Notes under the pieces: model-generated
What the model was told of the DNA's origin: nothing
The model's database searches: none
Seen by the model: only the letters and a program-made list of their open reading frames with translations
Translations under genes and position numbers: made by a program
From: Oligoflexia bacterium
Lineage (GTDB): Bacteria; Bdellovibrionota; UBA1018; CAIMNF01
Assembly: GCA_903845155.1 (NCBI GenBank)
Contig: CAIMWN010000266.1
Location: 3,517-67,516 of the forward strand
Reading direction: 5' to 3'
Length of the DNA: 64,000 nt
Shown: positions 1-64,000 of the stretch, one piece after another
Position numbering within the stretch: position 1 is the stretch's first letter
How the letters are laid out: each line of letters begins with the position of its first letter

Positions 1-98
1 ATAGCATAATCCAGTTAAAATTGAAGAAGCGATTGTGATTGCGAGGGGGTTAATATCTCATTTTAAACGATTAAAAATTGGCGCAGAGCTGAATTTTA

Positions 99-1661
99 TT
101 AAACGTTTGAGGTTCCGCTGACACGTCTTCTTTGGCGGTCGGGAAGCGCACTTTGCGGGTGAGTGAGTTTTGGACTTCGACTGGATTTGGAATTGTAGAT
201 TTGCAGGAAGGCCGGTAAGCCACGTTTTTGATCCCGCTCGTAGTCCTTTACCAGCAATAACCCCGCGTCAGTTTCAGACATGCCCAGGGAAAGCATAAAA
301 TGATAAAGCGATTCAGCTAAGGTATTGAGCGCAATACTGTGCGTTTCAGAATGCCGCTCAATCAAATATTGGTTGAGCCGCATGAATCGTTTAAAGGTGG
401 ACGTTCCAAAGGCCTCGTTAAAGTGGCTTGACTCCAAAATAAATTGAATGGTTTCAGGAAAGTTTCCGCTGTTGGCACATAAGTCCCAATATTTTGAAAA
501 CTTGGCCATGAGTTGAAGATCCTGAAAACTCAGATCGCGGTTTTTCAAGATTTGAAAGGGCTGAGTGTCTTCGTAAACCATCTCAAATTCTTGATCGTGC
601 CTTACGATAGGTGTTCCCTTGAGTCGTTTGAGGATGCCCACTTGTACTTCGTCTGGTTTCAGCGCGTAAAGTGCATCAAAACCCTTCCCAAAGCTTTCAA
701 GTGTTTCCCCCGGAAGTCCCACGATTAGATCCACATGCATGTGAACCCCCGTGTTTTGGCTTAAAAAACTGATGTTTTCAACAATAGAAGTATAGTTTTG
801 TCTCCGGCTTACATTCTTTGCCACCGCGGGATTCCAAGTTTGCACGCCGATTTCAAATTGAAGGGACCCCTTCGGGAATTGCACAATCAGTTCCCTCAGC
901 TCAAGAGGAAGTCGGTCAGGAACCATCTCAAAATGTAAAAACAAACCGAGATCAACCCGGGCAAGAAAAAACTTTAAAATATTTGTGCTGATCGAGGGAC
1001 TTAAATTAAAAGTGCGGTCGATAAATTTAAATTGGCGGGCACCACGGTCAATGAGGATTTGCATGTCAGTTAAAAATTTTTCGGTATTAAAATTTCTAAC
1101 TGACTGATCGAGTGATGAAAGGCAGTATTCGCATTTGTAAGGGCAACCTCGCGATGCTTCGACGTAGATGACTCTCGTTTGTATATCGTGGTCCGAGTAG
1201 TGTGGATAGGGAGATTCGATCATGTCAATTTTCGGGAGTTCAGCGGATAAGTATTTTTCTTGAGGAAGAATTTGTGAGGCCAAGTATTTTTTACAAAACT
1301 CATAAAACAAAAAATCGGATTCTCCCTTCAGTGTATAGTCTGAAATTTTACAAATAGTTTGAGTCTCAGATTCGAAACTCACTTCTGGCCCACCCACCAC
1401 CACAATGGTGTGAGGAGAGATTTTTTTGATGAGCCCTATGATCTCAAGTGTTTCGCTTGAATTCCAAATATACACGCCAAAACCCACAATTTTTGGGTTT
1501 AATTTTAGGAGTGTTTCAGCAATGTCTTTTGGATTTTGAGAAATGGTAAATTCCTTGATCACCGCCCGTGACTTCAAATCCCGAAGATTTGCATATAAAT
1601 AACGAAGCCCAAAAGACGCATGAGAATAGCGCGCGTTCAGAGTGCAAAGAACAATTTCCAT
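99..1661 (-). CDS. B12-binding-domain radical SAM protein, function unknown
   Basis: 520-aa ORF. CxxxCxxC radical-SAM cluster motif (GCPYKCEYC). N-terminal Rossmann-like segment typical of cobalamin-binding radical SAM enzymes. Confidence 0.75.
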   Translation of the reverse strand: MEIVLCTLNARYSHASFGLRYLYANLRDLKSRAVIKEFTISQNPKDIAETLLKLNPKIVGFGVYIWNSSETLEIIGLIKKISPHTIVVVGGPEVSFESETQTICKISDYTLKGESDFLFYEFCKKYLASQILPQEKYLSAELPKIDMIESPYPHYSDHDIQTRVIYVEASRGCPYKCEYCLSSLDQSVRNFNTEKFLTDMQILIDRGARQFKFIDRTFNLSPSISTNILKFFLARVDLGLFLHFEMVPDRLPLELRELIVQFPKGSLQFEIGVQTWNPAVAKNVSRRQNYTSIVENISFLSQNTGVHMHVDLIVGLPGETLESFGKGFDALYALKPDEVQVGILKRLKGTPIVRHDQEFEMVYEDTQPFQILKNRDLSFQDLQLMAKFSKYWDLCANSGNFPETIQFILESSHFNEAFGTSTFKRFMRLNQYLIERHSETHSIALNTLAESLYHFMLSLGMSETDAGLLLVKDYERDQKRGLPAFLQIYNSKSSRSPKLTHPQSALPDRQRRRVSGTSNV

Positions 1662-1663
1662 TT

Positions 1664-2017
1664 TTATTCCTCTGAAAAAACGTCGCTTTTAAGTCGATGG
1701 ATGAGTTCTTCGAAAACCTGTGGTGGAAGCAATCCCGGCTGTTCAAAAACAAGTTCACCATTTTTAAAAGCCATCACCGTAGGAATAGATCTTACTTGAA
1801 AAGCTTGGGCCAATTCAGTTGCTTGTTCCGTGTTTACTTTTCCGAAAAATACATCGGGATGAAGTTCGGCCATCGTTTCAAATAAGGGTGAAAATATTTT
1901 ACAGGGTTGGCACCATTCGGCCCAAAAATCCAGAATAACGAGGGGGTGGAGATCTACGATGGATTCAAAAGTTTCCATGGTCACCTCGTGAGTCTGAGAT
2001 TCGTCTTCGTTTTTCAT
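1664..2017 (-). CDS. thioredoxin
   Basis: WCQPC active-site motif (WAEWCQPCK). About 105-aa thioredoxin fold length. The true start may be the internal Met (METFES...) near 1978. Confidence 0.85.
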   Translation of the reverse strand: MKNEDESQTHEVTMETFESIVDLHPLVILDFWAEWCQPCKIFSPLFETMAELHPDVFFGKVNTEQATELAQAFQVRSIPTVMAFKNGELVFEQPGLLPPQVFEELIHRLKSDVFSEE

Positions 2018-2041
2018 AAGCTACCTATTTCTATTTCGTTC

Positions 2042-3013
2042 TTACTGACTGAAAAGCATTTGAAGCGTGGTCTGTCCAACGACCTTTAGAATATCGCGTG
2101 AAATGAATTCAGCGGTATCTTGATGCGTGTGCCACTCAGGAGGGAACATGCCGTTTTCCGTCATATAAATCAAGTCAATCATAGGAATTCCTGTATTAAC
2201 GGTCACGTAGTAATGGTCGTCAATGATGGGGCCGATTTGATAGGAAGGAAAAAAATCTTCATCTTTCAGTGCCGCTGCCGCCCGATGGAGTTTGTCATAC
2301 ACGAAAGCGGCATTTCGCATCGAGTAGCCTTCAATCGGAAAAACAGATCCTATTCTTCCCACCATGTCATAATTAATGCCGTATTCAGCATGGTATTTTG
2401 CTGGGATAGGGTTTTTAGCCCAATATTCTGAACCAAGGCAATATCCCTTACCGTCTCTTGCATTTCCCCAGTCCTCAGCATCCCAAAAAGCGAGGTCGAT
2501 TCCGAAATCGGATTTCACATTTTGCATGGCCTTGGCAATGGTGAGTAGAACCGCGACGCCACTTCCGCCATCATTCGTTCCCAGAATTGGTTTTGTTTTG
2601 TCCTTTTTGTCTTCATCAGCAAAGGGCCGGTTGTCCCAGTGTGCTGACAAGAGGTAGCGAGTTTTTGCAGTTGGATTGATTTGAGCGATGATATTCCGAA
2701 CGGGAATGGTTTTGCCGTCGTAAGTTTTTGCAGTGGTCGTTTGTTCCAGTACGCTAGTGTCCCATCTTTTCAGTTCGCTGATGATCCAGTTACCTGCTTT
2801 TTGATGTGCGCTCGTGCCCGGAACCTTTGGACCAAAAGCTTCGTAACTGTGAATGACCTCAAAAGAATAATTCTCGTCAAAAGTGGGCACTTTTGAGACT
2901 TCTTGCTTAGATTCAAGTGGTTGAGCATTTTTTAAATTCGCGTTGGGGCCGCTACAGGAAAAGTCGCAACCACTGAGAAGTAAGATGAGGAGTGTGGATA
3001 AAGTAGATTTCAT
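2042..3013 (-). CDS. M28-family zinc aminopeptidase lipoprotein
   Basis: Lipobox LLSGC after MKSTLSTLLILL. HWDNRP...DGGSGVAVLL...DAEDWG metal-ligand pattern of M28 peptidases. The start was moved to the Met at 3013, giving an ATGA overlap with the upstream gene. Confidence 0.7.
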   Translation of the reverse strand: MKSTLSTLLILLLSGCDFSCSGPNANLKNAQPLESKQEVSKVPTFDENYSFEVIHSYEAFGPKVPGTSAHQKAGNWIISELKRWDTSVLEQTTTAKTYDGKTIPVRNIIAQINPTAKTRYLLSAHWDNRPFADEDKKDKTKPILGTNDGGSGVAVLLTIAKAMQNVKSDFGIDLAFWDAEDWGNARDGKGYCLGSEYWAKNPIPAKYHAEYGINYDMVGRIGSVFPIEGYSMRNAAFVYDKLHRAAAALKDEDFFPSYQIGPIIDDHYYVTVNTGIPMIDLIYMTENGMFPPEWHTHQDTAEFISRDILKVVGQTTLQMLFSQ

Positions 3014-3483
3014 ATGCCCGCCGGTTTGTAGTAGCCAATGACCCACGAAAATACCCACATGGGCCCAATGAAGAGATGCTCAATGGTGGTCAAGAATGCT
3101 GGAGATTTTTTTTCGTATTGATAATGGCCAAAGAGTTGAAAAGTCCATCCAATCACTTGAATTGCGGTAAGGATACTTAAGGAGAGGTGGCGAGAAAGTA
3201 AGTAATTGAAATAGAGACAAAGAACGAAGGGAATTCCCAGTTTGAAGTCAATTTTCAAAGCAAAAATGGATCCGGCTAAAAAGAGAATGAGCCCGAGGTC
3301 GATTCTAAATAGGGACTCAGGTGACGGTGCCCATAAAAAGACATGACTGAGTAGTCCCAAAAGACTGAACACGACGAGGGGGACGCCCACCAAATGTGTT
3401 TTTTTATTACCATTGGTTTGGTGATATTGTTCGTAGTCCTTGAAATAAATCATCAATGCGGACGAAGGCAGAGTGGTCATCAT
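3010..3483 (-). CDS. DUF962 / Mpo1-like four-TM membrane protein
   Basis: N-terminus YHQTNGNKKTHLVGVPLVVFSLLGLL and FGHYQYEKKSPAF...IGPMWV match the conserved DUF962 pattern. About 155 aa with 4 predicted TM helices. Confidence 0.5.
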   Translation of the reverse strand: MMTTLPSSALMIYFKDYEQYHQTNGNKKTHLVGVPLVVFSLLGLLSHVFLWAPSPESLFRIDLGLILFLAGSIFALKIDFKLGIPFVLCLYFNYLLSRHLSLSILTAIQVIGWTFQLFGHYQYEKKSPAFLTTIEHLFIGPMWVFSWVIGYYKPAGI

Positions 3484-3604
3484 TGATTGATTGTAACGAA
3501 GGAATGAACCCTGGGCAAGCGAGGCTTATTTGGCTTGTAACGCGCCGCCGCTTTCAAACCTTTTCTTGCTTAAAACACCGTACATCCAGTAAGTTATTTG
3601 GATC

Positions 3605-6295
3605 ATGAAGGCAGCTCAAATTAGATCCAGTTTTTTAGAATATTTTAAGAAAAATGCACATACTGTTGTCGAGAGTTCCTCACTGGTTCCCTCCAACGAC
3701 CCCACGTTGATGTTTACCACTGCGGGTATGGTTCAGTTTAAAGACGTGTTCTTAGGTAAGGATCCTCGTCCTTACACTCGGGCTACCACCTCGCAAAAAT
3801 GTGTTCGCGCAGGTGGTAAGCATAACGACCTGGAAAATGTGGGATTTACCGCCCGCCACCATACTTTTTTTGAAATGCTCGGGAATTTCTCTTTTGGAGA
3901 TTATTTTAAGAAAGATGCCATTCACTTTGCCTGGGAATTCATTACTCAAGAATTGAAGATGCCCAAAGATAAGCTTTATGTCACCGTCTTCGAAACAGAC
4001 GATGAAGCAGCAGATATTTGGCACAAACAAGAAGGTGTTGCGCTGGACCGCATTTATCGTCTCGGTAAAAAGGATAATTTTTGGTCAATGGGCGACACTG
4101 GTCCCTGCGGCCCCTGCACTGAAATTTATTTTGATCGCGGTGAAGCATACGGAAGCGGAGATTTTTTAACCAACGTCAATGCAGGCACTGATCGATACAT
4201 GGAGTTCTGGAACTTGGTGTTCATGCAGTATGATCGAGATTCAAGTGGAAAACTAAACCCACTGCCAAAACCATCGGTCGACACGGGTGCCGGTCTTGAG
4301 CGTATTTCATCCATTCTTCAAAATGTTCCGACCAACTACGATATTGATCTTTTTACCACCATTATTGATAAAACTGCGCAATTAGCGAATAAAGTTTATG
4401 CGCCAAAGTTAGATCCGAAATTAAATGATGAATCGGTGTTTTCGTTTCGTGTGGTTGCCGATCACTCACGCGCTACTACCTTTTTAATTGGGGATGGCGT
4501 CATGCCTTCCAATGAAGGTCGCGGATACGTACTCAGACGAATCATGAGAAGAGCGATTCGTCACGGGCGCAAGCTCGGATTCGATGGACCCTTTCTTCAT
4601 AAGACTTGTGGCTTTGTGATCGAGCAAATGAAAGATGCTTATCCTGATCTCGTCGAGAAAAAGGCATTCATCGAACGAGCGGTCTTAGCTGAAGAAGAAC
4701 AGTTTTTCAAAACACTCGATCGCGGTTTGGGACTGCTGGATGAAGAGCTCGCCAAGCTCAGCAAAAGCCCTGGCAAAAAAGTATTAAACGGTACCATTGC
4801 GTTTACACTCTACGATACTTTTGGATTCCCACTCGACCTCACGCGCACGATCTGTGATGAACGTGGAATTGAGCTCGATGAAAAAGGCTTTGAAGTGTCG
4901 ATGGAAAAACAACGTGAAGAATCGCGTAAGCACTGGAAGGGAACGGGCGACCAAGTTCTCGATGGTCAATGGTTTCAGCTCGTGGATCAATTTAAGAAAG
5001 CAGGAAAACTGCCTGAATTCGTGGGTTATGAGCATAGCGAAGCCAAGGGTGAGGCCCTCGCTGTCATTCCTTCACAAAGTGAACAAGGCGAAGTTACGCT
5101 TGCGATTTTCTCAAAAACGCCATTTTACGGTGAATCCGGCGGACAAACGGGTGACCAGGGTTGGGTGCGGTCCGTGAATGGTGATTTTGAGGCAGAAGTG
5201 CTCGACGCTCAAAGGCCAGTTCCTGAACTCATTGTGGCTCATCTCAAAGTTAAAAAGGGAGTACTCAAAGTTGGCGATCAAGTGGTTCAGCGCGTGAGTG
5301 ATGAAATCCGTTCTCTGACGGCGAGAAATCACACCGCAACCCATTTGCTACATTGGGCGCTCCGTGAAGTGCTGGGTAAACACGTGAAGCAGGCCGGCTC
5401 ACTCGTAACGCCTGCTCTTTTACGCTTTGATTTTTCGCATTTTCAAGCCATGACTCAAGATGAGCTCACTCAAATTGAAAACATGATTAATGAGAAAATT
5501 TGGAAAAATGACCAAGTCAAGAAACAAGTCATGAGTAAAGATGAAGCTATCCAGGCCGGAGCAATTGCATTCTTCGGTGAAAAGTATGGTAACGAGGTTA
5601 GGGTTATTCAAGTGGGTGAATATTCGACTGAGCTCTGCGGTGGCACTCACGTCGATCAAAGTTCTGACCTTCACTTATTCAAGATTTCATCTGAAAGTGG
5701 AATCGCGGCCGGCGTGAGAAGAATCATTGCCTATACATCAAAGGGTGCATTTGAATATTTGCGCAAACAAGATGAAAAATTAAAAGGCATTCGTGATCAG
5801 CTCAAGGCCTCCACAGTCGATGAGATCTCAAATAAAATTGACCGTTTGTTTTCGGACGAACGTGAGCTGAAGAAACAAGTCGAAAAACTGCAATCAGCGG
5901 AGCAAGGTATTGAGATTGAAACGCTTCTTTCAAAAGTGGAAACACTGCAAACCGCAAATGGCGCTGTAAAAGTAATTTCTGGATTGGCCGCAGATTCAGT
6001 AGATGGAATGAAGAAACTGCGCGAGATGGCGGACAAGCTCAAACAAAGGGAGCCTTCGTCGATCGTCATTTTGGGAATTAAAGAACCTGAGACTCAAAAG
6101 CCATTTTTAATTGTAGCAGTTGGCCCGCAAGTAAAGGGGATTTCGGCGGGTGATGTGATTAAAGCAAGCGCGGATAAATTCGGTGGCAAGGGTGGTGGTA
6201 AACCTGACTTCGCCCAGGCGGGTGGAACGAATGCTGCAGGACTTCAAGATGCAGTGGTAACCGCAAAAACTTTTGTGGTTGAACGTTTGAAATAA
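3605..6295 (+). CDS. alaS: alanine--tRNA ligase
   Basis: 896 aa. Class II aaRS motifs and editing-domain HxxxH...CGGTH (TATHLLHWALREV...ELCGGTHV). C-terminal DHHA1-like GGGKPDFAQAGG. Confidence 0.95.
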   Translation: MKAAQIRSSFLEYFKKNAHTVVESSSLVPSNDPTLMFTTAGMVQFKDVFLGKDPRPYTRATTSQKCVRAGGKHNDLENVGFTARHHTFFEMLGNFSFGDYFKKDAIHFAWEFITQELKMPKDKLYVTVFETDDEAADIWHKQEGVALDRIYRLGKKDNFWSMGDTGPCGPCTEIYFDRGEAYGSGDFLTNVNAGTDRYMEFWNLVFMQYDRDSSGKLNPLPKPSVDTGAGLERISSILQNVPTNYDIDLFTTIIDKTAQLANKVYAPKLDPKLNDESVFSFRVVADHSRATTFLIGDGVMPSNEGRGYVLRRIMRRAIRHGRKLGFDGPFLHKTCGFVIEQMKDAYPDLVEKKAFIERAVLAEEEQFFKTLDRGLGLLDEELAKLSKSPGKKVLNGTIAFTLYDTFGFPLDLTRTICDERGIELDEKGFEVSMEKQREESRKHWKGTGDQVLDGQWFQLVDQFKKAGKLPEFVGYEHSEAKGEALAVIPSQSEQGEVTLAIFSKTPFYGESGGQTGDQGWVRSVNGDFEAEVLDAQRPVPELIVAHLKVKKGVLKVGDQVVQRVSDEIRSLTARNHTATHLLHWALREVLGKHVKQAGSLVTPALLRFDFSHFQAMTQDELTQIENMINEKIWKNDQVKKQVMSKDEAIQAGAIAFFGEKYGNEVRVIQVGEYSTELCGGTHVDQSSDLHLFKISSESGIAAGVRRIIAYTSKGAFEYLRKQDEKLKGIRDQLKASTVDEISNKIDRLFSDERELKKQVEKLQSAEQGIEIETLLSKVETLQTANGAVKVISGLAADSVDGMKKLREMADKLKQREPSSIVILGIKEPETQKPFLIVAVGPQVKGISAGDVIKASADKFGGKGGGKPDFAQAGGTNAAGLQDAVVTAKTFVVERLK

Positions 6296-6308
6296 GGAAA
6301 GGAAAATC

Positions 6309-8096
6309 ATGAAGCCAATTAGACTTCGTATTCTCGTAATAGCCGGCCTTGCAATTTCTATTGCGGCTTTCAGTGGATGTACCAATAAAAACGGAAATAA
6401 TGCCAATGTGCTCCGCGTGGGCTTGAAAGATGATGTTAAAACTCTCGATCCTGCTAATGCTTATGATTCGGTAGCGGCGGAAGTTCTCCCTAATATTTAC
6501 GATACTTTTCTTCAGTATAAGTATTTAGAAGATCAAATGACTCTAGAGCCTTTACTTGCAGATGGAATGCCCGAGTATTCAAAAGATGGTCTCACTGTAA
6601 CGGTAAAACTGAAAAAAGGTGTCCTGTTCCAAGATGATCCATGTTTCAAAGCGAACGGCGGCAAGGGCCGTGAATTAAAAGCTCAGGATTTTATCTTCGC
6701 TTTCAAGCGTCTAGCGATTCCAAGCATTCAGTCACAAGGCGCATGGGTGTTTGAAGGAAAGTTAGTGGGCTTTAATGAGTTCGAAAAATCTTTGGCGCAA
6801 GCCAAGGGCGATGAGTATCAAAAACTATTTGATGCGGGAATTTCAGGTGTAGTGGCTAAAGATGACTATACAATTGAGCTTAAGCTGACTCAGCCGTACC
6901 CGATTTTGAATTATATTTTGGCGATGTCGTTTACCTCGCCCATTCCAAAAGAATCGGTGGACATGTACGCAGACAAAGATGGGAACCTTCGTGACCACCC
7001 CGTTGGAACTGGCCCCTATACTTTGAAGAGTTGGGAAACCAATCAAAAAATTATTCTCGTAAAAAACCCTAACTTTAAGGGAACCTATCCTTCAGTGTCT
7101 GGTTCTGAAGCGTTGAAAGGTGCTGGCTTTCTTACCGATGCAGGAAAAGCGCTTCCCTTTATTGAAACGCTGCAATTTGAAGTGATCAAAGAAGATCAAC
7201 CCCGGATTCTTAAATTTGAAAAAGGCGATCTCGATACTTTTGAACTCAGTAAAGATAGCTTTCGTGCATCCATGGCCGATGCAACCCATTTGAATGATGA
7301 TCTGGTTAAAAAAGACGTGGTAGCCGAACACGAGAACTCATTGGTGACTACCTGGGTTGGGTTTAATATGAAGGACAAAATTCTTCAAAATAAATATCTT
7401 CGCCAGGCCCTTTCGTCCGCCATTGATCGTGAAAAATGGATTGATACATTCGAAAAATACATGGGCGAAAAACAAACAGAAATGTGCCCTACGGGACTTG
7501 CAGATCGTGTGGAGAGCAAAGCCATTAAATATGATCTGAATTTAGCGCGAGCAAAAGAGTTAATGGTCAAGGCCGGCTATCCAGAAGGAAAGGGACTCCC
7601 GACCCTCAATATGGATTTCCGAGGAGTGGAAACTCGTTATCGTCAAATGGGTGAATTTTTTGTTCAGCAATTTGGTGCAATCGGCGTGAAAGTAAATGTA
7701 ATCCTCAATACCTTCCCCTCTTATTTAGAAAAAGCGAAGCAGGGTAATTTACAAGTCTCCTATGGTAGTTGGGTGTTTGATTACCCCGATATCGAAAATG
7801 GATACCAATTGCTTTATGGTCCTAACAAATCGCCAGGCCCCAACGATTCAAACTGGGAAAACTCCCAATATGATGCTCTTTATAAAAAACTAGCGATCAT
7901 TCCTGCAGGTTCAAAAGACCGGCAGCAGTTGGCGAAGCAGATGGAAGATATTATTCAAGAAGAGGCTCCTTGGGCCTATGGTTACTTCAAGAAGACTTAC
8001 CGTCTAAGGCAGGGGAAAGTTAAAAACTTCCGTGTAGTAGAGTCAATTGCCAATAAGTACAAGTATATGCGTTTGGAGCAAGTTACAAAAAAATAG
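6309..8096 (+). CDS. ABC transporter substrate-binding lipoprotein, family 5 (peptide/nickel type)
   Basis: Lipobox AFSGC. The ~590-aa length and sequence character resemble OppA/DppA-like solute-binding proteins. No permease gene is adjacent. Confidence 0.65.
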   Translation: MKPIRLRILVIAGLAISIAAFSGCTNKNGNNANVLRVGLKDDVKTLDPANAYDSVAAEVLPNIYDTFLQYKYLEDQMTLEPLLADGMPEYSKDGLTVTVKLKKGVLFQDDPCFKANGGKGRELKAQDFIFAFKRLAIPSIQSQGAWVFEGKLVGFNEFEKSLAQAKGDEYQKLFDAGISGVVAKDDYTIELKLTQPYPILNYILAMSFTSPIPKESVDMYADKDGNLRDHPVGTGPYTLKSWETNQKIILVKNPNFKGTYPSVSGSEALKGAGFLTDAGKALPFIETLQFEVIKEDQPRILKFEKGDLDTFELSKDSFRASMADATHLNDDLVKKDVVAEHENSLVTTWVGFNMKDKILQNKYLRQALSSAIDREKWIDTFEKYMGEKQTEMCPTGLADRVESKAIKYDLNLARAKELMVKAGYPEGKGLPTLNMDFRGVETRYRQMGEFFVQQFGAIGVKVNVILNTFPSYLEKAKQGNLQVSYGSWVFDYPDIENGYQLLYGPNKSPGPNDSNWENSQYDALYKKLAIIPAGSKDRQQLAKQMEDIIQEEAPWAYGYFKKTYRLRQGKVKNFRVVESIANKYKYMRLEQVTKK

Positions 8097-8145
8097 TCAA
8101 TCTTCTGACTAAAGTTTAGACGTTCAATAGCCGAAAGGAATACTA

Positions 8146-8406
8146 ATGAGTATTCGTTTTTGGCTGCTATTTAGTTTATGCAGTTATGTTATGCCTGCGA
8201 GTGCATCGACTCGGAACCCAAATGGTTCTGAGCGTTCACTTTTGTATTGGCGTTACTTATGCGAAAATCTGCCACAGACGGAAAATGTGCAAGGTAATAC
8301 GCGTGAGTTTTCATGCCCCTCCCTCAATTGGAAGGTGCGCACTCAATATAATTCACAATTAAAGGAAGAATCGGTTCGGGAGGTCACTGAAAATGACAGC
8401 CATTAA
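8146..8406 (+). CDS. small secreted protein, unknown; carries RNPNGSERSLLYWRY motif
   Basis: Signal peptide MSIRFWLLFSLCSYVMPASAST. Overlaps the next gene start by 14 nt. Confidence 0.45.
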   Translation: MSIRFWLLFSLCSYVMPASASTRNPNGSERSLLYWRYLCENLPQTENVQGNTREFSCPSLNWKVRTQYNSQLKEESVREVTENDSH

Positions 8407-9343
8407 ACTTGTTGTTCTTCTCTCCCTCGTGACTTCGTGTAGTCCGGTTCTTTCAAAGAGAACGGATGAGCAAGCGTGGAACGATTATCAACGAGACTTA
8501 AAGCTCCGCCGCGAGCCTGCATCCAGCTCCGCCGACAGTAAAAAAACGCCTACCATTAAGTCTTCAGATTCTCTCTTACAGTTAAAGTCGCTTCTCGCTG
8601 TTGCACCAGTGAGAAAAATTCTCTTGTCATGTTTAGGCTCTGAGCAAATGCCGGCATGTTACCAGGCTAAGTTGACTTTGCAATTTGACGAAGCCTATAG
8701 AAAAACAGCCCTACCCAATGATGCTACTTACAAAACCGAACAAAAAAACTTTTTTCAGGAACGATCCTTTGAAAATGTATCCAATGAAGTACGCGAATTT
8801 CATCAACTGTTGTTGTCTGGAATGGATTTAAGAGCAGCGGATCACATCCGTGAACTTTACGCAGATTGCGAGTATTCATCTAAAGATCAAACTGTAAATC
8901 TGGAATTTAAACCATTCTTGGCCAGTAATAGTTATATTCCAAAAAATGATTATGCTTGTATCAATTCAAACTGGGATCAAAACGAAAGTAAGTTGCTGAG
9001 TGAAACCACCAGTCGTCTAGGGCTCATTATTGAAACAGTGGAAGCACAAAATTGGATCATGCAAATGAATATTTTTCCTGTGTATGTTCAAGAGCTGAAC
9101 GCCTTGCTTGCGAAAAAATCCAATGATGAACAGAATTCGTGGAACAACAACAGTAGCGAGATTAGAGAAAAAATAAAACCTTCGAATGAGTTATTGAAGC
9201 GTGGCCCCGGTGAATGTGTTGCCCAGACGCTGAAAAAATGGACACCTATACTGCGCATGGGGTACGCACACTTTCCTGTGGAAATTCCCTTAACTGAGCT
9301 TGCAAATACTTGGTGCAGCCCTACTCATTTGAGTAAAAAATGA
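8393..9343 (+). CDS. lipoprotein, unknown function
   Basis: Lipobox LVTSC. 316 aa. ATGA overlap with the next gene. Confidence 0.5.
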   Translation: MTAIKLVVLLSLVTSCSPVLSKRTDEQAWNDYQRDLKLRREPASSSADSKKTPTIKSSDSLLQLKSLLAVAPVRKILLSCLGSEQMPACYQAKLTLQFDEAYRKTALPNDATYKTEQKNFFQERSFENVSNEVREFHQLLLSGMDLRAADHIRELYADCEYSSKDQTVNLEFKPFLASNSYIPKNDYACINSNWDQNESKLLSETTSRLGLIIETVEAQNWIMQMNIFPVYVQELNALLAKKSNDEQNSWNNNSSEIREKIKPSNELLKRGPGECVAQTLKKWTPILRMGYAHFPVEIPLTELANTWCSPTHLSKK

Positions 9344-9798
9344 AATACCTTTTTACACCCTTGCTGCTGATCGCGCTCAACTCCTGTACCAAGAATGCCG
9401 TGACAGCGGTCAGTGTTTCTGATGAAACCCATCTTAAACAAACAAAAATTCAGTTGGTGGGGGATCTAAAGCAAAAGGGCGTTTTTGATTCAATGCAGGC
9501 ATCATCCATTAACAGTCTTTACGAAGTGGTGACAAGCAAACAGGGTGAAAAATATTTTATTAAAGGTGGATTAGTAGTCAGTAGCAGCCGTAATCCCAAG
9601 GAGAGTGAAAGCACGCTTCTTTATTGGCGATACCGGTTTCAAGGTAAGGGGTACCGAGAAATAGATGTTCAGAGCGACAAGCCCGACCCTCACGTGCATT
9701 TACTGAAGCAAGTATTCTGTGATGCTTTGGGCATGGGGGTAATTTTCAATCCGGAAACAGAAAGAGTAACGAGGGTGTTTTATTATGAAACACCATAA
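9340..9798 (+). CDS. lipoprotein, unknown; carries RNPKESESTLLYWRY motif
   Basis: Lipobox ALNSC. 152 aa. Shares a 15-aa motif with the 8146 ORF. Overlaps the next gene by 14 nt. Confidence 0.5.
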   Translation: MKYLFTPLLLIALNSCTKNAVTAVSVSDETHLKQTKIQLVGDLKQKGVFDSMQASSINSLYEVVTSKQGEKYFIKGGLVVSSSRNPKESESTLLYWRYRFQGKGYREIDVQSDKPDPHVHLLKQVFCDALGMGVIFNPETERVTRVFYYETP

Positions 9799-12208
9799 AT
9801 TGAAATCGATAAAACATCGGTTTATGATTGTTCCGCAAGTCCTTTTTGTGGTTTTTTCGGTGTTAATATTACTGTTTACGTTGATTAGGCATGATATTCA
9901 AATCGAGAAAACGAAAGCTCTTTGGTCAAAGGTGGAGCAATGGTCTCCAAATGTTTTGAGTTCTCAATTCCGTGGACCCGCCCAAAACCTTCCTCGTTGT
10001 TTCATGGATCGTATCAAACCAGACTATCTCAAGTCCGAAATTGCCCGGATGGAATCTCAATACCCGGCAGCCGCGAAAACAGCATTTCAGCATGGTGTTC
10101 TTTCCCTGACGGGATTGTCTGAACCCGCTTTATCCATACTTAAAGATAAAACGATGTTAGATGATAAAGTTCAGCAAAGTTGGATCACCTCAGACCCAAG
10201 GCAAAAAGACTGCCACGATTTTCCCTGTATAATCAATGCACTCTACCCTCGGGCAAGTGATGAGGGAGACCTGAGCTATTGGTTTTATCTCAAAACCGGC
10301 TACTTCATGTCGGCGCAAAATTTTCACTATTGGTATGACGATGGTAAGTCAAGCATCCTCACTCCTCCTGGGTATACTCTTGAGCAATACCTGTTTAGTG
10401 AAAGCGAATGGAAGGCCTGGTGGTTGGTTGCGAATAGCCTTCCTAAAGCAATGTTGCATATGACAGCACTCAATAGTATTCATCGTCTGCCGAGAGGGTA
10501 CCTTCCTGAAAGTTGGAAACTGAGCGAAATTGAGAGTACTTGTGGTATCTCGGTGGGAAATTGGGGCAGAGGAGTGGTCCTTCTCCAGGATAAGTGTTTG
10601 AGTCTCGATTCGAAAAACATATTTGACACCCAAGCCGCATTTTATCCCTCGACCACCCACGAGATGGCTCATCGATTATCGGCGTGGAATTTTGCGAAAG
10701 ACAAAAAGCCCGCGCGTGAAATGGAGGAAGATCCGACATTCCTAGCCGCCTCTGGGTGGACAAAGGAAGAACTCATTGAGGCAGCAGTGCCTGGTAAGAG
10801 TGAGAAGATAGTCACTATTCAGTGGAAATACGCTCAACCCGAAAGAGAGTTCATGTCCGATTATGCACGAACGAACCCGGCCGAAGATTTTGCAGAGAGT
10901 GTGGGTTACTACCGGAATAGTCCCGAGCAGATGGCAGAAAAAGCGCCGCTTAAATATGCCTTTTTAAAAGATAAAGTCTTTTCGCATCTTGGATATTCGA
11001 GCGACGATTTAAAAATGCAATATGTGAAGGACGTAAAGAAAAATTTAATGGATCAGGTAGATGTTTGGGTAAAGCCTTGCACCAATCCACTTCCGTCCGC
11101 CTTGACTCCTGCACCTCACCAGACTCAGATCGCACTCGCCGCCCCACAAATTAAGATGGATATTCCCGTTAACGAAGAAGTGAAATCATGTTTGAGAAGT
11201 CAAATGATTACACAGATCGGAATAGCTCTGGATCAAATTCGATACCAAGAGCCCGAAGGTTGTCAGACGATAGATTCGCATGAAAAAGAAATCCTACAAT
11301 CGATCGTCAATCAAGAAGTTCCTGAGGTGGTTCAATACCTAAAGGGCGATGATCAGATTACGGGCTTGATCGCGGGTGTTCAAGAATTCCGAAAAGCATT
11401 GGGCAGTGATTTTGATGGAAGAGGAGCGATTTTAATGTGCTGGCAGGCTACCGACCCAGCACAATGTTACTCCGATAAATCGGAATTGGAATATGAGCGA
11501 GTGTTTCAAAAAAATAAAACCTTACTTTCCACTACAACGCTTTCATCCGCCATCGTACTAGAAGCTGAGAAAGTTCATTTTTTGGAGGCTAACGATTACG
11601 ACACGACACTCGAAAAAGTAGTCAACTTCTACAATTCTATTTATGCGCCCTACGAGGATCAACTGACAAAAGACACGCGCGAGCTTTGGTTGAGCTGCAT
11701 GCATGAAACTAAGAGAAGTGATTCTTTTATCCCTCTCCTTGCGCCCTACAATGCAGGAAACGAGTATGTAGCCCCTGAAGTCATTCAATGTTTGAACGAT
11801 AAAATACCTGGCGAACTCACCTCACTGCGAGCACTTGCGGGGTCAAGCTTTGGTATTGCCGTGAAAACCAATGATGCAAAAAATTGGATTAACACTCGAA
11901 TTCTTTTTCCAAAAATGAAAGCACTTCTGGATGCTAGCCTCATTGATGCAGAACAAACAGAAGTTCAAGTGCTTGAGCAGACGAAGAAGGAAATTATGGA
12001 CCGGGTGGTAGAAAACTTAGTTCAAGATCGTTCTTGGCGCACGAATGCCAATCAAACTGTTAACGCTTGCCAGCCCACGGCTTTAGCGAAATTGAATCTT
12101 GAATTTAGCCAATATATTTATCGATTTACGAGCATGGGTCCGGTACTGGCAGATTTAGTCGATGTGGTTTGCAAGCGCGTGAATGCCCGGATTTATACTC
12201 ATTTGTAA
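9785..12208 (+). CDS. membrane-anchored large protein with HExxH motif (putative zinc metallo-domain), unknown function
   Basis: N-terminal TM (VPQVLFVVFSVLILLFTLI). TTHEMAHRL HExxH motif. Many Cys. 807 aa. Confidence 0.5.
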   Translation: MKHHKLKSIKHRFMIVPQVLFVVFSVLILLFTLIRHDIQIEKTKALWSKVEQWSPNVLSSQFRGPAQNLPRCFMDRIKPDYLKSEIARMESQYPAAAKTAFQHGVLSLTGLSEPALSILKDKTMLDDKVQQSWITSDPRQKDCHDFPCIINALYPRASDEGDLSYWFYLKTGYFMSAQNFHYWYDDGKSSILTPPGYTLEQYLFSESEWKAWWLVANSLPKAMLHMTALNSIHRLPRGYLPESWKLSEIESTCGISVGNWGRGVVLLQDKCLSLDSKNIFDTQAAFYPSTTHEMAHRLSAWNFAKDKKPAREMEEDPTFLAASGWTKEELIEAAVPGKSEKIVTIQWKYAQPEREFMSDYARTNPAEDFAESVGYYRNSPEQMAEKAPLKYAFLKDKVFSHLGYSSDDLKMQYVKDVKKNLMDQVDVWVKPCTNPLPSALTPAPHQTQIALAAPQIKMDIPVNEEVKSCLRSQMITQIGIALDQIRYQEPEGCQTIDSHEKEILQSIVNQEVPEVVQYLKGDDQITGLIAGVQEFRKALGSDFDGRGAILMCWQATDPAQCYSDKSELEYERVFQKNKTLLSTTTLSSAIVLEAEKVHFLEANDYDTTLEKVVNFYNSIYAPYEDQLTKDTRELWLSCMHETKRSDSFIPLLAPYNAGNEYVAPEVIQCLNDKIPGELTSLRALAGSSFGIAVKTNDAKNWINTRILFPKMKALLDASLIDAEQTEVQVLEQTKKEIMDRVVENLVQDRSWRTNANQTVNACQPTALAKLNLEFSQYIYRFTSMGPVLADLVDVVCKRVNARIYTHL

Positions 12209-12635
12209 AATGCAGACTGGTAATTCTCTTTTCTGGAAATAATGGCAAGTATTTCCGTGAGAATTTTGTGTTAGGCAGAGGGTTGATTGATCTCCTGTAC
12301 CCCAACCACAATAATTTCTCCTGCACTATCTTCTTCGTAGATCCGTCGATATGATCGATTGATTCTGATTGATCGCTGTCCGCTCATTTTGATGTACTGT
12401 ATTTATAAGTACATTGTAATTGAGAAAATCCCCTGTATTGTTGCGCGGCTATTTCCTGTTGAATGCATTTGGCTTCAACCTCCGCGGTCCACTGTCAAAA
12501 ATTCGTCGTTTTTGTCCAATTTTTTATAAATTAAAGCTGTGTCCTGAAATACCCGAAGAGTGAATAGGAGCAAGGAAGCACCTTAATATAGGCCCACGGA
12601 TGTGCCGGAACTTCGTCTATATGGAGGGACGGACC

Positions 12636-13061
12636 ATGACTAAAATGAATTTTAAACCAGTGCATTACCTTGCCATTGTGTTTTCGCTATTCACCTTTAT
12701 TTCTTCAGTCTTTTATTCAAAAGCGGTGGCGGAGGAATCAAACGTTTATCAGGTTTATCGATCGATTGATTTGGGTGAAACCGACGTAGCACCCCCCAAA
12801 GATATTTTTATTAGTATGGGAACTTCAGAAGGCATCAAAAAGGGATCGATCCTGGATGTTTATCGACGAGTTTCTAGCTTCGATAATCTCACGCAAAAAC
12901 ATATGGGCGATCATATGATTCCTGTTGGCCGAATTAAAGTCATTCATGTAGATGAGAAAACAGCGATTGCAAGAGCGGATCGTTTTGTGTCAATCGATCA
13001 AGAGCCAGCGTTGCTGCCGCAAGCAGTGATGATTGGTGATGTAGTTCGCAAATCGGAGTAA
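12636..13061 (+). CDS. secreted hypothetical protein
   Basis: GGAGGGA Shine-Dalgarno sequence 6 nt before the ATG at 12636. Signal peptide MTKMNFKPVHYLAIVFSLFTFISSVFYSKAVA. Confidence 0.45.
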   Translation: MTKMNFKPVHYLAIVFSLFTFISSVFYSKAVAEESNVYQVYRSIDLGETDVAPPKDIFISMGTSEGIKKGSILDVYRRVSSFDNLTQKHMGDHMIPVGRIKVIHVDEKTAIARADRFVSIDQEPALLPQAVMIGDVVRKSE

Positions 13062-13269
13062 CCCCGAAAGGTAATCTCCCCACTTTTTAAATTATTTTCT
13101 TGGGGTCGCCCATCCCTGGGCTTTCTTACGATCTCATCCTGATTCATATCCCCAATAAAATGCTTTAAACCGTGGGGAGCTTACCTGCCATTGCGAATAC
13201 CGTTGAGTGGCGAAGGTAAGTAATCGAAATTTTAATTTTCATTTGTTCGCCCTCGTCATTCATTTAATT

Positions 13270-13665
13270 TTACGACTGCAACTGCGGTTGAACTTCAGTC
13301 GCAGGGTCAGACTCTGCTGCAAACGTCGCTGGGGCGATGACTACTTTTTGTTGCATCATCGTCACCTTATCTGCGTGGACTTCATGCATGTAATTTACGT
13401 GTCCGTCTTTATCTTCGTACTTTCTGGTTTTATATCTGCCCTCGACAAAAGTGGTGCTGCCTTTTTTTAAAATTTTAACACAACGTTCTGCAGTTTTCCC
13501 CCAAACCACTACTCGGTGCCAGGTAGTTTCACTCTCGTCTCTCGATTTTATATAATTTTCAGTAGCTAAATTAAATGTCGTAAATGAGATCTCATTTTGG
13601 GTTTTTTTCAATTCAGGATCCATTCCTAAACGGCCTAACAGTAGTACACGGTTTACATCTCGCAT
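13270..13665 (-). CDS. ssb: single-stranded DNA-binding protein (atypical C-terminus)
   Basis: OB-fold SSB signature: RVLLLGRLGMDPE...TWHRVVVWGKTAE...KGS..FVEGR. The start was placed at MRDVNRV. There is no DDDIPF tail. Confidence 0.75.
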   Translation of the reverse strand: MRDVNRVLLLGRLGMDPELKKTQNEISFTTFNLATENYIKSRDESETTWHRVVVWGKTAERCVKILKKGSTTFVEGRYKTRKYEDKDGHVNYMHEVHADKVTMMQQKVVIAPATFAAESDPATEVQPQLQS

Positions 13666-13825
13666 GCTTATTCCTTTCAAGGGGGTTACTACGAACAATC
13701 ACTTGCTCGTAGACATTATCCCTGCGATTCTTGTGCCAATGGCGAATTTACTGAAAACGAATCTTCATCCTGGTTTTGGTTTGGGCGGCGAATTCGCTCG
13801 CACGCTCAACGAAACGGTCACGCCT

Positions 13826-14905
13826 ATGTTTAAAATGGGGACCGATGAATATTGGATGGAGCAGGCCCTTCAAATTGCAATGAATGCGGTAGGATGGAGT
13901 GCCCCCAATCCCTCGGTGGGGTGTGTGATTGTAAAAAACAATCAAGCGCTAGCGAGTGGTTTTACTCAGGCGTTTCGACATGAACACGCAGAACGGATGG
14001 CCTTCAACGAAATCTCATCTTTAGAACTATTAAAGGGGGCAACCGTGTTCGTGACTCTTGAGCCTTGTACACATTTCGGATCACAACCACCTTGTGTAGA
14101 TCTTTTAGTGAACTCTCCTATTGAGCGTGTGGTGATTGCTTGTGTTGATCCAGACTCACGAGTGAATGGAAGCGGCGTTGAGAAATTAAAATTAGCTGGA
14201 AAAAAAGTTACGCTGGGCGTTTTACAAAAAGAAGCGAGTGCTTGGCATTTTCCTTTTTTACGAAATCGAGTCACAGGAAAGCCGGTCTGGATTGGAAAGT
14301 GGGCGCAAACCCCGGACGGGTATCTCGCGAATAGTGAAGGCGAGTCCAAATGGATCACTAACGTAAAATCGAGAGCCTACACGCATTGGCTCAGGCAAAA
14401 GTATGATGCTATTTTGGTGGGCGCCGAAACCTGGATCAAAGACGAACCGCAACTCACGGTTCGCGACTGCGCTTTGCCGCATCGTCGCAACCCCAAGCGA
14501 CTAGTGTTCGATCCAAGTGGCAAGGTTCACCAGGGCGATTTTAAAAACACCTTGGTTTTTACTTGCATCGATCGCCTCGCAAAAGACTCCGATCCGAGAA
14601 TTTGGATTCCGATTCAGGCAACTCGTGAGTCTCCTACATTGCTAAATGAGTTCAAACGGGCCGTGGAGTCCGCGCCATCCATCCAACCCCTTCAAAGCGT
14701 TTTTTGCGAGGGAGGGGCTCAGTTGCTTAATCTTTTGATACAAAGCGACATGCTGGATGCTATTCATATTTTCACTGGTCAAAAAAAATGGGCGCAAAAT
14801 CTGGACCGATACCGTGTCCAAATTGCCCTCCAAGAAAAATGGTATTTAGAAGCCCAACATTATTTTGACGATGATTACTTGCAGGAATGGGTAAAGTACT
14901 TGTAG
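13826..14905 (+). CDS. ribD: bifunctional diaminohydroxyphosphoribosylaminopyrimidine deaminase / 5-amino-6-(5-phosphoribosylamino)uracil reductase
   Basis: CMP/dCMP deaminase zinc motifs HAERMAF...LEPCTHFGSQPPC. C-terminal RibD reductase domain. The ORF is open from 13664, but an internal Met is the likelier start. Confidence 0.8.
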   Translation: MFKMGTDEYWMEQALQIAMNAVGWSAPNPSVGCVIVKNNQALASGFTQAFRHEHAERMAFNEISSLELLKGATVFVTLEPCTHFGSQPPCVDLLVNSPIERVVIACVDPDSRVNGSGVEKLKLAGKKVTLGVLQKEASAWHFPFLRNRVTGKPVWIGKWAQTPDGYLANSEGESKWITNVKSRAYTHWLRQKYDAILVGAETWIKDEPQLTVRDCALPHRRNPKRLVFDPSGKVHQGDFKNTLVFTCIDRLAKDSDPRIWIPIQATRESPTLLNEFKRAVESAPSIQPLQSVFCEGGAQLLNLLIQSDMLDAIHIFTGQKKWAQNLDRYRVQIALQEKWYLEAQHYFDDDYLQEWVKYL

Positions 14906-14938
14906 AATGGGTTTAATCATCATCGAAGGAGATTCACT

Positions 14939-15427
14939 ATGAAAAATTTATTAGCAGTACTCATGATCAGTGCTTTATCACTTACCAGCGCGTGTTCTAA
15001 AAAAGGACAACAAAAACCTGAAGAGAGCACTCTTCCCACCGCAGCCAATGCGGATGAGAATATGAATGGTGATTCTGATTCAGGCAAAGCAATGGGACTT
15101 CAAACCATTCATTTCGCATATGATAACTTCACCCTAGATAGCGAAGCAAAGGCAATCCTGAGTGGAAATGCAAAAATACTTAAAGACAAAGCTTCACTTA
15201 AGATTCAAGTGGAAGGTCATTGCGATGCTCGCGGCGGAATTCAATACAATTTGGGTCTTGGCGAAAAACGAGCGAATTCAGTGAAGAAATTTCTTGCTGA
15301 CCAAGGTATCAAAGGTGATCGCGTTATGGTGATTAGCTTCGGAAAAGAAAAACTTCTAGATAATGGCGACAGTGAAGCGGCTAATGCTAAAAACCGTAGA
15401 GCGAACTTTGTCGTTACATCGCGTTAA
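14939..15427 (+). CDS. pal: peptidoglycan-associated lipoprotein (OmpA C-terminal domain)
   Basis: Lipobox LTSAC. OmpA-like motif HCDARGG..YNLGLGEKRANSV...NRRANF. Confidence 0.85.
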   Translation: MKNLLAVLMISALSLTSACSKKGQQKPEESTLPTAANADENMNGDSDSGKAMGLQTIHFAYDNFTLDSEAKAILSGNAKILKDKASLKIQVEGHCDARGGIQYNLGLGEKRANSVKKFLADQGIKGDRVMVISFGKEKLLDNGDSEAANAKNRRANFVVTSR

Positions 15428-15836
15428 GACTTATTCTCTTGTAGCGCTTTATTTTGTAAACGCCTTTGCAGGTTGTACCATCACTGCTGTCAGACCTGCC
15501 CAAGAAATGTCCAATATGGAAGTTGCCTTACGCGCCGCTAAAGAAGTGAACGCGGATGTGCTGGCGCCTGAATTGTACCGAATGGGCTTAGAAAGCGGGA
15601 TGGCCGCAAGGCGAGAATATCGTTTCAAGAACTTCTTTCAAGCAAAACAAAGTGCGGATCAGGCTCGTAATTTTGCGGAGCGCGCTGAATTTGAAGCGAT
15701 TCGAAATGGCGGAAAACGTGAAGCAATTCCTCAAGATCCTCTAGCGGAACCTTCCTATCCAGAGCAGCCCACCGGTACTCCCAATCCAGATGCAAAAACG
15801 AATACAACCGCGCCTAGCAATGGAACTAAAAAATAG
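15384..15836 (+). CDS. small putative lipoprotein, Pro-rich C-terminus
   Basis: Internal Met gives MLKTVERTLSLHRVKTYSLVALYFVNAFAGC, a lipobox-like signal. Overlaps the pal 3' end by 44 nt, so the start is uncertain. Confidence 0.35.
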   Translation: MLKTVERTLSLHRVKTYSLVALYFVNAFAGCTITAVRPAQEMSNMEVALRAAKEVNADVLAPELYRMGLESGMAARREYRFKNFFQAKQSADQARNFAERAEFEAIRNGGKREAIPQDPLAEPSYPEQPTGTPNPDAKTNTTAPSNGTKK

Positions 15837-15898
15837 TTTTTAGGCCTATTTTCACAAATTTATTGTAGGGATAGCCTCGATTTGAGAGGATCTGCACC

Positions 15899-16669
15899 AT
15901 GCACAACCTTTTCAATATTCTCTACATTTCAGGCCTATTGCTCCTTTTAAATGCATGTGTCACTACTCGCTCTGAGTTGAATGAACGTGGTGCAAGTAAT
16001 GGTTTTAATACGGCACCGAGTACTTCAGTTAAAAGTGAAGCGATTCATGCCGATAATCAAGCGACGGTAGAATCACCTAAGGTAGTTCAATCGGCAGCTC
16101 CCGCAGTGGCGGCAAACCAGCAGGGAAGTTACCAAGTAGATGAACTTCGGGCACAGGTCGCGGAGCTGACCGGCAAGGTTGAAGAGCTTCAGCATGATCA
16201 GGGAGTAAAGGACGCGGCACATTCCGAAGAAACTAAATTGCTACAAGCGAAAATTGAGATTCTTGAGAAAAAATTAAAAGCAAATGAGGGTCCAGCACTT
16301 CCTGAGGGAAAAGATTCATTCGAAGCTGGAAAGGACGCTTATTTTTCTGGTCATTACGCAGAGGCAGTTGAGTTTTTAGATGCCTATCTCAAAACAGAGA
16401 ATCCAAAATCTCTTGAAGAAGCCACTTATATTCGTGGTGAATCTCACTTTCAACTGAAAAACTATAAAAAAGCGATCGTCGATTTTTCTACTTTTCCTGA
16501 AAAGTTTCAAAAATCTTCCTATCACCCCAAAGCACTTCTACGTATTTCAGAATCGTTTGAACAAATGGGAAGAAAGGAAGACGCGAAAGCGTTTTACTCT
16601 GACCTCGTTGAGAAATTTCCAAAAACAGCAGAAGGAAAACTCGCCAAGAAGCGTCTGAATAAAAAATGA
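15899..16669 (+). CDS. cpoB: Tol-Pal system protein CpoB/YbgF-like (coiled coil + TPR)
   Basis: Lipobox LLNAC. Coiled coil (LRAQVAELTGKVEELQ) followed by TPR-like repeats. Lies downstream of pal. Confidence 0.65.
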   Translation: MHNLFNILYISGLLLLLNACVTTRSELNERGASNGFNTAPSTSVKSEAIHADNQATVESPKVVQSAAPAVAANQQGSYQVDELRAQVAELTGKVEELQHDQGVKDAAHSEETKLLQAKIEILEKKLKANEGPALPEGKDSFEAGKDAYFSGHYAEAVEFLDAYLKTENPKSLEEATYIRGESHFQLKNYKKAIVDFSTFPEKFQKSSYHPKALLRISESFEQMGRKEDAKAFYSDLVEKFPKTAEGKLAKKRLNKK

Positions 16670-17724
16670 GTATTATTTTAGGAATCGAAACATCTTGCGA
16701 TGAGTGTAGTGCTTCGGTTCTGCTTCATGAGGGCAATTCATTTAGGCCATTGAGCGTAAGCACCTATTCTCAAATTGAACTGCATCAGCCCTTTGGTGGG
16801 GTAGTACCAGAAGTAGCATCGCGAAACCATCTTGAGCAAATACAGCCTGTAATTGAAGATGCCCTCAAAAAAGCGGGCGTAGAGGTTGTTAATTGTGATG
16901 CGATCGCAGTGACGAATCGCCCTGGCCTCATTGGGGCATTGTTGGTGGGAGTGACTGCTGCCAAAGCACTTGCTTATGCGAGTCGAAAGCCGCTGATTCC
17001 GGTGCATCACTTAGAGGGGCATCTCATGAGTGCTTTTCTCTCTAGCGCTACTGGTGAATCGAAAAAAATTGAATTCCCAGCGATATTTTTGATGGTTTCA
17101 GGTGGTCACACCCATTTGCATTATATAGAAGAATCACCACTTCAGTGGCCGAGCGAGATGCTGAAAACCTCACTGATTGGCAGATCAATCGACGATGCTG
17201 CAGGCGAGGCTTTTGATAAGACCGGTAAAATTTTAGGCTTTCCTTATCCTGGTGGTAAATGGATCGACGAATATGCGCAAAAAGGGAACCGAGCAGCTTT
17301 TGAGCTTCCCCGCGGGCTCAAGCAAAAAGATTCATACGATTTTTCATTTAGCGGACTCAAGACCGCTGTGCTCTTACTCACAAAGCGCTTGCAGGCTGAA
17401 GGTTCAATTGAAAGTAAACTTCCTGATTTATGTGCAAGCGTGCAAGAAGCCATTATCGATCCTCTCATTAGGAAATCACTTTTGCTCGCCCGTGAAAAAA
17501 AGGCTAAATCGTTGGTGGTGGTGGGTGGGGTAGCCGCAAATTCACGACTCCGCATGCGATTAAAAGCGGAGTCGCCGATTCCCGTGATTTATCCAGACCT
17601 CCAATATTGCACTGACAACGCAGCCATGATTGCAGCGGCTGGCGCTGTGAGATTTTCACAGGGACAGGGGCTCCGGGTCGAGCAATTTCTTAAACTCAAC
17701 GCCTTTGCAAATGCAGGAAGCTAA
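16666..17724 (+). CDS. tsaD: tRNA N6-adenosine threonylcarbamoyltransferase
   Basis: Kae1/Gcp family motifs GIETSCDE, HxxGH (VHHLEGHL) and SGGV. ATGA overlap with cpoB. Confidence 0.9.
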   Translation: MSIILGIETSCDECSASVLLHEGNSFRPLSVSTYSQIELHQPFGGVVPEVASRNHLEQIQPVIEDALKKAGVEVVNCDAIAVTNRPGLIGALLVGVTAAKALAYASRKPLIPVHHLEGHLMSAFLSSATGESKKIEFPAIFLMVSGGHTHLHYIEESPLQWPSEMLKTSLIGRSIDDAAGEAFDKTGKILGFPYPGGKWIDEYAQKGNRAAFELPRGLKQKDSYDFSFSGLKTAVLLLTKRLQAEGSIESKLPDLCASVQEAIIDPLIRKSLLLAREKKAKSLVVVGGVAANSRLRMRLKAESPIPVIYPDLQYCTDNAAMIAAAGAVRFSQGQGLRVEQFLKLNAFANAGS

Positions 17725-18521
17725 TGAAAAAATTCGATAAACAAAAAGCGTTCGGTCAACATTTTCTGCACGATCAAAAAGTAATTCAAGAAATTGTCAC
17801 GCACACGTTAACAGCAGTTCAAAATCATCCTGGTAGTTCATTGCTTGAGATCGGTCCCGGAAAAGGGGCAATCACCCGTCCCTTACTAGAGAAGCTCCCG
17901 CTTGATGTTTCATTTTATGTGGCAGAAAGAGATCGTGAGCTCATTGAATATTGGAAACCTGAATCCCGAATCACGAAACTCCTCGAAGGAGATTTTCTCG
18001 ATCAAACCGAAGCAGAACTTCGTTCGCTTGGGCCTCTCGTGGTCGTGTCTAACCTTCCCTATTCTGCCGGCACAGCGATCGTGGTGCAATTGTCGGAAAT
18101 GAGCGATCAAATTTCTGAAATGGTGCTGATGTTTCAAGCGGAAGTTGCAAAAAGGCTTTATTCAAAGAGTTCAACTCCTGATCGCGGTAGTTTATCTCTC
18201 TATATCCAAAATGAGTGGGAAGTGGAACGTTTGCTCGTAGTGAAGCCCGATGCTTTTAAGCCACCACCTAAAGTAATGTCGGAAGTCGTTCGCTTAAGAA
18301 GGCGGCCAGAGCCCATGATTTTGCTTGATACTGAAGACAAACGAACTGCATGGAATGATTTGTTGCGAAATGCTTTTAAGCATAGAAGAAAAATGATTAA
18401 AGGGAATTTTGCTGGGACTCGTTGGCAAGGTGCATTTGAAAAAAGTGGAGTGAGTCCTACCTTGCGGGCTGAGAGTTTAGAGTGGAATGACTGGATCCAA
18501 ATATGGAAACAAAACTTTTGA
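17724..18521 (+). CDS. rsmA: 16S rRNA (adenine1518/1519-N6)-dimethyltransferase
   Basis: KsgA motifs QHFL, LEIGPGKGAIT and the NLPY catalytic motif. TAATG overlap with tsaD. Confidence 0.85.
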   Translation: MKKFDKQKAFGQHFLHDQKVIQEIVTHTLTAVQNHPGSSLLEIGPGKGAITRPLLEKLPLDVSFYVAERDRELIEYWKPESRITKLLEGDFLDQTEAELRSLGPLVVVSNLPYSAGTAIVVQLSEMSDQISEMVLMFQAEVAKRLYSKSSTPDRGSLSLYIQNEWEVERLLVVKPDAFKPPPKVMSEVVRLRRRPEPMILLDTEDKRTAWNDLLRNAFKHRRKMIKGNFAGTRWQGAFEKSGVSPTLRAESLEWNDWIQIWKQNF

Positions 18522-19798
18522 AATCCATTCTTGGTTTTATTCTAATCATCACGCTGAATTTTATAAGCGCTCAAGCGTCCATCATGGAAGGGCAATTATC
18601 ATCTCCATCCGATATCGATGAATTGCTGAAAGATAAAGCGCCCATCACGGCGGAGTTTGGATTTGAGTACCTTCATCCCGATTTTGCACCGATCAATAAT
18701 GTGGTTGTTGAAAACCCTCAGACTTCCACGGTATCCACTCCCCAGTACGGTAATGTGGTCAATACTTACCCCGATGTATTTGCGCAAACAATCAAAGCCC
18801 AGCTGTTGCTGGATTCAAAGCGTAAATGGACGGTAACGGTAAAGACTTTTCTTCCATTGAATTCTCTCGCCCAACTCGATTCTGGCAATACGTATCAACC
18901 AGAGTTCGTTCTTTATCGTGCGGAGATGCAACGCCCGCGTCTTTCGTTGCTTTCAGGTATTAATTTAACGGATGATTGGCGAGTGGGATTGGGTGCTGCT
19001 ATCGGTTTTTCAATTGAAACTCAAGCGACTGTTTTCCTGCAATCAGGAACGGGTCGTTACTCTGATCAACGAATTGCGGCCAAGCTAAAACCGGTAATCG
19101 CACCCGTGGGGAGTGTGGCTTTTAAAGATTATACCTTCACGGTGAAAGCAGAAAATAAGTCGACGTTTGATTTGAGTACAAACGCGGGTGCACGCGTGTT
19201 TGGATCGGTGGGCGCAGGTGTGAACTTTGCATATGCAACTGAGAGCACTGCCTATTTTGAACCTTGGTCATTTGAATTGAATGGTAAAAATAGACTCTCA
19301 GATTCCTGGAATGTACTTTGGGGCCTGTCGTATGAATTGTGGAGCCGCTATCAGGCCCGGGCAGCAGTGATTCAAAGCACAGTTCCTACCAGTTGCCCGG
19401 ATAATGCGGGTACTTGTACTCCGGTATTCAATGCGGGACTCACTCCGGCATTTCAAGGCAGGGATCTGTGGGTTCCAGAACTCGGATTTGAGCGTCTTTT
19501 TGGGGATATTCGCATCCAATTGAGCTATCGCTATAAAGATAGTATTTTTAAAGATGTACCGACTCTCAATGGCAACTATCTCGATCCTCCACGACACGAT
19601 TTCAAATACACTGCCATCATTCCGACGATTTCAGGTCTGCTTTGGAATTTCTCAATTCAGGTTTCTCGCCTCGTTCCTCAAACTGTGATAAAATCTAATT
19701 CAGGTGAGATCGGCGCAACCCCAGATGGGAGTGGCTACGTGGCTTCAGGTTGGCTTTATGGTGGGGGCTTGAGTTTGACTATTCCGCTGAAACAGTAA
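18503..19798 (+). CDS. secreted / outer-membrane hypothetical protein
   Basis: Signal peptide. 431 aa with beta-rich composition. No recognised motif. Confidence 0.4.
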   Translation: METKLLKSILGFILIITLNFISAQASIMEGQLSSPSDIDELLKDKAPITAEFGFEYLHPDFAPINNVVVENPQTSTVSTPQYGNVVNTYPDVFAQTIKAQLLLDSKRKWTVTVKTFLPLNSLAQLDSGNTYQPEFVLYRAEMQRPRLSLLSGINLTDDWRVGLGAAIGFSIETQATVFLQSGTGRYSDQRIAAKLKPVIAPVGSVAFKDYTFTVKAENKSTFDLSTNAGARVFGSVGAGVNFAYATESTAYFEPWSFELNGKNRLSDSWNVLWGLSYELWSRYQARAAVIQSTVPTSCPDNAGTCTPVFNAGLTPAFQGRDLWVPELGFERLFGDIRIQLSYRYKDSIFKDVPTLNGNYLDPPRHDFKYTAIIPTISGLLWNFSIQVSRLVPQTVIKSNSGEIGATPDGSGYVASGWLYGGGLSLTIPLKQ

Positions 19799-19839
19799 CT
19801 TAAGCTGAAGGCGCCTAAAAAAGGGGCAAGGATAAGAAC

Positions 19840-20469
19840 ATGGCGACACAAAAACTAAAGTCGATGATTAAAGATCACTTCCTCTCCGGCATGTTGATCC
19901 TCGCTCCCATCTTGATTGTGGCGATTGTTTTTCAATTTATTTTTGGTGGAGTTTTCAGGTGGATTGATGATGTTCCACTGCGCATGATTTTTGGTGATGA
20001 ACGAACCGGTTTTGCGGAACTGGTAAAACTACTGCTGATGTTTGGGCTCGTGTTGGGCGGGATTTTGATTGTTTCGATTATCGGCTTATTTTCTAGACTC
20101 TATCTCGGAATCAAGCTGATTCAATGGATGAGAGAGTTGATTGAGAAAATTCCATTTTTTGGTTCGATCTATAGTTCAGTTGATCAACTGATGAAGGCCG
20201 TTTCTTCGAGTGGTGGAAAACAATTTAATCGAGTGGTGTTTATTGAATATCCAAGGAAAGAAGTATGGGCTGTGGCTTTTGTTACGGGCAAAGCAAGTCT
20301 GAAGGGAATTCCTGCAGGTTACTTAAGTGTTTACATTCCCACTGTACCCAATCCAACGTCAGGTTTTCACTTGATGGTAAAAGAGGCAGATGTGGTAGAG
20401 AGTGGTTTGAAGGTGGACGAGGCTTTTAAATTAATTTTAAGTTTGGGAGTCGCCTTACCTCATGAGTGA
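19840..20469 (+). CDS. DUF502-family membrane protein
   Basis: Two N-terminal TM helices plus a conserved C-terminal domain pattern typical of COG2928/DUF502. Confidence 0.55.
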   Translation: MATQKLKSMIKDHFLSGMLILAPILIVAIVFQFIFGGVFRWIDDVPLRMIFGDERTGFAELVKLLLMFGLVLGGILIVSIIGLFSRLYLGIKLIQWMRELIEKIPFFGSIYSSVDQLMKAVSSSGGKQFNRVVFIEYPRKEVWAVAFVTGKASLKGIPAGYLSVYIPTVPNPTSGFHLMVKEADVVESGLKVDEAFKLILSLGVALPHE

Positions 20470-20965
20470 AAAGGATACCGAGAAGAAGCTCATTGCTTCT
20501 AATCCCACCGCAAAAGCGAATTACTTTTTAGACGAGTTGATTGAAGCGGGTATTGCCCTTCAGGGTACTGAAATTAAAAGTATTCGAAATTCTGCCCCTA
20601 ATTTAAAAGACGCCTTTGTCGAAATTACGAACAGAAAACGTGGTGGACAGCGTTCGAGCTCACTTGAGGCCTGGTTACTCAACATGCATGTGGGGCCATA
20701 TTCGCATGGTAATATCTGGAACCACGAGGCTCGCCGAAGAAGAAAACTCTTGCTCCATGCCCATCAAATTCGCCAAATGTTCGGTGCTCTCACTCAAGAA
20801 GGCAAAACCATCATTCCGACACGCCTCTATTTTGTAAACGGTAAGGTGAAGGTGGAGATTGCGATTGGTAAGGGCAAGAAAAAGGGCGATAAGCGCGCTG
20901 ATCAAAAGAAACGTACGCAGGATCGCGAAATTGATCAGGCAATGAAGAAGTATCAAAAGCGTTAA
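20462..20965 (+). CDS. smpB: SsrA-binding protein
   Basis: GxEIKS motif. Lys/Arg-rich C-terminal tail. Confidence 0.9.
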   Translation: MSEKDTEKKLIASNPTAKANYFLDELIEAGIALQGTEIKSIRNSAPNLKDAFVEITNRKRGGQRSSSLEAWLLNMHVGPYSHGNIWNHEARRRRKLLLHAHQIRQMFGALTQEGKTIIPTRLYFVNGKVKVEIAIGKGKKKGDKRADQKKRTQDREIDQAMKKYQKR

Positions 20966-21135
20966 TTGCTGCGACCTTTTGGAAAGAATTCTCATGAGTT
21001 TGTAGACTGCACGCTTTATGTTGCGATGCGACACTGATCTGTCGCGGTGTTCGTTGTGCCACCTGGCATCGATTTGGCATGACTTCGGTGCCAAACTGCT
21101 TGCAGACAAAATAACTTTCGTTTTAGGGTGACTTT

Positions 21136-21966
21136 ATGTCCAACCCTGAATCATCAGAAGCACTCAAGTTTCTCAGACAACGCTATTTAGAAAAACTAAA
21201 AGCGAATCCAAAATATTCTCTTACTGCCTATGCTCGCGACTTAGGACTTTCACCTTCATTTGTATCAAGGCTCATGACAGGAAAAAGACCCATCACCATG
21301 CAGCTTGCAACACAAATTGCCACGATTTGTGGAATGTCAGCGAGTGAAACAGCAAGATGGGTATCAGAAATTATTTTGAACGCACCCAAAAATGCGAAGA
21401 TTTCAACCAAGGTCCGAAACAGCATTCTTAAAAACAAAAACATTGCTCTCGTAAAAAATTATGATGTCGAAAGGTTCAGCACCATTAGTCACTGGTATCA
21501 TCTTGCTATTTTAAATCTGACCATGACCAAAGGGTTTCGTGCGAATGTTTCGTGGATTAGCAAGCGACTTTCTATTACAACCGTAGAGGCGCAGGATGCA
21601 CTTTCAAGATTACTCGCCCTGGGTTTACTCAAAAAAGAAGGTAAAACGCTGATTTGTACTGATCAAAGTTTCTTTGTCGCTACTAAAAAATCAAACTTGG
21701 GTGTTCGTGAGTTTCACAAGCAAATGAGCATCAAAGCTCAAGAAATATTAAATGACCAAGCGGCGGGAGCCTTTGAAAAACGCTACATAGCTGGAGTCAC
21801 GATGGCCCTCAATCAAAAGCAAATCTCGCACCTTCAACAAAGACTGAAGGAAATTCAACTCGAGATCATTCAGTTCGCAAAAAACCGGGATGATTCAGCA
21901 GAAGAAGTTTATCAACTAAATTTACAATTGTTTCCCCTTACTAAAACCAAAAACAAAACGGAGTAA
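21136..21966 (+). CDS. helix-turn-helix DNA-binding protein (TIGR02147-like paralogous family)
   Basis: N-terminal HTH: SLTAYARDLGLSPSFVSRLMTGKRPIT. About 275 aa. Translationally coupled to the next ORF. Confidence 0.5.
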   Translation: MSNPESSEALKFLRQRYLEKLKANPKYSLTAYARDLGLSPSFVSRLMTGKRPITMQLATQIATICGMSASETARWVSEIILNAPKNAKISTKVRNSILKNKNIALVKNYDVERFSTISHWYHLAILNLTMTKGFRANVSWISKRLSITTVEAQDALSRLLALGLLKKEGKTLICTDQSFFVATKKSNLGVREFHKQMSIKAQEILNDQAAGAFEKRYIAGVTMALNQKQISHLQQRLKEIQLEIIQFAKNRDDSAEEVYQLNLQLFPLTKTKNKTE

Positions 21967-21968
21967 CC

Positions 21969-22988
21969 ATGAAAACCAGACTAGTCGTATTTTTAATGTC
22001 CCTTCAACTTCTTTCACCCCAGCTTACCTTTGCTCAACAAGGCGTGGGAGGCGGCGGGGATGCCGAAACTGAAGGAAAAATAGATCGAATCAGAAGCGAT
22101 ATCCTTCAGTGGATTATTCGCGGAGACGCGAAGGATCTTGTCTTGAAGCGTGACCTCACCTTTAATGACTATGCTTCTGGCAACAGCTTAAAAGGATTCA
22201 CTGGTATGACTACCTTGCTTCAGCCTCAGTTTGTGGTAGTGACCGCTATCACTGAAAAAGAACAAGTAATGACTGATGATGAGCTCAATACATGGGTTTC
22301 GGGCCAACCTAAAACGTGTAAAGGGTTTCAATCGAAAAAGGATCATCGCCTTCATATTCTTTGCAATGTAGATCGTTTTAGAGAAATGTCAGAGGCTGAT
22401 AAAATTCGTCAAATCCATCATGAATATGCTTCACTTGGTAAACTTGAGGACAACTTAGGAGCTGCTTCGGACTACTCAATTTCAAATCAACTTACTGACT
22501 ATCTGCACTCTGAAACGATCATTCGTTTGGGTGTGAAATTAAATGGAAATACAGGCACTATCGTTAGTTCCATTCCCATTTCAAACTATTCAAATGGTGC
22601 TGCTTTCAATACCGCTGATTTAGGTGAGGCTAACCTTTGGGTAAATAATTTTGCTCAAAAAATAGAGCAAGCAATTCATAAGAGTGGACTTAGCTTAGAT
22701 GATGTTTCCATTACCACTAACGCAAGCCTTGTTCCTCATAGGAGCTATCATGGTGCAGCCACTGGCTATGGGCACTGGGTATATTGGAATACCTCTGCAG
22801 CATCTGTGGTGGTTTCAATTAAAAACCCAGATCTCACTCTCCAAAAAACTATTTTTACGGTGAAGAATATGAATTGCGAACAAGCTTCAATCGCGGTCAG
22901 AAAATTAGTCCCGATGTTACTTGCTGTGGATGCATGCGACGGAGACTTCAGTCTACTTACTTTAACGGTGATTAATGTAATCAGATAA
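21969..22988 (+). CDS. secreted hypothetical protein
   Basis: Signal peptide MKTRLVVFLMSLQLLSPQLTFA. Confidence 0.4.
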   Translation: MKTRLVVFLMSLQLLSPQLTFAQQGVGGGGDAETEGKIDRIRSDILQWIIRGDAKDLVLKRDLTFNDYASGNSLKGFTGMTTLLQPQFVVVTAITEKEQVMTDDELNTWVSGQPKTCKGFQSKKDHRLHILCNVDRFREMSEADKIRQIHHEYASLGKLEDNLGAASDYSISNQLTDYLHSETIIRLGVKLNGNTGTIVSSIPISNYSNGAAFNTADLGEANLWVNNFAQKIEQAIHKSGLSLDDVSITTNASLVPHRSYHGAATGYGHWVYWNTSAASVVVSIKNPDLTLQKTIFTVKNMNCEQASIAVRKLVPMLLAVDACDGDFSLLTLTVINVIR

Positions 22989-23006
22989 GAGACTTGATTT
23001 AGAAAA

Positions 23007-23037
23007 AAGCCCGATCATTCAATTGATTGGGCTTTTT
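23007..23037 (+). terminator. rho-independent terminator
   Basis: Hairpin AGCCCGATCA-ttcaat-TGATTGGGCT followed by TTTTTT. Confidence 0.7.
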
Positions 23038-23275
23038 TCGTTTGGGTGAATCATAGAGGTATATTTCGCCGATTTTTAATGGACTTCAGGTCGGGGCGAC
23101 ATTCGTAACGCACTAAGTTACGCCCCTTTCCTGTAATTTGCTTGCGTGGGGTTACTGAAAACATTAAAAAGAAGTTCAATCCACTATTATACCGACCGCT
23201 CTTGCATTCTCTCTGATAGACAAGTGGCGTCCCGCGCGATAGACATATCTATACAAAATTTTTTAAGGAGACCTC

Positions 23276-23497
23276 ATGGCACGCGTTACGATTGAAGACT
23301 GTTTAGGCAATGTTGAAAATATGTATGAACTCATTCACTTGGCGACTCGCCGTTCACGTCAAATCTTCAAAGGTTCTGATGTGTTTGTGAAATGTAAGAA
23401 TCGTACGATCGTGACTGCTCTTCGCGAAATTGCTGCCGGTAAAGTAAGACCACTTTATAAAGGTGCCGACGAAGCTCCACTCCCAGGCGAACTCTAA
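23276..23497 (+). CDS. rpoZ: DNA-directed RNA polymerase subunit omega
   Basis: MARVTIEDCL...YELIHLATRRSRQI conserved RpoZ N-terminus. GGAG Shine-Dalgarno sequence upstream. Confidence 0.9.
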   Translation: MARVTIEDCLGNVENMYELIHLATRRSRQIFKGSDVFVKCKNRTIVTALREIAAGKVRPLYKGADEAPLPGEL

Positions 23498-24779
23498 GAT
23501 TCAGCAATTGAATTGCAAGGCTGCGGTTTTATCTTTTTTTGTTTTAAGTGCTCCTTTTCTTTTAGTCTCTAGCGCAAATGCTTATCTGCAGTATGCGCCC
23601 AATGATCACGTCGCTGAAGAAGTGAGCGAACATCCTTTTCGCATTTTGCCTCACTCGGATCATTACGCATTCGCGATTGACTCTGATTTTTTCAAACCTA
23701 TTTTTACCGGCGGCGATAATTCCAATTATTATCGCTACGATTATTACCATGGCAACGGTTATTGGATGAGTATCAGGGCAGAGTTTAAGCCCGTGAGCAA
23801 AGCCACCATTAATTTAAAATTGAATCTTACTCATGGTTCTTCCAGCAATGGACCCACTTATCTTGCGGAAGTGATTCCCATGGCGGGCTTCACGTATGAA
23901 GAGAGTTTGCTCGGCTTTGATATCACCACTCGTTTAAGCGATATCGGACGTCAAACGGTGGGGATTGGTTTGTTTATTGAAGATAAAGAGACGGATGGCG
24001 GGTACATCATGTTTAAAAGAGATGAATTCGTCGGAAAAGTCATGGTGGATGGAACTGGAAGTTACCGACTTGATGGTGGCGTGATTGCAACCGATGTTTC
24101 GTTTTGGAAAGGTCTAGTGGGCGGAGTATTGTTTGTCCAAGAAACCGAAACTCCCTTTCATCCTCCCGCACTGATGGCAACCCTCTATTCCAAACATGAA
24201 TGGCCGTCGGGGATTGGGTATGGCGCCGAAATGGGCATCGATATTAATTCTTGGGCAGGGATGGCTTTTGTAAAATATGAAGATACTTGGAACCATTTCC
24301 ATTTTTGGCTTAAGCCTCAGGCGAGATACTACGGTCCACGGATTTTAGGTGATCTACCCGGTAAGGTATCTCAAAATTACATCTCGTATGATCAAAACGA
24401 TAAACCGTTCACCAACATCATGGATATTTTCCCTTTTGGTGACAATGTCGTAACCCTGAGTTCCCAATTAAATGCTGAATACGTTTTTAATTCTTTTTAT
24501 CGAATCTATGCAGAAACGGAAGCAGTTAATTATCAATACAAGGGCAAAGGGAAAATTCAGGAGTTGTTCTATCGTTCTGGCATAAAGTTTTTCCCGTTTA
24601 AGAGCCGAGAAGATAACTTTGGATTCCTGGTTGGAAATAAATACTTAATCGCTTCAACTGCCGTTTCGCCCGATTCAAGCTCGCGAACGTATTCGCTTCC
24701 CAATATGGTCGATTTTGAGAATAAGCCCTTATTCATGAACCAGTTGTATTTTATGATTAATTTCCAGTCGAAATTTTAA
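23463..24779 (+). CDS. outer-membrane beta-barrel-like hypothetical protein
   Basis: Signal peptide AVLSFFVLSAPFLLVSSANA. Alternating amphipathic strands. C-terminal ...FQSKF with terminal Phe, as in OMPs. Confidence 0.45.
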   Translation: MPTKLHSQANSKIQQLNCKAAVLSFFVLSAPFLLVSSANAYLQYAPNDHVAEEVSEHPFRILPHSDHYAFAIDSDFFKPIFTGGDNSNYYRYDYYHGNGYWMSIRAEFKPVSKATINLKLNLTHGSSSNGPTYLAEVIPMAGFTYEESLLGFDITTRLSDIGRQTVGIGLFIEDKETDGGYIMFKRDEFVGKVMVDGTGSYRLDGGVIATDVSFWKGLVGGVLFVQETETPFHPPALMATLYSKHEWPSGIGYGAEMGIDINSWAGMAFVKYEDTWNHFHFWLKPQARYYGPRILGDLPGKVSQNYISYDQNDKPFTNIMDIFPFGDNVVTLSSQLNAEYVFNSFYRIYAETEAVNYQYKGKGKIQELFYRSGIKFFPFKSREDNFGFLVGNKYLIASTAVSPDSSSRTYSLPNMVDFENKPLFMNQLYFMINFQSKF

Positions 24780-25020
24780 ATAGCACGTCAGGAGTACTTT
24801 ATGTGGAACTCGCTTTTTCATCCTTCGATTTCATTTATAGAACTCATCATTCGTGTCTTAGGTTAGTCCTTCTCAGTTATCTGATTGCGGTACTGAGCTA
24901 TCGTTTCGTGCCACGGGGAGATGCAGAAATTTAACTTGAAGTGGAGTTGGCCATTTTAGATTCAGACGGTTCGTTAAGTGTGATTACGTTGGGAAGTGCG
25001 GCGCCGAGCGGCTCATCTCA

Positions 25021-25836
25021 TTAAGAGGGCGTGCGCATGCGCTTGCTTCTTCTGGTTGCAGCGAGCACTGCCTTAATGAGTGTGACTCGCAGTTTTCCTT
25101 CTTCGAGAGCCATCAGTCCATCAATCGTGCAGCCTGCAGGAGTGGTCACTTCATCTTTAAGAGATGCAGGATGCTCGCCTCGTTCTAAAACCATCTTGGC
25201 AGCACCCATCATTGTTTGCGCAACCAGTAGCGTAGCCTGCTTTCTTGATATGCCCACTTTTACTCCAGCTTCGCTCAGTGCTTCAATGATTAAATAAATA
25301 TAGGCAGGTCCACAAGCGCTTAAGCCGGTTACGCCATCAAAGAGGGTTTCCTCAAGTAAGGTGACGAGGCCCATCTCTCCGAAAATGTTTTCTACCTCTT
25401 TAATGTGTGCTTCGCTGCTCCTGGGGCCTTTGCAAATTGCTGTGACGCCACTTTTGATTAAGCAAGGAGTGTTGGGCATGGCTCGTACGATGGCCGGCTT
25501 GTGGCCACTCCATTCTGAAAGCTGTTCCGTGCTGATGGCCGCGCAAATAGAAACGAGAAGTTGATCTGTTCGAAAAGAGTCCTTGCACGCTTTTAAAATA
25601 CTCTCCACCTGATGTGGTTTTACGGAGAGCAAAATGAGATCGGCATTTTTAATGGCACTGATATTGTCGGTCGTGCAGGGAATCTGAAGTTCATTTCGCA
25701 CTTCAGTAGCCGAAGCTTCGGTGCGAGTGGTCCCCGAAAGAGAATATTGAGATTTTAAAGCTGACTGAGTGAGTCCTTGAACGATGGCATCGCCCATTTT
25801 ACCCATCCCGATGATGGCGATTTTTTTAACTTTCAT
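25021..25836 (-). CDS. proC: pyrroline-5-carboxylate reductase
   Basis: N-terminal NADP Rossmann motif IAIIGMGKMG. ProC dimerisation-domain pattern. Confidence 0.9.
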   Translation of the reverse strand: MKVKKIAIIGMGKMGDAIVQGLTQSALKSQYSLSGTTRTEASATEVRNELQIPCTTDNISAIKNADLILLSVKPHQVESILKACKDSFRTDQLLVSICAAISTEQLSEWSGHKPAIVRAMPNTPCLIKSGVTAICKGPRSSEAHIKEVENIFGEMGLVTLLEETLFDGVTGLSACGPAYIYLIIEALSEAGVKVGISRKQATLLVAQTMMGAAKMVLERGEHPASLKDEVTTPAGCTIDGLMALEEGKLRVTLIKAVLAATRRSKRMRTPS

Positions 25837-26239
25837 CAGTTAAGAATAGACGAATTTTCATCGTGTTAAAACCGCATTTGTGTAAAAGCATTACTCTGCG
25901 TCGTCAGGTGGCCAAAAAGGTGCAATAAAGAGGCATTTTTATGGCAAAGTCTTACGGTGAATCTTAAAGTGTCTAAATGATGACGCCTAAAAGTTGAAGG
26001 AATCGAGGAGTGTGCTTGGTTTCCCCATTAAATTTTCTTAATCTTGAAACGATTTTGAAACACCCAGTGGTTGAGTGCTCCTTGCTCGGCTTGTAAATAC
26101 TCAGTATTTTGTAAGGAATATTTTGCTCTGGTTGAATGTTGCTCACTCAATGATTTTGATTGTTAACATTCTTACACAATCATTATTGACAAAAATAACC
26201 GCCAAGCGTAGTTTCTGGCAAAACAAAGGAGTCTCTCAA

Positions 26240-27793
26240 ATGAAAAAATATGGAAAATTAATGTCAGTAGTTACTACTGCAATGTTTGCGGTGGCATTAG
26301 TCGCTGCGGACGCACACGCACAACGTGGAAGATCGAACGCTGTAAGTTCGCACTCAACGCCAACTTATCATGCACCGGCACAAACTTATCACGCGCCAGC
26401 GCAGCGTGCGGCACCAGTACAGCGTGCAGCACCAGTACAGCACACACAAGCACCAGTTCGCCAACAACCAGCAAGCAATCAGGTAAAAGGTCCTTCAACT
26501 GTTGCTCATCAGCAAAGTACTGCGACTGCAAATCAACACAGTCAACAAGCTACTAAGCCTGCACAACAAAGACCTGCTCAGCAACAACCGGTTAAGCCAG
26601 CTCAGCAAAATAGAACTGCTCAGCAAGGCAGCAAGCCTTCTCAGCAACCTATCCATCACCAAACTGTAACTAACAAACCAAACGGTTCAGTTACTACTCA
26701 AGTGAGACATGGTAATACCATCAAGGCTACTACCGTTACTCCTACAGGAAGAACGAATACAGCTACCTTTAAAGTTGTGAAAGATGCGAATGGTAAAGAA
26801 CGCCAAATTCAAACTGGAGTAGTTCGCCAAAGCAAAAGTGGAAGAGTTACCTCAGAGCAGAAGTTTACTACCGATGCACGCGGCAATAGAACTGGTTATT
26901 CAGTTTCTCGCGGTGGAAAAACAGTATACTCAGTTGAAAATAAACGTTCAGGCGGCATCCGTGTGAGTTCAACTCGCACGTACGTACGTAACAACGTTAC
27001 GATCGTTCGTAATTATAGTTACCGCTCTTACAGCTACGGAAGATACAACTATAGTTACTACCACCCACGTTGGGATAATGGTTACGGCTACTACGGCCGT
27101 TCTTGGTATAACTACTGGTACAATCCTTGGACTAGCCCCTTCACTTATGCTTGGGGTTGGAACGCTTGGGGATATACTCCAGGTTGGGATATTTACTACC
27201 GTGGCTACTACCGCCCATACGACAGCTACAACAGCTTGTCTCTGTGGATGGTGGATTACACCCTTTCTTCTCTCTTAGCAGATTCTTATGCTGCCAGTGC
27301 TGCAGAAGTTGCTGATGCAAACGCAAGAACAGCAGAAGCCAATGCTCAAGCTGCTGAAGCAAATGCTCAAGCCGCTGAATCAGCTCGTATCAGTGAAGAA
27401 GATAAAGCTCAAATCAATCTTCAAGTTCAAGAAATCTTGAAAGCGCGTGCGAACGAAGACGAAAGTCAACGTGCGGTTCCAATGGAGCAAGTACTCTCTA
27501 AACCAGAGCACATCTACATTGTTTCTGAAGACACGACTGCAACTGATGCAAATAAAGTAACTTGTACTCTTTCATCAGGCGACTTACTTACTGCAATTGT
27601 TGGAACCGATGGTGTAGCAACAGTTACTGTGAAGACAGCACAAAGCGATGACTGTGCGGCAGGAACAGTAGTTCAGCTTTCAGCTCAACAATTGATTGAT
27701 TTCGAAAATGATTTCAATACTCGTGTTGATGAAGGAAATGAAAAAGCGAACAAAGATCCAGCGATTCAAAAATTGATTAACCCTAATCAATAA
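26240..27793 (+). CDS. secreted low-complexity protein: Gln/Pro/Ala repeats, aromatic-Asn-Gly-rich block, coiled coil, C-terminal domain
   Basis: AAAGGAG Shine-Dalgarno sequence at 26224–26230, ATG at 26240. Signal peptide. The ORF is open from 26075, but the internal start has the Shine-Dalgarno sequence. Confidence 0.6.
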   Translation: MKKYGKLMSVVTTAMFAVALVAADAHAQRGRSNAVSSHSTPTYHAPAQTYHAPAQRAAPVQRAAPVQHTQAPVRQQPASNQVKGPSTVAHQQSTATANQHSQQATKPAQQRPAQQQPVKPAQQNRTAQQGSKPSQQPIHHQTVTNKPNGSVTTQVRHGNTIKATTVTPTGRTNTATFKVVKDANGKERQIQTGVVRQSKSGRVTSEQKFTTDARGNRTGYSVSRGGKTVYSVENKRSGGIRVSSTRTYVRNNVTIVRNYSYRSYSYGRYNYSYYHPRWDNGYGYYGRSWYNYWYNPWTSPFTYAWGWNAWGYTPGWDIYYRGYYRPYDSYNSLSLWMVDYTLSSLLADSYAASAAEVADANARTAEANAQAAEANAQAAESARISEEDKAQINLQVQEILKARANEDESQRAVPMEQVLSKPEHIYIVSEDTTATDANKVTCTLSSGDLLTAIVGTDGVATVTVKTAQSDDCAAGTVVQLSAQQLIDFENDFNTRVDEGNEKANKDPAIQKLINPNQ

Positions 27794-27852
27794 TAGTCTT
27801 TTGGATTACTAAAATTTACATGACGGGGCGATGGACGATGTTCATCGCCCCT

Positions 27853-28383
27853 TTATTTTTTTAAATCAATAATGATTCGAGCGGGTGAAGTAAGTTCAAA
27901 TACTTCCACCTTCACCGGCACTTCAGTTTTAATGGTCCAAAGCCAACGGTCTTCAACCACAGATGGCACGAATTCAACTTCAGAAACGCTTCGAGTTTTA
28001 CGAGCAGCCTGAATCACGCTTTGAGAAGAAAAATCAATTTTAGGTAAACCATAGAGAGTGACATTAATTTCTTTGGTCACTCGATTCACGCTCACTAAAT
28101 AAAAGGGAGGTCTTGCGAGTTCACTTTTTTCACCTTGGTCGTTACCGGTCAAATCAATTACAATACGATCGTAGCCCGCTGGATTTGGTGCCATGCGGAT
28201 ATTGGTAATATGAAAATCGGAACTCAGGCGGTCGCCACCGGTAAATGCCCCTTCAGTAATATAGACATCTTTTTTCACTTTCAGTGCTTGTCTGAATCCC
28301 TCGGCGTCGAAAGAGGGATTGGCCAGAGTGGTGATTGGAAAGGATAAAGCTAAACCAAGTAACGCGAAAAGTGCTTTTTTCAT
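27853..28383 (-). CDS. secreted hypothetical protein
   Basis: Signal peptide MKKALFALLGLALSFPITTLA. ATGA overlap with the upstream metalloprotease gene. Confidence 0.45.
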   Translation of the reverse strand: MKKALFALLGLALSFPITTLANPSFDAEGFRQALKVKKDVYITEGAFTGGDRLSSDFHITNIRMAPNPAGYDRIVIDLTGNDQGEKSELARPPFYLVSVNRVTKEINVTLYGLPKIDFSSQSVIQAARKTRSVSEVEFVPSVVEDRWLWTIKTEVPVKVEVFELTSPARIIIDLKK

Positions 28384-30098
28384 CTTATGAATAGTTTACT
28401 CGATTTTGTTCTTCTGAAAAGTAGGAAATAAACTTTGGCCCCAATTGCAGTAAGAAAGGGAAGAAACCAAGCTAAGATGGATCCAAGTGGGATTTCTGAC
28501 TTGGGTGGATGCTGGCCATGTTTAAAATTGGCTGCATTCGCATTGCCGCAAAAACCAGCAGCATCTCGCGTGTTACCGGAACTTTTGACAGGTGAGCCCT
28601 CTGGCGACTGATAAACTCCTAGATCATCGGGCGGAGCGCATCTCGCATTACTGGGCAATTCGCTCGGGGCCGCTTTGGGTGAAGCATTGAAGGTAATGAC
28701 AAAATAGGGGACTGAGCTCGGAGTGATCGCGGGGGCCGGAAAGCCAGACGCGTGAGTGGCTTCGGCAGTCACTTTGACTTGAATGGGGCCATAGGCCTCG
28801 CCGGTGATTTTGCTATCAAAGATCTCGAAACTGGATTCTGCCCGATACATTGGGTTGGTGGTTTGAATCGGAATGATTTGTCCGCGTTCATCATAAACTT
28901 CAAGATTCACTTTAATCGGTGAGAGGAGAAGATAGGCGATCCCCGTAATTTGAAAGGGCCCGTGCGCATTGTATTGATAAACTTTAGTGGCCCCGACTTG
29001 AGTGCGGTCGACCAACATATCGGGTGTCGTTCGGATAGAAGAGAGAGGTACTGATTCCAATATTTCCTCACACTGAACTTTCATTTCACCCACTTCGGTA
29101 TTTAAACCTGACTGTACCAGATACTGATTGAGGTTGTGGCCGTCACTCGTGTTGAAATAAGTTGGAAAGCGATTTCCACTGCAGATTTGTGCAAAAGATT
29201 TGGCCTGAACTCCCGTAGGAACGGAATGTGTCGATCCTTGGAAGTGTTCAATCATGAGTGCGACACCCCCCGCTTCAAGGGCCCCAAAATAGAATCGACC
29301 ATTTTGGTCACTGTGAACAGACGCGATTGGAATTCCTCGTTGCTTTGATATTGCGGTGACCATGGCCCCCGCAACTGGATCGCCATTCGGTGCTAAAATG
29401 GTTCCGGTCAACGTACCTATCCCACTGAGATCCGAGGGATAGAGATGTCTCGCGCCGGCCCAGTCATCGCAGCCTATTTTTGATTGCTCTGCGTATTCAA
29501 CATAGAGCATGGAAGAATTGATATTTCCGCTATGGGACAAGCCGATTGCATGTCCAAGTTCGTGGGTGATGATGTTATTGAGGTAAACTTTCGGCCTTGA
29601 AAACTGGTGGTTGTGGCTTGAACTGGTATCATAAGGTGAGTTCGTCAGTTCATAATCGCGATCATTCAGCATGATATCTGCCTCAATGATGTCGCCATTG
29701 TTGCTGTTAAACCATAGTTTCGTGTACCCAATAATATTTTGATCAATGCTTTCTTGGGAGTTTGAAGCAAAGAAAATTGAACTTAAGCCATTATTTTTTA
29801 GGTTAGTTTCGTACTCTCCCGTAGTGCCTTGCCAATAATCAAAATCAACCATCCCGTGCGTGGCCCATTTCCATTGCTGAAGCCCGTCGACGACTGCAGA
29901 TCTAAATAGATCTGAGGGGAATCCGTCTCGTCCGGTAGGATTGCCCGCTAGAAAAAACTTTTGCCCATATTTCCACCGGATTTGCTTGCCTGTATCAGTG
30001 GTGGAAAGAGTATAGGCGAATGAGGTTTGAAGTTCAAAAATGGTCGAGAAGCTGAGCATTAAAAATAGAGGAACTGGCAAGAATTTCATTCGTGACAC
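28380..30098 (-). CDS. matrixin-like (M10) zinc metalloprotease with CarboxypepD_reg-like beta-sandwich and C-terminal hydrophobic anchor
   Basis: HELGHAIGLSHS (HExxHxxGxxH) with Met-turn SMLY. The segment TGTILAPNGDPVAGAMV...DQNGRFYFGALEAGG resembles a carboxypeptidase regulatory domain. C-terminus ILAWFLPFLTAIGAKVYFLLFRRTKSS. Confidence 0.75.
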   Translation of the reverse strand: MSRMKFLPVPLFLMLSFSTIFELQTSFAYTLSTTDTGKQIRWKYGQKFFLAGNPTGRDGFPSDLFRSAVVDGLQQWKWATHGMVDFDYWQGTTGEYETNLKNNGLSSIFFASNSQESIDQNIIGYTKLWFNSNNGDIIEADIMLNDRDYELTNSPYDTSSSHNHQFSRPKVYLNNIITHELGHAIGLSHSGNINSSMLYVEYAEQSKIGCDDWAGARHLYPSDLSGIGTLTGTILAPNGDPVAGAMVTAISKQRGIPIASVHSDQNGRFYFGALEAGGVALMIEHFQGSTHSVPTGVQAKSFAQICSGNRFPTYFNTSDGHNLNQYLVQSGLNTEVGEMKVQCEEILESVPLSSIRTTPDMLVDRTQVGATKVYQYNAHGPFQITGIAYLLLSPIKVNLEVYDERGQIIPIQTTNPMYRAESSFEIFDSKITGEAYGPIQVKVTAEATHASGFPAPAITPSSVPYFVITFNASPKAAPSELPSNARCAPPDDLGVYQSPEGSPVKSSGNTRDAAGFCGNANAANFKHGQHPPKSEIPLGSILAWFLPFLTAIGAKVYFLLFRRTKSSKLFIR

Positions 30099-30124
30099 TA
30101 CGTATCACATCCGTGCCTAATTGC

Positions 30125-30934
30125 TCACTTTTTTCTGTATAAAATGAGTGCAACCCCAAGGACCGCCATAAGAAGTCCTATAGTCAAGTATAGGTAAGTG
30201 TTTGAACTTTTATCACTATTTTTAATATCTTGAGAAGGCTGCTCGGAATTTGAAGCTTGCAAACTTGGGTGGTTCGCACTACTCGCGGGGAGATTTTTTT
30301 TAGTGAAGTTGTTTTGGGCTGGAGGCGGCGGTGCAACTGGTTGCGATACTGGTGTCGCCCCTTGTTCGTGAATTAGTTTTCGTAAATCGGGTAGGGTCCA
30401 CGGTTTCCGGTTCTCGCTGATATCCACTCCGCTTTGGTCTTGATGTGGATCGGAAGAGTGATTCTCTCTTGCGCCGGAATAATTAAAAATTCCTCCCGTG
30501 AGGACCACTTGTCCGTTCTGGTCTTGAAGTCCATACTTTCCAAGTTCAAGTCCGGTCACCTCAAAGGAGTGGTCTTCCTTTTCAGGTCCCAAGAAGAGTA
30601 CGGTTTCTTCTCCCTCGGTAAACTCGGGGGAGCTTGGAATTTCAAGCGTCATTCCATCTTTGGAGCCGCCAATTTTTCTGATTAGAATTCGGTTGAAGTT
30701 GAGGGTACCCTTGAGCACTTCCTTTACATCGAGATTGGCAAAAGTATAAATGGTTTTCCCCCCTTCGTTGGTTAGGCCGTTTTCGACGTGAATATTCGAG
30801 ATCATGCCATGAACGATGAATGCTGTAGACTTCGTAAATTCACTGAAAGGACGAATGTAAAAACTAGTAGCTTCACAGAAGTTGAGTGAGAAGAGGGTTG
30901 CGGTCAGGGATACGAAAAGGAAGTGCAACTTCAT
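30125..30934 (-). CDS. secreted Pro-rich protein with C-terminal TM helix + basic tail
   Basis: Signal peptide from the internal Met (MKLHFLFVSLTATLFSLNFCEA). PPPP-rich linker. C-terminus LYLTIGLLMAVLGVALILYRKK. Confidence 0.45.
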   Translation of the reverse strand: MKLHFLFVSLTATLFSLNFCEATSFYIRPFSEFTKSTAFIVHGMISNIHVENGLTNEGGKTIYTFANLDVKEVLKGTLNFNRILIRKIGGSKDGMTLEIPSSPEFTEGEETVLFLGPEKEDHSFEVTGLELGKYGLQDQNGQVVLTGGIFNYSGARENHSSDPHQDQSGVDISENRKPWTLPDLRKLIHEQGATPVSQPVAPPPPAQNNFTKKNLPASSANHPSLQASNSEQPSQDIKNSDKSSNTYLYLTIGLLMAVLGVALILYRKK

Positions 30935-30963
30935 ATAAACTAGCGTATCAATAAAGCTATAAG

Positions 30964-32742
30964 ATGGCACTCGTTCCTCGCTCAGTACTTGAAAAAACTA
31001 AATCAAGCGTCATTTATTTGTTACTGTTTATTTGCTTGATTCTCGCGGTGATGGGTATTTACCGTGGTGGGATTCATTTATCTGAACTCAAAGCTGAAAC
31101 CGTTTTCCTTCCTGATCTTCCCGGAGCAATATTTCTCTCCTTAATGCGAATGACCGCCGCTTATCTTGCCTCGCTAGTATTTGCATATGTGTCAGGAATT
31201 CTTGCGGCAAGAACTGCTATCGGTGAGCGCGTAATTCTTCCGATTCTTGATATTTTACAGTCGGTTCCTGTGGTGGCCTTTTTTCCGGCCGCGATTAGTT
31301 TTTTCATTGGAATTGCCTCAGGTCATCGCATCGGTGTTGAAATGGCAGCGGTGTTTTTAATTTTTACTTCTCAAGCATGGAATATTGGCTTTGCAGTTTA
31401 TGAAGCGGTAAAAGCGATACCTGAGGAAAATGAAGAAGCCGTATCGAGTTTAGGCCTTTCTCAGAGTCAGCGTTTGTTCGGCTTATATATACCAGCATCC
31501 ATTCCCCGCGTCGTTTACAATTCCATGCTTTCTTGGTCGAACGGTTGGTTTTTTCTCGTCGCTTGTGAAATTATTGCGGTGGGTCCAGTAAGGTATAATT
31601 TGCCTGGAATTGGTAGCTTTTTAGCGAAGGCTGCCGAAGACGAAAATATACCGCTCGTGTTGTGGGGGCTACTCGCGCTCGCGGTCGTCATCCTCCTTCT
31701 TGATTTCCTGATGTGGCGCCCACTTCTGATTTGGTCCAACCGCTTTAGGCAAGATGCGACTGCTAATCAAGACGCCGAGGATGTGGGTGTGTTTTTGAAT
31801 CTCCCGAAAACAATTGCAACGCGTCTCTCTTTTTTAACTGAACCGATTCTCAAAATTATTTTTGCCCTCACTTTCCCCATTCGGTGGATGTTCCGTGAAA
31901 TCTTATTTCCACTGTTTTGGGATTTGCCCACCGCACTCCTCTCGGGTCTTTGGTTTGAAGTGAGTCGCCCCGTGGAGCCGCTCTTTCAAAGAACTCAAAA
32001 AATTAGAACCGCGATCGGTTTTTTTGCTTTAGGTTTTTTGGTGGTTCTCGGATTTTTTTATATTTGGAATTCATTTAAGGGGCCGCTTCCTCCGGTCATT
32101 GCTGATATTCCCATGGGCATATTTTATTCGACGATGAGAATTTTTGTGGCGCTTCTGATTTCATTTTCTTGGATTCTGCCGCTCATATATTTTACTTGGA
32201 ATAGGCCTAAAATTCGCCATATTCTGACTACTATTGCCCAGTTAGGAGCATCTCTTCCTGCGACGGCACTCTTTCCGTTGATTGTGCTTGTGGGTGTACG
32301 TCGCTTTGGTGGGGGGATGGATTTTGCGACCCTAGTCCTGCTCACGTTTGGAATTCAGTGGTACATTTTGTTTAATGCAATAGGTGGGGTGGCGATTATT
32401 CCTTCCGATTTAATTGATGCCACTCGAGCATATGGCTTAACCCCATTTCAAACTTTTAGAAAACTTGTGCTTCCGTCCATTAGGCCCGCGCTCATCACGG
32501 GCGCGATCACCGCATGGGGTGGTGGGTGGAACGCGCTCGTAGTGGCCGAATATATTAGTGTTAAAAATCAAGTTATGAAGGTGAAGGGTTTGGGTGCACT
32601 TTTAAGTTATTCGGTGTATGAATTAGGGGATGGAAAGGCAATTTCACTTTGTATTATTGTGATGGTTGCCTGGATTTTAATTTTTAATTTATTATTATGG
32701 CAACCGCTTTACCACCGGAGTTTGGAAAAGTATAAACTGTGA
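30964..32742 (+). CDS. ABC transporter permease, fused double transmembrane domain (NitT/TauT-like)
   Basis: 592 aa. Two BPD-transporter-like halves, each with an EAA-like loop. 12 or more TM helices. Confidence 0.7.
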   Translation: MALVPRSVLEKTKSSVIYLLLFICLILAVMGIYRGGIHLSELKAETVFLPDLPGAIFLSLMRMTAAYLASLVFAYVSGILAARTAIGERVILPILDILQSVPVVAFFPAAISFFIGIASGHRIGVEMAAVFLIFTSQAWNIGFAVYEAVKAIPEENEEAVSSLGLSQSQRLFGLYIPASIPRVVYNSMLSWSNGWFFLVACEIIAVGPVRYNLPGIGSFLAKAAEDENIPLVLWGLLALAVVILLLDFLMWRPLLIWSNRFRQDATANQDAEDVGVFLNLPKTIATRLSFLTEPILKIIFALTFPIRWMFREILFPLFWDLPTALLSGLWFEVSRPVEPLFQRTQKIRTAIGFFALGFLVVLGFFYIWNSFKGPLPPVIADIPMGIFYSTMRIFVALLISFSWILPLIYFTWNRPKIRHILTTIAQLGASLPATALFPLIVLVGVRRFGGGMDFATLVLLTFGIQWYILFNAIGGVAIIPSDLIDATRAYGLTPFQTFRKLVLPSIRPALITGAITAWGGGWNALVVAEYISVKNQVMKVKGLGALLSYSVYELGDGKAISLCIIVMVAWILIFNLLLWQPLYHRSLEKYKL

Positions 32743-33518
32743 CAAATCCTCACTTAAATCAAACTGAAGAAACGATCATTGAAATGAAAAATGTTTCAAA
32801 GAACTTCATGCTCCCTCAGGGGCAGGTGACAGTTCTTGAGAATATTTCTTTCAAGGCGGTAGAGGGTGAGTTTGTCGCCATTGTTGGGCCATCAGGCGCA
32901 GGTAAAAGTACCCTCTTAAGGCTAATGAACGGTCTCCTTGCTCCAAGTGTAGGGAACGTTCTTTATCAAGGTAAAGAGCAGCATGGAATCAATTTTGAAT
33001 CGGCGATGGTGTTTCAAAACTTTGGTCTTTTACCTTGGTTGACTGTCGCTCAAAATATTGAACTCGGTCTTGAGGCGCGAACCAAGGATGCAGCGCTAAA
33101 AAAAGAGAAGGTGAATCGATATATCACCAAAGTAGGATTAGATGGATATGAAGAAGCATATCCGAGAGAACTTTCAGGGGGGATGAAGCAAAGGGTGGGA
33201 CTAGCGCGAGCACTCGCGATTGAACCGTCTTTGCTGCTCATGGACGAGCCATTTTCATCATTAGATGTGTTAACATCTATTAACCTTCGGAACGAATTAC
33301 TCGACATTTGGAGTGATCGAGATAACGTCGTAAATACAATGATCATGGTCACACACATCATTGAAGAAGCGATTGAGCTCGCCGATCGGATTATTATTTT
33401 ATCCAATCGACCGGGTAAAGTTGTGGGGGACATTAAAATTGACTTGCCACGTCCCAGGCAAAAACGTGATAAAAGGTTTATCGAATATGTGGATCGAATA
33501 TTCTCGCTGCTTGCGTGA
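32739..33518 (+). CDS. ABC transporter ATP-binding protein
   Basis: Walker A GPSGAGKST. Signature LSGGMKQRVGLARAL. Walker B LLLMDEPFSSLD. ATGA-type overlap with the permease. Confidence 0.9.
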   Translation: MTNPHLNQTEETIIEMKNVSKNFMLPQGQVTVLENISFKAVEGEFVAIVGPSGAGKSTLLRLMNGLLAPSVGNVLYQGKEQHGINFESAMVFQNFGLLPWLTVAQNIELGLEARTKDAALKKEKVNRYITKVGLDGYEEAYPRELSGGMKQRVGLARALAIEPSLLLMDEPFSSLDVLTSINLRNELLDIWSDRDNVVNTMIMVTHIIEEAIELADRIIILSNRPGKVVGDIKIDLPRPRQKRDKRFIEYVDRIFSLLA

Positions 33519-33560
33519 TTTATTAGAATTTTCAGTTCGAGATGGTATAACGGAGTACAT

Positions 33561-34082
33561 ATGAAATCATCGGAGGGGGATACGGTTCCCCCACAATCGC
33601 TTCCTGAAATTGGCATTAGCCAGATATTGGGTTTGGTAGAATTACTTATCGGTAAAGAGGGTGCTCGTGAAGACATCTATCGCTTAGCAGGCGAACTCTC
33701 GATGGAGCTTGGTGAAACACTCACCGTCATCAAAGCAGCAGAAATGCTCGGCCTCGTTCACACTCCAGGTGGAGATGTGGTCGTAGAGGCTTTTGGAACT
33801 AAAGTAATTGATGCCAGCATTCCTGAGCGAAAAGAACTCCTTCGCGAGAAAATTGAATTACTTCCCGTTTTCAAAAAAGTACGCGAATTTTTAGCGACTG
33901 AAGAAAATCACGAAGTGACCCGTGAACAAGTCTCAGAAAAGCTCGCAGAACTCATTCCCAATGAAGATGCAGAATCATCGTTTAGTACGCTCGTAAACTG
34001 GGGCCGCTATGCAGAATTGTTTGGGTACAATGATGATTCCCAGACGTTTTATTTAGATACAGACGAAGATCGCGGCGAATAG
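33561..34082 (+). CDS. hypothetical cytoplasmic acidic protein, possibly ABC-transporter accessory
   Basis: 173 aa immediately downstream of the ATPase. No motif recognised with confidence. Confidence 0.35.
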   Translation: MKSSEGDTVPPQSLPEIGISQILGLVELLIGKEGAREDIYRLAGELSMELGETLTVIKAAEMLGLVHTPGGDVVVEAFGTKVIDASIPERKELLREKIELLPVFKKVREFLATEENHEVTREQVSEKLAELIPNEDAESSFSTLVNWGRYAELFGYNDDSQTFYLDTDEDRGE

Positions 34083-34430
34083 ATTTTAAAGATCGCAAAC
34101 CTTGATTATGGACAATCATTTCTCGGTTAGGCTTCCTGATTTGCTTCACTCGCATCGTGCTCGTGACAGGATATTAAATCCTGGCGCACGCTTCGGGCTC
34201 ATGCCCTCATCGTATTCGCTTAAGCCTTCGCGAACTGGGGAGTTCGCTTCAATGGGCCGCTCAAAAAGTCGCAATTCCTTTATTATAAATAGAGGAGCCG
34301 CAAACAATTTAGATCAGGATCGTCGCCCCCAATCTTAAGCCGCTTAAAACTTATTCGTTTCGATTTCAATCTAGTTGTCCCAACGGCCATTAAACAAAAT
34401 GTCGTTTGGTTTAATGTCTTGGTATATCTC

Positions 34431-35314
34431 TTACCAACTCGGGTCGTCTTTATACTTTTGAAGAGGGTCGATTTTTGGTTTGGGAGAAATAAGTTCAATG
34501 ATTTTTTTAGGTGCCCAAAGAACATCGAAGTTGGCAACGGCACCCACTTCTCCGCCGCCTATAGTGGGAACGATGGTGGTGCTCAGGCCCTGAAGTGGAC
34601 CTAAACTTGGGTTAAATTTGCTTTGGTGGAAATTACGGTAAAAGTTGAGACCGTTCTCAATAGTAAATTTCGGATCCTTCTCCAATGAAGCAAAGCCGGG
34701 TTCCTTGATTTCAAACTGAAAGCTGCAGAGTACATCAAACTTTTCATGAAATGTGAGTTTTGCTGCTGGGATGGGATCTTGAAATGCGTGTCGAAGTGTT
34801 CTTGCGACTAAAACTTTTAGAACATTTGAGCTCGTTTTATATTCTGTTTCATTTTCTAAAAGTTTCCACTACCTGAAAACCAAATCCTTGCACTGACCAT
34901 TCCGACTACTTTTTGATCAATCAGCTCAGAGGGGTAAACTAAATGCCCGTCGATGGTTTTAAATATGTAATCATAGAGTTTCAGATTTTTGGTTTCGCGG
35001 GCGAAGTTAACTGAGGGCATGGCGAGAGATGTGCCACCGATGGGCTGAGTGTTCAAGTTATACTTTAATCCAAGTGAATCCAGCGTGACAGCTGGTCTGC
35101 CTTCGCCTTTGGTCGCGCGCTTGATGAATGTCCTCTGTTTTTGAGTGAGAGCTTTATCGGTAGTTGATTCAATTTTAACAAATTCAATTTCAATAGGTTG
35201 AAAGTATGTTTTTGGAATAAGGGGAGTGAGGAGGAGTAACGCCAACCCGAACACTAAGAGGTGTGCGGAAAGTGACAGTTTGAGTGGTGCTGGCAATCGA
35301 AGTATCGAAGTCAC
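34431..35314 (-). pseudogene. secreted/membrane protein gene split by a frameshift
   Basis: ORF 34856..35314 ends in a stop. From 34868 downward the adjacent frame stays open for 146 codons, with no start codon until the TTG at 34685. Confidence 0.35.
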
Positions 35315-35559
35315 AGTGACAAGCTAGCATGGTCCCGTATTTTTGCAATCGTGATGAATTCAGACCGATTTTAACACATGATCGTGCCGCCTCGCCTAGC
35401 GATTCTTGAAATCGCAATTTGCGATATCAAGTTCAGGCTGGGGAGGCAGGAGGACTGCTCCTCTAGTCTTCACTGCAATTCGCGAGTTAATGTCAAATCA
35501 TTCCGTACCTAGGAAAAGAATTATTGGGTTAGGAAACCCTGATAATTGAGCCTTGCGAT

Positions 35560-36792
35560 TTAAACTGCCGTAGATTCACGATCATTCTTTTCCATCGTAT
35601 CAACCACAATCGACAAGGTCATATCGCTGAGCACATTCACCACCGAGCGGCCGCGGGCGACGATCCAATCTACAGTGAGTAATAGCGGCAGCTGATCAGT
35701 GGGGATTCCTACGGCAGTGGCAACAATCGAGAGCGAAATAAAGCCAGCCTCCGGGATGCCGCCGATTCCCATGGCCGCCAGTAAGGAAATTGCGCAAGCC
35801 ATGAATTGTTGGCCAAAGCTCAAATGAATTCCATTGGCTTGGGCTAGGAACAGGACTCCCATTGCTTCGTAAAGTATCACGCCATCGTTGTTGAGATTGG
35901 TGGCTATTCCAGCCCCGAGCGCTGAAGCGGAGGGGGAAATTTTTAAAGTATCGAGTGATTTAAGTGTAAGCGGGAGGGTGGCCAATGATGAGTTTACGCT
36001 AAAGGCGTAAGTGAGGGCGTCTTTGCTCGCATTCCAGAAATCGCGCAAAGGGATTCTGGAATACTTAATAATCCAAAACCCATAAACGAGGACAGCGTGC
36101 AAGGTTAAGCCACCCAGTGCCACGACGAGGTACATAAAGAGAGCTCTCATGGGCGCAAACCCATACTGGTGAATTGAGCTTCCAATCGCGGCGAAAACAG
36201 CAAGTGGAACGAGAGCAATGATCATTGATAAAAATCGTTCTAGCGTTTTTTTAATCAAAGTAAACGAAGAGCGTTCGTCAGCCCTGGAGTGGCCATAGGC
36301 TTCCGCGCGCACCTTTTTTATAATTAAGCCTAATACGAGCGCAAATACAGCAAGAAAAAGAATGTCATTTTTCAAAAACGGGTCCAAGAGGCTTCGGGGG
36401 GCAAACTGCTGAATGAAGCCAGAAAGCGAGAAGGTGCCACCGCCTTCATTGATGGTGTCGTGCATGTTGTTTGAAAAAACTTGAAAGTGTAAGCCAGGTT
36501 GAAAAATATTCGAAAATAAAAGTCCGATGATGAGTGCAATGTAAGAATTAATGACCGCAACGGTGATCACTCTTTTTCCCATTCTCCAATTTAATTCCGT
36601 ATTCAGAACAGACAGGATCACCATAAAAAATAAATAAGGTGCCGCTGCAATTTTAATCAGCTGGATGATGGATTTCCCTAAGGTAACCAAGGCGTCTGGC
36701 CAAATGGTAAGGCGTGACCCCAACACCATTCCTAAAACCATGGCAATCAGAATGATGCTCGACATTTTTTTTCTAGAGAGGAGTGTAGTCAT
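35560..36792 (-). CDS. dicarboxylate/amino acid:cation symporter (DAACS family)
   Basis: 410-aa polytopic membrane protein. Conserved re-entrant loop pattern AIGSSIHQYG...GIPEAGFISL typical of GltP/DctA-type transporters. Confidence 0.7.
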   Translation of the reverse strand: MTTLLSRKKMSSIILIAMVLGMVLGSRLTIWPDALVTLGKSIIQLIKIAAAPYLFFMVILSVLNTELNWRMGKRVITVAVINSYIALIIGLLFSNIFQPGLHFQVFSNNMHDTINEGGGTFSLSGFIQQFAPRSLLDPFLKNDILFLAVFALVLGLIIKKVRAEAYGHSRADERSSFTLIKKTLERFLSMIIALVPLAVFAAIGSSIHQYGFAPMRALFMYLVVALGGLTLHAVLVYGFWIIKYSRIPLRDFWNASKDALTYAFSVNSSLATLPLTLKSLDTLKISPSASALGAGIATNLNNDGVILYEAMGVLFLAQANGIHLSFGQQFMACAISLLAAMGIGGIPEAGFISLSIVATAVGIPTDQLPLLLTVDWIVARGRSVVNVLSDMTLSIVVDTMEKNDRESTAV

Positions 36793-36862
36793 GCTGAAAT
36801 TGTACTCAGAAATCTGAAGATTTGCGAAACAATAAAGGGTATTTGCAAGCCTATTTAGAAAA

Positions 36863-38053
36863 CTAAACTGAACGCTTTAGTGTAAAGTGAGTGACTTCGC
36901 CCGGAATTCCGAGACGATTCGGTGGACCCCAAAAGCCAGTTCCGCGATTCACATAGAGTTGAGTGATGTCGTTGATGTGGTAGTGGCCTTCAAAGTGCTT
37001 CAAATAAATTCGGGCAATGAATGTAAATGGATAAAATTGCCCTGCATGTGTGTGGCCAGAAACTTGGAAATGAACTCCGGCCGCTGTGGCACCGTCAATG
37101 CTGTAGGGGTTGTGCGCGAGAAGAATCTTGCAATCAACAGGAAGGTTAGTTTTTACTGCTTTGAAGGGATTGGTGGCGTGTTCAGCTGAATACCTGCCGC
37201 CATGCCAATCATAAACGCCTGCGATCATTAAATGTGAATCGCTGCCATCAGTGGAGGGACGCGTGAGGATGGTATTGGTATTTTTAAAAACGTGAATCCC
37301 CATGGATTCAATGTGAGCGACCCATTCTTCAACCCCGGAGTAATATTCATGGTTGCCTGTGCAGAAGTAGATGCCTTCCTTTGCCTTTAAGCGCGAGAGG
37401 GGGGCCACATGTTGGCTCAGTTGTTCGACGGTGCCATCTACTAAGTCGCCCGTAATAAATATGAGATCAGGATTTAAACTCATGACCTGATCGACGACCG
37501 AATTTAAGGCACCTTCATGAATCAGGGGGCCGATATGCACGTCCGAAATTTGGGCAATCGTTAGCCCATCAAAGGATGGAGGTAGTGTTTTTAATTGGAT
37601 GGTGACATGAGTAATTTTCGGCCCCATTTTCGCCTGAATTAGTCCTCCAATAGTAGATAACGTGGTCACGGCGAGTATGCTTTGGGTAACCCCCTCGGTG
37701 AGAAAGCTTCTCTTTTCAGCTTTGAAAGGGAGGCGCGCAAGTCTAACTACAGCATTGATGATTTCCGCCGCAAGTAAAGTAATGAGCACAACGCCCACCC
37801 AACCCATGAAAAAATATTGCAAAAATTGGAGTAAATAGGTGAAGGGATCCGCCGGATTGTTTTGAGTAATCCGATAGTGGAGTGGTGCTGCGATCATTAC
37901 TGCAGTGATCACCACCAGCAGGGCTAGAAATCTGAGTCGCCCCTGTCTTGAAAGATTGAGTCTGCTTCTGAGTATTCTATAAATAGTACCGCAAATGAGG
38001 ATCGCAATTAAACTGTATGCAGATGCATAGCGGAGCAGAAGCGCATTACTCAT
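36863..38053 (-). CDS. membrane-anchored calcineurin-like metallophosphoesterase
   Basis: Four N-terminal TM helices. GDLVDG and GNHEY phosphoesterase motifs. Confidence 0.75.
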   Translation of the reverse strand: MSNALLLRYASAYSLIAILICGTIYRILRSRLNLSRQGRLRFLALLVVITAVMIAAPLHYRITQNNPADPFTYLLQFLQYFFMGWVGVVLITLLAAEIINAVVRLARLPFKAEKRSFLTEGVTQSILAVTTLSTIGGLIQAKMGPKITHVTIQLKTLPPSFDGLTIAQISDVHIGPLIHEGALNSVVDQVMSLNPDLIFITGDLVDGTVEQLSQHVAPLSRLKAKEGIYFCTGNHEYYSGVEEWVAHIESMGIHVFKNTNTILTRPSTDGSDSHLMIAGVYDWHGGRYSAEHATNPFKAVKTNLPVDCKILLAHNPYSIDGATAAGVHFQVSGHTHAGQFYPFTFIARIYLKHFEGHYHINDITQLYVNRGTGFWGPPNRLGIPGEVTHFTLKRSV

Positions 38054-39005
38054 TCACGCTCAGCATTTTCATCAATTTATGTTTGCGATGAGTGATTTCT
38101 TCTCTGGTGAGTGTTTTCAGGCGGCCAATGCTAAAATCTTGAATAGTGAAACTTGCCATTACCGTTCCTTGAATTACGGCACGTCTCAAAAGTTCATCCC
38201 AAGCGGCTGGATCTTCTTTAATCATTTTACGATTAGCGCCGTGTTCAGCGAGGAAGCCCACTACTGCACCGGCGAAACTGTCGCCCGCGCCAGTCGGATC
38301 AATGACCTCTTCTACTAAACAAGCTGGTGCAAGAAATACACTGTGAGGTGTGAATAATGCGGAACCGTATTCGCCGCGTTTGATGATGACGGTGGAAGGG
38401 CCCATTTTTTGAATTTTTTTCGCTGCTTTTTCAAGACTTTTCTCGTCGGAAAGGAGGAATGCTTCTTTTTCGTTAATGCAAAGGAGATCAACGAGTTTCA
38501 GGGTTTTCTTTAGTTCCTCTGGTTTACCTGTAATCCAAAAATTCATAGAATCCATGGCAACGAGCTCATGTGTTTTCATTTGTTCCATGACGTTTTGTTG
38601 AAGGACGGGGTCAATATTTGCCAAAAATACAATTGGACAATCGACGTGGGTGCTAGGAAGTTTTGGGTCAAAATGTTCAAACACATTCAGCGCAGTGGCA
38701 AGAGTTTTTGCTTCATTCATGTTGGAGTCATATTCGCCAACCCAGTGAAAGGTCTTTCCTTTGACGACTTGCACTCCGGTGATATCAATGTTTCTTTTAC
38801 TTAAAAACTGAAGATGTTCGGTTGGAAAGTCTTCTCCCACCACGGCAACAATTTTAATCTGTGTAAACAGAGAAGCGGCGAGGGAAAAGTAGTTCACTGA
38901 GCCTCCCAAAACTTGATCTGCTTTTCCCGCTGGAGTGCGAACCGAGTCAAATGCCATAGAGCCCACTGATAAAATAGTACGATGTTGTTTTTGAGTCATG
39001 GCCAC
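38046..39005 (-). CDS. PfkB-family carbohydrate/nucleoside kinase
   Basis: C-terminal PfkB signature DPTGAGDSFAGAVV. N-terminal GG dipeptide region. Confidence 0.8.
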   Translation of the reverse strand: MAMTQKQHRTILSVGSMAFDSVRTPAGKADQVLGGSVNYFSLAASLFTQIKIVAVVGEDFPTEHLQFLSKRNIDITGVQVVKGKTFHWVGEYDSNMNEAKTLATALNVFEHFDPKLPSTHVDCPIVFLANIDPVLQQNVMEQMKTHELVAMDSMNFWITGKPEELKKTLKLVDLLCINEKEAFLLSDEKSLEKAAKKIQKMGPSTVIIKRGEYGSALFTPHSVFLAPACLVEEVIDPTGAGDSFAGAVVGFLAEHGANRKMIKEDPAAWDELLRRAVIQGTVMASFTIQDFSIGRLKTLTREEITHRKHKLMKMLSVNE

Positions 39006-39010
39006 AGAGT

Positions 39011-39616
39011 CTAATAGCGGATTTCTTTCGGGTCAACGATATTACGCCTTGCATAAGGCTTTGAAGGCCTAATATTTTGAATTTGGGGTGTTTTTGCAAG
39101 AAAATCGCTCATTTTCTCAAAGCCGGAGATACCGGAACCGAGCAAAATCCACTCTACTGGTTTGTTGGACCGAGCGGCCTGAGTCAGGTTGGTGCGGGTC
39201 CAAAGTTCAGCGCCTGGGTGGGAAGGATAAGGGCTTTTAGGAATGTAAATTGCGGTGCCATCTTTGGTAACCCAGATTTTTGATTCCTTTGAGTAAGCAG
39301 AAGGGTGAGTTTTAAGAACCGAGGACCAGTCGCCCAGTGAATGTTGCAGTTGAAAATTGGATTGGGTGAGTTGAGCATTCCAAACTATTTCGGGCAGCCA
39401 GTGATTTTGTCTAAAAGTTTGTAAACCTCGCTCTTCTGAAAGGTTCATACTCATAAAGCCGAGCAAGATTGAAATAAAGACAAAGGCTAAACCTCGAACA
39501 AGTTTTAGTTTCTCAGGATCTGCGACTGTCTTAAAACGTGGTAACGAAATTGTTCGTAGTTTTTTAAGAAAATCTGGCTCATGGCAAAAATGCTGAAAAA
39601 AACGATGCTGCTCCAT
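39011..39616 (-). CDS. hypothetical single-pass membrane protein
   Basis: One TM helix (LAFVFISILLGFMSM). No recognised motif. Confidence 0.35.
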   Translation of the reverse strand: MEQHRFFQHFCHEPDFLKKLRTISLPRFKTVADPEKLKLVRGLAFVFISILLGFMSMNLSEERGLQTFRQNHWLPEIVWNAQLTQSNFQLQHSLGDWSSVLKTHPSAYSKESKIWVTKDGTAIYIPKSPYPSHPGAELWTRTNLTQAARSNKPVEWILLGSGISGFEKMSDFLAKTPQIQNIRPSKPYARRNIVDPKEIRY

Positions 39617-39667
39617 AAAATGCTCTCCAATAGGATTGAGCCCCGGTTATCGGTGACTCGTTTGAGA

Positions 39668-40447
39668 TTACTGTGACCAATATATTTTCCAACCATGCAG
39701 TGGCCCTGTTCTTTCTAGGTTTGCGACCGAAATTAGGTTTTTATACTCCAATGAAAGATCGAAGCTCTTTTTCTTTAAAGCTAAGAGAAATGAAGTGGTT
39801 TTAGTTTCAACAAGATCAGTTTTATCACCCTTGATGATGGGGAAATCAAAGGAGGGGAAATTGTTTTTTACAGTTGACTCAGGAAGTGTGCAGCGTGCCG
39901 CCAGCATTGGGGTTTTCCAGATGTAAGATTGTTCTAGCCAGTAAATCTTCGCGCTCATTTGAATGCCTCGCTCGACTTTGGCGGCAGCATCAAAAAATTT
40001 CAAAAAGCCCGGGCAGGCTAGAATAGTGGCGCAGCCCTCGGTCGTAATGGCGCGTTCTACTTCTAGACGTTCGTAGGACTCCTCTAGTGTTTTGGCTGCC
40101 GCACGTAAACCCATCACAAACCGCCCGGTGCACTGATCCATATTAATTTGAACTCTTGCTAGGTCTTGAGTTCGGTAAATAATCCCGATAAGACCTACTC
40201 CTACAATAATTGCAACAACTGTGAGGCATCCTCCGAGAGTCGAGAAGCCTCGTTCATCAAGTCGGGAAGCGATAGTGCCCCTTTGTCTTGATCGAGTGAC
40301 TCTAGATCTTCCAAATGTATATTCTCGGTAATGGAGGAGCAATGTTGCTCGTAGTCTACTGTGGAGCGAGTTTGAATAAGCTGCTGTCTTGCGGTAAAAA
40401 AAGCTTCGTAAGCGCATTTTGAACGACTCCATTCTAAGTGAAACCAT
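39668..40447 (-). CDS. hypothetical membrane protein (possible pseudopilin-like; start uncertain)
   Basis: TM helix LTVVAIIVGVGLIGIIY. The Arg-rich N-terminal 70 aa overlap the tadE-like ORF out of frame. There is no canonical start codon near the TM. Confidence 0.3.
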   Translation of the reverse strand: MVSLRMESFKMRLRSFFYRKTAAYSNSLHSRLRATLLLHYREYTFGRSRVTRSRQRGTIASRLDERGFSTLGGCLTVVAIIVGVGLIGIIYRTQDLARVQINMDQCTGRFVMGLRAAAKTLEESYERLEVERAITTEGCATILACPGFLKFFDAAAKVERGIQMSAKIYWLEQSYIWKTPMLAARCTLPESTVKNNFPSFDFPIIKGDKTDLVETKTTSFLLALKKKSFDLSLEYKNLISVANLERTGPLHGWKIYWSQ

Positions 40448-40530
40448 AGTGTTGCTCCAAAAACGAGAGGAAGTAGGATGAGGAGTAATGAGAGATTGAA
40501 CTCCAGAAGTACCTGGCCCCGTTGTTCCAT
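40201..40530 (-). CDS. TadE-like pilus assembly (pseudopilin) protein
   Basis: The internal Met gives MEQRGQVLLEFNLSLLLILLPLVFG, matching the TadE-like N-terminal motif. The ORF is open to 40596. Confidence 0.55.
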   Translation of the reverse strand: MEQRGQVLLEFNLSLLLILLPLVFGATLWFHLEWSRSKCAYEAFFTARQQLIQTRSTVDYEQHCSSITENIHLEDLESLDQDKGALSLPDLMNEASRLSEDASQLLQLL

Positions 40531-40537
40531 GTTCGCC

Positions 40538-40798
40538 TCAGCTTCCTTCTGAGCCACCTGGCGCTGCCTTAGAGCCGTTGGTGCCGCTACTGCCATGAAC
40601 GCTTTCGATGGTTACTGTTTCGAGACTCCGATGTACTTGCTCTAATTTCTGGTAAATGGTTGTGCCAATGCTCTTTGATGCGGCAATGGATCCTACTGCA
40701 ATCAGTAAAACAAGAACGAGATACTCGCTCATTCCTTGGCCACTTTCGCTTACCTGATACTGTTTAATGAGTTGAAAGATCCCTTTTGGTCTATACAT
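40538..40798 (-). CDS. flp: Flp-family type IVb prepilin
   Basis: G/xxxxEY processing motif (SGQGMSEYLVLVLLIAVGSIAA) followed by a hydrophobic helix. Confidence 0.65.
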   Translation of the reverse strand: MYRPKGIFQLIKQYQVSESGQGMSEYLVLVLLIAVGSIAASKSIGTTIYQKLEQVHRSLETVTIESVHGSSGTNGSKAAPGGSEGS

Positions 40799-40902
40799 AC
40801 GCTCTCCTTGTTTGATGGTTAAAAAATTGACGCTACATCAGTCTTATTTCAATTTTCGAGCCAATTGACTTTGCGCCGAACCCACCGCAGAATGAAGGTA
40901 AT

Positions 40903-41529
40903 ATGCAAAAAACTGAAAAGTTTTTTATCTTTAGTTGGAAAGAAATCACTGTCATTGCGCTACTTTTCGTAATCACGATTGGGTTCTTTTTTACACTCGG
41001 TCTCCATTATGGAAAAAATCTGCACTTGATGACACCGCCATCTGAAGTGGCCGGAAAGTTGGAAGAGAGTCCTGAAGCACTACCTTCAAAAGATACTCTC
41101 GAGCAAGCTTCACAACATGCAATGGTGGCGACTCAAGAAGTGATCAAAAAAACTACGGACGAAGAAGTGGGTAAGTCTGGCGTAAAGGTGGATATTGCCA
41201 AACCTGTTGATCTGCCTAAAGAAAAAATCGAAGAGACTCCTGCGGCGGTAGCGGAAGATACAGCGGAAAAGCCAGTTCAGAAGAAAACTGAAAGCCATTT
41301 TGCAATTCAATTAGGGTCTTACCCCAGTAAACCAGAAGCCCAAGCTAAAATTAAAGTGTTGATTAAAAGAGGGTTGCGGCCTGAGATTAGAACCGCTGTG
41401 GTGAATGGTCAGACTCGCTTTCGCGTCGTTCTTGTTGGTTTTAAAGAAAAGCAAGTCGCTGATCAAAAGGGCAAAGAACTTCGCACTAAGAGAAAAATTG
41501 AAAACTTCATTGTCATTAAATCAGAGTAA
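40903..41529 (+). CDS. SPOR-domain (peptidoglycan-binding) membrane protein
   Basis: N-terminal TM. C-terminal SPOR-like FAIQLGSYPSKPEAQAKI...RFRVVLVGF. Confidence 0.6.
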   Translation: MQKTEKFFIFSWKEITVIALLFVITIGFFFTLGLHYGKNLHLMTPPSEVAGKLEESPEALPSKDTLEQASQHAMVATQEVIKKTTDEEVGKSGVKVDIAKPVDLPKEKIEETPAAVAEDTAEKPVQKKTESHFAIQLGSYPSKPEAQAKIKVLIKRGLRPEIRTAVVNGQTRFRVVLVGFKEKQVADQKGKELRTKRKIENFIVIKSE

Positions 41530-41546
41530 AATTGTCTAACGACCTA

Positions 41547-42542
41547 TTAGGCTTTCCGCTTTTGTTCATTCAATTTGTCTAGTTCTTGGATTAGCCAAAA
41601 AGCGCGATATTCAAAAATAATTTTCTTCAGATCGTATTGAACTTCTATGCAATTGGCATCGGTGAGCAGGATGTCGTTTAAAAAACCTTGCTCTTGAAGT
41701 TCTTGCAAAAAAAGCTGTTGAATGCCTGCAGCTTTGAGTGAAGGGGCGATGTTCACCTTCATGAAGTGGTCGGCAGCTTTTACAGATTTTGAAAGGTTTT
41801 GCATGACCAAAGAGAGAATAATAAATCCGCGGGGGGTTAGTATTCTTTTCTTGGAGGGTTCAGCCAGATTTTGTTCGTTGATAAAAAGGATGATTTGATC
41901 GATAAATTTAATATCGGTCAGAAAAAGACCATCCTTTAATATTTCAATTTTCTTAAACAGTTCAATTAAACTGATCACCTTGGCGTTATTCACCTGAAGA
42001 ATTTGCCCCGCAAATCGTTCTAGCAGTTCTTGGGGAAATTCAATTCCTTCGGTAGTATTGTTTTTTCCATAGCGAGCGGCAACGGCAAGGAGAGCGGTAC
42101 AAAAACGGAGCAACTCGCTATTGGTGATAAAAAAGAACTCGCGCGAACGATTTCCATATTTATCCACTTCATAATCGGTAGTCGCGCTTTCCAGAAGTCT
42201 TATTTTATTGTTTGCGGAACGAATTCTACCGGTGATGGTCTTGATCAGTAAGTGAATCCAATCGGGCATTTTCGAAAGCGCATCGTTAAATACATCGGCT
42301 GAAATCTCAACCACATCGCAATCGGTAAGGGCCTCAGCAGAAGCGGAGCGTGGATTGTGATCAAAAAACGAAAGTTCTCCGATAATCTGTCCGGCACGGA
42401 TAGTATCGATTTCAATATCGCTGTCGCTTTTTTGTTTGTAAATACGAATTGAGCCTTTTTTGACAAGATAAAGATTCTTAGTCAAATCGCCCTCATGGAA
42501 AAGCGGTTCACCTTGTTTCAACTTGATTTCTTTTTGCCCCAT
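41547..42542 (-). CDS. cyclic-nucleotide-binding domain protein with uncharacterised C-terminal domain
   Basis: cNMP-binding signature GQIIGELSFF...RSA.A within an N-terminal CAP-like beta-roll. 331 aa. Confidence 0.7.
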   Translation of the reverse strand: MGQKEIKLKQGEPLFHEGDLTKNLYLVKKGSIRIYKQKSDSDIEIDTIRAGQIIGELSFFDHNPRSASAEALTDCDVVEISADVFNDALSKMPDWIHLLIKTITGRIRSANNKIRLLESATTDYEVDKYGNRSREFFFITNSELLRFCTALLAVAARYGKNNTTEGIEFPQELLERFAGQILQVNNAKVISLIELFKKIEILKDGLFLTDIKFIDQIILFINEQNLAEPSKKRILTPRGFIILSLVMQNLSKSVKAADHFMKVNIAPSLKAAGIQQLFLQELQEQGFLNDILLTDANCIEVQYDLKKIIFEYRAFWLIQELDKLNEQKRKA

Positions 42543-42543
42543 T

Positions 42544-44877
42544 TTATTTGCTCCTCATTTCAATGGTTCCGTCCCAGCCTTCTGGGGGGGGGTTTTTAAT
42601 GAATACTTCAATTCGTTCAATGAAAATTGCACACACCGGATCTTCAGTACCGAACTGTTGTTGGTAGAGTTCGTTTGATTTCTTAAAAAGGGCGGTGGCG
42701 TCATCCCATTTTCGACGTTTGAGATCGTCTTTGGCGAGATAGAAAAGCTCCAGGGCCTTTTCATTAATTGCTTCCGGTAGTATTTCAATTAAGTCGGCAG
42801 CGTTCGATTTGCCTTTGACTTTTACTACGTCTAAAACTCGGTAGTGAATCTGGCTTTTAAATTCGGCAGGAAGCGCATCTAGTGTATAACGGGTACTGAG
42901 AATGCCTGTGCCGTATAGTCGGGTGAGACTTTCTAAGCGTGATGCAAGATTGACGTGATCACCGATAACGGTGTATTCAAAAATTCTCTTTGATCCCATG
43001 TTTCCGACACTGACGACGCCCGAATTGATTCCAACACCCATACTGACCTCTGCTCCATATTTTTCTTTGAAATAGGGTGCAATCTCAAGAATCCTTTTTT
43101 GCATTTTAATGCCTGCAAGGCAGGCCCTGACTGCGTGATCGCTTTGTTCGAGTGGTGCCCCCCAAAATGCCATGACGGCATCCCCGATATACTTGTCGAG
43201 TGTGCCGCCATATTCAAAAATAATTTCAGTCATTTCTGTGAGGTATTCATTTAAAAACTGAGAAAGCAATTTTGGCTCTAATTTTTCTGAAAGAGTGGTA
43301 AAGCCTCTTAGGTCTGAAAATAAGATTGAAAGTTCTTTTCTCTCACCGCCCACGGTAAGTTTTGAAGGATCTTTTAAAACCATTTCCACAACTGATGGTG
43401 CAAGGTAGTGAGAAAATGCAGATTTGATGTGCTTCTTGTTTCGTTCTTCGATGATATAGCGGAGAGAAAGGATCACCGCAAAGATGACGCTGATCTCAAG
43501 AACAAGAAACCCGGTTGGAAGATTGATATTATTGTGAAACAGGTATGTTATATCAACAAAACCAAGAAGCGCATTGAATCCCGCGAATACGAGTAGACTG
43601 GGGATTGCTTCAAATCTAGAAAATAGAATTGCAAAGAGTAAACCCAATAAAATCAGTAGACTGATAGGGAGCCAATCTTTCTGAATGCTGCTTGCTGATC
43701 TTAACTCATCACCAGATAAAAGGTTGTCCAAGGCTGTCGCGTGTCCTTCCACTCCGGCAGTATTAGAATCGAAGGGGAATGCTCGCATATCGTAGAGCCC
43801 GATAGCAGTGACTCCGAAAAGAGCGATGCTGCCACTGAGCTTGTCTTGTATTTCAGCTTTTAGTTTTTCATCATCTCCGTTTGCTGCAATTAAAATGTCA
43901 TTCGCTGAAACATAAGTAAAGGATTGAGCAGGTCCACGAAAATTCAAATCAATGTAAGCGAGACGGGTGACTGGAATAGGGTTGGTTTCCTCTTTGCTAA
44001 AGTAGACCCGTTCGATACGCGCATCATTGGTGAATTTCACTTTGACCGTGTCATTGTTCACGAGCGCTGCAAGTTCGAGTGCCAGGGCCGGAAATAATTT
44101 ATTCTGATTTACCGCAAAAAGTGGGTAACGCCTAATGTAACCGTCGGAGTCGGGATCTACTCCAAAGTGTCCGGCGTGGTCTGCAGCGTCGCGGAAAAGT
44201 GGGATATTAAATACTCCCGTCAACATGACGCTCATGGATGTTTTGTGAATCGTGTCTAACGAAAGTGGGATGTCCTCACCCAATGCGAATTTCGAAATGC
44301 TTTCCTGTACTTCTTTATTGAGTTCTTCGTTCCCAACTGGACAATCCTCTGGCTTATCAGCATAACGGGGCTGGCAGGTTTTATTGGGTGTATACCCGAG
44401 CACAATCCTGTCTTTGTAATGCTCAAATACTTGAGCAAGCTGCGGATCACTTTCAAACTGCTTTAATTGCTCAGCTAACTTCGGGTTTTTCCCTTTTATT
44501 GCTTCATATGCTTCTTTCGGAATCCGATTTTCTTCTTCAGAGAAAACGGTATCGATTCCCATGTACTTTACGCCAAGCTTAAATGCAGAATGAAAGAGAA
44601 GTGCATAAATGTCGCGATGCCAAGGCCATCGGCCAATATTGGCGACCGAATAGTCATCAGCTGCAATAATTACAATTTTTTGTTTTGGTTTTTCAGGTCC
44701 ACGAATTTTAAATTTAAAATTGGTCATGGCTCCATTTACCGATCTCGTAAATGAGTAAATGTTCTCTCGGAGAAAGGGTGAGTCCAAGCGCCCTTGTTCG
44801 CCTAGGTCAAAAGTGAGCTGAAATACCGTAAAAACGCCAACAATGGGGATAGCGACGAGCCAGAGTGGAAATTTCAT
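42544..44877 (-). CDS. CHASE2-sensor class III adenylate/guanylate cyclase
   Basis: N-terminal TM plus extracytoplasmic domain. TM bundle. C-terminal cyclase homology domain FSDLRGFT...GDAVMAFWGAP...GINSGVVSVGNMGS. Confidence 0.8.
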   Translation of the reverse strand: MKFPLWLVAIPIVGVFTVFQLTFDLGEQGRLDSPFLRENIYSFTRSVNGAMTNFKFKIRGPEKPKQKIVIIAADDYSVANIGRWPWHRDIYALLFHSAFKLGVKYMGIDTVFSEEENRIPKEAYEAIKGKNPKLAEQLKQFESDPQLAQVFEHYKDRIVLGYTPNKTCQPRYADKPEDCPVGNEELNKEVQESISKFALGEDIPLSLDTIHKTSMSVMLTGVFNIPLFRDAADHAGHFGVDPDSDGYIRRYPLFAVNQNKLFPALALELAALVNNDTVKVKFTNDARIERVYFSKEETNPIPVTRLAYIDLNFRGPAQSFTYVSANDILIAANGDDEKLKAEIQDKLSGSIALFGVTAIGLYDMRAFPFDSNTAGVEGHATALDNLLSGDELRSASSIQKDWLPISLLILLGLLFAILFSRFEAIPSLLVFAGFNALLGFVDITYLFHNNINLPTGFLVLEISVIFAVILSLRYIIEERNKKHIKSAFSHYLAPSVVEMVLKDPSKLTVGGERKELSILFSDLRGFTTLSEKLEPKLLSQFLNEYLTEMTEIIFEYGGTLDKYIGDAVMAFWGAPLEQSDHAVRACLAGIKMQKRILEIAPYFKEKYGAEVSMGVGINSGVVSVGNMGSKRIFEYTVIGDHVNLASRLESLTRLYGTGILSTRYTLDALPAEFKSQIHYRVLDVVKVKGKSNAADLIEILPEAINEKALELFYLAKDDLKRRKWDDATALFKKSNELYQQQFGTEDPVCAIFIERIEVFIKNPPPEGWDGTIEMRSK

Positions 44878-45482
44878 GAAAGTGCCGGTTTCTTAATCTT
44901 TTTTTTAATCGTAAAAAATAGAGCGAGTGTAACGACTAACCCTAATAATCCAAACTGAAATTCTTTGAGCGTATCGACCACTTGATCAATATGGGTACTG
45001 GCGAGATAAGCGGCCCCCATGAGTGCGGGTAAGTAGATCAGTGTTGAGCCTGCATTCATGAGAAGAAAGATTTTTGGTTTTACTTGCAGCGAACCCGCAG
45101 TAAAATAAAGCACAGTTCGGATCAGTGGCAGGAATCTCACGAGGAAAATAAACTTGGTTCCTTTTTTATTGAGGTACGTTTCCGCCATCTCGACCTTCTC
45201 TGCTTTGATTACCCAACTGACTGGTCTCACGCGAATGAGTTTTTTCCCCCAGCGCCTGGCAACGAAGAAATTAATGCTGTCGCCACACATGAGCGCTACG
45301 AATCCAAGGACGATCATGATCCAAAGCTGAAAGTATCCCATGCTGGAGAGTACTGCAGAGGTAATAAACATAAAGTCGGAGTTCAAGGGTAAGCCAATAC
45401 AGCAAAAGGTGATGATCATAAAAAAAATGAGATAACCCATCGGGCTTGCGAAATGGGTGAGGAATTCTCGTGCTTGATCCAT
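44874..45482 (-). CDS. DedA-family (VTT domain) membrane protein
   Basis: Conserved DedA pattern FLVRFLPLIRTVLYFTAGS. Several TM helices. Confidence 0.65.
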   Translation of the reverse strand: MDQAREFLTHFASPMGYLIFFMIITFCCIGLPLNSDFMFITSAVLSSMGYFQLWIMIVLGFVALMCGDSINFFVARRWGKKLIRVRPVSWVIKAEKVEMAETYLNKKGTKFIFLVRFLPLIRTVLYFTAGSLQVKPKIFLLMNAGSTLIYLPALMGAAYLASTHIDQVVDTLKEFQFGLLGLVVTLALFFTIKKKIKKPALS

Positions 45483-45581
45483 GATTAAATTTTAGAATGT
45501 TTTAGTGATTTTGCGCAGAAAAAAGCACTAGCGATGGAGCAATTCTGAGTGCCAATTTTTTGAACGTCAAATCTATGGGCT

Positions 45582-46853
45582 TCAGGCCCCTAGGATGGTG
45601 CGCCTCAAAAGATCGAGGGCTGAGATCGCCGCCCGTTCTTTACTTCGTTCACGATTATTCTCATAAATAAAACATCGAGCAAAAGTCTCTTTTGGTGTTG
45701 CGATCGCAATCCACACCGTGCCGATTTTGGCATGTGAATCGCCTCCACTTGGACCCAAATATCCCGTTGTGGATATTCCAAAAGAGGTGTTCCATTTCTT
45801 ACGAATTCCCTCCGCCATCGCCTTTGCGACGGCTTCGGAAACCACGCCATTCTTTAGAATCAACTCCGGTAAGACGTTCAATTCCGTTTCTTTGAGTGTC
45901 GTTTGATATGCAACCAAAGTGCCGCGAAGTACATCTGATGCCCCTGGGACCTGCGTGAGTAGATGGCTGATTAAGCCGCCGGTACAGCTTTCAGCAAGCG
46001 AGAGAGATTTGTGTTGATCGTTCAGAGTTTTGACGATGAGTGATTCTAACGTAAGAGGTTCGAGCCCAAAAAAATCTTCGCCGCAACATTGAATGAGCTC
46101 CTGTAAGAGTGAGTGAAATTGGATCTCATCCTCCGGCGTTTTTGAAAACATTTGTAAGCGGAGTCTTACTTGCATTGCATTTGGCAGAAATGCGAGATTC
46201 ACGTTCGGAAGTGTTTTTATTTTTTGAACAAAGGAGTCACATTTTAGTGCAAGGGCGCTTTCGCCCATGCCAGTAGTGAGAAGTGTTTCTTTCAAAATTT
46301 TCTCGCCACTTCCCGTTGTTAACTTTGAAAGTATCGGAAGCACGAATCGTTCTAGCATGCTCTTCATTTCATGCGGCACGCCGGGGACGACAAAAATCTC
46401 CACCATTTTTTTAGCATCATGAAGATGAGGCACTTTAAAATACTGACCGGCCGCTGTTCCGCAGTCGTTATTAATACGCGTGGCAGTTTGAAGTAAATAC
46501 CCTTGCTTCTTATTGTTTTCACTCATCACCCGATTTCTCGCCTTGAAGAAACGTTCTATCTGTGCGATCCACGCTTCATCGTAAACAAGGGGAATGGCGA
46601 AATGTTGAGAAAGCGCTTCCATTGTAACGTCGTCGTGAGTGGGGCCGAGTCCTCCACCAATAATGATCACGTCGGATCGACTCACTAGATAATCAAGCGC
46701 TTCATGGATGGCTGCAACCGCATCGCCGACACTGAGGTGTTGTGTAACGCTGAGGCCAGTTTCCGTCAATTTTTCGCTGATCCACTGAACGTTAGAGTTT
46801 AATACCTGTCCGATGAGTAATTCGTCCCCGATAGTGAGCAAACTAGCTCGCAT
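45582..46853 (-). CDS. cinA: CinA-family competence/damage-inducible protein (NMN amidohydrolase domain)
   Basis: N-terminus MRASLLTIGDELLIGQVLNSN (MoCF-binding-like). C-terminal CinA domain LAESCTGGL. Confidence 0.85.
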   Translation of the reverse strand: MRASLLTIGDELLIGQVLNSNVQWISEKLTETGLSVTQHLSVGDAVAAIHEALDYLVSRSDVIIIGGGLGPTHDDVTMEALSQHFAIPLVYDEAWIAQIERFFKARNRVMSENNKKQGYLLQTATRINNDCGTAAGQYFKVPHLHDAKKMVEIFVVPGVPHEMKSMLERFVLPILSKLTTGSGEKILKETLLTTGMGESALALKCDSFVQKIKTLPNVNLAFLPNAMQVRLRLQMFSKTPEDEIQFHSLLQELIQCCGEDFFGLEPLTLESLIVKTLNDQHKSLSLAESCTGGLISHLLTQVPGASDVLRGTLVAYQTTLKETELNVLPELILKNGVVSEAVAKAMAEGIRKKWNTSFGISTTGYLGPSGGDSHAKIGTVWIAIATPKETFARCFIYENNRERSKERAAISALDLLRRTILGA

Positions 46854-46987
46854 GCTTTCTCCTTGTGAATATTTTAGTCAAAATATTGCTACTACTTCAT
46901 TGCGTATGCTTCAGATAAACTGAACTTAGCCTGTGTTTAGGTTAAAAGTTTAATGTAAAATGAATGTTTTGAAAGGATAAAGATACA

Positions 46988-47680
46988 GTGAAATTTTCGA
47001 GATTATTTTTAGTGATGATTGCTGCCGCCCTGTCTATGCATTTCGCACATGCTCAACAAGATCCCTTGTCGAAAGTGATGGTCGCAGCGGATGACGGAAC
47101 GACAAACATTTCGACGGTCAGTTTGGTGATGTGTAGCGCTTCGCTTCCGGTTGGGACGGTTTGTTGGACTGGTAAATCGATTAGCCGAACTGCGCGAAAT
47201 GGAGTGCCAAAGCCGTTAAGCAGTTACGAGCTTAGAACTTACATGAGTTCACTCGGAACGAAAAAAGTTACGCTTCACGCCAACTGCGAGGCAAGTGTAA
47301 AGCCAATGGGGGAAGTGGTTCATCAATTTAACGGTTGCACAGCAAGCGGTGCAAATGAAGTTGAAGCCTATCGACAGCTTGAAGCAAGACTGAATTCAAA
47401 TGCAAGTGCAATGCACGCTAGAAACGGCTCAGTTAAAGATCCTTGTGACCGTTGCACTTTAAATCAGGTTTATTATCAAGACCATGGTCAATGGATTGCA
47501 TTTTCAAAAGAAAAGTTAACAGAAACACAGGAAAAAGTTACAGCTGTAAACGCAAGTGAAATGGATGCCAGCACTAAAGCCGCAAAAGATACTACCGCAC
47601 CGGCGCCAAAAGAGCAGGGAGGGGGTGCTTACGCCCCTAAGGCTAATGATGGTGCTCCCGACTTTCATCCTCATCATTAA
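46988..47680 (+). CDS. secreted Cys-containing hypothetical protein
   Basis: Signal peptide MKFSRLFLVMIAAALSMHFAHA. Eight Cys. C-terminal HPHH. Confidence 0.4.
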   Translation: MKFSRLFLVMIAAALSMHFAHAQQDPLSKVMVAADDGTTNISTVSLVMCSASLPVGTVCWTGKSISRTARNGVPKPLSSYELRTYMSSLGTKKVTLHANCEASVKPMGEVVHQFNGCTASGANEVEAYRQLEARLNSNASAMHARNGSVKDPCDRCTLNQVYYQDHGQWIAFSKEKLTETQEKVTAVNASEMDASTKAAKDTTAPAPKEQGGGAYAPKANDGAPDFHPHH

Positions 47681-47689
47681 AACGGAAAG

Positions 47690-48082
47690 TTAGATTTCAT
47701 ATAATTCGAGAGGCTGCCCGTTTGGATCATTAAAAAAAGTGAATCGTCTTCCGGTCAATTCATCGAGACGGATTGCTTCTGCCTCTATGCCGTTTGAGCG
47801 AAGGTGTTCAACTGCAGTTTCTATGTTTGTTACTTCAAACGAAAGGTGCCGAAGGCCCTTGGCTTCGGGGTAAGAGGCTCTTTCTTTGTATTCGGGAAAT
47901 GAAAAGAGTTCTATTTGAGTACCCCCGTTGACTTCGAGATCCAGTTTGTACGAGTTTCTATGGTCACGAAAGGTCTCACGGATGATTTTAAATCCTAAAA
48001 TACTGGAGTAAAAATTTTTACAGGAGTCGTAAAGGTCGTTGCTCGTCAGGATGGCTACGTGGTGAATGCGGGTAATATTCAT
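47690..48082 (-). CDS. VOC-family (glyoxalase/bleomycin-resistance-like) protein
   Basis: 130 aa. The HHVAI...E...H...E metal-ligand arrangement is typical of glyoxalase I-like folds. Confidence 0.7.
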   Translation of the reverse strand: MNITRIHHVAILTSNDLYDSCKNFYSSILGFKIIRETFRDHRNSYKLDLEVNGGTQIELFSFPEYKERASYPEAKGLRHLSFEVTNIETAVEHLRSNGIEAEAIRLDELTGRRFTFFNDPNGQPLELYEI

Positions 48083-48106
48083 TGGAATTGTGCTAGCGAT
48101 CTAGGT

Positions 48107-50074
48107 TTATTCTTCATCATTCGCCCGAAGCTTCTCCAGAACTGAAAAATCCTCAAGAGTTGAAGTGTCGCCACTCGTTTTTCCGGTGGTCACCATTTCA
48201 CGCAACAGGCGTCGCATGATTTTTCCTGAACGAGTTTTAGGGAGCGCATCGGTGAAGCGGATTTCATCGGGCTTGGCGATGGGGCCAATTTCTTTCGCTA
48301 CCCATTTTTTGAGGATCTCTTTCATTTCTTCAAAATCTTGAATGTTTTCTTTTGCGTGAGCTTTGAGGGTAACAAATGCAACAAGTGCGCTTCCCTTGAT
48401 TTCGTCAGGACGGGCAACCACCGCGGCTTCTGCAACGAGAGGGTTGGAAACGAGTGCGCTTTCTACTTCAGCAGTTCCGAGTCGATGACCACTAATGTTC
48501 ACGACATCGTCGACTCTTCCCATGATCCAAATATAGCCATCTTTATCTTTTCTAGCGCCATCGCCGGTAAAATAATATTTTTGTTTTTTGAACTCACCAA
48601 AATAGGTGTGCGCGTAGCGCTCGTGGTCTCCGAAAATAGTACGGAGCATGGAAGGCCACGGATGTTTCACGACGAGCAACCCACCCTCATTTGCTTTGCA
48701 GGGTTTTCCGTCTTTGTTTACGACATCTGCTAAAATTCCCGGTAGTGGCAAAGTTGCAGTTCCGGGTTTTAAAAATAATGCCCCTGGAATCGGCGCAATC
48801 ATGATGGAACCTGTTTCGGTTTGCCACCAGGTATCCACAATTGGGCAGCGCTTTTTACCGATAACATTGTAATACCACATCCACGCTTCTGGGTTGATGG
48901 GCTCACCTACGGAGCCCAGCAGGCGTAAAGAGGAAAGATCGTGTTTATTTGGAAACTCGTCACCCGAGCGCATAAAAGAACGAATGGCAGTTGGGGCGGT
49001 ATAGAAAATACTGATTCTATGTTTGGCGACCATAGACCAAAAGCGATCGGGGCCAGGATGAGTGGGAGCGCCTTCGTATAAGAAAACCGTGGAACCATTC
49101 ATGAGTGGACCGTAGGTAACGTAAGAATGCCCGGTTACCCAGCCGATGTCGGCGGTGCAAAAATAGATATCGTTTTCCTTTAAATCAAAAACTTCTTTCA
49201 TCGTATATTTCGTTTGAACGAGGTATCCACCGGTAGTGTGAAGAATTCCTTTTGGTTTTCCGGTCGATCCGCTCGTGTATAAAATGAAGAGAGGATGTTC
49301 GCTTTCAAGTGCTTCCGCTTTGCACTCATTTGATTGTTCATTCACGAGATCATGCCACCAGATATCCCGATTTGCTTGCATCGGAGTTTCCTGACCCGTT
49401 CTTTTTAGGACGACGACTGTCTTCAAAGTTTGAACGTGGTTGAGTACTTTGTTTACGGCACCCTTCAGTGATGAGGGTGAACCTCGGCGGAATGCGCCGT
49501 CTTGAGTAAGGAGTACTTTGGCACGAGAATCATTTAAGCGATCGCGAAGGGCTTCTCCTGAAAATCCACCAAATACGACATTATGAGTTGCGCCAATTCG
49601 CGCGCATGCAAGCATAGCGATCACGGCTTCCGGTACCATTCCTAAATAAATACCGACGACATCGCCTTTTTTAACGCCTAAGCTTTTCAATCCGTTAGCG
49701 AGTTTGTTTACTTCCAGGGCGAGCTGAAGATAAGTGAGTGTGCGGACATCGCCTGGTTCACCTTCCCAAATGAGGGCCGCCTTATTTCTGCGATTGGTGT
49801 TGAGATGAACATCAAGTGTATTTTCGGCTGCATTGATTTTTCCATCTGAAAACCATTTTACTACGGGGAATTTCCATTCGAGTGTTTTTTTGAAGGGTAT
49901 TTGCCAATGCAGATCTTTTGCCACTTGTGCCCAAAATAGAGTGGGGTTTTTATCGGCCTTATTTTTGATTTTTTTATAAGCCGCCACGCTCTTGATGTTT
50001 GCATTTTTGACAAACTCTTTGGATGGATGAAATTTACGATTTTCTTTTGATAGGGATGAAATGGAGTCGCTCAT
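48107..50074 (-). CDS. acs: acetyl-CoA synthetase (acetate--CoA ligase)
   Basis: AMP-binding motif YTSGSTGKPKG. The ~650-aa Acs architecture with a conserved C-terminal Lys region. Confidence 0.9.
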   Translation of the reverse strand: MSDSISSLSKENRKFHPSKEFVKNANIKSVAAYKKIKNKADKNPTLFWAQVAKDLHWQIPFKKTLEWKFPVVKWFSDGKINAAENTLDVHLNTNRRNKAALIWEGEPGDVRTLTYLQLALEVNKLANGLKSLGVKKGDVVGIYLGMVPEAVIAMLACARIGATHNVVFGGFSGEALRDRLNDSRAKVLLTQDGAFRRGSPSSLKGAVNKVLNHVQTLKTVVVLKRTGQETPMQANRDIWWHDLVNEQSNECKAEALESEHPLFILYTSGSTGKPKGILHTTGGYLVQTKYTMKEVFDLKENDIYFCTADIGWVTGHSYVTYGPLMNGSTVFLYEGAPTHPGPDRFWSMVAKHRISIFYTAPTAIRSFMRSGDEFPNKHDLSSLRLLGSVGEPINPEAWMWYYNVIGKKRCPIVDTWWQTETGSIMIAPIPGALFLKPGTATLPLPGILADVVNKDGKPCKANEGGLLVVKHPWPSMLRTIFGDHERYAHTYFGEFKKQKYYFTGDGARKDKDGYIWIMGRVDDVVNISGHRLGTAEVESALVSNPLVAEAAVVARPDEIKGSALVAFVTLKAHAKENIQDFEEMKEILKKWVAKEIGPIAKPDEIRFTDALPKTRSGKIMRRLLREMVTTGKTSGDTSTLEDFSVLEKLRANDEE

Positions 50075-50184
50075 AGTACATTAGGCTACTGCTGTGCATG
50101 AGGTGGGGCAAGAGGTAAATTGCAGTTAAACTTGCATAAAACAATCAACAAAACAGCTTTCTTCGTGATAATCTGATTCACGAT

Positions 50185-51363
50185 ATGAAAAAATTTAGAC
50201 TTCTTACGCCAGGCCCCACAGCAATTCCTGAAAAAGTGCTCGCAAAGTTTGCAGAGCCCATTGTGCATCATCGCACATCCCTTTTTGAGGCTCAGTTTAA
50301 GGAACTTCAATCCCAACTTCAGTGGTTATTTCAAACTAAAGAAATAGTACTTACATTAACATCAACCGGAACGGGTGCCATGGAAGCCGCGGTTGCCAAT
50401 TTGTTTTCTGGTATGAATGCCAGTACTCCCCATGCAGATGAAGTCATTACCGTGAACGCCGGAAAGTTTGGTGAACGCTGGACTAAAATTGCGAAGGCAT
50501 ACAATTTGAATACGCATGAAATTGTTGTAGAACGCGGTAAGGCCGTTACCATAGCTGCGATTGAAAAAGAATTGCGTGCGCATCCTCAAGTGAAAGCGGT
50601 TTTATTTCAAGCTTCAGAAACTTCAACGGGTGCGTTGATGCCGATCAAAGCCATCGCTGATCTCTGTAAAAAGCACCAGGTGCTCAGTGTTTGTGATGGC
50701 ATCACTGCTGTTGGTATTTTTGATGTGCCAATGGACGCGTGGGAGTTAGATGTTCTGATCACCGGAAGTCAAAAAGCACTCATGTTGCCTCCGGGGCTTG
50801 CGTTTATTGCGCTCAGTGCACGAGCATGGAAGGCGAATGAGTCGAGTAATCTGCCTAAATTTTATTTTGATTTAAAAAAGGAAAGGAAAGCACAAGAGAA
50901 AATGCAAACCGCATGGACTCCAGCCATTTCCTTGGTTCAGGGTGCCGTAGTTTCACTTAAAATGCTCCAGGATGAGGGGCATCAGAAATTGTTTGCGACC
51001 CATGAAATGTTGGCATTAGCGACCCGAAATGCTGCAACTGCGCTCGGGCTTGAGTTGTTTTCAGACGCGCCCTCTCCAGTACTCACTACGGTAAAGGTTC
51101 CTGCCAAATTTACGGTCGATGAAGGAAAGAAGATTGCTAAAATCATGCAGGAAAAATACGGCGTGATCATCACTGGTGGACAAGACGAACTGATGGGGAA
51201 AATATTAAGACTTTCTCATTTTGGTTATTGCGATATTTTTGATGTGGCGAATGGAATTTCCGCTTTGGAATTAGCATTGCTTGAATTAGCTTACCCCTTA
51301 GAATTAGGCAAAGGTGTTGCAGCGGTCATGAAGACATTCAAGGACTCTGGTCTAGCTCTCTGA
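50185..51363 (+). CDS. class V aminotransferase (serine-pyruvate / alanine-glyoxylate type)
   Basis: PLP-Lys context TGSQKAL. About 390-aa fold-type I pattern. Confidence 0.7.
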   Translation: MKKFRLLTPGPTAIPEKVLAKFAEPIVHHRTSLFEAQFKELQSQLQWLFQTKEIVLTLTSTGTGAMEAAVANLFSGMNASTPHADEVITVNAGKFGERWTKIAKAYNLNTHEIVVERGKAVTIAAIEKELRAHPQVKAVLFQASETSTGALMPIKAIADLCKKHQVLSVCDGITAVGIFDVPMDAWELDVLITGSQKALMLPPGLAFIALSARAWKANESSNLPKFYFDLKKERKAQEKMQTAWTPAISLVQGAVVSLKMLQDEGHQKLFATHEMLALATRNAATALGLELFSDAPSPVLTTVKVPAKFTVDEGKKIAKIMQEKYGVIITGGQDELMGKILRLSHFGYCDIFDVANGISALELALLELAYPLELGKGVAAVMKTFKDSGLAL

Positions 51364-51402
51364 TTGGTTTTACCGTCAGTATAGTAATGATCGGGGGATC
51401 GT

Positions 51403-52944
51403 GTGTTGAAATCCTTTTTTTTGATGCTTGCACTTGTTTCCATTTCTTACGCAGACTCGGGAGTTAAGGCATTTGCTCCTGCTGCTGCTTTCAAAATTAA
51501 TTTTTACGTTCAAAAGCTTTTTGAGACCGAAACGGTTGCGCCTGTATTTATTTTATTGAAACAAGAAGCGGATTTGAGTCGAGCTGCTCAATACCCATCC
51601 AAAACGGAAAAAGCCACTTACCTTTACGAAACTCTGGTCGCTCATGCGAATGCTACGCAAGGTAATATCGTGAGTATCCTGAAACAAAAAAATCTAAATT
51701 TCGTTCGCTATTTTATTTCCAATGCGATTTTAGTTCAAAAGGCAGATCGCGCAACGATCGAGCAAATCGCCCTTCTTCCTGAAGTGAAAAAAATTGTAGG
51801 GAATCCAAGCGTGCCCTTCTCTGTGCCGCTCAATTTGGGTGTGGAATCCAAGGTGAGTCTATTTAGTGAAATGGCCGCTCCTTCAGGCGCGGGTCCAAAT
51901 ATCGCTTCCACCGGTGCCGATAGGGCATGGTTGGAGTTCAATGTCCGCGGGCAGAGCATCGTGGTCGCCGGGCAAGATACGGGTGTGGAGTGGAATCATC
52001 CCGCCCTGAAAAACCAATACCGCGGGTGGAATGGCACTGCCGTAAACCACGATTATAATTGGCATGATGCTGTCCATTTTCAGATTAACCCTGAATTGAA
52101 ATCACCCTGCGGATACGAAAACCTAACACCTTGTGATGATGACCGACATGGCACTCACACTATGGGTACCATGGTAGGCTCGGACGGTGGCCCCAATCAA
52201 ATTGGAATGGCCCCCAAGGCTCGCTGGATCTCTTGCAAGAATATGGATAAAGGTTTCGGAAATCCAGCTACTTACCTCGAGTGCTTTCAGTTTTTTCTCG
52301 CACCCACCCCTATCAATGGAGATCCTTTTACGATGGGGAGACCGGACCTTGCACCCGATGTGATTAACAATTCATGGGGCTGCAATAAGGATGAGGGTTG
52401 TGATGGCGATGAAATGTTACCTGCTCTGAAAGTGATGAAAGCTGCCGGCATTATGGTAGTGGTTTCTGCGGGAAATGATGGGCCTGGTTGTGCAACCATT
52501 AAAGAACCGCCTGCAATGAATGTAGACTGGGTGCTCAGTGTAGGGGCTCATGATCAGCGCACCGGGAAAATTGCGAGTTTCTCAAGTCGAGGCCCGTCTG
52601 CCGGAAATGGAAAACCGGGACCAGATGTTACAGCACCAGGAGTGAAAATTCGCTCATCTGTGCCAGGCGGTAAGTATGAAGATGATGGGGCCAGTCCATG
52701 GAGTGGAACTTCAATGGCGGGGCCACATGTGGCCGGTCTGATTGCACTCATGTGGTCGGCTAACCCAAAACTCATTGGAAAAATCGATCAAACAATCGAT
52801 CTCATTCACAAAACTGCGCTAGGAACAGTGTCTTTACAGAGTTGTGGGGGATTGAAGGGGGATTCCCGACCAAATAATGTCTTTGGTTACGGTCGTATTC
52901 GCAGCTATGAAGCAGTTCAGGCTGCAATGAAGATGAATAGATAA
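51403..52944 (+). CDS. secreted S8-family subtilisin-like serine peptidase
   Basis: Catalytic triad motifs AGQDTGV (Asp), HGTHTMGT (His) and GTSMAGPHVAG (Ser). Signal peptide. Confidence 0.9.
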   Translation: MLKSFFLMLALVSISYADSGVKAFAPAAAFKINFYVQKLFETETVAPVFILLKQEADLSRAAQYPSKTEKATYLYETLVAHANATQGNIVSILKQKNLNFVRYFISNAILVQKADRATIEQIALLPEVKKIVGNPSVPFSVPLNLGVESKVSLFSEMAAPSGAGPNIASTGADRAWLEFNVRGQSIVVAGQDTGVEWNHPALKNQYRGWNGTAVNHDYNWHDAVHFQINPELKSPCGYENLTPCDDDRHGTHTMGTMVGSDGGPNQIGMAPKARWISCKNMDKGFGNPATYLECFQFFLAPTPINGDPFTMGRPDLAPDVINNSWGCNKDEGCDGDEMLPALKVMKAAGIMVVVSAGNDGPGCATIKEPPAMNVDWVLSVGAHDQRTGKIASFSSRGPSAGNGKPGPDVTAPGVKIRSSVPGGKYEDDGASPWSGTSMAGPHVAGLIALMWSANPKLIGKIDQTIDLIHKTALGTVSLQSCGGLKGDSRPNNVFGYGRIRSYEAVQAAMKMNR

Positions 52945-53023
52945 TCTTTATAGAAATCAGTTGATAGAGAACTGAACTTCTGATAGGAATTAAATCTCTA
53001 TTTTTTTCAAAAATGAGTGAACG

Positions 53024-53096
53024 AGCCCTTAGCTCAGTTGGTAGAGCATTTCACTTTTAATGAAAGGGTCGATGGTTCGAATCCATCAGGGCTCAC
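53024..53096 (+). tRNA. tRNA-Lys (anticodon UUU)
   Basis: Cloverleaf folded by hand. Acceptor GAGCCCT/AGGGCTC. D-arm GCTCAGTTGGTAGAGC. Anticodon loop CTTTTAA. T-arm GATGGTTCGAATCCATC. CCA encoded. Confidence 0.9.
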
Positions 53097-53112
53097 CATT
53101 TTTGAAAAAAGT

Positions 53113-53781
53113 ATGATTCTTTTTAATCCCCAAAATATTCTGATCATTGGAGTGTTGGTCTTACTAGAAGGCCTGCTTTCCATTGATAATGCATTAGTTC
53201 TGGCGATTCTTGCCCGTGGAGTAGAGCCCAAGCTTCAGAATAAAGTTCTAACTTATGGTTTAATTGGAGCCGTATTTTTTAGATTGTTGGCTATTGGAGC
53301 AGCGAATGCGCTGATTCAATTTTACTGGATGAAGTTTATTGGCGGGGCCTATTTGCTTTGGCTCGCTTTAAAATATTTTGTCATTGATGGCGAACAGGAT
53401 CGAAACAAACCCATCACGATGCGTAGCTTTTGGATGACCGTCATCTTGGTCGAACTTACGGATATTGCCTTTGCAATGGATTCCATTTTGGCTGCCGTGG
53501 CGATGACTAATCAGTATTGGATCATAGTTACGGGTGCACTCATTGGTACTGTGATGATGCGATTTGCGGCAATTGCATGCATTCGCTTACTCGAAAAGTT
53601 CCCGAAACTCGAAGATACGGCCTATATACTCATTACCATTATAGGACTAAAGGTGATCATCGAAGGTTTTCGGATTAACGGTGTGGATTTCCAATCATCA
53701 CATAGTCCATGGTTTTGGGCTCAATGGCTGAGTATGGCTGCTTCCATTGGATACGGATTCAAAAAGAAAGCTGCAACCTAA
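53113..53781 (+). CDS. TerC-family integral membrane protein
   Basis: MILFNPQNILIIGVLVLLEGLLSIDNALVLAIL conserved TerC N-terminus. The tracked ORF start at 53017 lies inside the tRNA and was rejected. Confidence 0.7.
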   Translation: MILFNPQNILIIGVLVLLEGLLSIDNALVLAILARGVEPKLQNKVLTYGLIGAVFFRLLAIGAANALIQFYWMKFIGGAYLLWLALKYFVIDGEQDRNKPITMRSFWMTVILVELTDIAFAMDSILAAVAMTNQYWIIVTGALIGTVMMRFAAIACIRLLEKFPKLEDTAYILITIIGLKVIIEGFRINGVDFQSSHSPWFWAQWLSMAASIGYGFKKKAAT

Positions 53782-53798
53782 AATCTAGCTATCGAATC

Positions 53799-55151
53799 TC
53801 ACTCGCTTTTGTAATCTTGGACTTCAATGTCTTTTTCATTCATTCCAAGGGTTTTTGCTATCTCTGCCTTTGAAATACTGGAAGTCGCTACCAGTCCGAT
53901 CATCATTCGTTCGGGAGTGAGAAAATCCTTGAGGGCTTGGTTCGCTTGATCGAGTGTGAGTTTCTGTATTCGACTGGCAAATTCACGATGGTAGCCATCT
54001 GGAAGATGGTAGATTTTTTCAATCAAGTTGTTTTCTAGGCGTTTCGAAGGAGTGTTGTAATTGAAGCCTGCGCTGTTGGTGAGACTTGTTTTTGCGGCAT
54101 CAAATTCTGCTTGAGTCAGGCCGCGATCTCTAAATTCCGTAACTAAGCGGAGAGCTTCTTTGATGGCTGCTGGAGTATCGCCATTTTTCGGGAAGAAACT
54201 AATCCTCCAGGTGTGGGGTTGATTGCCCAGCTTGAACCCGCTCCCAGCACCATAAGTCCAACCTCGTTTTACTCTGAGTTCAATCATGAGTCGCGATTGA
54301 AAAGAGCCACCACCAAATGCGTAGTTGGCAAGTTGAAGTGCGTCTAGCCGTGGATCATTAAATGCAACTCCTCTTTGTGCGATCATGACCTGCGTTTGGG
54401 TTCGCTCAGGTTTATCAAAGATCACCACACGTAACTTTTTAGGGTCATTCGTAAAATCAGGGATGCTATCAATATGAAAATGGTCTGCGCGTTTCACTGC
54501 GATGTCATTCATGAATGACTTAAAATCACTTTCGTTGGCATCTCCCGCTGTGAGAACCAACATTTGCGCATCATTGATAAGATTTGAATATTGTTTGCTC
54601 AAGTCGTTCACGGTGAGGGTTTGAATGTCTTTGACTCTGCCATTATTGTTTTTCGCAAAGGGGTGTCCTTTAAAGTAGGCTTGATCAAACCTAAGTCGAA
54701 TCAGGTCGCGATCCTGACCGAGTTCATCAAGTAGATTAGAAACATGCTCTTTCTTCAGCTTTTCAAGCTCTTGTGGTCTGAATGAAGGGCTGGTGATGAT
54801 CTCACTTAAAAGCGACAAAAATGGTTTTAGGTTTTCAGATAAAACCGTCGCCCGAAGAGCCACGAATTCTGCATGGGTTTCTACGCCTAAGTTTGCGCCC
54901 AGCTGATCGAGTGTAATATCAATTTGATTCTTGGTTTTAGATTTAGTCCCCCTCAACATGAGTTTGCCCATGATGTCAGTGACTCCGTTCTTATGATCAG
55001 GATCCTGTGCCGAACCACCTCTAAATGCAACGGTGATATACACTAAAGGAAGTGCCCGGTCTTGCTCAAAGAAAAGCTCAGCCGCCTTTGCAGTAACGGA
55101 TGAAAGTAAGAGAAGCGAAAAGGCAAGAGAGAGTCTGTTTTTCGATTTCAT
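53799..55151 (-). CDS. M16-family peptidase, non-catalytic (no HxxEH) subunit
   Basis: Signal peptide. Same size and architecture as the neighbouring M16 peptidase, but the zinc motif is absent. Confidence 0.7.
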   Translation of the reverse strand: MKSKNRLSLAFSLLLLSSVTAKAAELFFEQDRALPLVYITVAFRGGSAQDPDHKNGVTDIMGKLMLRGTKSKTKNQIDITLDQLGANLGVETHAEFVALRATVLSENLKPFLSLLSEIITSPSFRPQELEKLKKEHVSNLLDELGQDRDLIRLRFDQAYFKGHPFAKNNNGRVKDIQTLTVNDLSKQYSNLINDAQMLVLTAGDANESDFKSFMNDIAVKRADHFHIDSIPDFTNDPKKLRVVIFDKPERTQTQVMIAQRGVAFNDPRLDALQLANYAFGGGSFQSRLMIELRVKRGWTYGAGSGFKLGNQPHTWRISFFPKNGDTPAAIKEALRLVTEFRDRGLTQAEFDAAKTSLTNSAGFNYNTPSKRLENNLIEKIYHLPDGYHREFASRIQKLTLDQANQALKDFLTPERMMIGLVATSSISKAEIAKTLGMNEKDIEVQDYKSE

Positions 55152-56572
55152 TATTTTTTATCCTTCGTTTGAGTTTGTTTTTTTGGAACTGCGGTGATGA
55201 CCGTAAGCTTAGTGGTGTCAAAATAAGTTTTAGCAGTTTCTTGTATCTGTTCGGCGGTGACGTTTTGAATTCTATTTTGAAATTGTATTCCCTGTTCAAA
55301 ATTTCCGAACATCACATCGTTATCGCCAATGAAATGAGCTTTACCATTTGAAGTAGCCATTCTTTCAAAAAATTTAAAGCGAATGATATTCTTAGCGCGC
55401 TTCATTTCATCGTCAGGAATGGGCGTATTTTTGAGCCGGTCGAGTTCACGTAAAATAATGGCCTCTGCGACTCCCGCCGTCTTTCCTTTTTGTAAGTCTG
55501 CGATCACAGAAAATAAGCCGGGATCTTTCATAGCGAATGAGCCGGAGCTCACCCCAGCGGCGATGCCTGATTCCACGAGTGCACGATCAAGGCGACTATT
55601 CATTCCATCAGTTAAAACTGCTTGAATCACTTCAAAGATGGCAGTTTCAGGAGAATCGTATTTTGGAGTCTTAAAGCCCATCCATAATTTTTCTACTTCG
55701 CTATTGATGTATTCCTTTTTTCTTCGCTGTGCAGTTTGTTCAGGCTCTGGCGTAATGACTCCGTCAGGAGTGTGTTTGGCAGCGATATGGCCATAGGCGC
55801 TCTCTACTTTCCTGAGTACTTTATCTTCATCAACATCACCTACGACCACAATCGTCGCACGGTCGGGAGAATAGTATCGCTCGTAAAAATCGCGGGCATC
55901 CTGTGAGGTCATCATGTTGAGATCTTGCTCATACCCAATCACCGGCCAATGATAGGGATGCGTTTTATAAGCGAGCTCAAATAAAGATTCATAAATGAGT
56001 CCCTCGGCAGAGTTCTCTCTTCTAAAGCGACGTTCATTTTGAACTACATCTCGTTCGGTCTTAAAAGACTCATCATTTACAATGAGATTCACCATTCGAT
56101 CGCTTTCGAGTCCAATAATGAGATCTAGATATTCCTTGGGAAGTTCCTGGACGTAATCCGTATGATCTGTGGATGTGGAAGCGTTCAGACCTTCTGCACC
56201 GGCTTGCTCAAGGAGCGCATCAAATTCCCCTTCTTTGTGGCTCCGGGTCCCCTTGAACATGAGATGCTCAAAAAAGTGAGCGAGGCCGGTCTTACCAAAA
56301 ATTTCATTTCGCGAGCCCACATTGAACCAGGTCTGATAGGCAAAAGTAGGCGACGAAGCATCGCGTACAATGATGAGTTTTAGCCCATTATCAAGGATTG
56401 CTCTCTTCGCATAAAAATTACCAACGAGGGGAATGACGTCAAAGCGTCCTTCTCGCACCACCTTTTCGTTTACGGTACTGGTTTCTTTTTTCTCGGGATG
56501 ATGGGCACACGATTGAAGCGAAAGCACTCCGAAGAAAAGTGCGATCAGGGGTGAGAAGATTTTATTTTGCAT
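55151..56572 (-). CDS. M16-family zinc peptidase (pitrilysin-like), catalytic subunit
   Basis: Inverted zinc motif HFFEHLMFKGT (HxxEH). Lipoprotein-like signal ending SLQSC. Confidence 0.85.
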   Translation of the reverse strand: MQNKIFSPLIALFFGVLSLQSCAHHPEKKETSTVNEKVVREGRFDVIPLVGNFYAKRAILDNGLKLIIVRDASSPTFAYQTWFNVGSRNEIFGKTGLAHFFEHLMFKGTRSHKEGEFDALLEQAGAEGLNASTSTDHTDYVQELPKEYLDLIIGLESDRMVNLIVNDESFKTERDVVQNERRFRRENSAEGLIYESLFELAYKTHPYHWPVIGYEQDLNMMTSQDARDFYERYYSPDRATIVVVGDVDEDKVLRKVESAYGHIAAKHTPDGVITPEPEQTAQRRKKEYINSEVEKLWMGFKTPKYDSPETAIFEVIQAVLTDGMNSRLDRALVESGIAAGVSSGSFAMKDPGLFSVIADLQKGKTAGVAEAIILRELDRLKNTPIPDDEMKRAKNIIRFKFFERMATSNGKAHFIGDNDVMFGNFEQGIQFQNRIQNVTAEQIQETAKTYFDTTKLTVITAVPKKQTQTKDKK

Positions 56573-56657
56573 ATATTGATTATGTATGAATAAAACAAAA
56601 ATGTCAGTGTTGGAGTGTTGACTGTAAGCGCAGTACGACCTACTCTAAAATCTACTC

Positions 56658-57452
56658 ATGAGGATCAGAAATCAACATCAAGCTCCAGCGAAAGCTCCAC
56701 AGAAAAACGCGTTGCATTTTGTGGCGGCATTTCTCGTTTTGGCTGCTTTTGTTTTTGGTGTCGTGCAAGCAGTGCACTCTTCTCTGTTCAATTTAAACGA
56801 TATTGTGGTTCAGCCTCTTTCGGAAGCGTATCCGATTACTGAAGCGCAGATACTTGCATTGGCGAGAGTGCCGATGACTCGAGTAAATCTCTTTGATTTG
56901 AATTTAGAACCCATCACTGCGCGTTTAATCAAACATCCCTGGATCAAGGGTGTGGTTTTAGGTAAGCAGTTTCCCCACTCACTTTCAATTAAGGTGATCG
57001 AAAGGGTTCCAGTCGCCCTATTGACGGAAGAAAAGGGTAAAGTTCTCTACTTAGAAGGCGATGGAGCTTCTTTTGAAGATCAAGCGATGACGTATGTGAA
57101 GGATTTGCCTATTATTGAAGGATTTATGGCAAATGATATCGTTCATCTCAAACAAGTGAATGCGTTTATAGCCGCATGGTTTGATGCCGGCAAAATTCCA
57201 GGTTTAAGGCTTTCGAGTGTCAGCTACAACGACAAACTAGGTTTACGGGCAGTGGTGTTATATCCCATGAAAAACAATCAGCAGATGAGAAGTGTTTTGG
57301 AGCTTGGCCTTAATATAGAGGAGGCGACCCAAATTCCACAGGGCCGGCTTCACCAGGTTTTGAAGTATTTGGCAGAGCGTTCAATGCAAGCGTCAAAGAT
57401 TTGGCTAGGAGATGGTAAGAAAATCGTTGTCAAAATTTCGAGAGGTTCATAA
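56658..57452 (+). CDS. ftsQ: cell division protein FtsQ (POTRA domain)
   Basis: N-terminal TM. POTRA-like region. Lies immediately upstream of ftsA and ftsZ. Confidence 0.7.
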   Translation: MRIRNQHQAPAKAPQKNALHFVAAFLVLAAFVFGVVQAVHSSLFNLNDIVVQPLSEAYPITEAQILALARVPMTRVNLFDLNLEPITARLIKHPWIKGVVLGKQFPHSLSIKVIERVPVALLTEEKGKVLYLEGDGASFEDQAMTYVKDLPIIEGFMANDIVHLKQVNAFIAAWFDAGKIPGLRLSSVSYNDKLGLRAVVLYPMKNNQQMRSVLELGLNIEEATQIPQGRLHQVLKYLAERSMQASKIWLGDGKKIVVKISRGS

Positions 57453-57571
57453 GATTCTCTAAGAACGGTTGCGTCAGGTGGTTTTTTGTCGCAATTGATC
57501 AGAATTTGATGCTAAACTTTCAAGTGAAGCCAAGCCGCGGAGCTTGAGGGGGCTAGCCCATAGGAGGGGCG

Positions 57572-58801
57572 TTGCGTATGACAAAGAAGGAATTTATTGT
57601 CGGTCTCGACATTGGTACTACGAAAGTAGTTTGCTTAGTGGGTGAATATCACCACGACGGAAACGCAATTGACATTGTGGGATTTGGCCAAGCTCCTTCA
57701 GTCGGACTCCGCAAGGGAGTCGTCATCAACATCGATTCAACCGTGGATGCAATTAAAAAAGCGGTAAAAGAAGCCGAGAATATGGCAGGAATTAAAATTA
57801 ATTCTGCTTATGTCGGAATTGCAGGCACTCATATTAAATCTTTCAACTCATCCGGAGTGGTCGCAGTAAAAGATAAAGAAATTAATGCACAAGATGTTCA
57901 GCGCGTGATTGATGCAGCAAAAGCAATCATGATCCCACAAGATCGCGAAGTTCTTCATGTGATTCCGCAAGAATTCATCATTGATGATCAAGATGGTATT
58001 CGTGAGCCTATTGGAATGAATGGCGTACGCTTAGAAGCGAAAGTACATATCGTTACCGGAGCCATTAGTTCTGCCCAAAACTTAATTAAATGTGCAAACC
58101 GTGCCGGAATTAGTGTTACACAATTGTGTTTACAGCCCATCGCGTCTGCATATGCGGTGCTCACTCAAGATGAAAAAGAACTTGGTGTTGCTTTAGTTGA
58201 TATTGGTGGTGGAACTACTGATATTGCTATTTTCAGAGAAGGTTCACTCCTCTATACCAGTGTTTTACCGGTGGGTGGCGTTCATATTACGAACGACATT
58301 TCAGTAGGAATCAGAGCTTCCCTGGATGCAGCAGAGAAAATTAAACTCACCCATGGTTGCGCAATGGCTTCATTAGTAAAAGATGATGAAACGATTGAAG
58401 TGCCTGCAGTGGGTGAGGGAAAAGCACGTGTAGTACCTCGTAAAATATTGGCTGAAATTATTGAACCACGAGTGGAAGAAATGTTTTCACTCATTCAACA
58501 AGAAATTAATAAGTCAGGTTACAGCGATTTGCTTTCGGCAGGCGTGGTTCTTACCGGTGGAACAACACTGCTCCAGGGCATGATTGAACTGGGCGACTTT
58601 TTATTTGAAATCCCACTCAAGCGTGGCGTGCCTATTCGTTTAGGCGGCCTCAAGGAAGTGGTGAATTCACCGAAATTTTCAACTGCAGTGGGCTTACTGA
58701 AATATGGAGCTGAGCAAATGGATGTGATTCCTCAACATGAAGAGGGCATGATCGGTAAGCTTGGTGATTCAGTAAAAAGTTGGATGAAAGATTTGTTTTA
58801 A
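57572..58801 (+). CDS. ftsA: cell division protein FtsA
   Basis: Actin-fold motifs VGLDIGTTKV and DIGGGTTD. C-terminal amphipathic helix. Confidence 0.92.
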   Translation: MRMTKKEFIVGLDIGTTKVVCLVGEYHHDGNAIDIVGFGQAPSVGLRKGVVINIDSTVDAIKKAVKEAENMAGIKINSAYVGIAGTHIKSFNSSGVVAVKDKEINAQDVQRVIDAAKAIMIPQDREVLHVIPQEFIIDDQDGIREPIGMNGVRLEAKVHIVTGAISSAQNLIKCANRAGISVTQLCLQPIASAYAVLTQDEKELGVALVDIGGGTTDIAIFREGSLLYTSVLPVGGVHITNDISVGIRASLDAAEKIKLTHGCAMASLVKDDETIEVPAVGEGKARVVPRKILAEIIEPRVEEMFSLIQQEINKSGYSDLLSAGVVLTGGTTLLQGMIELGDFLFEIPLKRGVPIRLGGLKEVVNSPKFSTAVGLLKYGAEQMDVIPQHEEGMIGKLGDSVKSWMKDLF

Positions 58802-58847
58802 GAAACAAAGTTAAGAAAAACAACAAACGTAAGGAGGCGTTTTACCT

Positions 58848-60251
58848 ATGTTCGAAATTCAAGAAAGCAAAATTTTAGGTGCGAAGATTAAAGTAATTGG
58901 TGTAGGTGGTGGCGGATGTAACGCTGTCAATACCATGATCCGTGCGGGACTCAGCGGTGTTGAGTTCATTGCGGCAAATACAGATAAGCAAGTGCTCTCT
59001 AGCGTACTTGCTCCCAACAAAATTGCGATTGGCCAAGAATTGACTCGCGGACTCGGTGCTGGTGCTAATCCAGATATCGGCCGTAAGGCAGCGCTTGAAG
59101 ATTACGCGCAAATTTCAGAAATGCTGACTGGAGCCGATATGGTGTTCATCACTGCCGGCATGGGCGGCGGAACTGGAACCGGAGCGGCGCCTGTGTTCGC
59201 AAAAATTGCTAAAGAAGTAGGCGCACTCACTGTAGGTGTAGTGACGAAGCCATTTCTTTTCGAAGGCAAAAAGCGCATGAAGCAAGCTCTTCAGGGGATA
59301 AATGAACTGCGTGAGAGCGTCGATTCATTGATCATCATTCCAAACAACCGCCTTCTTAATATTTCAGGCGCGTCTTTGTCGATGATGGAAGCGTTCAAAA
59401 AAGCAGATGATATTCTTTTGAATGCAGTTCAAGGGATTTCAGACCTGATTAATCACACTGGTTACATCAACAGCGATTTCGCCGATGTTCGTACCATTAT
59501 GGAAAATAAAGGTCTTGCATTGATGGGTATTGGTTACGGAAATGGCGATCACCGCGCAATTGAAGCGGCAACTTCCGCTATTTCTTCTCCACTTCTCGAA
59601 GATGTGTCGATCAATGGAGCAACCGGAATCATCGTGAACATCACAGGCGGATCAAATTTGACCCTTCATGAAGTAAATGAAGCGACTTCAATCATTCAAG
59701 AAGCGGCAGATGAAGATGCACAAATCATTTTCGGTACTGTCATTGATGAAACAATGAATGATCGTGTGAAAGTTACTGTGATTGCAACTGGCCTAGGTTG
59801 CGATGCAACAGCTGCATTGACTGAGATGAATAACCTTCGTCCAAGAGTTGATGCAAATGCTGCCGCAGCTGCACAGTTAAATGCTGCCAACACAGCCAAT
59901 GCCGCAGCTCACGCTTCAAATGCAGCTCCGACTGTAAATGTTACGAACGCCAATGTTTCAAATGCGATCAATACTGTGAATCAAGCTGCAGCAGCGATTG
60001 TAGTAGCGACCACAGAGAATCATGCTATCGCTCATGAACTCAATGCAAGCGTTGCAACTGATACTGCTCATTTGAATGTAAATGCACCTGTAAATGCTCA
60101 ACCAGTAAATACAGCTGCTACCAATGAGTCTCCCGAACTTGCTCGCGCTCGCGAGATTGCCAAGCGTCTAGGGATGATCAGTACCGACGGCCAAGATTTC
60201 GATGTTCCTGCGTTCATGCGCAGGGGTGCAGACAAAGACGCTAATATTTAA
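58848..60251 (+). CDS. ftsZ: cell division protein FtsZ with extended Ala/Asn-rich C-terminal linker
   Basis: GGGTGTG tubulin signature. NTD... T7 loop. C-terminal peptide DVPAFMRR. Confidence 0.95.
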
Positions 60252-60281
60252 CTTCAGATTTTTTTGTGAGGAAAAATTGGG

Positions 60282-60320
60282 AAACGCCCGGGAAGAATTT
60301 CTTTCCGGGCGTTTTTTTAA
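60282..60320 (+). terminator. rho-independent terminator after ftsZ, probably bidirectional
   Basis: AAACGCCCGG...CCGGGCGTTT 10-bp stem followed by TTTTTTT. Confidence 0.8.
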
Positions 60321-60332
60321 TTTAATTGGCAA

Positions 60333-61982
60333 TCACTGGCCACTGTCGTCTGATGAAGGTTCAGGCTGTGGATCTGGTTCTGGTTCCTGAGCAGGCGCAG
60401 GTTCTTCTGGAGCAGGTTCAGGTTGTACTTCTGGTTGCGATTCCGGTTGTGGCTCTGGAGTAACTTCAGGCACATCGTTTCCGTTGTTATTGAATGAGTT
60501 ACTAGCATCCTGAGTGTTGTCGACCACTACGTTACCGTTATCGACTGGTGTTTCAGGATTAACTGGTGTTCCCGGGTCAACTGGTGTTCCTGGGTCAACT
60601 GGTTTTTCAGGATCGACCTGCGTTCCCGGATCAACGGTACCACCGTTCGGGTCAGTCCAATTTGGATCGGGTATGTTGCTGTCCGGAGGTAATACTTCGG
60701 GTTGGTCAATTTGCTTAAATAAATCAGTGACATCATCTGGAACCCCATCAACGGGTTGTACCGTATTCGTAGCGGGTTGATCATCTGCAATTGTTTGAAT
60801 TTGATTATCGAGATCATCAGTTACTGCGGTAATGGTGGTGGGGTCATTTTGAGTGTTGTCGTAATAGTTGTCGAACAATGGTGCTGGAGCGATGGAGTCA
60901 AAATAGTCCAGTTGATCGAACATCATGAACCAATACGAGGCGATAGAGTTTCTGATTCCCCAAGAAAAAGGCTGGGTAACCATAGTAAATGGATCCGTCA
61001 TCCAAAGATTATTGCCTTTCGGCCCTACTCTGCTTGCTTGTGCATTTAATTGTGCACGAAGAACAAGTAACTGTTTTGCGCTCAAGTAATCAATAAAGCG
61101 TCCTTTGAGCGTCGCTGGAGTTACGGCTTGATTTGGATACAGCAAAGCATAAGCGCTCATTGCATCCTTGAGCGTAGCTTGCAAGAGTGTTCTGTTGGCA
61201 GTGGCAGTTCGTGGCAAGCTTAAGATTTTTTTGTCGAGTGAAGCAGCAAGGATTTTAATCACTTTTGAAAAGGTAGTGATCTCGGTTTGAAAGGTGCCAG
61301 GCTGAGACAATAAGCTTTCGTGTTGGATGGCTGCAGCTACCAATAACGAGAAGTCATTCATGGCGGTATTTGCGCCGTAAAAAGCACGTTTCCCTGCAAA
61401 GTTAATCAATTTTTTGTTGTCCAAAATCAAAGTGAAATCGTAATTATAGTAATTTGCGTGCGCAATCTCCATGTAACCATTGAGCGTGATTTTCGCAGCG
61501 CTCACGATTTTTCTCGTTTTAAGAATTGAATTGAGATTAGCGGTGGCTTGGAGTGTGCTCTTGCTTAAAAGCGCATTTGCAAACTTGGGCGGAGTAACCA
61601 CTAAATCCGAGCTGGTTGAAGCGGTAGCTTTCTCAGCTAAAATCTGAGGAGTTGGTTTGTTATTGATCACACGATCTCTCAAAAAAGACTGAAGATCTGG
61701 TCCCAAAGTAGTGAGGGTTTTTCCAAGTGCAACAGAAGGCTCAGTTGCCGAATGAAAATAACTCATAATGCCGCCACATTGTTCTCCGTTTAGTTGCTTG
61801 TCGGTTAGGCCAGCATCAAGCAAGCAAGGTTGAAGTTCGGCCTTCAGTGCATTGTTGCTCATGATTTGCTTTGCTATCCCTTGGGCTTCAGTGGTAGTGA
61901 GTGGAGTTTGTGCAAATGAAACCTGCGGAAGTAATAATGACGCAAGTAGAGTGATGGTAATGAAGAGTGAATTACTTAACAT
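60333..61982 (-). CDS. secreted protein with Pro-rich tandem-repeat and acidic PEPQPE-type C-terminal tail
   Basis: Signal peptide SLLLPQVSFA. C-terminal PVDPGT hexapeptide repeats. Tail EPQPESQPEVQPEPAPEEPAP. Confidence 0.5.
   Translation of the reverse strand: MLSNSLFITITLLASLLLPQVSFAQTPLTTTEAQGIAKQIMSNNALKAELQPCLLDAGLTDKQLNGEQCGGIMSYFHSATEPSVALGKTLTTLGPDLQSFLRDRVINNKPTPQILAEKATASTSSDLVVTPPKFANALLSKSTLQATANLNSILKTRKIVSAAKITLNGYMEIAHANYYNYDFTLILDNKKLINFAGKRAFYGANTAMNDFSLLVAAAIQHESLLSQPGTFQTEITTFSKVIKILAASLDKKILSLPRTATANRTLLQATLKDAMSAYALLYPNQAVTPATLKGRFIDYLSAKQLLVLRAQLNAQASRVGPKGNNLWMTDPFTMVTQPFSWGIRNSIASYWFMMFDQLDYFDSIAPAPLFDNYYDNTQNDPTTITAVTDDLDNQIQTIADDQPATNTVQPVDGVPDDVTDLFKQIDQPEVLPPDSNIPDPNWTDPNGGTVDPGTQVDPEKPVDPGTPVDPGTPVNPETPVDNGNVVVDNTQDASNSFNNNGNDVPEVTPEPQPESQPEVQPEPAPEEPAPAQEPEPDPQPEPSSDDSGQ
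60541..60630. repeat. tandem 18-bp repeat (about 5 units) inside a CDS
   Basis: tcRactggtgttYcNggR units repeat head-to-tail. They encode PVDPGT on the minus strand. Confidence 0.7.
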
Positions 61983-62541
61983 GAGTCACCTCACTGCGGA
62001 AATTGAAACCAATGTTTGTTGCTAAATTAGAATTCTTAGCTTGAACACTAGCAGTGGCTTTAGTGGAACTCAGATTCGATGGCAGTGGGCTGTATGCTTC
62101 GAGGAGCGGTCGTCCTGTTGGACCGGTAGGAGTGTTTTTAAGAACGACAAACTTAAATTTGATCTTGAGTGCGGTGGCTGGTTTGTTGATCTGCTTTTCT
62201 AGTGTTTTGGTAATGGTGCTGACGTTTTGGTTAATCTCCAATCCTGAGAATACTCTTGAGTGCGCGTTCACTAAAAATTTTCTGATGGCATTGTTGGTGG
62301 TGTCAGGTGTGTATCCCGCTTTGAGGGTTCCCATGGGTTTGCATACTACAGGAGCACGGTTCGCGTTTTCAGCACAAATTTCTAAACCAAAGGTGAGCGG
62401 CTGTACTGGCAGATTGAGGAATTCGACGGTGTGCCATTTCACTCGCAGTTGATCGTGATTACTAAGTTTGCTTGCTTGAGCGCTGATGCTCATCGCGAGG
62501 CCGGCAATTGTTATGGTGGACCAGATTCGGGAACTCATCAT
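61972..62541 (-). CDS. secreted hypothetical protein
   Basis: Signal peptide MSISAQA. 189 aa. Confidence 0.4.
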   Translation of the reverse strand: MMSSRIWSTITIAGLAMSISAQASKLSNHDQLRVKWHTVEFLNLPVQPLTFGLEICAENANRAPVVCKPMGTLKAGYTPDTTNNAIRKFLVNAHSRVFSGLEINQNVSTITKTLEKQINKPATALKIKFKFVVLKNTPTGPTGRPLLEAYSPLPSNLSSTKATASVQAKNSNLATNIGFNFRSEVTHVK

Positions 62542-62652
62542 TATTCAGCCTTTCGAAATAATTCTATTCGAAACGGATTTTATAATGAAGGAAGAATTTT
62601 GTACACACCATTAATTACACTAGAGTAGTTTAAATGTGTATCATTGAGTGGA

Positions 62653-63888
62653 TCAACGATTGGAGTTGGTTCGCTCGGGGCGAATCATTTCGAAAATGAT
62701 CATGAGGTGATCACCAAACTGTTGGTAATGAGCCAGCTTCGTAAAGAGAGTGCTGGAATTTCCCCACGTTTTATCCTGTTCCCCATAGGTGGTTTCTTCG
62801 AAAAGATAAACATGATCGTAGAGCCCATTTTTTAGCTCATCTTGAATGTTCTTTGGGTCCTGTTTGGCAGTACCGATGGTCATTGCACCCAATCCCAAGG
62901 AAGTAAATTGAACTGGACGGTCATAAATGATGAGGATTCGCTTGGTGTGTTTTTGTTCGATGAAATCGACGAGGAAATGAATGTCTCTATTCAGCGTAAG
63001 CGTGTTCACGAAATCCGTATTGATCGCTTGCGGCGCAAAAAGCACAAGACTGATCAGTGAATAAAGCAAGAGTTGCCCCTTTGCTTTTGGAAAGTAGCGT
63101 GCAATAGCGGTGAATGCGAAAAGGCTAGTGGCAATCGCAAAAGGAATGAAAAGTCGAATTTGCGTTGGATGATCATAAACTCCGGCATGGTGACTCAACA
63201 CAATCAGCATCTGAATAATGAGGGGGATAATGCAAAACCAAGTTTCGGCTAAACCAAAACGGAATTTTTTATAAAAGATGCACGCAATTCCCGCTCCAAT
63301 CATAGTGAAGGTGGCAATTGAGTTATAGGGCAGATTGAATTTGAAAATTCCTTTCACCATCACTCCTAAATGTTGAAGGATGTGTTGAAGTGAGAATGCA
63401 GCTTCATCTGGCGCATTTTCGAAGGAATTAGGAGTGAGTGCTCGTTGCCAGATGTGGAGAGACAGGGTGGCAACCCAAAACCAGATTTCCCAACGGGTAA
63501 AAATGAGACGGGCTTTCTTGCTGAGGATGGCTGCCATTAAAATCATGATTCCTGCGAGGAGTGGATTCTCGTAACGAATGTGAGAAAATGCAACTAAGGT
63601 GAGTAAAAAACAAGAAAGGGTTGCATTTGCACTTTCACTCTCTATTTCTCGCAACCATGCGAGCCCAAGCCAAAGAGAGGCAAAGAAAAAAGCGCTGGAT
63701 ACAATGTCGAAACCGCATGAAGTGGCAAAAATAAGAAAAACAGGTTGCGCAAAGAGGATCATGAGTGAAGAAATCGTTGAAATCATTGAGCGTGTAGCCG
63801 AGTAAGCTTTCCACTGAACCAAAATCGAAAATAGAAAGGTAACAAACAAATTCACGATCACTGCCGAAGACATTTTTACGCCGTTCAC
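62653..63888 (-). CDS. polytopic membrane protein, possibly GT-C-type glycosyltransferase-like
   Basis: Nine or more TM helices followed by a ~100-aa soluble C-terminal domain. No motif assigned with confidence. Confidence 0.3.
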   Translation of the reverse strand: MNGVKMSSAVIVNLFVTFLFSILVQWKAYSATRSMISTISSLMILFAQPVFLIFATSCGFDIVSSAFFFASLWLGLAWLREIESESANATLSCFLLTLVAFSHIRYENPLLAGIMILMAAILSKKARLIFTRWEIWFWVATLSLHIWQRALTPNSFENAPDEAAFSLQHILQHLGVMVKGIFKFNLPYNSIATFTMIGAGIACIFYKKFRFGLAETWFCIIPLIIQMLIVLSHHAGVYDHPTQIRLFIPFAIATSLFAFTAIARYFPKAKGQLLLYSLISLVLFAPQAINTDFVNTLTLNRDIHFLVDFIEQKHTKRILIIYDRPVQFTSLGLGAMTIGTAKQDPKNIQDELKNGLYDHVYLFEETTYGEQDKTWGNSSTLFTKLAHYQQFGDHLMIIFEMIRPERTNSNR

Positions 63889-64000
63889 GAGGTGAGCGAG
63901 ATGGATTAGGTAAGGAAAGAAGAGAGGGCGGGTGGGGATTTCTAGATTGTTGGGATGAAAGGCATCGAAATAAAACTTTGCTTCGGTGATATTGAATGGC

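Follow-up and report, generated by a model that had tools for sequence, protein, structure and literature searches.

Two paralogous two-gene modules and a predicted envelope peptidase related to anthrax lethal factor in an Oligoflexia bacterium

Introduction

The described proteins that come closest to the large protein studied here are anthrax lethal factor (LF) and the PPEPs (MEROPS M34, Pfam ATLF), MtfA (M90), and the Peptidase_Mx1/Mx lipoproteins of Bacteroidetes (PF15890/PF15887; PDB 4l7a; TIGR04549, PDB 9urd). The Mx1 proteins are single-domain, about 260-330 aa long and associated with SusC/TonB transporters. The gene for a secreted or periplasmic zinc protease can also lie beside that for a small periplasmic protein that binds the protease, as is the case for the serralysin AprA and its inhibitor AprI/Inh. 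A double-wing fold is found in BLIP, BLP, BamE, OsmE, YfeY and YjgB (DUF4309), as well as in the T6SS immunity proteins TsiN and BtiO. PPEPs have been reported from Firmicutes only (PMC8610288).

Here we analyze a locus of four overlapping genes, named ORF1 to ORF4. It consists of two paralogous, translationally coupled two-gene modules, each combining a small LLYWRY protein with a large Cys-rich envelope protein. On balance, we consider it probable that ORF3-ORF4 is the ancestral pair, ORF1-ORF2 a reduced copy, and ORF4 an envelope metallopeptidase controlled by its partner. Only the second copy of the large protein, ORF4, keeps a zinc-protease domain, which is related to anthrax lethal factor.

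Results

Organization of the locus

The window, i.e., the whole stretch of 64,000 nucleotides that was analyzed, contains the four genes at the following positions.

8146-8406, + strand: ORF1, 86 aa
8393-9343, + strand: ORF2, 316 aa
9340-9798, + strand: ORF3, 152 aa
9785-12208, + strand: ORF4, 807 aa

Re-reading of the ORF coordinates gave the same lengths and the same stop/start overlaps as a preliminary description of this DNA. The overlaps amount to 14 nt for ORF1/ORF2 and for ORF3/ORF4, and a 4-nt ATGA overlap at the ORF2/ORF3 junction joins ORF1-ORF2 to ORF3-ORF4. All four products are predicted to be exported, in line with that description, as judged by simple sequence rules only: ORF1 has a hydrophobic N-terminus followed by a predicted signal-peptide cleavage site between ASA and S, ORF2 and ORF3 are predicted lipoproteins with the lipoboxes ...LVTSC and ...LNSC, respectively, and ORF4 starts with a hydrophobic segment that contains no Cys and is modeled as a helix (residues 17-53). 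Promoter and terminator scans of the locus gave counts equal to those of shuffled sequence, and the 427-bp spacer downstream of ORF4 holds no remnant of the C-terminal extension that ORF4 is missing.

The small proteins ORF1 and ORF3

The motif common to ORF1 and ORF3 lies at the following positions.

8212..8256, + strand: ORF1 motif RNPNGSERSLLYWRY, at the predicted mature N-terminus
9589..9633, + strand: ORF3 motif RNPKESESTLLYWRY, in which LLYWRY forms the predicted C-wing helix (residues 93-99)

BLASTP aligns the two proteins with 12/18 identities over ASTRNPNGSERSLLYWRY / SSSRNPKESESTLLYWRY (E = 6e-7), and the codons originally quoted for LLYWRY are correct. The two 45-nt motif regions are identical at 29 positions, with 10 of the 16 differences in third codon positions. 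The earlier view of selection on the peptide rather than a recent duplication is supported, with the motif reflecting old paralogy under purifying selection. The likeness is more than chance, since an HMM built from ORF3-type proteins only retrieves ORF1-type ORFs in five loci (E = 5e-5 to 3e-7) and ORF1 can be aligned to the entire C-terminal half of ORF3, beyond the motif alone. Across 39 ORF1/ORF3-type sequences, the residues R, P, E, L, Y, W and R are invariant or at least 90% conserved. ORF1-like proteins of 68-110 aa fall into 26 clusters, and a broad word-index search with ORF3 yielded only 9 more proteins.

The ORF3 model predicts two tandem wings, each made of a helix and four antiparallel strands, with the N-wing at residues ~34-84 and the C-wing at ~85-150. 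These tandem units are those of the BLIP/BamE-like double-wing fold. ORF1 corresponds to the C-wing domain alone behind a signal peptide and is paralogous to ORF3 residues ~84-152. An internal-repeat test with hhalign detected no sequence similarity between the N-wing and the C-wing of ORF3. The structural neighbors of the ORF3 model include the non-inhibitory lipoproteins BamE, OsmE and YfeY at similar Z, and the predicted fold is thus no sign of inhibition.

ORF3 has no Pfam match at E <= 1 that would place it in PF07467, PF04355 or DUF4309, and neither the ORF2 nor the ORF3 family matches any PDB sequence. More generally, searches of ORF1-ORF3 against Pfam, NCBIfam and PADLOC returned nothing credible; weak matches to HTH_22, DsbC_N, PagP and CspBA were dismissed as noise.

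The large proteins ORF2 and ORF4

In ORF4, a signal-anchor helix is followed by a zincin peptidase domain and then by a Cys-rich domain of ~400 aa that is entirely helical, and its AF2 model has a pLDDT of 88.5 and a pTM of 0.87. Its main features are listed below.

10172..10984, + strand: zincin (gluzincin-type) peptidase domain, about residues 130-400
10658..10672, + strand: HEMAH (H292, E293, H296; residues 292-296), presumed zinc ligands and catalytic base
10877..10897, + strand: PAEDFAE (P365, E367, D368; residues 365-371), with the presumed third zinc ligand Glu, as in lethal factor/MtfA
11420..12175, + strand: ORF2-like part of the helical domain, residues ~546-797

ORF2 is homologous to two parts of ORF4, its N-terminal lipobox segment and its C-terminal helical domain, and lacks the peptidase domain. 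In the window, the ORF2 match to ORF4 spans residues 546-741 (E = 9e-12); in a second genome, the E value is 2e-8. An HMM from ORF2 proteins only matches 93 of 152 ORF4-family proteins, always in the identical region, and the reciprocal ORF4-only HMM matches ORF2 proteins with E values from 1e-17 to 4e-34. The six non-lipobox Cys of ORF2 all align with Cys of ORF4 (552, 561, 638, 669, 762 and 796). The preliminary description was right that the four genes are coupled; its picture of an operon of four unknowns gives way to one of two paralogous two-gene modules.

Among 133 full-length members, each of the 14 Cys of ORF4 has a conservation of 84-100%, which points to a periplasmic location; they could form seven disulfides. 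One Cys, Cys72, is part of a conserved PRCF-x-DR motif. A Foldseek comparison of whole ORF4 with the PDB gave nothing significant, and the helical domain alone had no structural match beyond generic helices.

The peptidase domain of ORF4

The HEMAH motif is the only HExxH of ORF4, as initially noted. It is followed about 60-75 residues downstream by the third-ligand Glu in a conserved helix, which is the motif arrangement of the zincin superfamily, and the catalytic domain is predicted to adopt the zincin alpha/beta fold, with PPEP, anthrax lethal factor, MtfA and Bacteroides Mx1 as the nearest folds of the model. Pfam Mx1 is matched by 28 of 52 ORF4-family members (best E 5e-9), and a PDB profile search with the family retrieves 4l7a at 7e-5 and MtfA at 3e-3. 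The window ORF4 itself scores under every Pfam gathering threshold (M90, PF06167, 23.1 vs 26.2 bits; Mx1, PF15890, 17.1 vs 25.6; Mx, PF15887, 15.9 vs 27; ATLF, PF07737, 15.7 vs 27.4), and its matches span the HExxH-to-Glu region only. We assign the HExxH domain to the lethal-factor / PPEP / MtfA / Mx1 zincin superfamily, and peptidase activity is predicted. ORF4 can thus be placed, although the preliminary description could not assign a known family to any of the four proteins. None of the four belongs to a characterized housekeeping family, which was looked for. Neither Pfam nor NCBIfam has a model that covers ORF1, ORF2, ORF3 or the ORF4 helical domain.

H292, E293, H296, P365, E367 and D368 are invariant in an alignment of 52 members, and HExxH and the Glu are intact in 135 of 152 family sequences, which argues that ORF4 has been selected for catalysis in most lineages. 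Both elements are lost in ~10 of the 152 representatives, whose partner, including its N-wing, is still kept. These members, together with a locus that has kept ORF2 without ORF1 (L001), show that catalysis and strict pairing are not universal.

Such catalytically dead members bear on a protease-substrate relationship, in which ORF4 would cleave ORF3 between its wings, just before the invariant Arg84-x-Pro86, so that the C-wing would become soluble and the N-wing stay lipid-anchored. ORF1, paired with the peptidase-less ORF2, would then be "pre-cleaved", with signal peptidase leaving the same Arg-x-Pro N-terminus. Consistent with this, about 20 of 26 ORF1-type proteins have their A-x-A signal-peptidase site 0-2 residues upstream of the invariant Arg, and the N-wing and lipid anchor are lost jointly with the peptidase domain. 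However, a full-length, two-wing partner is retained in the subclade without the catalytic motif (L041), the ORF3 model places both wings in one compact, confidently predicted unit, and translational coupling at fixed stoichiometry typifies complex partners more than substrates. We therefore regard such processing as unlikely.

Distribution, pairing and synteny

A word-index search gave a single match for ORF4 and made it appear as an orphan family. This was misleading, since ORF4 falls into a 90% cluster whose representative is a 41-aa fragment; exhaustive HMMER searches yield 818 relatives. In every full-architecture relative whose context was read, an ORF3 homolog precedes the ORF4 homolog, with a stop/start overlap of 8-14 nt. 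This applies to the window, L001, L003, L008/9 and L043, and likewise to 5/5 distant members sampled (L038-L042), whose genomes range from 33 to 67% GC and whose other neighbors are unrelated. No ORF3-ORF4 Rosetta-stone fusion was found among the 152 family proteins, where the only signal was signal-peptide noise. A metagenome scan with a profile built from 11 ORF4-family sequences gave 27 loci; except for L008/9, these have other architectures and only the peptidase domain in common with ORF4, and the peptidase-domain-only relatives (L010-L034) have no ORF3-like neighbor.

The operon and its motif are present in related genomes, as the preliminary description had suggested checking. The carriers that could be identified belong to the Bdellovibrio-like bacteria (Oligoflexia, Bdellovibrionales). 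In these, the genes occupy a slot preceded by alaS and an orphan gene for a peptide-binding protein. The slot is occupied alternatively by ORF1-2 only (L004-7, L044), ORF3-4 only (L008/9), ORF2-4 (L001) or all four genes (window, L003, L043). Among the loci considered here, the four-gene form occurs in three lineages only, namely the window's own population (window, L035), L003 and L043, and the widespread unit is the ORF3-ORF4 pair, not the four-gene form.

In the Bdellovibrio-like loci, the site lies among housekeeping and Tol-Pal-region genes. This setting would suit a non-proteolytic structural or scaffolding envelope complex, in which the Cys-rich helical domain, with the C-wing bound to it, would be the essential element and the zincin domain an accessory binding module. 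That the C-wing and the helical domain are the sole parts common to both modules, that C638 and C669 of the latter are conserved in 133/133 ORF4 members, and that some members lack the catalytic residues all fit this alternative, but the conservation of HExxH and Glu described above argues against it, and we deem it improbable.

The same synteny speaks against a toxin-immunity (effector-immunity) pair, in which ORF4 would be an exported toxic protease and ORF3 its cognate immunity lipoprotein: orthologs in the Bdellovibrio-like genomes have diverged in place, down to 37% identity, among housekeeping genes. In addition, ORF4-family proteins are membrane- or lipid-anchored, no secretion-system, trafficking, Rhs/PAAR or mobility genes are adjacent in 12 contexts, and PADLOC gave no match. 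The secretion/trafficking association and variable mobile locus of polymorphic toxins and T6SS effector-immunity systems are thus not seen, making this alternative very unlikely.

Discussion

Based on the above data, we favor two paralogous modules with a partner-controlled peptidase, and the data support the idea that a probable metalloprotease and its partner proteins form a conserved module dedicated to the envelope. The two products of each module would be made in a fixed ratio and could assemble into a 1:1 periplasmic complex. ORF1 has been reduced to the C-wing with its LLYWRY helix, and ORF2 to the lipobox segment plus the helical domain. Because the C-wing and the helical domain survive together in ORF1-ORF2, the former would dock on the latter; because the N-wing and the peptidase domain are lost together, the N-wing may touch the peptidase domain and either restrain the peptidase or present substrate to it. 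ORF1-ORF2 would then be a non-catalytic derivative, which may act as a scaffold, decoy or regulator.

A bolder proposal, which we consider quite unlikely, is that ORF3-ORF4 represents a new kind of envelope protease system, in which the double-wing lipoprotein would be both stoichiometric keeper and substrate of the lethal-factor-like peptidase. With a cut before the invariant Arg-x-Pro, the LLYWRY C-wing would become a soluble ligand of the helical domain, and ORF1-ORF2 would be a hard-wired, protease-independent ligand-receptor version, with signal peptidase giving the same N-terminus.

Whichever applies, a sizeable and wholly unannotated protein system is now defined, with 818 detectable relatives of its large protein. 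It is widespread in uncultured bacteria, and no member has been characterized or named: we found no paper on the ORF1-ORF4 families, and all source names retrieved for their proteins read "hypothetical protein". The system can be given a testable architecture, with a lethal-factor/MtfA-like zinc peptidase tethered in a Gram-negative envelope and co-translated with a lipoprotein of BLIP/BamE fold (both folds being predicted). The natural "deletion series" of ORF1-ORF2 versus ORF3-ORF4 predicts domain contacts and offers unusually direct guidance for experiments. For the Bdellovibrio-like carriers, envelope proteases and their control are relevant to predation and envelope remodeling.

With respect to known systems, ORF4 is 16-20% identical to lethal factor/PPEP and MtfA over ~160-180 aligned residues. 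Unlike these proteins, it is predicted to be membrane-anchored in a Gram-negative envelope, and its seven potential disulfides and ~400-aa helical domain are absent from LF, PPEP and MtfA. Compared with the Mx1/Mx lipoproteins, ORF4 adds the helical domain and an obligate ORF3 partner. With the TIGR04549 model ([quoted passage not shown]), it reaches 14.5 of the 75 bits required and lies outside that family; unlike TIGR04549/Mx1 proteins, it has no TonB-dependent neighbor, its neighbors being alaS, SBP_bac_5, a 153-aa gene, ssb and ribD. The resemblance of ORF3-ORF4 to AprA-AprI/Inh is a functional analogy only, since the protease family (M10), the inhibitor fold (an eight-stranded beta-barrel) and the gene order all differ. 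Lastly, ORF3 resembles the BLIP/BamE-type double-wing proteins in predicted fold and differs from them in having no sequence similarity to them, in its family-specific R-x-P...E..L-x-Y-W-R signature, and in the existence of a single-wing secreted form, ORF1.

Gene organization

The ORF list bears out the four same-strand genes of the preliminary description:

ORF1: 8146-8406, + strand, 86 aa
ORF2: 8393-9343, + strand, 316 aa
ORF3: 9340-9798, + strand, 152 aa
ORF4: 9785-12208, + strand, 807 aa

Consecutive stop and start codons overlap, as had been read, by 14 (ORF1-2), 4 (ORF2-3) and 14 nt (ORF3-4), and the G+C content of the region is even throughout (41-46%). In both small-large pairs, the ATG of the large gene sits within the last codons of the small one (tATGAnnnnnnnTAA; 14-nt overlap), preceded by a purine-rich stretch that is encoded by conserved V-R-(E)-V codons of the small gene.

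The protein features described earlier were likewise recovered. The LLYWRY motif, RNP(N/K)(G/E)SE(R/S)(S/T)LLYWRY, is common to ORF1 and ORF3 (12/18 identities, E = 6e-7), with the codons as reported; the two 45-nt motif stretches are identical at 29 of 45 positions, third positions accounting for 10 of the 16 differences. ORF4 has one HExxH (HEMAH, residues 292-296) and 14 Cys, in agreement with its description as Cys-rich. Export signals, judged by simple sequence rules only, also agree: a predicted signal peptide in ORF1 (hydrophobic N-terminus, then ASA↓S), predicted lipoboxes in ORF2 (...LVTSC) and ORF3 (...LNSC), and, for the N-terminal TM of ORF4, a hydrophobic segment without Cys, where AlphaFold models a long helix (residues 17-53).

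Two contigs of the window's population from other samples differ at the ORF1/ORF2 junction: L036 carries a ~48-bp deletion at ~2075-2086 (window ~8366-8425), so that genes of 82 and 231 aa are called there, and L037 carries two indels. These may be either real variants or assembly artefacts.

Two copies of one module

The whole of mature ORF1 aligns with the C-terminal half of ORF3; the motif is shared, as are a conserved Cys and V-x-(R/E)-V at the C-terminus. An HMM built from ORF3-type proteins alone recovers ORF1-type ORFs in five loci (E = 5e-5 to 3e-7). Residues 74-261 of ORF2 align to residues 546-741 of ORF4 (E = 9e-12), a similarity repeated in a second genome (E = 2e-8). An ORF2-only HMM matches 93 of 152 ORF4-family proteins, at the equivalent position every time, and an ORF4-only HMM matches ORF2s at 1e-17 to 4e-34. 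Each of the six Cys of ORF2 outside the lipobox has an aligned counterpart in ORF4 (Cys 552, 561, 638, 669, 762 and 796). A further match lies at the N-terminus, where the lipobox segment of ORF2 (...C-x(4-7)-D-[ED]-x(2)-W, followed by R-x-P-[AS]) corresponds to the start of ORF4-family proteins. By sequence comparison, then, one two-gene module is present here in two copies; ORF1 corresponds to ORF3 minus its first domain and ORF2 to ORF4 minus its peptidase core. The N-wing of ORF3 (its first structural unit) and the peptidase core have thus been lost together from the reduced ORF1-ORF2 pair. No ORF3-ORF4 fusion was found among the 152 ORF4-family proteins.

The ORF3 model (39 sequences, pLDDT 86.8) consists of two helix-plus-four-strand units in tandem, the N-wing and the C-wing, with LLYWRY forming helix 93-99 of the second. 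Its structural neighbours (listed figures in brackets) are YjgB (8.4), two SCP-associated domains (7.8, 7.6), YfeY (7.5), the T6SS immunity protein TsiN (6.8), YdcD (5.8), OsmE (5.6), BLIP-like 3d4e (5.5), BtiO (5.2), BLP (5.1), BamE (4.9) and BLIP (4.5). Pfam and PDB sequence searches gave no match, and hhalign found no sequence similarity between the two wings; ORF3 is a known fold in a new sequence family. At least 26 clusters of ORF1-type proteins (68-110 aa) share the signature (A-x-A)↓R-x-P-x(3)-E-x-S-L-L-Y-W-R-Y-L-C...C-P-S-x-x-W-x-V...V-x-E-V, including two conserved Cys.

The peptidase domain of ORF4

A word-index search with ORF4 returned a single homolog. This result is an artefact, because the 90%-identity cluster of the 807-aa protein is represented by a 41-aa fragment; even the self-match was missed, and the family looked orphan. 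Exhaustive HMMER searching with a profile of two sequences retrieved 818 relatives (246 at E <= 1e-10, 116 at E <= 1e-30), mostly of 850-950 aa and matching over most of their length. H292, E293, H296, P365, E367, D368, C638 and C669 are invariant in a 52-member alignment, and HExxH plus Glu is retained in 135/152 sequences. In most lineages selection acts on the peptidase residues. Among 133 full-length members, each of the 14 Cys is kept by 84-100%, which fits seven disulfides and an oxidising compartment. By a home-made rule, 82 of these 133 carry a lipobox and 28 an uncleaved hydrophobic anchor like that of the window's ORF4.

Pfam matches among the 52 members are to Peptidase_Mx1 (28, best 5e-9), Mx (22), M90 (15) and ATLF (4), and the family profile matches PDB entries 4l7a (7e-5), MtfA 9srw (3e-3), 3dl1 and 9urd. 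The window's ORF4 itself lies under all Pfam thresholds (e.g., M90, 23.1 vs 26.2 bits). It has the zincin motif and fold, and scores below the thresholds of each individual family and of TIGR04549. The catalytic domain falls, as a divergent member, into the zincin superfamily of lethal factor/PPEP (M34), MtfA (M90) and Mx1.

Residues 63-76 (window 9971-10012), a low-confidence stretch of the model, contain a near-invariant R-x-P-A...P-R-C-F-x-D-R, of which R-x-P-[AS] is retained in ORF2 homologs; the 'PRC..D' is reminiscent of the metalloprotease cysteine-switch pro-peptide. The ~120-aa C-terminal extension of the nearest relatives (904-930 aa: P0001, P0034-38, L008, L043) is absent from the window's ORF4. 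The spacer to the next gene (12209-12635) measures 427 bp vs ~100 bp in L001, and neither a remnant of the extension (tblastn) nor an Rfam family was found in it.

Distribution and neighbourhood

The window's uncultured bacterium recurs in assemblies of several ENA 'GROS21-1' samples, and its relatives are MAGs that carry the labels Oligoflexia or Bdellovibrionales. Synteny is conserved in related genomes: the module occupies one slot, with alaS and an orphan SBP_bac_5 gene on one side and a 140-aa gene, ssb, ribD and pal on the other. The slot holds all four genes in the window/L035, L003 and L043, ORF2-3-4 in L001/L002, ORF3-4 only in L008 and L009, and ORF1-2 only in L004-6, L007 and L044, with orthologs down to 30-43% identity. 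Five divergent ORF4-family members were sampled outside this Bdellovibrio-like group (L038-L042; GC 33-67%, unrelated neighbours). In each of the five, the large gene is overlapped over 8 or 14 nt by the gene of a 139-158-aa lipoprotein homologous to ORF3 (E 1e-9 to 1e-18 against the first profile). Loci sharing the peptidase domain only (L010-L034) have no ORF3-like neighbour. ORF3 and ORF4 form an ancient unit, obligately linked and translationally coupled.

The SBP_bac_5 gene (6309-8096), encoding an oligopeptide-type solute-binding lipoprotein without adjacent permease or ATPase genes, ends 49 bp upstream of the module in the window. In all Bdellovibrio-like loci that include the upstream region (window, L001, L003, L004, L007, L008, L043), its position is between alaS and the module, with the 3' end of the gene alone present in L003. 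L007 has two extra genes between it and the ORF1-like gene (6856-7891, minus strand), encoding a 241-aa protein with a weak HTTM match and a 107-aa protein. The conserved ~140-aa exported protein downstream (12600-13061; weak Pfam FlgT_C match, E 1e-3) is called from window 12636, not 12600, on identical contigs; its gene follows the module in all Bdellovibrio-like loci with the downstream region present and not in the distant loci. A tRNA-Lys(TTT) at 53023-53098 is the sole Rfam/ARAGORN RNA gene in the 64-kb window.

Discussion

The architecture and evolution of the modules are near-certain. Export or anchoring signals are predicted in both ORF3 and ORF4 products, the large one having conserved cysteines, and we propose that the two assemble stoichiometrically into a periplasmic complex. 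The co-retained parts, the C-wing and the Cys-rich helical domain of ORF4, would provide the docking interface, and the co-lost N-wing and peptidase domain would interact functionally. This combined reading of complex and control is, on balance, somewhat favoured, its binding-and-control step being moderately likely. That the complex is structural and essentially non-proteolytic appears improbable to us.

In most ORF1-type proteins an invariant Arg adjoins the predicted signal-peptidase site. ORF4 might cut ORF3 before Arg84, freeing a C-wing equivalent to mature ORF1, a processing model that we consider rather unlikely. A subclade represented by P0099 (L041, 4001-6709) and ~9 others, membrane-anchored and probably composed of pseudo-peptidases, has lost HExxH and the downstream Glu, yet it keeps an overlapping two-wing ORF3-like partner, which weakly favours binding over processing. 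An effector-immunity pair is very doubtful, given the membrane anchoring, the housekeeping synteny of Bdellovibrio-like loci and the absence of secretion genes.

Every source name obtained for these proteins reads 'hypothetical protein', and literature searches turned up no description of the helical domain, of the ORF1 or ORF2 family, of the obligate pairing or of the reduced paralogous module. The system is sizeable, well-defined, testable and uncharacterised; its function is one that we infer, and it holds no categorical surprise. Within the favoured binding-and-control reading, the N-wing would inhibit the peptidase, gate it or act as its adaptor, in analogy to BLIP-type inhibitors and the partner-controlled MtfA.

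Follow-up and report, generated by a model that had tools for sequence, protein, structure and literature searches.

The window, the whole 64,000-nucleotide stretch of DNA analysed here, comes from an uncultured, Bdellovibrio-like member of the Bdellovibrionota. The gene at positions 26240..27793 (+) probably encodes a Sec-exported, non-lipidated, modular protein of the cell envelope, and it belongs, as a divergent representative from Bdellovibrionota, to a large and conserved family that has no characterised function and is most abundant in Acidobacteriota. An earlier note, made from the letters alone, had described an exported and compositionally unusual protein, and this description is supported. 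Its Tyr/Gly/Asn block had been taken for generic adhesive, amyloid-like or phase-separating low complexity. Judged by its invariant columns in 84 sequences, its score against shuffled sequences and the fixed architecture in which it occurs, this Y/W-rich stretch is a conserved domain and not a random sticky sequence. All features given below lie on the + strand, in window coordinates.

The Gene and Its Coding Status

The ORF at 26240..27793 is a genuine gene of 517 amino acids plus stop, and its start was called again on an independent contig of 100% identity (L084). The strong Shine-Dalgarno sequence reported ahead of a signal peptide was borne out: AAAGGAG is found at 26225..26231, 8 nt 5' of the ATG. 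A strong intrinsic terminator with a 12-bp stem, 8 G-C pairs and a T-run (27825..27861, +) lies between the gene and the convergent AMIN-like gene.

Exact tandem repeats in the DNA had also been claimed. The peptide repeats are real (TYHAPAQ, RAAPVQ and AEANAQA twice each, PAQQ three times), and TRF detects arrays of 18 and 21 bp, but the DNA copies are inexact, differing at 5/21, 1/18 and 3/21 nt. All nine differences fall on third codon positions and are synonymous, which we consider good evidence for a coding frame. One might suspect a spurious ORF in repetitive DNA, since low-complexity segments do exist and an exact look-up of the 517-aa protein in the protein collection found it absent. 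This reading is already refuted and its probability is negligible: homologs with the same architecture are counted by the hundred, a syntenic ortholog is known in a relative, the Shine-Dalgarno sequence, signal peptide and terminator are all there, the C-terminal domain is confidently predicted to be folded, and synonymous sites are the only ones at which the repeat copies differ. The earlier note had allowed for a non-coding frame lacking conservation in relatives; the frame is conserved in them.

The GC content of the gene is 0.450 versus 0.440 for the window, and a signal of horizontal transfer was therefore rejected, there being no compositional anomaly. A contig look-up of one neighbouring protein gave no record, no close relatives were found in a scan of JGI metagenome contigs, and the sole Rfam find in the window was a tRNA-Lys far from the gene.

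Modular Architecture of the Protein

Residues 1-27 (26240..26320) read as a Sec-type signal peptide without a lipobox. The N-terminus, MKKYGKLMSVVTTAMFAVALVAADAHA followed by QRG, has the n/h/c layout and the A-x-A site of such peptides, here A-H-A/Q, and AlphaFold2 (AF2) places a helix at residues 4-25. Among 117 full-length family members, a hydrophobic N-terminal stretch was found in 103 and a lipobox-like sequence in only 1. The signal peptide is followed by a P/Q/A/T-rich linker of about 118 aa with short peptide repeats (residues 28-145; 26321..26674), which its composition (Q25, A19 and P14 out of the 117 aa of residues 29-145) and a pLDDT of about 35 mark as disordered. The linkers of relatives are rich in P/A/G/S/Q and differ in sequence and length. 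For the T/V/R/G-rich region at residues 146-258 (26675..27013), AF2 predicts a beta-hairpin meander with at least 10 antiparallel strands and pLDDT up to 88. Its likeness to the OspA and Rhs sheets in Foldseek is non-significant, and its conservation with Acidobacteriota members is weak (4.3 bits versus 1.5 ± 1.5 for shuffles).

The extreme low complexity ascribed to the protein proved overstated, with segment entropies of 3.0-3.9 bits; the segments defined by composition only are the P/Q/A linker and the Ala/Asn spacer. Similarly, the block dominated by Y, W, N, G and R, said to span about 130 aa, shrinks to an aromatic Y/W/G/P domain of about 75 aa (residues 259-333; 27014..27238), which holds 22 Tyr, 8 Trp (41% Y/W/F) and five prolines. 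P276, Y290, P296, W297, W305, G306, P314, W316, W336 and D339 are invariant in the 84-sequence alignment, in 28 of the 122 family columns aromatic residues make up at least 80%, and the family pattern ...Y.PW..P..Y.WGW...PW...Y..PY... is found in the window protein in both the 12- and the 84-sequence alignments. Against a profile built without the window sequence, the block scored 18.2 bits versus -21.5 ± 4.2 for 500 shuffles (z about 9). AF2 leaves it at a pLDDT of about 30 even with 84 sequences. Profile self-comparison revealed no internal repeat in the domain (E=0.95), and a P-x-Y-Y-G periodicity was rejected on the same test.

Straight after the aromatic domain comes a conserved amphipathic helix, SLWMVDYTLSSLLADSYAASAAE (27239..27307), which opens the AF2 helix at residues 333-381 and carries the family motif W-[LM]-[TV]-D-[YF]...L...Y with W336, D339, L346 and Y350 invariant. 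Taken together, aromatic block and helix scored 46.1 bits versus -18 ± 3.6 for shuffles. The Ala/Asn/Gln/Glu helical spacer at residues 357-410 (27308..27469), which includes AEANAQA twice, is predicted in the AF2 helices 333-381 and 386-404. In agreement with the heptad coiled coil claimed for this part, the longer helix spans the AEANAQA heptads. The spacer is conserved in composition only (-3.8 bits versus -5.7 ± 2.3 for shuffles), and its length varies over the family.

A globular C-terminal domain of about 100 aa had been recognised from the sequence, and the prediction agrees: the AF2 model shows six short strands between two helices (27470..27790), with a pLDDT of 86-97 in the full model and 87.7 when the domain is modelled alone. 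It scored 45.9 bits versus 1.6 ± 1.7 for shuffles. Over 84 sequences, C442, D448, C472, N490 and G499 never vary; G447 is constant in the alignments of 12 and 22 sequences and almost constant in that of 84. The window protein thus has the C-terminal features of the family, namely two Cys, a GD motif and a helix with the invariant N and G.

Relatives and Genomic Context

A single-sequence query returned 11 homologs, and a profile search at least 1814 clusters at 90% identity; the representatives at 50% identity numbered 755 at E<=1e-3 and 460 at E<=1e-10. At least 488 loci were found in species genomes, and the 80 listed are nearly all from Acidobacteriota, a taxonomic picture that is biased because the scan patterns were Acidobacteriota consensus and blind to window-like relatives. 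All family members are named 'hypothetical protein' or are nameless, and none has an annotated or experimental function. The family often has several paralogs per genome.

The order of the modules is fixed: signal peptide, variable Pro/Gln-rich linker, beta-hairpin region, aromatic domain, W-x-x-D-Y helix, Ala-rich spacer and two-Cys domain. Both conserved domains occur together in 284 of 286 sampled family proteins, and 82 of the locus ORFs with a domain match have them in one and the same order. Conservation is position by position in the aromatic block, the following helix and the C-terminal domain, and of composition only in the linker and spacer. The window protein has the signal peptide and Pro-rich low-complexity linker of the family, and shares its module order and invariant residues with the Acidobacteriota members (Terracidiphilus, Bryobacterales, Acidoferrum and others, e.g., P0002 from Candidatus Sulfotelmatobacter), while being only 24-36% identical to them and having its aromatic block interrupted by two small insertions, WDNGYG and WGYT. 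With P0254-P0264 and P0272 it makes up a subgroup that is lower in Ala and marked by 'LxxFxNxF'. Unlike many Acidobacteriota members, it has no Pro-rich tail and no BamE-like end domain, and ends 12 residues past the last helix. A motif search recognised a BamE-like C-terminal extension in 85 of the 286 sampled relatives, and Pfam, at E<=0.01, in 11 of 84; since it is found in 85 of 286 only, this end domain does not define the family.

The earlier note had left open a match to a known structural family and suggested an HMM search of the C-terminal part. Neither the protein nor its C-terminal domain gave a match in Pfam, NCBIfam, PHROGs or PADLOC, Pfam being the copy used here, which lacks the PF27998 model. 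The homologs P0003 and P0009 carry a precomputed PF27998 label, and this same Pfam copy returned no family for them. A literature search turned up no paper that mentions PF27998 and nothing relevant on aromatic-rich proteins in the periplasm of Acidobacteria or Bdellovibrio. When profiles of the core and of the C-terminal domain were searched against PDB sequences, no match had an E below 0.1.

The gene occupies a variable slot adjoining proC, and only some relatives have it. In one of these (L081), a syntenic ortholog with the same architecture has 31% protein identity, where ProC has 83%. Besides proC, the neighbours encode an AMIN-like protein and a matrixin-like metalloprotease, both exported envelope proteins. 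The neighbouring genes lie on the opposite strand, behind the terminator, and are kept in relatives without the target gene. Curli- or Fap-type partner genes were not found near the gene. Among 80 Acidobacteriota loci there was no conserved gene neighbourhood, the best true neighbour clusters (a multihaem cytochrome and a Ser/Thr kinase) occurring in at most 13 loci, and the context of P0272 is unrelated. A model with an operon partner was therefore rejected.

Comparison with Known Systems

The protein shares a common logic with TonB, TolA and the SPOR-domain proteins FtsN and DamX, in which an export or anchor signal at the N-terminus is followed by a long spacer, Pro/Gln-rich and disordered or Ala-rich and helical, and then by a small globular C-terminal domain. 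There is, however, no sequence or fold match to these proteins, the signal peptide looks cleavable and not like a membrane anchor, and the aromatic domain has no counterpart in them. The SPOR domain of FtsN is disulfide-dependent. In the order of secondary structure, the predicted C-terminal domain, with six strands between two helices, differs from the beta-alpha-beta-beta-alpha-beta of the SPOR fold.

With Foldseek against the PDB, neither the full model nor the C-terminal model gave a match at E<=0.001. The matches of best geometry to the C-terminal domain were SH3-like barrels, with an rmsd of 2.7-3.8 Å over about 61-67 columns, a probability up to 0.87 and a non-significant E of about 0.5-0.8; they include the C-terminal domain of the cell-wall-associated TagH (5bnd) and the SH3b domain of an NlpC/P60 protein (3h41). 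The likeness, not significant at these E values, is that of small five- or six-stranded barrels. In contrast to SH3b, the domain has no Pfam SH3 match, is clamped by two long helices and contains an invariant Cys pair.

The dense G-W, W-Y-G and Y-Y-G patterns in a beta-hairpin-rich context are reminiscent of PF01473 (choline-binding/cell-wall), PF12779 (WXXGXW) and PF05593 (RHS/YD). In Pfam, none of the three matched the window protein at E<=1, and RHS_repeat gave single matches just below threshold in 2 relatives; unlike these repeat modules, the aromatic domain has no internal repeat. With curli CsgA, Pseudomonas FapC and prion-like domains, the protein has in common export and a composition biased to Q, N, G, S and Y. 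It differs from CsgA and FapC in having no core of imperfect repeats, no csg- or fap-type operon and no Pfam or NCBIfam match, and from functional amyloids and prion-like domains in its order-specific conservation with invariant Pro and Trp.

Proposed Role and Alternative Readings

Most likely, the protein acts in the periplasm, in association with the envelope, as a binding or scaffold protein. As a lipobox, a beta-barrel and an outer-membrane secretion tag are all missing, we infer that it most likely stays in the periplasm, where the invariant pair C442/C472 is probably disulfide-bonded; judged from sequence, export beyond the outer membrane, e.g., through a type II system, is less probable. 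The linker, being disordered, and the helical spacer would probably serve as tethers that set the length. Binding would probably take place at two ends, one formed by the aromatic domain together with the helix, the other by the small barrel at the C-terminus, and the ligand may be a polymer of the envelope (peptidoglycan or polysaccharide), the surface of a membrane or another protein. Overall, the protein would be an envelope scaffold or tether rather than an amyloid or a condensate. This placement draws on the hydrophobic N-terminal stretches of the family with their near lack of lipobox-like sequences, on the invariant Cys pair and on the BamE-like extension of relatives, BamE domains being known from outer-membrane lipoproteins that face the periplasm. 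The model as a whole also draws on the confidently predicted C-terminal barrel with its SH3-like matches of best geometry and on the like architecture of the L081 ortholog. Against the model count the non-significant Foldseek matches (E about 0.5), the missing BamE-like extension in the window protein, the low pLDDT of the aromatic block and the lack of a conserved gene neighbourhood.

In a secreted, extracellular matrix protein of adhesive, amyloid-like or phase-separating nature, the Tyr/Gly/Asn-rich block would drive self-association. We do not favour this reading, which we regard as unlikely. It draws on a block rich in Y/W/F and also in G, S, N and R, on the disordered and coiled segments that flank it, on the failure of AF2 to fold it, as expected if order comes only on assembly, and on the fast divergence of the ortholog with respect to ProC, typical of surface-exposed proteins. 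However, prion-like and condensate regions keep composition and not order, whereas this block is strictly conserved position by position, with Pro, Trp and Gly residues that never change, and scores far outside its shuffles. The behaviour expected of such regions is seen instead in the P/Q/A linker and in the Ala/Asn spacer, the latter within the shuffle range, and neither of them is the Tyr-rich block. The five prolines inside the block, the failure to detect an internal repeat structure and the lack of curli/Fap-like secretion partners or of any other outer-membrane export signal also argue against self-association outside the cell, and the BamE-like domains of many relatives point to the periplasm.

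The same failure of AF2 on the isolated block fits folding on a surface, and the aromatic domain and amphipathic helix might insert into or dock on a membrane through an interfacial Trp/Tyr belt, the protein being an anchoring or remodelling factor and not a polymer binder. Trp and Tyr, which favour membrane interfaces, are enriched here; W336, D339, L346 and Y350 lie on one helix face (i, i+3, i+10, i+14), and relatives carry BamE-type domains, which are reported to bind phosphatidylglycerol. Since hydrophobicity past the signal peptide nowhere reaches transmembrane level (maximum 19-aa Kyte-Doolittle of about 0.65 at residues 329-353), we consider this role rather improbable. It is a poor bet, too, that the protein is an exported predation factor, e.g., a binder of the prey envelope or peptidoglycan whose aromatic and SH3-like domains recognise cell-wall polymers of the prey. 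The affiliation of the host to the Bdellovibrionota, the variable slot, the adjoining AMIN-like and matrixin-like envelope proteins and the rapid divergence would agree with it, but the neighbours lie on the opposite strand behind the terminator and persist where the gene is missing. Moreover, the great majority of the family is from Acidobacteriota, which are not known to be predators, so its ancestral function would not be specific to predation.

Returning to the envelope scaffold or tether, we put forward a more specific proposal only tentatively. The Y/W/G/P block and the W-x-x-D-Y helix might form a new, widespread bacterial envelope domain (at least 750 clusters at 50% identity, predominantly from Acidobacteriota, with scattered cases among Bdellovibrionota and other lineages) that folds only on ligand binding or on oligomerising and binds an envelope polymer or membrane via an ordered array of aromatic side chains. 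If so, the family would represent a previously unrecognised class of periplasmic tethers, with the SH3-like two-Cys domain, and the BamE-like domain where present, as a second attachment point; if it is only a structural tether, its interest would be moderate and for specialists. Acidobacteriota rank with the most abundant bacteria of soils, and little is known about the biology of their envelope. With hundreds to thousands of unannotated members and a conserved aromatic domain that AlphaFold2 cannot fold, the family is a concrete target in the search for a new envelope-binding module. What appeared to be a low-complexity oddity is now a member of a definable family, in a variable slot of Bdellovibrionota genomes.

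Upstream Region

An AT-rich upstream region of about 400 bp with partial palindromes had been taken as a sign of regulated expression. The region measures 403 bp and its GC content is indeed low (0.375 versus 0.44 for the window), but this value falls inside the 0.30-0.50 range of the other intergenic regions here, and the palindromes are only 10 nt long and imperfect (90%). As read from the alignment, these weak palindromes are not conserved upstream of the syntenic ortholog in L081, whereas the promoter-proximal 93 bp (26139..26231, +) are conserved, with 64/93 identical positions (69%) versus 39/102 farther upstream. CATTATTGACAAAA and CGTAGTTTCT are identical in the L081 upstream region, and the conserved boxes ACTCAATGA and TTGTT.AC lie within the same 93 bp. 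TTGACA (26186-26191, +) and, after a 17-nt spacer, TAGTTT (26209-26214, +) may constitute the promoter; a consensus promoter scan did not call this pair, the -10 hexamer of which matches at only 3/6 positions. Since the promoter-proximal DNA is 69% identical while the proteins are only 31% identical, it is plausible that conserved transcriptional signals are present upstream of the gene.

Gene start, signals and repeats

The ORF at 26240-27793 (+) encodes a product of 517 aa. A Shine-Dalgarno sequence followed by a signal peptide had been described for it, and both were confirmed: AAAGGAG (26225-26231, +) is separated from the ATG by 8 nt, and the N-terminus (MKKYGKLMSVVTTAMFAVALVAADAHA|QRG) reads as a Sec signal peptide in its basic, hydrophobic and A-x-A layout, without a lipobox Cys. 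AF2 placed a helix here at residues 4-25. A longer GTG-initiated ORF can be read from 26075, but no ribosome-binding site precedes it. A gene call made independently on contig L084 (ENA GROS21-1 scaffold_17575; 3303 nt), which matches window 24099-27401 with 100% identity, picked the same ATG. Since L084 belongs to another ENA sample within the same project, the population was assembled at least twice; two further loci used below, L081 and L088, derive from this project as well. On the 3' side of the ORF, a terminator with a 12-bp stem and a T-run lies at 27825-27861 (+). The GC content of the gene (0.450) is close to that of the window (0.440) and thus gives no compositional sign of recent transfer.

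The earlier note had reported tandem repeats that were exact at the DNA level. All of the peptide copies are present, but their DNA copies are not exact, differing at 5 of 21 nt for TYHAPAQ x2, 1 of 18 nt for RAAPVQ x2 and 3 of 21 nt for AEANAQA x2. All nine differences are synonymous and in third position, direct evidence that the frame of this ORF is under selection for the peptide it encodes.

A large family of hypothetical proteins

The protein had no match in Pfam, NCBIfam, PHROGs, PADLOC or the PDB sequences. Queried with the single sequence, a set of 5.8 billion proteins yielded 11 homologs with 26-36% identity, one of them from Candidatus Sulfotelmatobacter, and every one of these that reaches the N-terminus has the full module order of the window protein. 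A profile covering both conserved regions detected at least 1814 90%-identity clusters in a search limited to 8000 candidates. Among 1.84 billion 50%-identity representatives, phmmer in filter-only mode gave 755 matches at E<=1e-3, of which 460 also passed E<=1e-10; the best hit was 44% identical. In a set with a single genome for each species, no fewer than 488 loci code for relatives; the 80 best loci are all from Acidobacteriota but for one from Binatia, a taxonomic picture biased by scan patterns that were Acidobacteriota consensuses. Of 286 sampled proteins, 284 have both conserved domains, and 82 locus ORFs have them in the same order. Every named member is labelled "hypothetical protein"; for two homologs a PF27998 label had been precomputed. 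The window protein is clearly a member of a large, wholly uncharacterised family, and its oddity is real and widespread.

The family has been duplicated repeatedly in Acidobacteriota. Tandem paralogs occur in some of these genomes (loci L002, L022, L043 and L073), and the 807-aa homolog P0253 consists of two complete aromatic-domain/C-terminal-domain modules fused head-to-tail.

Conserved domains and variable spacers

In the AF2 model, built from an 84-sequence alignment, a disordered segment (residues 24-135, pLDDT about 35) is followed by an antiparallel-strand meander of at least 10 strands (139-275, pLDDT up to 88), an essentially unmodelled aromatic block (262-327, about 30), an unbroken helix (333-381, about 73-91), a second helix (386-404, about 68-80) and a compact C-terminal domain in which six short strands lead into a long helix (421-513, 86-97). 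Modelled alone, this last domain reached a mean pLDDT of 87.7 and a pTM of 0.81. Its structural neighbours with the best geometry were SH3-like barrels at a non-significant E of about 0.5, among them the cell-wall-associated TagH C-terminal domain and NlpC/P60 SH3b, also non-significant. By composition, the aromatic block spans residues 259-333, that is, 75 aa instead of the about 130 aa described previously, with 22 Y, 8 W and 41% Y/W/F.

Each segment was scored with profiles from the 83 other sequences, leaving the window protein out, and compared with 500 shuffles of itself. The aromatic block (259-333) scored 18.2 bits against -21.5 ± 4.2 (mean ± sd; maximum -7.9) for its shuffles, the block plus helix (259-356) 46.1 against -18.0 ± 3.6, and the C-terminal domain 45.9 against 1.6 ± 1.7. 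Since these scores are well above those of their own shuffles, the aromatic block, the following helix and the C-terminal domain are true conserved domains, more than composition. The beta region (4.3 bits; shuffles 1.5 ± 1.5) and the Ala/Asn spacer (-3.8; -5.7 ± 2.3) were not separable from their shuffles with these profiles, and the spacer and the P/Q/A linker vary across the family in both length and sequence.

P276, Y290, P296, W297, W305, G306, P314, W316, W336, D339, L346 and Y350 are invariant in the 84-sequence alignment, and 28 of 122 aromatic-domain columns are at least 80% aromatic among 284 members. The last four invariant residues are spaced i, i+3, i+10 and i+14 in the alignment, which puts them on one helix face. 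When the profile of the aromatic domain was compared with itself, no repeat emerged within it. The domain may represent a new fold.

Possible function

The export signal, the module order and the distinction between position-conserved and composition-only modules are established. Based on its composition, the aromatic block had been read as amyloid-like or phase-separating. We disfavour this reading because conservation in the block is order-specific, it contains invariant prolines and no dedicated export partners are encoded nearby. The protein is not a member of the curli/Fap, RHS, WXXGXW or choline-binding repeat families, and it probably does not belong to the SH3b family either.

As best reading, we infer that the window protein is a periplasmic tether or scaffold. 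In a diderm, a protein with a Sec signal peptide only, lacking lipobox, barrel and secretion tag, would by default stay in the periplasm, and the invariant Cys pair would be compatible with an oxidising compartment. A BamE-like C-terminal domain was found in 85 of 286 sampled relatives (with the Pfam BamE model, 11 of 84 pass E<=0.01, the lowest E being 4.6e-4); BamE domains are typically seen in outer-membrane lipoproteins that face the periplasm. Two conserved binding ends, one formed by the aromatic domain plus helix and one by the C-terminal barrel, would be kept apart by spacers of variable length; candidate ligands are a polymer of the envelope, the surface of a membrane or a partner protein. 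The general spacer-plus-domain plan is like that of TonB, TolA and FtsN-type envelope proteins, although the protein is not a member of their families, and we rate its general kind as exported modular envelope proteins.

Genomic context and upstream region

The divergent proC gene lies 403 bp upstream of the ORF; among the named relatives of its product, the best come from Bdellovibrionales and Bdellovibrionota MAGs, and unnamed ones are 75-83% identical. The interval from an AMIN-like gene to proC (window 25021-28383) forms a variable slot among the related Bdellovibrionota genomes, with a 679-aa gene in the same position and orientation in L081 (ProC 83% identical), nothing in L082 and L087, and lon in L085, L086 and the P0135 contig. 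The L081 protein is alike in architecture and 31% identical to the window protein; the family evolves fast. P0272, encoded at L088, is a second Bdellovibrionota-like member (42% identity over matched stretches) in an unrelated neighbourhood, and no operon partner is common to the 80 Acidobacteriota loci. The gene thus works as a unit of its own.

The 93 bp ending with the Shine-Dalgarno sequence (26139-26231) are 69% identical between the window and L081, versus 38% farther upstream. Two identical blocks, CATTATTGACAAAA and CGTAGTTTCT, are compatible with a TTGACA-N17-TAGTTT candidate promoter, which a consensus scan did not call because its -10 hexamer is weak. The palindromes previously noted upstream are short and not conserved in the alignment with L081, and the GC content of this region, described as AT-rich, is 0.375, ordinary for intergenic DNA in the window.

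Other features of the window

Adjoining proC is the gene for a 438-aa protein (23463-24779, +) that Pfam and NCBIfam do not recognise. Its N-terminus contains a hydrophobic stretch, it is aromatic/Gly-rich, and its last residues, ...NFQSKF, are of a kind common at the end of outer-membrane beta-barrels, so that it is a possible uncharacterised protein of the outer membrane. L082, L085, L086 and L087 have an unannotated gene (412-426 aa) at the counterpart position.

The presence of the metalloprotease gene beside the AMIN-like gene also differs between genomes. This matrixin-like protein (encoded within 27853-30098, -; 572 aa; Peptidase_M10 and CarboxypepD_reg) has a weak, below-cutoff match (E=1e-11) to the myxosortase-dependent MXAN_2677/2678 protease family, and at its C-terminus a hydrophobic helix precedes a basic tail (…ILAWFLPFLTAIGAKVYFLLFRRTKSSKLFIR). 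An adjoining 281-aa protein (30125-30970, -) has a like ending (…YLYLTIGLLMAVLGVALILYRKK), and both C-termini look like exosortase/myxosortase-type sorting or anchor signals in a Bdellovibrionota genome. A GTG ORF at 53017-53781, listed mechanically, overlaps at its 5' end with the only RNA gene in the window, tRNA-Lys(UUU) at 53023-53098 (+), and the start of this ORF is therefore probably wrong.

Follow-up and report, generated by a model that had tools for sequence, protein, structure and literature searches.

A conserved three-gene envelope module in Bdellovibrionota comprising a matrixin-like metzincin with a cysteine-bearing C-terminal tail, a membrane-tethered partner and an AMIN-like protein

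A three-gene operon in the 64,000-nucleotide stretch of DNA that was analysed (the window) is a conserved envelope module from an uncultured member of the Bdellovibrionota. It encodes a partner protein with an OB-fold, a matrixin-like metzincin and an AMIN-like periplasmic protein, and the C-terminal tail of the protease has a conserved cysteine and agrees with none of the known sorting signals. We favour the reading, with a probability of about 0.55, that the operon is an envelope proteolysis module composed of the protease, a tethered TIMP-like partner and the AMIN-like protein, with a Cys-dependent processing or sorting tail on the protease.

The three genes are co-oriented and tightly packed on the minus strand (30934→27853) and all three products have a predicted N-terminal signal peptide, in agreement with the exported operon proposed in the original prediction. 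Gene 1 (30125..30934, minus strand) encodes the partner, with 269 aa from an ATG in both the ORF and the public gene call (281 aa from an upstream GTG). Gene 2 (28380..30098, minus strand) encodes the metzincin with 572 aa from a GTG, as delineated by ORF, Pfam, conservation and AlphaFold, and gene 3 (27853..28383, minus strand) encodes the AMIN-like protein of 176 aa. In public gene calls gene 2 has 569 aa, starting from an ATG at 30089. The stop of gene 2 overlaps the start of gene 3 in an ATGA at 28380-28383, as had been noted before. About 30 bp separate the start of gene 1 from a divergent ABC permease gene, and a GC-rich hairpin with a 12-pair stem (8 GC pairs) and its T-run on the plus strand lies between convergent genes at 27825..27851, which is likely the terminator for the operon and for the opposite-strand gene. 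The order of the three genes is preserved in all Bdellovibrionota loci examined, and the arrangement is therefore not due to chance. The module is located in a syntenic housekeeping region and no PHROG match was found for it.

In the gene 2 product a signal peptide precedes the catalytic domain, which is followed by two beta-sandwich domains and the Cys-bearing C-terminal tail. The MMP-type zinc-binding motif HELGHAIGLSHS (aa 179-190; 29529..29564) and the Met-turn with Met197 (29508-29510), both claimed from the start, are confirmed by comparison with 63 homologs, in which H179, E180, G182, G186 and H189 are invariant and H183, S190 and M197 are at least 90% conserved. Pfam Peptidase_M10 (PF00413) matches with 31.8 bits (cutoff 24), and the anticipated carboxypeptidase-regulatory-like beta-sandwich is recovered as CarboxypepD_reg (PF13620, aa 229-293; 29220..29414) with 37 bits (cutoff 32.3). 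In Foldseek the AlphaFold model (pLDDT 88) aligns to the catalytic domains of MMP-3, MMP-13 and karilysin with a TM score of ~0.7. The protein combines the features of matrixins (MEROPS M10A), i.e. an HExxHxxGxxH whose last His is followed by Ser, together with a Met-turn and an MMP catalytic fold, and we are confident in assigning it as a matrixin-like metzincin. It looks like an active MMP-type zinc protease. An N-terminal prodomain with a PRCGxPD cysteine switch is absent, and the mature protein begins at the catalytic domain (Y29); R-C (aa 486-487) and G-F-C-G are located at the C-terminal rather than the N-terminal end.

The gene 1 product begins with a signal peptide and an OB-fold (TIMP-like) domain, from which a disordered Pro/Ser/Gln linker leads to a C-terminal TM anchor followed by RKK (AlphaFold pLDDT 81.5). 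Its earlier description as a Pro-rich protein thus holds for the linker (aa ~191-242) and not for the main part, a folded beta domain. Based on the -3/-1 rule, the signal peptide (aa 1-22, ending ...LNFCEA; 30869..30934) is predicted to be cleaved at C-E-A|T, before Thr23, and an A-x-A|T junction is also found in gene 1 orthologs and in partners from other phyla. The mature N-terminus T23-S-F-Y-I-R-P-F-S-E-F-T and the OB-fold beta domain span aa 23-~150 (30485..30868), as defined by conservation and Foldseek. Among 54 gene 1 sequences A22, T23 and F25 are at least 90% conserved and S24 is invariant. The pattern A-x-A|T-(S/T)-hydrophobic directly follows the signal peptide in 21 of 22 Bdellovibrionota partners and in most of those from other phyla, and the mature N-terminal Thr is conserved across phyla.

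The best Foldseek matches of the partner in the PDB are TIMP-2 chains (2e2d_C, 1br9, 1bqq_T), including ones from MMP complexes, together with the C3 NTR domain 6xzu_B. The match to TIMP-2 is weak (E 3e-3, TM ~0.38) and stands among generic OB-folds. No Pfam or NCBIfam model matches the partner, hhalign against the N-domains of TIMP-1 to -4 gives a probability of 0.2%, and a PDB profile search came back empty, with no TIMP found. The mature partner has no conserved Cys across the 54 sequences, and neither the TIMP Cys1-x-Cys3 nor disulfides are present.

The partner family, with 6,415 cluster representatives, is linked to the protease by gene neighbourhood. The partner lies directly upstream of the protease on the same strand in 22 of the 23 Bdellovibrionota loci with a match; the 23rd, scored as downstream, is probably an ORF-calling artefact. 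In other phyla it is found beside or fused to a matrixin-like gene in 23 of 61 loci, always on the same strand and within 212 bp, with four fusions (SP-partner-M10 in one ORF), 17 partners upstream and two downstream of the protease. The partner HMM matched nothing else in 1.35 Mb of loci. Probably, the partner is the cognate inhibitor of the protease or a prodomain supplied in trans. Alternatively, it could be a substrate or cargo, with the protease cutting the linker and freeing an OB-fold domain that would be the active part, acting for instance on the cell wall alongside the AMIN-like protein. Such a release would be compatible with the ~50-residue disordered linker between domain and anchor and with the co-transcribed AMIN-like, probably peptidoglycan-binding protein, and it has a precedent in Listeria Tim, which is cleaved by Mtz (PMC8235301). 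However, partners from other phyla are mostly ~190 aa long and have neither anchor nor linker, which makes a release step unnecessary in those cases. The N-terminal fusions to the protease resemble prodomains, and the conserved residue 1 marks the N-terminus and not the linker as the functional end. We consider the substrate role unlikely as the explanation of the pair, while noting that inhibitor and substrate roles are not mutually exclusive.

The C-terminal tail of the partner is a plain stop-transfer membrane anchor. The linker preceding it (30209..30364; pLDDT 43-56, no secondary structure) is unconserved in sequence among homologs, and the TM helix with RKK occupies aa 244-269 (30128..30205), the helix covering 244-268 in the model. 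Across 58 homologs the tail sequence varies and no motif is conserved family-wide; the hydrophobic core has a median length of 18 aa and is followed by about three residues, all K/R, with two or three immediately before the stop. One close subclade has a common juxtamembrane 'SPLYF..WY' stretch. With the LPXTG model TIGR01167 the complete protein reaches 14.7 bits (cutoff 15.9) and the isolated tail 17.2 bits. We rejected a sortase signal because this alignment covers profile positions 8-32 only, i.e. the TM and basic part, and no LPXTG-like motif is conserved among the 58 homologs. The JGI name of one homolog, 'LPXTG-motif cell wall-anchored protein', is apparently an artefact of the same TM/basic alignment.

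The gene 3 product, put down at first as a small secreted protein, is indeed exported and is more exactly an AMIN-like domain protein. Its signal peptide (aa 1-21) is followed by an AMIN-like domain at aa 59-175 (PF24837, 28.9 bits, cutoff 27), and the classic AMIN model PF11741 falls just short (20.1 vs 20.5). The gene lies directly downstream of the protease gene in 25 of 25 Bdellovibrionota loci reaching far enough; it is found in Bdellovibrionota only, and no homolog is present beside the protease in other phyla. By analogy with the AMIN domains of AmiC and PilQ, the protein likely binds peptidoglycan or the cell wall.

Both C-termini carry a hydrophobic helix followed by basic residues, as the original prediction had it, but the two tails do not share one architecture: in the protease tail the helix is preceded by an invariant Cys (G-F-C-G), a feature that had been overlooked. 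Of the readings offered then, variant sorting signal or simple anchors, we find one of each, with an anchor on the partner and a Cys-bearing tail on the protease. Towards its C-terminus the protease has a conserved segment containing Cys487 (R-C) and Y496-x-S-P-x-G-x-P (aa 487-505; 28584..28640), supported by conservation and the model. R486, C487, Y496, S498, P499 and G501 are at least 90% conserved among protease homologs and P503 is invariant; aa 481-500 are ordered in the model (pLDDT 94-96). Next come the G515-F-C517-G518 motif (28545..28556), with C517 in a disordered stretch (509-534), and a variable low-complexity spacer (aa 519-535; 28494..28544; pLDDT <50). A Cys is found between SPxGxP and the helix in all 102 protease family members, in the context GFCG in 70, GFCA in 10 and GGCG in six, with 9-58 aa (median 23) separating it from the helix.

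The hydrophobic helix IPLGSILAWFLPFLTAIGAKVYFLLF (aa 536-561; 28416..28493) contains a W544..P547 motif, often GWxLP, in which P547 is invariant and W544 at least 90% conserved in 63 sequences. The motif is missing from some distant orthologs, e.g. L016, L023 and L026, and the hydrophobic stretch is just ~10 residues in L016 and L023, which are 'Bacteriovoracaceae'-type orthologs. In the model the helix spans 538-571, with block pLDDT values of 84-92 to about aa 560 and 52-74 at the extreme C-terminus, and the sequence ends in the basic cytoplasmic tail RRTKSSKLFIR (aa 562-572; 28383..28415). Family-wide, the hydrophobic core has a median of 16 aa, followed by a median of 14 residues with ~5 K/R, and conservation in the TM window is modestly higher for the protease (0.27) than for the partner (0.21). 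The invariant Cys and the conserved helix motif argue that the protease tail is more than an anchor.

Neither of the two tails is matched by a known sorting-signal model. The earlier statement that PEP and GG motifs are lacking stands: for PEP-CTERM/exosortase and GlyGly-CTERM/rhombosortase neither a PEP nor a Gly-Gly motif precedes either helix, and TIGR02595 and TIGR03501 match neither tail. The MYXO-CTERM models TIGR03901.2 and TIGR03382 give no match at E <= 10 to the window protease tail, nor to 15 other family tails, basal ones included. This search has power, since the tails of Myxococcota relatives pass in the same kind of search. Above curated cutoffs are MYXO-CTERM tails in distant protease relatives from Myxococcota and 'Deltaproteobacteria' (L041, L060, L032), PEP-CTERM in another relative (L063; the betaproteobacterial relatives being a positive control) and T9SS signals in two more (L067, L049), all at the position of the window protease tail. 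Since distant relatives carry bona fide sorting signals, a sorting function is still plausible for the protease tail.

An HMM of the protease tail matched orthologs only in 1.35 Mb of loci (~0.5 Mb from Bdellovibrionota). CPBP, rhomboid and exosortase genes were not found in the window, for which the absence of a sorting enzyme had already been stated, nor in 82 kb of scaffold or in related loci totalling ~0.5 Mb. No CPBP-family myxosortase was found in the regions flanking 24 orthologous loci either; myxosortases are normally not adjacent to their clients. A unique tail together with no sorting enzyme, which the original prediction had named as refuting the sorting idea, is what we observe in the 82 kb of scaffold and the related loci (~0.5 Mb), a span that is less than a whole genome.

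A bona fide but divergent MYXO-CTERM signal would agree with the nearest named HMM family, the 'myxosortase-dependent metalloprotease MXAN_2677/2678' (44 bits on the catalytic core of gene 2), with the Myxococcota and 'Deltaproteobacteria' relatives whose tails pass the cutoffs, and with a common layout of G-x-C, a Gly/Ser/Pro-rich stretch, helix and Arg cluster. The invariant signature Cys is present as C517, and L027, an intermediate relative (E 2e-99), ends in ...ACAGC-13 aa-helix-RRRRR. Yet L027 reaches just 7.5 bits against the MYXO-CTERM cutoff of 20, and no family tail is listed by either model even at E <= 10. The genuine MYXO-CTERM relatives have 8-11 residues from Cys to hydrophobic core, counted by eye, as opposed to the median of 23 aa here; in known intramembrane-processed signals the signature abuts the TM segment with no spacer (Haft preprint), whereas the 9-58 aa spacer of the protease tail is predicted to be disordered. 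Moreover, dozens of clients are expected per MYXO-CTERM genome (PMC11980579) and none were seen in the loci searched, the search for a CPBP gene in the available sequence gave nothing, and published surveys confine MYXO-CTERM to Myxococcota and Bradymonadales. We regard a true MYXO-CTERM signal as quite improbable, while a lineage-specific Cys-dependent signal is plausible but unproven.

It is possible, if doubtful, that the two tails anchor their proteins permanently in the inner membrane without any sorting. The protease would then work in the periplasm as a bitopic membrane protein like a bacterial MT-MMP, with Cys517 serving another purpose, for instance as a C-terminal 'cysteine switch' covering the catalytic zinc or in a disulfide. 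The null results with signal models, further clients and sorting enzymes in the ~0.5 Mb of loci and 82 kb of scaffold point in this direction, as do the long Cys-helix spacer, unlike that of intramembrane-processed signals, and the 14-residue cytoplasmic tail past the protease helix. Protease and partner would also share one membrane, where they can meet. The protease has five invariant cysteines, an odd number, and thus one may be unpaired; the tail motif ends in C-G, as MMP (PRCGxPD) and ADAM cysteine switches do. On the other hand, a pure anchor needs neither the invariant Cys nor the W and P conserved across ~30% identity, the partner's anchor is under no such constraint, and protease relatives have true sorting signals at this position. 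The GFCG stretch is undocked in the AlphaFold model (pLDDT <50), and a switch in cis would make the partner inhibitor partly redundant.

In the envelope proteolysis module that we favour, the MMP-type protease has no prodomain in cis and would owe its latency to the gene 1 partner, which would bind the enzyme and keep it latent. Most likely, the free N-terminus of the partner would be placed in the active site, as in TIMPs and the serralysin inhibitor; the conserved Thr may be structural instead. The partner would be held at the inner membrane by its C-terminal stop-transfer helix behind the flexible linker of ~50 residues, and the AMIN-like protein would probably tie the module to peptidoglycan. 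The protease tail would act first as an inner-membrane anchor. Our best guess is that it also serves as a cysteine-dependent signal for processing or sorting that is specific to this lineage and either derives from the MYXO-CTERM-type tails found on related proteases or has converged on them. Its processing would release the protease or re-anchor it away from the tethered partner.

The closest known counterparts of the protease tail are the MYXO-CTERM/myxosortase system (MrtX, CPBP family) and JDVT-, Synerg- and CGP-CTERM, which likewise combine a signal peptide with a Gly-rich invariant Cys, a helix and an Arg/Lys cluster. Compared to MYXO-CTERM, the protease tail has no HMM match, its Cys lies 9-58 aa from the helix instead of abutting it, the helix bears an additional GWxLP motif and the cytoplasmic part is longer; the tail is seen on one protein family only and in a phylum beyond the described range.

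For the partner, serralysin inhibitors (Inh/AprI) of Erwinia, Serratia and Pseudomonas offer a parallel: they are periplasmic, encoded in the protease operon, shield the cell from its own metzincin and insert their N-terminal residues so that the alpha-amino group sits at the zinc. Inh is a soluble eight-stranded beta-barrel unrelated in sequence to the partner, and serralysins exit by type I secretion. The TIMP-2/MT1-MMP pair resembles the module in having an MMP-fold protease with a C-terminal TM tether and an OB-fold protein that has a long beta-hairpin and whose N-terminus, predicted to be free in the partner, is conserved. In contrast to TIMP-2, the partner has Thr instead of Cys1 as residue 1, no disulfides and no TIMP C-terminal domain, is itself membrane-anchored and has no sequence homology to it. 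In Tannerella forsythia, PotA is a small membrane-anchored OB-fold protein co-transcribed immediately upstream of karilysin, which it inhibits (PMC9890683), and the likeness lies in an anchored OB-fold protein encoded directly upstream of an MMP-like protease. PotA, however, is an outer-membrane lipoprotein with an N-terminal lipobox Cys, whereas the partner is predicted to start with a free Thr1 and is anchored by a C-terminal TM helix, and PotA inhibits through loops (a 'bilobal' mechanism) and not through its N-terminus; it has no sequence similarity to the partner and is outside the top 50 Foldseek matches. In Listeria monocytogenes the membrane-anchored Tim is cleaved by Mtz and the freed TIMP-like fragment alters cell-wall properties, which makes it a substrate released by the protease and not a demonstrated inhibitor (PMC8235301). 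The partner is likened to Tim by description; the gene order there is reversed, with the protease first, Tim is a lipoprotein, and the Mtz-Tim pair is associated with phage or mobile elements, in contrast to the syntenic housekeeping region of the module described here.

Three head-to-tail open reading frames on the minus strand make up the operon: gene 1 (30125..30934, 269 aa), encoding the proline-rich protein that we call the partner; gene 2 (28380..30098), encoding a matrixin-like protease of 572 aa when read from a GTG codon and 569 aa from the ATG at 30089 used in public gene calls; and gene 3 (27853..28383, 176 aa). Genes 1 and 2 are separated by 26-35 nt, the stop codon of gene 2 and the start codon of gene 3 share an ATGA, and a hairpin with a 12-bp stem (27825-27851) lies 3' of gene 3. 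The original prediction, an exported three-gene operon with a metzincin and two products ending in a hydrophobic helix plus basic residues, is confirmed by these ORFs, the ATGA overlap and the Pfam match of gene 2 to Peptidase_M10 (31.8 bits, cutoff 24). Gene 2 also matches CarboxypepD_reg (37 bits, cutoff 32.3).

In an alignment of 63 gene 2 sequences His179, Glu180 and His189 are invariant, and His183, Ser190 and the Met-turn residue Met197 are at least 90% conserved; Ser190 is the matrixin-type serine following the third histidine. Five cysteines (Cys210, Cys306, Cys343, Cys487 and Cys517) are likewise invariant or almost so. AlphaFold models the protein with confidence (pLDDT 88.4, pTM 0.84), and the modelled catalytic domain can be superposed with a TM-score of about 0.7 on MMP-3, MMP-13 and karilysin. 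As this domain starts right at the mature N-terminus, the protease lacks a prodomain of its own. Even the closest homologs share just 49-56% identity, and all named full-length relatives come from Bdellovibrionota MAGs (Bdellovibrionales, Oligoflexia or Bacteriovoracaceae).

The window is included in a 161-kb metagenome scaffold (scaffold_134, ENA ERZ19045875). A phage origin, as in Listeria, is rejected in view of the lack of any PHROG match and the housekeeping synteny (lon, proC, rpoZ, smpB, ksgA). Divergent to the operon lies a NitT/TauT-like ABC transporter (30964..34082, plus strand) comprising a fused double permease (592 aa), an ATPase and an AAA_assoc_C protein. The start codons of gene 1 and the transporter are only about 30 bp apart, with the same spacing at loci L004 and L005, so that the promoters must sit within the neighbouring coding regions. 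The transporter adjoins the operon in the closer relatives only (L004, L005, L008-L010), being elsewhere or absent in the others, and we set it aside as a mere neighbour. Convergent with the operon is a protein of 547-572 aa (26075..27793, plus strand) for which Pfam gives no match. Besides a hydrophobic segment at the N-terminus it contains repeats rich in Gln, Pro and Ala (HAPAQ.., QQPVKPAQQ), a block rich in Tyr, Trp and Gly (YSYRSYSYGRYNYSYYHPRWDNGYGYYGRSWYNYWYNPW) and repeats of the form ANAQAAEANAQAAE. It looks like a lineage-specific replacement, as lon holds this position in the syntenic loci L004-L007. At the far end, 62653..63888 on the minus strand and the sequence beyond the window encode a polytopic membrane protein with at least six hydrophobic segments (567 aa on the scaffold, L089:7627-9330), which adjoins the ftsQ/ftsA/ftsZ cluster and has no match whatever in Pfam and NCBIfam. 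On a 9.5-kb contig of the same organism (L003, ENA ERZ19040237) the AMIN-like gene is identical, the protease is broken into ORFs of 292 and 234 aa and the partner is called at just 108 aa; this could be a strain-level pseudogene or reflect assembly frameshifts.

The most valuable lead is the partner family, and the upstream protein is more informative than the tails. In the model of gene 1 (pLDDT 81.5) the signal peptide and a short helix precede a beta domain with a long hairpin (aa 39-147) and two helices; a disordered Pro/Ser/Gln linker of about 50 residues then leads to the transmembrane helix. Its top PDB matches are TIMP-2 chains, namely 2e2d_C (in complex with MMP-13), 1br9 and 1bqq_T (in complex with MT1-MMP). 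These matches are weak (E 3e-3, TM-score about 0.38); the complement C3 NTR domain is likewise among the best, and generic OB-folds rank lower. Sequence homology between the partner and TIMPs is rejected (hhalign probability 0.2%), and the partner has no sequence homology to anything in the PDB. The residues past the predicted signal-peptidase site, T-S-F-Y-I-R-P-F-S-E-F-T, are nearly invariant.

A partner HMM detects an ORF adjoining the protease in 23 Bdellovibrionota loci, scored directly upstream in 22 of them. Outside this phylum it finds the partner in 23 of the 61 loci that have only a distantly related matrixin-like gene, from Acidobacteriota, Gemmatimonadota, Latescibacterota, Verrucomicrobiota, Ignavibacteria, Planctomycetota, Hyphomicrobiales, Thermodesulfobacteriota and a Thermoplasmatota archaeon. 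There the partner is always on the same strand as the protease and within 212 bp: upstream in 17 loci, downstream in two, and fused in a single ORF in four. Most of these proteins have an A-x-A|T-(T/S/I/V)-hydrophobic signal-peptide junction, and elsewhere in the loci scanned the HMM has no matches. In the fused ORFs (L086:8912-10792; L061:1634-4885; L075:2703-4988 and 5233-7656; L068:3317-5383) a signal peptide is followed by the partner (OB) domain, about 200 aa and the M10 catalytic motif, with dockerin-like repeats also present in those of L061 and L075. These ORFs show that some lineages use the partner domain as an N-terminal domain within the protease itself. An exhaustive profile search returns 6,415 cluster representatives at E ≤ 1e-3 and 794 at E ≤ 1e-10, while the family has no model in Pfam, NCBIfam or PHROGs.

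TIMPs and serralysin inhibitors act through their N-terminus. Four observations fit a similar role for the gene 1 product, as the protease's cognate inhibitor or as a latency domain provided in trans that would likewise act via its N-terminus: the genetic lock between partner and protease, the fusions, the prodomain-less enzyme and a conserved residue 1 on an OB-fold. Such a pairing has two precedents, potempin A, which is encoded upstream of karilysin (PMC9890683), and the Listeria Mtz/Tim pair, in which the metzincin Mtz cleaves and releases the TIMP-like Tim (PMC8235301). From the Listeria pair comes the main rival reading, which takes the partner as a substrate or cargo of the protease.

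Gene 3 encodes a protein with an AMIN-like domain (PF24837, 28.9 bits, cutoff 27; the score for classic AMIN falls slightly under its cutoff). A homolog lies directly downstream of the protease in all 25 Bdellovibrionota loci reaching far enough, and the loci of other phyla have none. AMIN domains are known from AmiC and PilQ, and by analogy the gene 3 product probably binds peptidoglycan, in which case the module would sit at the cell wall. In two independent cases (L024:4238-6361 and P0052, 778 aa) protease and AMIN-like protein form a single ORF, in which the frame of the protease tail runs on into an AMIN-like protein whose own Met is kept and whose signal peptide is intact. Being either read-throughs after loss of the overlapping stop or assembly errors, these apparent fusions were discarded as evidence on the tail.

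The original prediction, which had offered a variant sorting signal or simple anchors for the two C-termini, is partly supported, and the tails differ in this respect. That of gene 1 is a textbook stop-transfer anchor: its hydrophobic core (median 18 residues) ends some three residues before the stop codon, and these are all Lys or Arg. Across 58 homologs and 22 orthologous loci the sequence varies freely and has no family-wide motif; a juxtamembrane 'SPLYF..WY' stretch is common to one close subclade. LPXTG-type HMMs align to this tail solely through the transmembrane and basic part of the profiles. The name 'LPXTG-motif cell wall-anchored protein' given by JGI to one homolog (P0090), a Gram-negative protein without an LPXTG motif, seems to be an annotation artefact, because the LPXTG HMM scores a helix with a basic end.

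The gene 2 tail is conserved, carries a cysteine and is more structured. It begins with an ordered conserved segment, R-C487 ... Y-x-S-P-x-G-x-P, after which G-F-C517-G follows; Cys is found at this site in all 102 family members (GFCG in 70, GFCA in 10, GGCG in six). A spacer of low complexity, 9-58 residues long (median 23), leads to the helix, and aa 509-534 are disordered in the AlphaFold model (pLDDT <50). The helix usually begins (I/L)xGW(F/L)xP(F/W), with Pro547 invariant and Trp544 at least 90% conserved among 63 sequences, a motif that is gone in some distant orthologs. Beyond the hydrophobic core (median 16 residues) the tail has about 14 cytoplasmic residues, some five of them Lys/Arg. 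Transmembrane conservation is 0.27 as against 0.21 for the gene 1 tail, a real but modest contrast to which we give no weight. Two odd tails occur in the last 45 or so residues of protease orthologs from a Bdellovibrionia MAG (L016) and a 'Bacteriovorax stolpii' MAG (L023): ...(S/T)GCA(R/P)G, a Gly/Ser-rich stretch and GL(L/V)LLGA(M/V)LRQLPAWLKRLTL(K/R)(S/A). Here the Cys is retained and the hydrophobic run spans just about 10 residues, below the length of a normal transmembrane helix, which fits none of the current explanations of the tail.

The gene 2 tail may be a private, derived Cys-dependent signal. Its Cys is invariant and its Trp and Pro are conserved across about 30% identity, which exceeds the needs of an anchor, and the gene 1 anchor of the same operon is free of such constraint. 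The tail may instead be a permanent anchor whose Cys has another job. NCBIfam/TIGRFAM sorting-signal models match neither the window tail nor 15 other family tails, the most basal included. These searches have power, because they detect real signals in relatives. A tail HMM run over 1.35 Mb of loci recovers orthologs only (next-best match 10.8 bits), and about 0.5 Mb of Bdellovibrionota loci, scanned generically, contain no further exported protein with Cys, transmembrane helix and basic C-terminus. Against a collection of 5.8 billion proteins the tail profile was powerless, giving zero matches at E ≤ 10, not even to its own family members, and this result carries no information on absence. 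The claim that the window has no sorting enzyme gene holds for the CPBP, rhomboid, exosortase and sortase families among its membrane proteins and extends to 82 kb of the scaffold. A CPBP motif regex, a crude test, likewise finds no CPBP-like ORF in about 0.5 Mb of Bdellovibrionota loci. On these comparisons the tail belongs to no described signal family.

Distant relatives of the protease carry signals above curated cutoffs, namely MYXO-CTERM (L041, L060, L032), PEP-CTERM (L063) and T9SS type A (L067, L049), which argues that the enzyme clade is habitually surface-sorted by whichever system the host has available. A single clade of matrixin-like proteases thereby uses three C-terminal sorting systems according to lineage; the loci listed for it are L063 and L054 (Betaproteobacteria), L041, L048, L059, L060, L062, L032 and L047 (Myxococcota/'Deltaproteobacteria'), and L067, L049, L053, L043, L066, L064, L035 and L082. 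The last, from a Thermoplasmatota archaeon MAG, has a C-terminus that is T9SS-like by eye.

The first two steps of our working model are supported by sequence: the three products cross the inner membrane via Sec, and the C-terminal helices of the partner and the protease halt there, so that their basic ends stay on the cytoplasmic side. The OB domain of the partner, on its long tether, could cap the protease, and the AMIN-like protein may tie the assembly to peptidoglycan. The protease might then remain a bitopic periplasmic enzyme; alternatively, its Cys-bearing tail might be modified or cut, so that the enzyme leaves the tethered partner and is relocated and activated. We give roughly one chance in four to the joint reading that the partner founds a cross-phylum family of metzincin inhibitors or trans-acting prodomains and that gene 2 carries a new Cys-dependent sorting signal. 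The partner would then be a TIMP-like OB-fold wedge of independent origin that places the α-amino group of its N-terminal Thr on the zinc, and the long spacer of the tail would imply a processing enzyme unlike known intramembrane proteases.

Few endogenous protein inhibitors of MMP-type enzymes are known: the animal TIMPs and, recently in bacteria, potempin A and Listeria Tim, the latter poorly understood. The partner family numbers thousands of proteins, for which databases have no model. From Acidobacteriota to an archaeon it is locked genetically to matrixin-like proteases, in some cases as an N-terminal fusion. If it inhibits or confers latency, it would account for how many prokaryotes control prodomain-less MMP-like enzymes and would provide new MMP-inhibitor scaffolds. 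Bdellovibrionota is a phylum of predatory bacteria, and surface proteases are central to this lifestyle. As other lineages of the clade use MYXO-CTERM, PEP-CTERM or T9SS, the Cys tail of Bdellovibrionota is a specific candidate for a sorting system that has yet to be described.

The components are of known kinds: an MMP-like protease from a bacterium, the OB-fold partner co-transcribed with it, and a C-terminal tail of the Cys type. In signals cut by membrane-embedded enzymes, as described for myxosortase, the motif abuts the helix without a spacer and is found on many unrelated proteins, whereas a long spacer separates Cys and helix in the gene 2 tail. An intermediate relative (L027, E 2e-99) ends in ACAGC, 13 residues, a helix and RRRRR. 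The MYXO-CTERM tails of the Myxococcota relatives share with gene 2 the layout of G-x-C, a Gly-Ser-Pro stretch, a helix and Arg residues, with a gap between Cys and helix of 8-11 residues as counted by eye.
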